DNA from: Myxococcota bacterium
GTDB lineage: Bacteria > Myxococcota > SpSt-1050
Length of the DNA: 13,503 nucleotides
Assembly: GCA_049969675.1 (NCBI GenBank)
Contig: JBMFOP010000081.1
Coordinates: forward strand, 1 to 13,503
Direction of reading: 5' to 3'
Positions within the stretch are counted from its first letter, which is position 1, and every line of letters begins with the position of its first letter. This document shows positions 1 to 13,503 of this stretch, piece after piece. Under the pieces are notes generated by a model that saw only the letters and a program-made list of their open reading frames with translations, ran no database searches and had not been told where the DNA came from. The position numbers and the translations under genes are program-made.

Positions 1-1354
1 CTGCCTCTGCCCTCTTTTTAGCCTCTTCTTCCTGTTTGAGTTTTCTCTTCTTTTCTCTCTCAATATCCTCCTTCTTGTTCTTTAACTTCTTCTCTGCCTC
101 TGTTATATATTTTGCAACCCTCTTCCCGTTTTCAGAATTTTCATCAATATGTGATAAATACTCTTTCAGGTATTTTATTGAATCTAAATATCTCTGAATT
201 GTATCTCGCCCCTCAAACTCTCTGTCCATATCCAGATAGAGTATCCCGAGATTAAAGAGGGTCTCGTATAGATTCGGTCTCTCCTTTAAGAGCTCAAAAT
301 ATATCTTTTCTGCCTCCTCATATTGTTTCTCACCTCTCAATGCATTGGCGAGATTCAATTTCGCCTCATAAAACTTTGCATTATATCGCAAGGCAATCCT
401 GAATTCCTGAATTGCCGCCCTGTAATCCTCTGCTGTGGAATAGAGTACTCCCAGATTATTATGAACCTCTGGAAGGTCATATCTAATGCTAACTGCCTTT
501 TTTAACATCTCAATAGCTGCTGGCAGATTATTATTTTGCTTATAAATGAACGAGTATTCAATATATATCTTTTCATTATCTGGGGCTATCTCTTTTGCAT
601 TATCCAGAATATTCTGTGCTAGCTCAAATTTCTTATCCCTTATATATGTCCTCGCGAGGAGAACCATAGTCTCGGCATTCTTCTCATCCACCTTTAGAGT
701 CTTCATTGCATTCTTTCTCGCATCTTCAATCCTGTTGGTCTTGAGATAAAGCATTGTAAGTGCATTCTTGAGCTTGCTTGACCTCTTAAATTTACCTATC
801 TGGTCCAGAATAAATCTCTCAGCATCCTGAGGTCTTCCCATTTTGACATATAACATCGTAAGATTTTCAGCGGCCATAAAATAGTCTGGCTTTGCCTTTA
901 GCGCCGCAAGATAATATCTCTCCGCCGAAGGGAAATCACCCTTCCACTCATATATTAAAGCAATGTTATAGTAAGCCTTATAAAGTCTCGGGTCGGATTT
1001 TACCGCCCCCTCAAACATCTGAATTGCATCCTCAGGTTTTATATAAGCAATCTTAAGAGCTTCATTGAAGGTATTCAGCGCTGTCGGATTAAATTCTATT
1101 TTCTCTTCCTCATCTTCAACCTTCATCCCGACAGATTCCAGATTTGGTCCGGTCTCCTCCTCCTCTATCTTCTCTGAAACCTCCTCTTTCTTCTCCCCTT
1201 TTATGGAGACCTCTTCCTTCTTTACCTCCTCCTTTGCCGCCTCCTGAACAGGTTGCGTGAGAACCTCCTCCTTCTTCTTGCCGGTTGCGCAGGCAAATAG
1301 GGCAATTAAAATAAGGGTACTCAAACTATATTTTACAAATACCTTTAAATTCAT
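1..1354 (-). CDS. TPR-repeat lipoprotein, GltE/AglT-like; 3'-truncated by the window edge (451 codons visible)
   Basis: Not in the ORF track; translated by hand. ATG at 1354, 6 nt after the upstream TGA. It reads MNLKVFVKYSLSTLILIALFA-CATGKKKEEV..., with lipobox LFAC (Cys22 at 1289-1291), an E/K-rich linker, and many TPRs (KAYYNIALIYEWKGDFPSAERYY, EVHNNLGVLYSTAEDYRAAIQEF, EAKLNLANALRGEKQYEEAEKIY, ETLFNLGILYLD). A charged coiled-coil tail stays open to position 1. A TPR lipoprotein directly after a GltD-like gene matches the gltD-gltE order; orthology is inferred. Confidence 0.85.
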   Translation of the reverse strand, partial: MNLKVFVKYSLSTLILIALFACATGKKKEEVLTQPVQEAAKEEVKKEEVSIKGEKKEEVSEKIEEEETGPNLESVGMKVEDEEEKIEFNPTALNTFNEALKIAYIKPEDAIQMFEGAVKSDPRLYKAYYNIALIYEWKGDFPSAERYYLAALKAKPDYFMAAENLTMLYVKMGRPQDAERFILDQIGKFKRSSKLKNALTMLYLKTNRIEDARKNAMKTLKVDEKNAETMVLLARTYIRDKKFELAQNILDNAKEIAPDNEKIYIEYSFIYKQNNNLPAAIEMLKKAVSIRYDLPEVHNNLGVLYSTAEDYRAAIQEFRIALRYNAKFYEAKLNLANALRGEKQYEEAEKIYFELLKERPNLYETLFNLGILYLDMDREFEGRDTIQRYLDSIKYLKEYLSHIDENSENGKRVAKYITEAEKKLKNKKEDIEREKKRKLKQEEEAKKRAEA

Positions 1355-1360
1355 AAAATC

Positions 1361-4300
1361 TCAATCTTCATCAATCTTCTTTGTCTCCTCTTTCTTCTCT
1401 ATCTTCTCCTGTTTATCAGGGGCCCTCTTCTCTTCCTTCATATCCTTCTTTGGCTCTTCCTCCTCATCTACCTTCTTCCCACTTCCTTCTTTTGCCTCGT
1501 TTACTGGTTTTTGTTCGTCCTTTTTTTGCACATTCTGTAAACCCTTCTCTTCAATCTTCTGAGCAGGAGGCTGTAATGATTCATCCCTCAACATCTCCAC
1601 CTTTGTTATGGCATCAAATGAGTTGACTGCCACAAAATCCTCAGTGGCAATATTTATCGGGTCTTTCATAAGTGGATATTTATTTGGTGAGAGTTTATTT
1701 AAGCTCTCAAGCGTCTTTTTAGTCCACTCATTGACCACCTTCAATTCTATAGCCTTCTTCCTTGCCTTTTCATAGAGTGCTATAGCAGCCTCTTCAATAG
1801 GTGCGGCAAATTCAGCAAGCGAAGATTGATAGACTATCTTTTCTTCCTCGGTCTTTAGCTCCTTCGGAAGTGGTGCCTCGTAGAACGATTCAGCAAATCT
1901 CTGTTTTGCATAACCAATCTTATACATAGCAGCCAGTATCCACTCTCCAACCAGATATTTTGCAATGTTGGAATATGCCTCCTCAACCTTCAGGTTCCAT
2001 TTTGCCTTCTCGTTTAATTGCTGTTTCAATATCTTTTGATTCTGGGTGCCCCCTATTTTTATCTTCTCATACTGTGCGAAGAGCTCCTCCGCCTTCATAA
2101 ATTCGCACTTCGCTGCCAGATATGCCGGTTTGTTATTCCCCGGTGGGAGCCTTCTCTTTTCAAACTCGGCAATAGTCTTATCGTAGTACTGTCTGGCGAG
2201 CTTCATATTCTTCATCTTCTCATAGGTCTCACCTATCTTATAAGTAAGTTCAACAATGGTCCCGCCCTGTTTTGGGTCTTTATAAAACTTATTGATATAT
2301 TTCTCTGCCGTCTTTATCAGATTATTGTAGTCTTTCGCCTTCTCATAGACGATTATTGATTTATAGAATGCAAATGGCGCCTTCTCATGATTCGGGAACA
2401 TCTCTGCAAATCTCAAATACTGCCTTGCCGCCTCATCGTATCTCTGAAGATTCTCAAGGGCATTTGCCGCATTGAATAGAGCAGGGGCACGATTCTTTGA
2501 TTCAGGATATTTCTCCACGAGCATCAGGTAGTTGTTTATTGCCTCTTCAAACTTAAAACCGTTCTCCTGATTATATGCCACCTTAAAAAGTGCCTCATCT
2601 GCAAATGAAGACTTAGGGTACTCCTTAAATATTCTTTCATAGACAGTGGCAGCTGATTCAAATCTTCTGGACATCTCAAATGCATAAGCCGCATTCTGTA
2701 ATGCCTTGTCAGCATATTCGTGTTTGGGCTTCTTATTGACGAATTTAATAAGTTCAGTGGCTGCCTCTTCATACTTCTTTGCCTCAAAGAGGGTCATCGC
2801 ATAAGAGAAGAGGGCACCACCTTCAAGAATATTCATCTCCTCATTAAACTTCTCATCTCCAAAACCTTTCTTCTGAAAATCCTCGGTTACCTTTGCAAGA
2901 TTTATCCAATCCTTATATACCAGATATGTCTGTGTTATCAGGCGGGCTGCAACCTTTGCCCTATCACTCTTTGGGTATTTATCCACAATAAATTTGAGCC
3001 TCTCCCTCGCCTCATCAATGTGAAACCTCTGATAATAGACCAGTGCGAGTGTAAACTGATAATCCGGCACCTTCTCATAATCGGGGTAGTTTTTGATAAC
3101 ATATTCAATGGCTGAGATATATTTCTGTCTGAGTTCATCGATCGGAAGCGGCTTAATCTGTGATGGGTCTTTGATATCCTTTGCCTGCCAGGTAGTATAC
3201 TCCTCAATCTTCTTCTCCTTCAGCAGTCTGTTTATCTCATCCTCATATGCAACGGGCGCATAAATGGCTGATTCCCTCTTATATTGAGTACCCGCCGGAG
3301 AGTCCCTCACATTCTCATATTCACGAGCGGCGTCCAGAAAACGAAGCGAATAATATAATGCGTCGGCATAGTAGTAGTTCATCTCATATGCCTCTTTGGA
3401 GTTCTTAAACAACCTCAAATACTCTGCATAGGCGTCAGCGGCCTTTTTGAAGTATTCAATCGCCTCCTCCTGCTTTCCAGCGTTTTTGTAAAATTGTGCC
3501 TGCTGGTGAATATATAGAGCCGCGGTATACAGTGCCCTTTCAATTAGAGAATTTGCATTTGCCCTTGCCTCCGGGTCATCTTTATTCCTTTTAAACCATT
3601 CAGAGTTTTCAGAATAGTTCCTGACCAGAATCATCCTCTCTCTTGACGCAGCCTCATTGTCTTTTTCACCTATCAGATAGCTATTAATAATCTTCTCCTG
3701 AATCAGCGGTGCCTGGGGTGAATATGGGTCAAGAGTCAGATAATGTTTATATGCCTCAACCGCGGCTGCAAAGTTTGACTTCCCTTCAAGGACAAGGCCG
3801 GGCGTCTGATACAGAAGGTCACCCATCTCCAGAAAGACCTCTTTTTCATAGGGCGGGTTCTTCCGCTGCTTGAAGAATTCAATGAGGCGACTTACACCGG
3901 AATTACTCCAGTGGTCATCAGCAAAGCAGATCGCAATATATTTAATAGATTCTGGCCTCATCTCTGACTGTAGTTTGATATCAGTCCCCTTCTTTGCATC
4001 GTAAAATTCAATCAGGTCAGCAAAGAGATTGACAGCCTTTGCAAGGTCATCCTTTCTATAATATGTCCAGGCGAGTTTATAGAGTGCGTTTGGATACAGG
4101 ATTGACTCCTTATCAACCATTGCCTTCCTGTATGAATCTATTGCCTTATCCAGTTCTGGTGGGTCAGCGTCATCAAAGTAATAATTACCTATTCTCATCC
4201 AGCTTTCAGCATAAAATTTGCTCTTTGGATAATTCTGAACTAATCTGTAAAAGACCTCCACCGCCTCCTTCTTCTCATCCTGTTCATACAGCGCATAACC

Positions 4301-4990
4301 GAGCAGATAATAGACCGCATCCATATATTGATAATCTGGGAAGTCAGATACAATTCTCTGATATAATTTTATACAATTCTCAAGCCTCTTTCTCGGCTTC
4401 TCCGGCAGGGACTTAATCTTGCCATCCTCATAATCTTTTTCCAGTTGTGCATAACTATCAGTAGCCATAAAGTATTCATCTGTCGCCTTCTCAAAATATA
4501 GTTCTGCAAGTCTGAACATTGCATGGGGGGTATATCGTGGGTCATTGGGATATTTTCTCAAAAATTCCTCAAGCCGGGCAATGGCTGTATCTCTGAGTGA
4601 TCTCTGCTCTGCCTCAAGTTGCTGAATGGATTTTTCGTATATTCCCAGGACACTTTCCCGTTTTGTATCCCTCTTTAACTTAACTATAGTCACTATCTCC
4701 TGCTTATACTCGGTAGCCGCCTTCTCAAACTGCTCCACCACCTGAGTGACCTCTTTTATAAGTCTGTCATATTCACTCTCTGGCTTCAACCCTGGTGCTG
4801 ATACAGATTCTGTCTTCTTCTCAGTGGCTGCCCCCTTCTGCTCCGATTTTAAGTCCACCTTATCTTTTTTAGGTTCACACTTTTTTGCTGGCTCTTCTTT
4901 ACACTCCGTCTCCTGTGCAAGAAGTTCAAATGGGTATATCATAACAGCGAGGCATACAATCAACAATATATATGTGAAAAACCTACTCAT
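1361..4990 (-). CDS. Large periplasmic TPR protein (1209 aa), GltD/AgmU (NfsD)-like
   Basis: Sec-type signal peptide (MSRFFTYILLIVCLAVMIYPFELLAQ) and many TPRs with 'YPxS' caps (HAMFRLAELYFE, AVYYLLGYALYE, ESWMRIGNYYFD, ALYKLAWTYYR, EALFKVAYNQE). The C-terminal block EWILAAMYKIG..FAESFYEAPLPKEL..EE..VYQSSLAEFAAPIEEAAIALYEKARKKAIELKVVNEW is typical, from recall, of myxobacterial GltD/AgmU-family proteins. It ends in a K/E-rich disordered tail. Confidence 0.8.
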   Translation of the reverse strand: MSRFFTYILLIVCLAVMIYPFELLAQETECKEEPAKKCEPKKDKVDLKSEQKGAATEKKTESVSAPGLKPESEYDRLIKEVTQVVEQFEKAATEYKQEIVTIVKLKRDTKRESVLGIYEKSIQQLEAEQRSLRDTAIARLEEFLRKYPNDPRYTPHAMFRLAELYFEKATDEYFMATDSYAQLEKDYEDGKIKSLPEKPRKRLENCIKLYQRIVSDFPDYQYMDAVYYLLGYALYEQDEKKEAVEVFYRLVQNYPKSKFYAESWMRIGNYYFDDADPPELDKAIDSYRKAMVDKESILYPNALYKLAWTYYRKDDLAKAVNLFADLIEFYDAKKGTDIKLQSEMRPESIKYIAICFADDHWSNSGVSRLIEFFKQRKNPPYEKEVFLEMGDLLYQTPGLVLEGKSNFAAAVEAYKHYLTLDPYSPQAPLIQEKIINSYLIGEKDNEAASRERMILVRNYSENSEWFKRNKDDPEARANANSLIERALYTAALYIHQQAQFYKNAGKQEEAIEYFKKAADAYAEYLRLFKNSKEAYEMNYYYADALYYSLRFLDAAREYENVRDSPAGTQYKRESAIYAPVAYEDEINRLLKEKKIEEYTTWQAKDIKDPSQIKPLPIDELRQKYISAIEYVIKNYPDYEKVPDYQFTLALVYYQRFHIDEARERLKFIVDKYPKSDRAKVAARLITQTYLVYKDWINLAKVTEDFQKKGFGDEKFNEEMNILEGGALFSYAMTLFEAKKYEEAATELIKFVNKKPKHEYADKALQNAAYAFEMSRRFESAATVYERIFKEYPKSSFADEALFKVAYNQENGFKFEEAINNYLMLVEKYPESKNRAPALFNAANALENLQRYDEAARQYLRFAEMFPNHEKAPFAFYKSIIVYEKAKDYNNLIKTAEKYINKFYKDPKQGGTIVELTYKIGETYEKMKNMKLARQYYDKTIAEFEKRRLPPGNNKPAYLAAKCEFMKAEELFAQYEKIKIGGTQNQKILKQQLNEKAKWNLKVEEAYSNIAKYLVGEWILAAMYKIGYAKQRFAESFYEAPLPKELKTEEEKIVYQSSLAEFAAPIEEAAIALYEKARKKAIELKVVNEWTKKTLESLNKLSPNKYPLMKDPINIATEDFVAVNSFDAITKVEMLRDESLQPPAQKIEEKGLQNVQKKDEQKPVNEAKEGSGKKVDEEEEPKKDMKEEKRAPDKQEKIEKKEETKKIDED

Positions 4991-4993
4991 AAA

Positions 4994-7297
4994 TCACTTC
5001 TCAATATCAAACTCAAACTCTTCCTGAACACCCTTTATCTCTTTAGCCTGATCCTCTCTCAACTTCCCTATCTTCTAATCTACCTCCTCCTTCTGCTTCC
5101 ACGCTACATCTACAATTCCAACATCCGCCTTGAGTACCAGGTCCGAGAATAGTTTATTCACCTGTCTGAAGCCAGCATAACCAATCTTACCAACCAGTTC
5201 CTTTGAATCATCAGTCATTATATTGGCTTCCTTCTTATATTCTTCAAGATTCTTCTTCTCCCGCTCAATGATCTCTGTTAGAGCCTTTGCCTTCTTATCA
5301 ACAGCGGCATCAATTCTCGCATCAAATTTCTTAAATTCCTCTTCGTGCTGATTCAATCTTGAGATGAGGTTATCCACCCTATTTAGATACCCGCTATCCT
5401 CCTGAGAGAGGCGATTCTTAAAGTTGTCAAACAACCTCCTCTCATCATCCTCAACCTTTTTTAACTCCAGTCTCTTATTCTGGTCTTCAGATAGGACGCT
5501 CAATGCCCCGATTTTACCTCTCTCCTTCTTTATCTCAGCAGTATAGATTGCTATATCCTGCTCAATGGCATTTACATTGTCCCACTCTGTCTTAACCTTT
5601 GTGGCAAAATCCTCTTCCAGAGATTTATCTCCGAGTTTACCTTTGTTGTCATTGAGCCACTTTTCAATGGCAAAGAGCTGTGCCTTCATACCTTCAAGTG
5701 CAATCTGTAGTTGATGAATAACTTTCTCTATATCAGATATATGTTTTACTATCTCCCGTTCCTTCTCCTCTAACTCCTTAGCCCCTTTCGGTAGAGAATC
5801 AACAACCCTTCTCAATTCATCCTTCTTCTTTCTCAACTCCTCAAGGTTCTTCCTCTCATCCTGAGAGATATATTTCTCTATTATTTTAGCCCTTGTCTGA
5901 GTGATATCAGTCCGCAACTTATCAAGACCCATCTTTATATCTACCGCCTTAAGTTTCGCCTCTCTGAGTTGTGGAAATATAACAGATTTATCCGCGCTCT
6001 TCAATTTTGCCTCAATAGCATCTGCCATCACCAAAATCTCATCAATAGAGGTGACATTCCCTTTGATATCGGTGGCGATTGTAAGTGCCTTCTTTACCTT
6101 GCTGTCCGTAGATGCCCAGTTGAAAGCCACCGGTGGAAGAATCTTCTTCAATGCCATTCCATCTGGCTCTTTTAGGAGCAGATCCTCAAAGTATTGAACC
6201 GGATTATCCCTCTCTTCCAGAATTGAATGAAGCTGTTCTTTGACCGGATAATATCTATCAACCATCTCCTGAAAATTTTCAACTGCACTATTGTAATCTC
6301 CGAGCTTCATAATCACCGAGCCATAAAGTGCTTTTGCATTCAGAAGTGCCGGTGTCTCATTGGTAGACAGGAGCATAATCTCAAGCGTCTGCTTTGCCTT
6401 TTGAAATTCACCCGACTTTATATATATCCACGATATCTCATAAAGGGCCTCTTCAAAGTGTGGCGATTCCCTCTGAATACCCTGATATGCATCCAGCGCC
6501 TCTGGATACTTCCCCAATTCATAGTAGATTCTACCGATTGCAAGAGTCGCCTCTTCCTTCAGGTCCCTGTGCTCCGGGGTCTGAGGGTCAATGCCCTGAA
6601 TACTCTTGAATATCGCAAGTGCATTGTCGTAATTCTTCTTCTTTACCTCAATGACTCCCTGATAAAAGCGGGCATTGATATAATACTCGGAATTCCTATC
6701 AATCAACCCAAATATCTCACTCGCCCTTGAGAGGTCTCCCCTCTTATAGAGTGTCTTCCCCAATGTAAAATATATCCCGCTCGTAATTGAAGAGTTTGGC
6801 AGTTGCTTAACGATGTTAAAATACCTCTCAATACCTTCATAGTTATTTGTCAGGGACGCAATCTGGATTACCCTCTCAAGAGCGGTATAAAAGTACTTTT
6901 TATCACCCTTGTTGAGCAACTTATTGAAATAATTTCGTGCACCATAATAATTTTTTATCTTAAATAGCGATTCGGCAAGCAGATTGACTGCATCCCAGTA
7001 CTGGGGCTCCTTTTCATTTGCCACATCCTCAACAATATCGTAGATAAGAACCGATGCGGATTGATAATCCTGAAGATAGAATAATGTCTCAGCCCTTGCA
7101 AATCTCTTTGAGAACCTCTCTATATCAAGAGACATCTCCTCCGGTATAATATTTTCCTTCAGGATAAAGTTCATCGTCTGTTCAAGTGAATACAACTTCT
7201 TCTCATAGTTATCCAATTGCGAAGAGATACTGCTCTCCTGAGCCATTAATAGGTTCTCAAAAACTATAGATATCAGGATAACTCTTATTATTGACAT
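4994..7297 (-). CDS. Secreted TPR plus long coiled-coil protein (possibly GltC-like); 740 aa to the TAG at 5075-5077, or 767 aa if that TAG is read through to the TGA at 4994-4996
   Basis: N-terminal hydrophobic signal (MSIIRVILISIVFENLLMAQ) and GGTGG SD-like motif 7 nt upstream. TPRs in the N-terminal half (NARFYQGVIEV, EATLAIGRIYYELGKYPEALDAY, EALYEISWIY); heptad/charged coiled coil in the C-terminal half. After ...VAWKQKEEVD-TAG the frame continues KIGKLREDQAKEIKGVQEEFEFDIEK-TGA. The CDS is secure; the true C-terminus is uncertain. Confidence 0.75.
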
Positions 7298-7313
7298 CTC
7301 TTACCCACCATAA

Positions 7314-8075
7314 TCACTTTGAAGAAACCGGTGCCGCCTTCTTCTCCTCTACGACAGGCTTGACCTCCACATCAAATCTGACCGCGGGCCTATCCTTGAG
7401 GTCTGTCGTGAGACTTCCCTTCTCGTATGCCACTATCTTCACCTTTGTTATCTTCCCCTCCTCAACATAAAATGTATAACTGGACTTTATCTTAAATTTA
7501 TATTGATTCAGGTATGAGAATAGTCCAAACCCATTCCCTCTATAGACCAGATAGACACTTATTGTATGATTGCCGGGGACCATACTGGATGATGGCAGGA
7601 TCTCAAAGACATCAGTATTCTCAAGAGAACCATCCTGATTTACCTTGCTGAATATCTGGGTACCATCAAGTGAAAACGAGACCGACTCAATCTTAAAAGA
7701 TGAGCCCATCTCGTTATTAAATATTAAATTTATCCTGGCACCTGATACCTTACCCATCAGGACAGTCTCCTGAAGGAGCGTCAACCTTGCCTTGGAGCGA
7801 AAGACCCTCTCTTTGAGCTCATTTACCTTCTCCTCCAGATTCTTTATCTGAATAGAATATGCCTCATTCATAACATTTGCATTATCTACCTGCTGTGCAT
7901 TTGCTGCGGGTTTGGCTGCGGTATCTGATGCCTTTACCTCATCTGGCTGCTCACTCCTGACCTCTGTCGCTGGCTGATTCTGACTCCCCTTCTGTTCGGG
8001 GGCATTCTGCGCGATGGATAATACAGGTAATAAAATTAACAAATAAATAAGCAGTATTTTAAGATTCCAATTCAT
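7314..8075 (-). CDS. Secreted protein (253 aa): signal peptide, low-complexity linker, short coiled coil and a C-terminal beta-rich domain; first gene of the TPR operon
   Basis: Signal peptide MNWNLKILLIYLLILLPVLSIAQ; Q/P/A-rich linker; coiled coil IKNLEEKVNELKERVFRSKARLTLLQETVL; beta-rich region (FSLDGTQIF...PGNHTISVYLVYRGNGFGLFSYL...FYVEEGKITKVKIVAYEKG). SD-like AAAGGGG at 8083-8089, 7 nt before the ATG. It resembles, from recall, the conserved hypothetical proteins that precede such TPR clusters in myxobacteria. Confidence 0.8.
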   Translation of the reverse strand: MNWNLKILLIYLLILLPVLSIAQNAPEQKGSQNQPATEVRSEQPDEVKASDTAAKPAANAQQVDNANVMNEAYSIQIKNLEEKVNELKERVFRSKARLTLLQETVLMGKVSGARINLIFNNEMGSSFKIESVSFSLDGTQIFSKVNQDGSLENTDVFEILPSSSMVPGNHTISVYLVYRGNGFGLFSYLNQYKFKIKSSYTFYVEEGKITKVKIVAYEKGSLTTDLKDRPAVRFDVEVKPVVEEKKAAPVSSK

Positions 8076-8110
8076 TCTTAAACCCCTTTCGAGTATAAGA
8101 CAGTAAAATA

Positions 8111-8139
8111 TTTTTAGCAGAATGCAACATAAATGTCAA
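8111..8139 (-). promoter_or_regulatory. Putative sigma70-type promoter for the TPR operon
   Basis: Minus strand reads TTGACA (8139-8134), a 17-nt spacer ending in TGC (extended -10 TGn), then TAAAAA (8116-8111). There is a T-rich UP-like tract upstream, and the site lies 35 nt before the ATG at 8075. The -10 box matches consensus at only 4/6. Confidence 0.55.
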
Positions 8140-8161
8140 AGAGAAACAAAAAAAAATTTAA

Positions 8162-9826
8162 CTATTTTACAGGGTTCGCCTTTAATGTAGTTTTGCCGTT
8201 TTTTATAATTACATCAAACTTAACATCTAAATAGTTGCCCTTCTTCATCAACTCCGCCTTTGTTACCTTAATCTTCTCAATGAAGTTGTCAAAATTTAGA
8301 TTCTCAATAGATTCACCATTCTGAAGCCTCATTGCCACATATCTATCAAAAAGCCTCCTAAACTCATCCAGTTCTTTTGCCTGTGCAGATTGTTTTGCCT
8401 TATCAAGTGCCTCAATCTCTTCAAGAGAGGCGACCATAGTGGCATCAGGGTTATAACCTTCCTCCCTCTCATTTTCTATCATCTCCCCGACATCCTCAGA
8501 TGTGATCTCACCCCCAACAAATATCTCCCCGGACATAGGTTTGGGCACAACCCCCTTCTGAGACTCATTCGCCATTACAACTCTTTGCTGAAAATCTAAA
8601 TCTTTATTGACATCCAGACTTGCTGTCTCAGTTTTAATCTCCCTGGATGCAGGTTTTTGAGATACCTTTATCTCACCTGTGAATGTCCTTCTGATATCAT
8701 CCTTCTGAATATCTGTGAAGACCGGTACAGACTTTGAAGGCGAACTGACCTTCTCTCCTGCCACGAAGAGGAGTTTGTTGATACTCCTCACCAGTTCATC
8801 AAATGGAGAAGGTACCTTTACCTCCGGTATCTGTACCGAGAGATTTCCTTTAATCGCCGGTGCAAGTGAATCATTTATCAGGTTGATGGTAGAATAAATA
8901 GTCCTTGAGATACTGAAAGACACTATTATTCCTATAATGAGAACACCTACAAGCACTACCAGCACAATAAACTGGATATCTCTCATATCACTAAACTTCC
9001 CTGCAAGGCTCGCCGTGATAGCGACCTTTATATCTCTGCCTGGCACAAAATCCTGAAAAATTGTAATCATCGCTGGTATATTTGTTGGAAAATATGGGCT
9101 GTCTTCTCCCTTTAATCTGCCGTGCAACAGAATCCTCTCTTTGCTCTGCATAATACTTACAAGAACCTCTGGCGCCTGTTGTCTGAATGTTGAACCTATC
9201 AGATTGTCTTTAGAGAAGATACTGATATCAAAAGATGTAATATCCCTTATACTATAGGCAAGCGAATCATCCATCATCTTTACAACTATAACCGAACCGG
9301 CAATTCCCCCCTCCATGAAGACCGGCGCAAGAGATACGATATAAATCCTATTTTTGTGGGTAAAGATATCACAGGAGATATTATTCTCTTTTACCTTTGA
9401 GAAGAGTTCGGATGAGATAATTACATTTAAGATATCATCCTCCACAAGTGATATTAACGCCTTATCTGCGATATCGTAATAGGCAAGAATATATTCTGTC
9501 TTCGGATTAAAGTTTAGCTCTAACTTACCAACAATTATGGAGTGCATCTTCAACTTATCCATCTGTCCTTTCTGATTCAGGAGTCTCTTCTTCCTCATCT
9601 CATCGGGTACCATACTTATCTGATTGGCAACACTCACCGCCTTTAATCTGTTTGAAATTCTAAAATTCTCAAATACCTCACCAAGCCTCCCTGTTGCCCC
9701 AATGAGCTCTGTCTTACTATTTGTAAGAACCATGTTGTATGAGCCATAGAAAATGAAGAGGGCAAATGCAAATACCGTGGATATCAAAATAAATGGAATT
9801 AAAAACCAGAGCTTAAATTTTAGCAT
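8162..9826 (-). CDS. Inner-membrane sensor-like protein (554 aa), MXAN_5187-family architecture: TM, Cache-like extracytoplasmic domain, TM, HAMP-like segment, linker, MXAN_5187-type C-terminal domain
   Basis: TM1 (LWFLIPFILISTVFAFALFIFYG); Cache-like segment (IYIVSLAPVFMEGGIAGSVIVVKMMDDSLAYSIRDITSFDISIF); TM2 (FIVLVVLVGVLIIGIIVSFSI); HAMP-like segment (GNLSVQIPE...FDELVRSINKLL). The C-terminus FRRLFDRYVAMRLQNGESIENLNFDNFIEKIK...DVKFDVIIKNGKTTLKANPVK matches my recollection of the MXAN_5187 C-terminal domain. SD AGGTGA at 9833-9838. Ends in TAG. Confidence 0.75.
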   Translation of the reverse strand: MLKFKLWFLIPFILISTVFAFALFIFYGSYNMVLTNSKTELIGATGRLGEVFENFRISNRLKAVSVANQISMVPDEMRKKRLLNQKGQMDKLKMHSIIVGKLELNFNPKTEYILAYYDIADKALISLVEDDILNVIISSELFSKVKENNISCDIFTHKNRIYIVSLAPVFMEGGIAGSVIVVKMMDDSLAYSIRDITSFDISIFSKDNLIGSTFRQQAPEVLVSIMQSKERILLHGRLKGEDSPYFPTNIPAMITIFQDFVPGRDIKVAITASLAGKFSDMRDIQFIVLVVLVGVLIIGIIVSFSISRTIYSTINLINDSLAPAIKGNLSVQIPEVKVPSPFDELVRSINKLLFVAGEKVSSPSKSVPVFTDIQKDDIRRTFTGEIKVSQKPASREIKTETASLDVNKDLDFQQRVVMANESQKGVVPKPMSGEIFVGGEITSEDVGEMIENEREEGYNPDATMVASLEEIEALDKAKQSAQAKELDEFRRLFDRYVAMRLQNGESIENLNFDNFIEKIKVTKAELMKKGNYLDVKFDVIIKNGKTTLKANPVK

Positions 9827-9855
9827 CTCTTTTCACCTGATTAAAATCGGCAAGG

Positions 9856-9884
9856 TATATATACTATTTTACATACTATGTCAA
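9856..9884 (-). promoter_or_regulatory. Putative sigma70-type promoter for the 554-aa membrane protein gene
   Basis: Minus strand reads TTGACA (9884-9879), 17 nt, then TATATA (9861-9856), 29 nt before the ATG at 9826, in the AT-rich intergenic gap. Confidence 0.5.
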
Positions 9885-9931
9885 AAAGAAACTTTCTAAA
9901 ATCATTGCACCAAAACTTGCAGATTGCAATC

Positions 9932-12900
9932 TTACCACTCGGGCTCCATCTTTCCATTAAACAGGAAATATAGCAAACCACCAGTTACACCACCATTTTT
10001 CACATATGATTGATAAATCCCTCCATCTGATGCTACAAACAGATTGACCTGATTGGCAGATGATGCCGTAAGATTTGGGTCTTTATATATACTTGATACC
10101 TTCCAGTTGTCTCTATTGAAACAGTTTGTCTTATTCATATTACACCTTGCCATCCTGAGTTCATTGCTTGAAATATAGGTCACATAAATATTTTTGTTAT
10201 AGACTGATATATCTACCTGATAATCTGTGCCGTAATAACCGCTGACATTCTGAATATCTACAAACTCCCAGTTGTTAAGGTTATTACATAGGGATGAAGG
10301 ACTGAATGCACATATCCCAACTTTGAGGATCTTATCTATAACCAATGTTGCATACTGATTGACTGTGGATGTATCCCTTGCAGCCATATTTCTATTTTTG
10401 CTAATCCGATAGCTCGCACTCGTAGTGTAGAGATCCATAGAGACCCAATCAGATTGAGACTCACAACCATTAGCATAAAGGCAATAATATTTCTTCAATA
10501 TATTATCAACCCTTCTCAAAATATAGAATGAGCTTGTAGAATTACCGAGTGAAGGAGTGGAGGTTGTGTCTGTATCTGAACTAACGAGCACATCTCTTGT
10601 CCAGTTTGCAATATTCATACAGTCAGTTGAGGTATAACAATAATGGAATCTTATCTGATTTGATGTATCACGGGAGACTATTGCAACGCGCCCATTGGCA
10701 ATTACCATAGAGGGTTCTACTCCAGAGGCAGATATAATAAGTTTGCCCGCAGCAGTCCAATCAGAAGGTGAATCACATCCGGTAGATAGGTTACAGATTG
10801 CTATTCTGAGGTTATTTGATGAATCATGATATGAGATATATACATTTGTTGCATCCACCACTATCTGTGGATATCTGATTGTTGCACCAAGGTCATGGAC
10901 AAGGACACCAAATATCCAATTTGCAGCAATACTACAGTCATTTGACAAATTGCAGTATGTAAAATAGAGATCGTCATTTGAAACATATGTAACATACAAA
11001 GTGTTATTTGCAACGGCAGAAGAATATTGGGCAAAATTATTTGATATCTGCACATTATTAGTATTTGTAAAACCTTTTGCAAATCTACGCACAGAGATAG
11101 GTGGTGAATCATCACTCACCTCAACACCTCTTACGCTGTTGGTAGATGTATAATATGTATTTGAATCTGGTATGTTAACAGTATTTTTGCTTATGTTAGA
11201 ATCTGGTATATAGACGCTATTATCCCAATTTGTATAAGAATCGGCATCATACAGATTGATATAGCCATCTACATAATTCAGGGAGTTCCAGAGATATGTA
11301 AATGAGTCTGGAGAAGGACCTGCAACAGAGTTCAAAGGAGATACAAGAGATGGTAATAGCAGCCTTGCAGAGGCATATAGAGGGGCACCAATTGTAATTG
11401 CTATATTTGAATCAAATGTTGCCACCTCTGGAAAATCTATATACTCCTGATATTCTCCAGGTATTGTTTTTACCCAAAGGTTCTCACTCATACAACCAGA
11501 TGCATCCGGGTCATTACAACTCAAATAGTAGAGAGAGCCTTCTGATTTCCTGGCACCTATAATATAAAGTTTCTTATTGGAGTAAACAATTCTGGATAGA
11601 AACATATCATCCAGAGCGGTATCGTATGCAGTTCCAATTGACCAATCACCTACTGCATCACAGTTTGTATTGATAGCACATTTTGCCACCTTCTGTGCAT
11701 AATCAGAGCCATTCTTATTTGACCAGGTCAGATAGAGGTCCTTACCAGAACTGAACATATCTAAATAATTTGAGTCGTTGCTATTATATAGAGGTTGAGG
11801 ATAAGTCGTCCAATCAGCAGCGTTATCACAAAGTGTACTGGGCACACAGGTTGCTATATTTAGTGGAGTATTCCCACCGGATTTTGCACCAAAATATGCC
11901 ACCCATACCCTTGAGTCATTTGCAACAATAGATAAGGTAGTATCATTTGAAGTATCCCCTGCAACCGATAAATCAACCTTTGACCAGTTTGCTGAATTAG
12001 TACAGTCAGAATATAGTGAACAGGAGGCAATCCTCGGAGTATTCCCATAAAAGTAGGCAAAATAGAGCCGCTTACCATCCGTTATCATTGGATTGCTATC
12101 GGTATTTAATTTTGTTGGAGTTGATGGTTCTATATTATAATTGTTCCAGTTTGCCGCATTCATACAATCATTACTCCTTGAACATCTAAAGAAGTTGATA
12201 GTATAAGAACAGGTAGGTATACAGGAATTGGCCATGACAGCAGGAATATAGTAATATGAACCATCTGTTATCACTTTTGTTTTATTAAACACACTCCACA
12301 ACATACCTATATTCAGTGCTGTCTTCTCCCAGTTATCATCATCTTTACAGTCCTTTGTATCCACCGGACATTTATATAATTCTAATGTACTACCACCGAA
12401 ATCTTTCAATACTCCGGGACCGGCAATAAATAAGTCACCATCAATATATGAGACAGTCGGGGAGTAGATACGAGCTGATATATTTTCTGGCACCGTTATG
12501 TTTGCCCTTGCAATACCTATCAATACATTGTAAACGGTATTATATCCACTTTGATTACCTGCGTAATCCACTGCCTTTACTCTGAAGGTATAGTTCAAAC
12601 CATTTGTGAGTCCGGTAATAGTTGCAGTGGTTGTATCACCATTTACATTCAATGATGTCCAGCCTCCACCACTGTTGTATTCTACAATATAGTTCTTTAT
12701 TCCACTACCTGTATAATCAGATGAAGCAGTCCAGCTCACAATTGCGGCACGGCTCTTTGGTGTAACTGCAATATTTGCCGGAGTTGACGGAGGTACAGTA
12801 TCAAGCATAACACCATTTGAAATTGAATAGCCACTGTAATTTCCAGCCTTATCTTTGACACAGGCACTCACATATTTATATCCACTGTTAGAAGGTAAAG

Positions 12901-13503
12901 TCCAGTTAAATGTCTTTATACAGGGCGTCTCGGTACAACCTGAAAAATTATATAAATAGTTAGCAGAGGCACAGGAGAGTGAATTTGAGTTGCCAAACGC
13001 CACAAATAAGTCTGTGCCATAGAAGACATTGTCATCGGCTGTAAGTTTAATACAGACAGATGTATTATTGGTATATTGAATAGGTGTTGTGCAGGTACTC
13101 TCATATATCTCAAGTGATAGAGGTGTTGGCTTCACATTATCCAGAATTATTGAATCACTACGAGTTACACTCTCACGACCCGAGCCATCCTTAACTTTGG
13201 CATATACTGTCTTATTCCCATTTGCCGAACTCAATATATATGAGGCTGGATTGACATAACCTATCCAGCTTGCACCGGCAAATGCAGCGTCCTCAGATAT
13301 CATCATATATTTTATAGCACCAGGGGAGATATCACTCGCTGTAAAATATATGTGTACCCCTGTATTTACTGTTGTATCTGGATTCCCGTTGTTAATGACA
13401 ATTGAACTGAGAGTCGGATTATCAAAATCAACTTTAATACTATCACTCCCGGTGCTACTTATATTACCTGCCACATCTCTGACTCTAACATATACATACC
13501 TTG
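9932..13503 (-). CDS. Very large extracellular/surface protein, 5'-truncated: Ig-like repeats, FN3, Cys-rich beta-propeller, degenerate FN3, second Cys-rich beta-propeller
   Basis: The frame is open past the track's GTG start (13474) to the window edge and reads RYVYVRVRDVAGNISS, so the GTG is an internal Val. Ig-like end motifs (VRVRDVAGN, AKVKDGSGR, ACVKDKAGN). Clear FN3 at about 12540-12800 (PPSTPANIAVT..IVSWTAS..YIVEY..ITGLTNGLNYTFRVKAVDYAGN). S/T/N/Y/C-rich composition; TAA stop at 9932-9934. Confidence 0.85.
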   Translation of the reverse strand, partial: RYVYVRVRDVAGNISSTGSDSIKVDFDNPTLSSIVINNGNPDTTVNTGVHIYFTASDISPGAIKYMMISEDAAFAGASWIGYVNPASYILSSANGNKTVYAKVKDGSGRESVTRSDSIILDNVKPTPLSLEIYESTCTTPIQYTNNTSVCIKLTADDNVFYGTDLFVAFGNSNSLSCASANYLYNFSGCTETPCIKTFNWTLPSNSGYKYVSACVKDKAGNYSGYSISNGVMLDTVPPSTPANIAVTPKSRAAIVSWTASSDYTGSGIKNYIVEYNSGGGWTSLNVNGDTTTATITGLTNGLNYTFRVKAVDYAGNQSGYNTVYNVLIGIARANITVPENISARIYSPTVSYIDGDLFIAGPGVLKDFGGSTLELYKCPVDTKDCKDDDNWEKTALNIGMLWSVFNKTKVITDGSYYYIPAVMANSCIPTCSYTINFFRCSRSNDCMNAANWNNYNIEPSTPTKLNTDSNPMITDGKRLYFAYFYGNTPRIASCSLYSDCTNSANWSKVDLSVAGDTSNDTTLSIVANDSRVWVAYFGAKSGGNTPLNIATCVPSTLCDNAADWTTYPQPLYNSNDSNYLDMFSSGKDLYLTWSNKNGSDYAQKVAKCAINTNCDAVGDWSIGTAYDTALDDMFLSRIVYSNKKLYIIGARKSEGSLYYLSCNDPDASGCMSENLWVKTIPGEYQEYIDFPEVATFDSNIAITIGAPLYASARLLLPSLVSPLNSVAGPSPDSFTYLWNSLNYVDGYINLYDADSYTNWDNSVYIPDSNISKNTVNIPDSNTYYTSTNSVRGVEVSDDSPPISVRRFAKGFTNTNNVQISNNFAQYSSAVANNTLYVTYVSNDDLYFTYCNLSNDCSIAANWIFGVLVHDLGATIRYPQIVVDATNVYISYHDSSNNLRIAICNLSTGCDSPSDWTAAGKLIISASGVEPSMVIANGRVAIVSRDTSNQIRFHYCYTSTDCMNIANWTRDVLVSSDTDTTSTPSLGNSTSSFYILRRVDNILKKYYCLYANGCESQSDWVSMDLYTTSASYRISKNRNMAARDTSTVNQYATLVIDKILKVGICAFSPSSLCNNLNNWEFVDIQNVSGYYGTDYQVDISVYNKNIYVTYISSNELRMARCNMNKTNCFNRDNWKVSSIYKDPNLTASSANQVNLFVASDGGIYQSYVKNGGVTGGLLYFLFNGKMEPEW
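10000..11020 (-). repeat. Protein-level tandem repeat array 2 (6 copies, C-x5/7-C-x5-W), predicted propeller blades
   Basis: FTYCNLSNDCSIAANW; IAICNLSTGCDSPSDW; FHYCYTSTDCMNIANW; KYYCLYANGCESQSDW; VGICAFSPSSLCNNLNNW; MARCNMNKTNCFNRDNW. They are preceded by strands such as LYVTYV, VYISYH and IYVTYI. Boundaries are approximate. Confidence 0.8.
11400..12460 (-). repeat. Protein-level tandem repeat array 1 (6 copies, about 55-60 aa period, C-x5/7-C-x5-W), predicted propeller blades
   Basis: LYKCPVDTKDCKDDDNW; FFRCSRSNDCMNAANW; IASCSLYSDCTNSANW; IATCVPSTLCDNAADW; VAKCAINTNCDAVGDW; YLSCNDPDASGCMSENLW. Each is preceded by a hydrophobic strand such as LYFAYF, VWVAYF or LYLTW. Boundaries are approximate. 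Confidence 0.8.

Follow-up and report, generated by a model that had tools for sequence, protein, structure and literature searches.

Introduction

Myxococcus xanthus possesses the Agl-Glt core complex and the paralogous clusters G3/nfs, G4, and G5, of which G4 and G5 are described as having no known function and no motility phenotype (PMC3169522). In a published model, GltC touches GltD through one helix pair only (PMC11761067). The operon considered here, from the genome assembly of a Myxococcota bacterium (G000), is similar to the Agl-Glt core complex and to these paralogous clusters. It appears to share with those loci the gltC-like, gltD-like, and gltE-like gene order (PMC3169522), but the product of its gltC-like gene scores 75 bits against the GltC equivalog NF033756, under the cut-off of 450 bits.

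The gltC-like gene, a cell-envelope gene, is interrupted near its 3' end by an in-frame TAG. Internal stops are described for spurious or recent pseudogenes in bacterial assemblies (PMC11017572) and, as sense codons, for pyrrolysine recoding and the archaeal Genetic Code 34 (10.1101/2024.09.30.615893). As in the described pseudogenes, one stop sits in an otherwise intact gene and is absent from near-identical assemblies, and the G000 assembly has more such lesions than its neighbour G002, a genome of the same genus; unlike in those pseudogenes, the stop is near-terminal, with 27 of 767 residues lost (PMC11017572). The likeness to Genetic Code 34 lies in an in-frame TAG inside a conserved gene. 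Such recoding, however, needs PylRS, tRNA-Pyl, and PylBCD and shows many TAG sense codons, none of which is found here, and other copies of the gene have lysine at this position (10.1101/2024.09.30.615893).

The DNA analysed, hereafter the window, is a stretch of 13,503 nucleotides. Its first-pass annotation gave readthrough, suppression, or pyrrolysine as the headline and named a nonsense allele or a consensus error as a further possibility. If true, TAG recoding in a myxobacterial-type organism would have been notable. In this study, the TAG was evaluated by comparison with homologues and near-identical copies, and by a survey of stop-codon usage and recoding machinery in G000.

Materials and methods

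Homologues of the gltC-like gene were searched for in 41 genomes, comprising the window's own genome (G000) and 40 relatives. Thirty loci were obtained, 29 of them outside G000. The conserved Trp could be aligned in 28 of these 29; the other locus (L008) ends at a contig edge and was left out. A pattern scan of metagenomes returned one locus (L034), which is 100% identical to a G002 stretch and was not counted as independent. A scan of a genome collection returned two loci, which are the same stretches as L005 and L006 and added nothing.

Two near-identical protein records, P0003 and P0004, were compared with the window product at the protein level only. Among four runs (X1 to X4), contigs cover the site in X1 only; X2 covers 5883-6000 only, and X3 and X4 cover none of the window. 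No RNA data set containing the window was found. The comparison used contigs only, and contigs drop rare variants.

For the stop census, G000 was compared with 2.19 Mb of G002, i.e., 132 stretches amounting to about two thirds of a genome of approximately 3.3 Mb. Twenty-two stop events were kept; by eye, 14 of them were then set aside as shadow ORFs on the antisense strand and 4 because they lay ahead of the true start. Ninety further events were filtered out, and re-screening of those near a start or an end recovered one real case. Seven frameshift flags were raised; of the six inspected, four were judged real and two were junk.

tRNA genes were predicted using ARAGORN at the default setting and at the relaxed setting ps90. 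At ps80, 7 CUA hits appeared among 966 and were disregarded as noise. Each Pyl profile search found one control genome over the cut-off.

Results and discussion

Position of the premature TAG

On the minus strand of the window, the premature TAG at 5077-5075 is codon 741 of an ORF that starts at 7297. The surrounding codons read GAG GAG GTA GAT TAG AAG ATA GGG AAG TTG. The TAG is followed by 26 sense codons and then by a TGA at 4996-4994. From this TGA to the next ATG the gap is 3 nt, vs 84 nt from the TAG; the neighbouring gaps are 16 and 6 nt. No hairpin was found 3' of the TAG, the downstream RNA folding no better than shuffles (z = +0.99), and an Rfam search at the locus gave one chance match (E 3.5) and no relevant element. 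Re-reading of the sequence thus bore out what the first-pass annotation had recorded of the reading frame, of the gap sizes, and of the lack of an obvious hairpin.

Lysine at codon 741 in other copies

The codon at this site is AAG in G002 and G003 (same genus) and in G004 (same order). More widely, a sense codon stands eight codons past the conserved Trp in 28 of 28 aligned homologous loci, and the residue at the position of codon 741 is variable among them (K, R, N, T, E, D, H, A, Q, and S). G003 was considered as a second interrupted allele and rejected; its tail is interrupted by a run of N, and the one TGA counted there comes after that run.

Closer copies agree. The 90%-identity cluster of the 740-aa window product has two other members, P0003 and P0004, both of 767 aa and both with Lys741, encoded on contigs of 22,106 and 10,308 bases, respectively. 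At the other 766 positions, P0004 matches the window product throughout, and R158K is the sole difference in P0003. In run X1, a hot-spring metagenome with a contig depth of about 6, the plus strand has T at 5077 where the window has A, and the codon is AAG. Neither the P0003/P0004 comparison nor that with X1 revealed a cluster of private differences around the TAG site. The proposal that codon 741 is a sense position within a longer protein, which was to be checked in related genomes, is upheld by these comparisons; so is the milder suggestion of a nonsense allele or consensus error, near-identical copies keeping AAG or Lys one base away. The headline of readthrough, suppression, or pyrrolysine is not supported, given the AAG of the X1 contig and the lysine of the near-identical records.

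Other differences were seen in X1. At 4742, X1 has CAT in place of CAG, which changes Gln83 to His in the 1209-aa gene, and G002 has the base of the window; given this departure, the X1 contig is either not error-free or another haplotype. Two X1 contigs end on either side of 5306, the third codon position of Ala664. A synonymous polymorphism at 5306 is likely, with more than one haplotype in X1, and the differences at 4742 and 5306 likely represent within-population variation.

The TAG is best explained, at a probability of roughly 0.96, as an ordinary private nonsense allele or a miscalled base, with nothing in the genome to recode it. A single A-to-T change at window position 5077 (coding strand) would have turned the lysine codon 741 (AAG) of a 767-codon gltC-like TPR gene into TAG. 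The change is private, being present in this assembly and absent from all other copies examined. With a real allele, RF1 would terminate translation at residue 740, and the last 27 residues, with a predicted helix, would be lost. Ribosomes would then leave the 84 nt ahead of the gltD-like start untranslated, which may weaken translational coupling.

Nonsense allele and consensus error

Between the two forms of this reading, a real strain-level nonsense allele has about an even chance and is slightly favoured over consensus error. On the latter explanation, whose odds fall a little short of even, the T arose solely through sequencing or consensus error in a metagenome assembly of low depth, and the cells themselves have AAG. 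Low coverage is described as yielding spurious internal stops (PMC11017572), the X1 contig and P0004 have lysine, and lesions are in excess in G000, where 7 of 1257 ORFs are damaged vs 1 of 1279 in the reverse comparison with G002. X1 or P0004 may share its source material with the window, which would favour error; recoding gains nothing either way. Against error and for a real allele stand the completeness of the genome (99.91%), the lack of private differences near the site, and the recurrence of some G000 lesions in other assemblies, such as the mvhG-type fragment found on two contigs. Part of the excess thus looks biological.

The 1257 compared ORFs contain five internal stops, namely this TAG, three TGA (C1:79890, C8:20732, and C39:5752), and one TAA (C11:21833), and frameshifts occur in four G000 genes, on contigs C11, C35, C39, and C86. 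The mixture of stop types and frameshifts speaks for mutation or error and against a change of code. TGA read as Trp was considered, as two TGAs face TGG, and was rejected; TGA ends 268 aligned genes, and one of the cases lies beside a frameshift.

Several of the damaged genes were compared individually. The gene at C39:5725-6680 (L173:1373-2331) encodes the small subunit of an F420-non-reducing (Mvh-type) hydrogenase and has a TGA at codon 10. A one-base deletion lies about 120 nt past this TGA, and the operon neighbours are intact. Two contigs have its truncated product on record; a third record begins at residue 31, as a shared early stop would predict. The loss of this mvhG-type gene may be real and shared. 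A 579-aa gene at C8:20366-22105 (L172:1513-3252) is cut by a TGA at Trp123; another assembly has it broken elsewhere, at residue 193, and a third has it intact. Lesions that recur in other assemblies make real decay in the species likely. C11 has a frameshift besides the stop at 21833, C35 has two frameshifts at 23090-23345, and C86 has one at 2180. The sole lesion seen in G002 is a frameshift at L123:7232-7236, in a gene whose G000 orthologue encodes 986 aa. With several broken genes of mixed type in G000, single in-frame stops in this assembly need to be checked against near-identical records ahead of any proposal of recoding.

Readthrough

A real amber allele may also be read through, by leaky or programmed readthrough, with some full-length protein still made. 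The tail is intact and in frame, and an A directly follows the TAG, a context favouring amber suppression. An intact tail is, however, also expected from a very recent change, and ordinary G000 stops have A after TAG more often than any other base (161/350). The downstream RNA offers neither structure nor a relevant Rfam element, and TAG is absent from all 28 homologous loci and from both near-identical protein records, with no sign of selection for TAG. Readthrough is thus very improbable. Similarly small odds attach to a specific form of it, in which the amber codon of this motility-related envelope operon is real and fixed in one population, and context-dependent readthrough that needs no dedicated tRNA keeps the protein partly functional; if true, the TAG would be a tunable switch on a Glt-like machine.

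Stop-codon usage and suppression

An amber suppressor tRNA, or partial genome-wide reassignment of TAG, is less probable still and is largely refuted by the stop census. TAG accounts for 452 of 2054 stops of long ORFs in G000. It stands at 175 of 812 exactly aligned G000 gene ends, and 91 of those 175 face TAA or TGA in G002; TAG is an ordinary working stop in this genome, interchangeable with TAA and TGA at gene ends. Codon 741 is the only TAG interruption among the 1257 compared ORFs. RF1 is intact and over the cut-off, with 358 aa and the PVT and GGQ motifs. No CUA-anticodon tRNA was found among the 44 ARAGORN tRNAs of G000 or at ps90. The sole point in favour of a suppressor concerns the rRNA region of G000, which is unassembled, with no 16S primer site and with tRNA-Ile(GAT) and tRNA-Ala(TGC) absent. 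These two tRNAs are usually rRNA-linked, and with this region unassembled the exclusion of a missed tRNA is not strict.

The C-terminal tail

That the gene naturally ends at KEEVD, the tail being non-coding chance, has a negligible probability and is already refuted. An open run of 26 codons by itself is not beyond chance. Among 457 TAG-ended ORFs of at least 150 aa in this genome, 28% have at least 26 open codons after the stop, a figure that counts runs into in-frame next genes too. Homology decides that the tail belongs to the gene. Past the conserved Trp, 34-49 residues follow in 28 of 28 aligned homologues vs 7 in the window, and the near-identical records have the full 767 aa. The tail (4997..5074, minus strand) is conserved and under purifying selection, as judged from the homologue alignment and pN/pS. 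Of its 26 residues, 21 match the G002 orthologue; in this comparison tail and body have the same pN (0.101), with a pN/pS of 0.18 and 0.13, respectively. The TGA at 4994..4996 (minus strand), 3 nt before the next ATG, is the natural stop of the full-length gene; in the G002 orthologue a TAG ends the gene at this codon, likewise with a 3-nt gap. G001 has the first 286 residues only, at a contig end; its C-terminal query gave no match and is hence uninformative.

A helix is predicted by AlphaFold at residues 743-766 in the tail, at low confidence. With an alignment of 4 sequences, pLDDT is about 30-50 over residues 690-767, too weak to show tail contacts.

Pyrrolysine

Insertion of pyrrolysine at the TAG, for which nothing but the codon itself speaks, is the least probable reading and is refuted by the absent PylRS, unless PylRS lies in unassembled DNA: in a 99.9% complete genome, PylS (best 21.6 bits vs a cut-off of 178), PylSn (N-terminal; no match), PylB (73 vs 348), PylC (31 vs 248), and PylD (no match) were not found over the cut-off, and the position, being variable among homologues, is not a catalytic site. 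The first-pass suggestion of Pyl or suppressor machinery accordingly found no support, either in the genes searched for or in a second TAG-interrupted gene among the 1257 ORFs. A narrow literature search returned no paper pairing pyrrolysine with Myxococcota. The case is of an ordinary kind and has no importance for genetic-code biology.

Operon and neighbouring genes

The full gene (4994..7297, minus strand) has 767 codons, 740 aa being encoded as assembled, and profile searches and homologues identify its product as a TPR and long-helix protein, a distant GltC paralogue. A true GltC equivalog is encoded on another G000 contig (573 bits). Downstream, on the same strand, 1361..4990 encodes a 1209-aa multi-TPR protein that has no internal stop and is probably GltD-like, judging by size and position. 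It is followed at 2..1354 (minus strand) by a gene for a GltE-like TPR protein (87 bits vs a cut-off of 225 bits), which runs off the contig end. Upstream, at 7314..8075 (minus strand), lies a gene for a 253-aa protein with no Pfam or NCBIfam family, and the same arrangement occurs in G002.

The G002 operon goes on with TolQ-like, TolR-like, and GltG-like genes; all Glt and Tol scores are under the cut-off. The G000 orthologues of these three genes are on another contig (C122) and have no internal stops. Window 2-8075 and C122 would together form a divergent second operon of the Glt core type, in addition to the true gltC elsewhere in the genome, consisting of the orphan 253-aa gene, the gltC/D/E-like genes, the TolQ/TolR-like genes, and the GltG-like gene, and split over two G000 contigs.

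Two further genes on the minus strand occupy the rest of the window. The gene at 8162-9826 encodes a 554-aa membrane protein whose C-terminal MXAN_5187 domain scores over the cut-off, and has a normal TAG end, as the first-pass annotation had noted. The other, at 9932-13501, is open at the 5' end and encodes more than 1180 aa, with a fibronectin III domain and, after it, repeated segments that contain Cys and end in NW or DW. Its matches are fn3 and, weakly, the MXAN_2561 family only.
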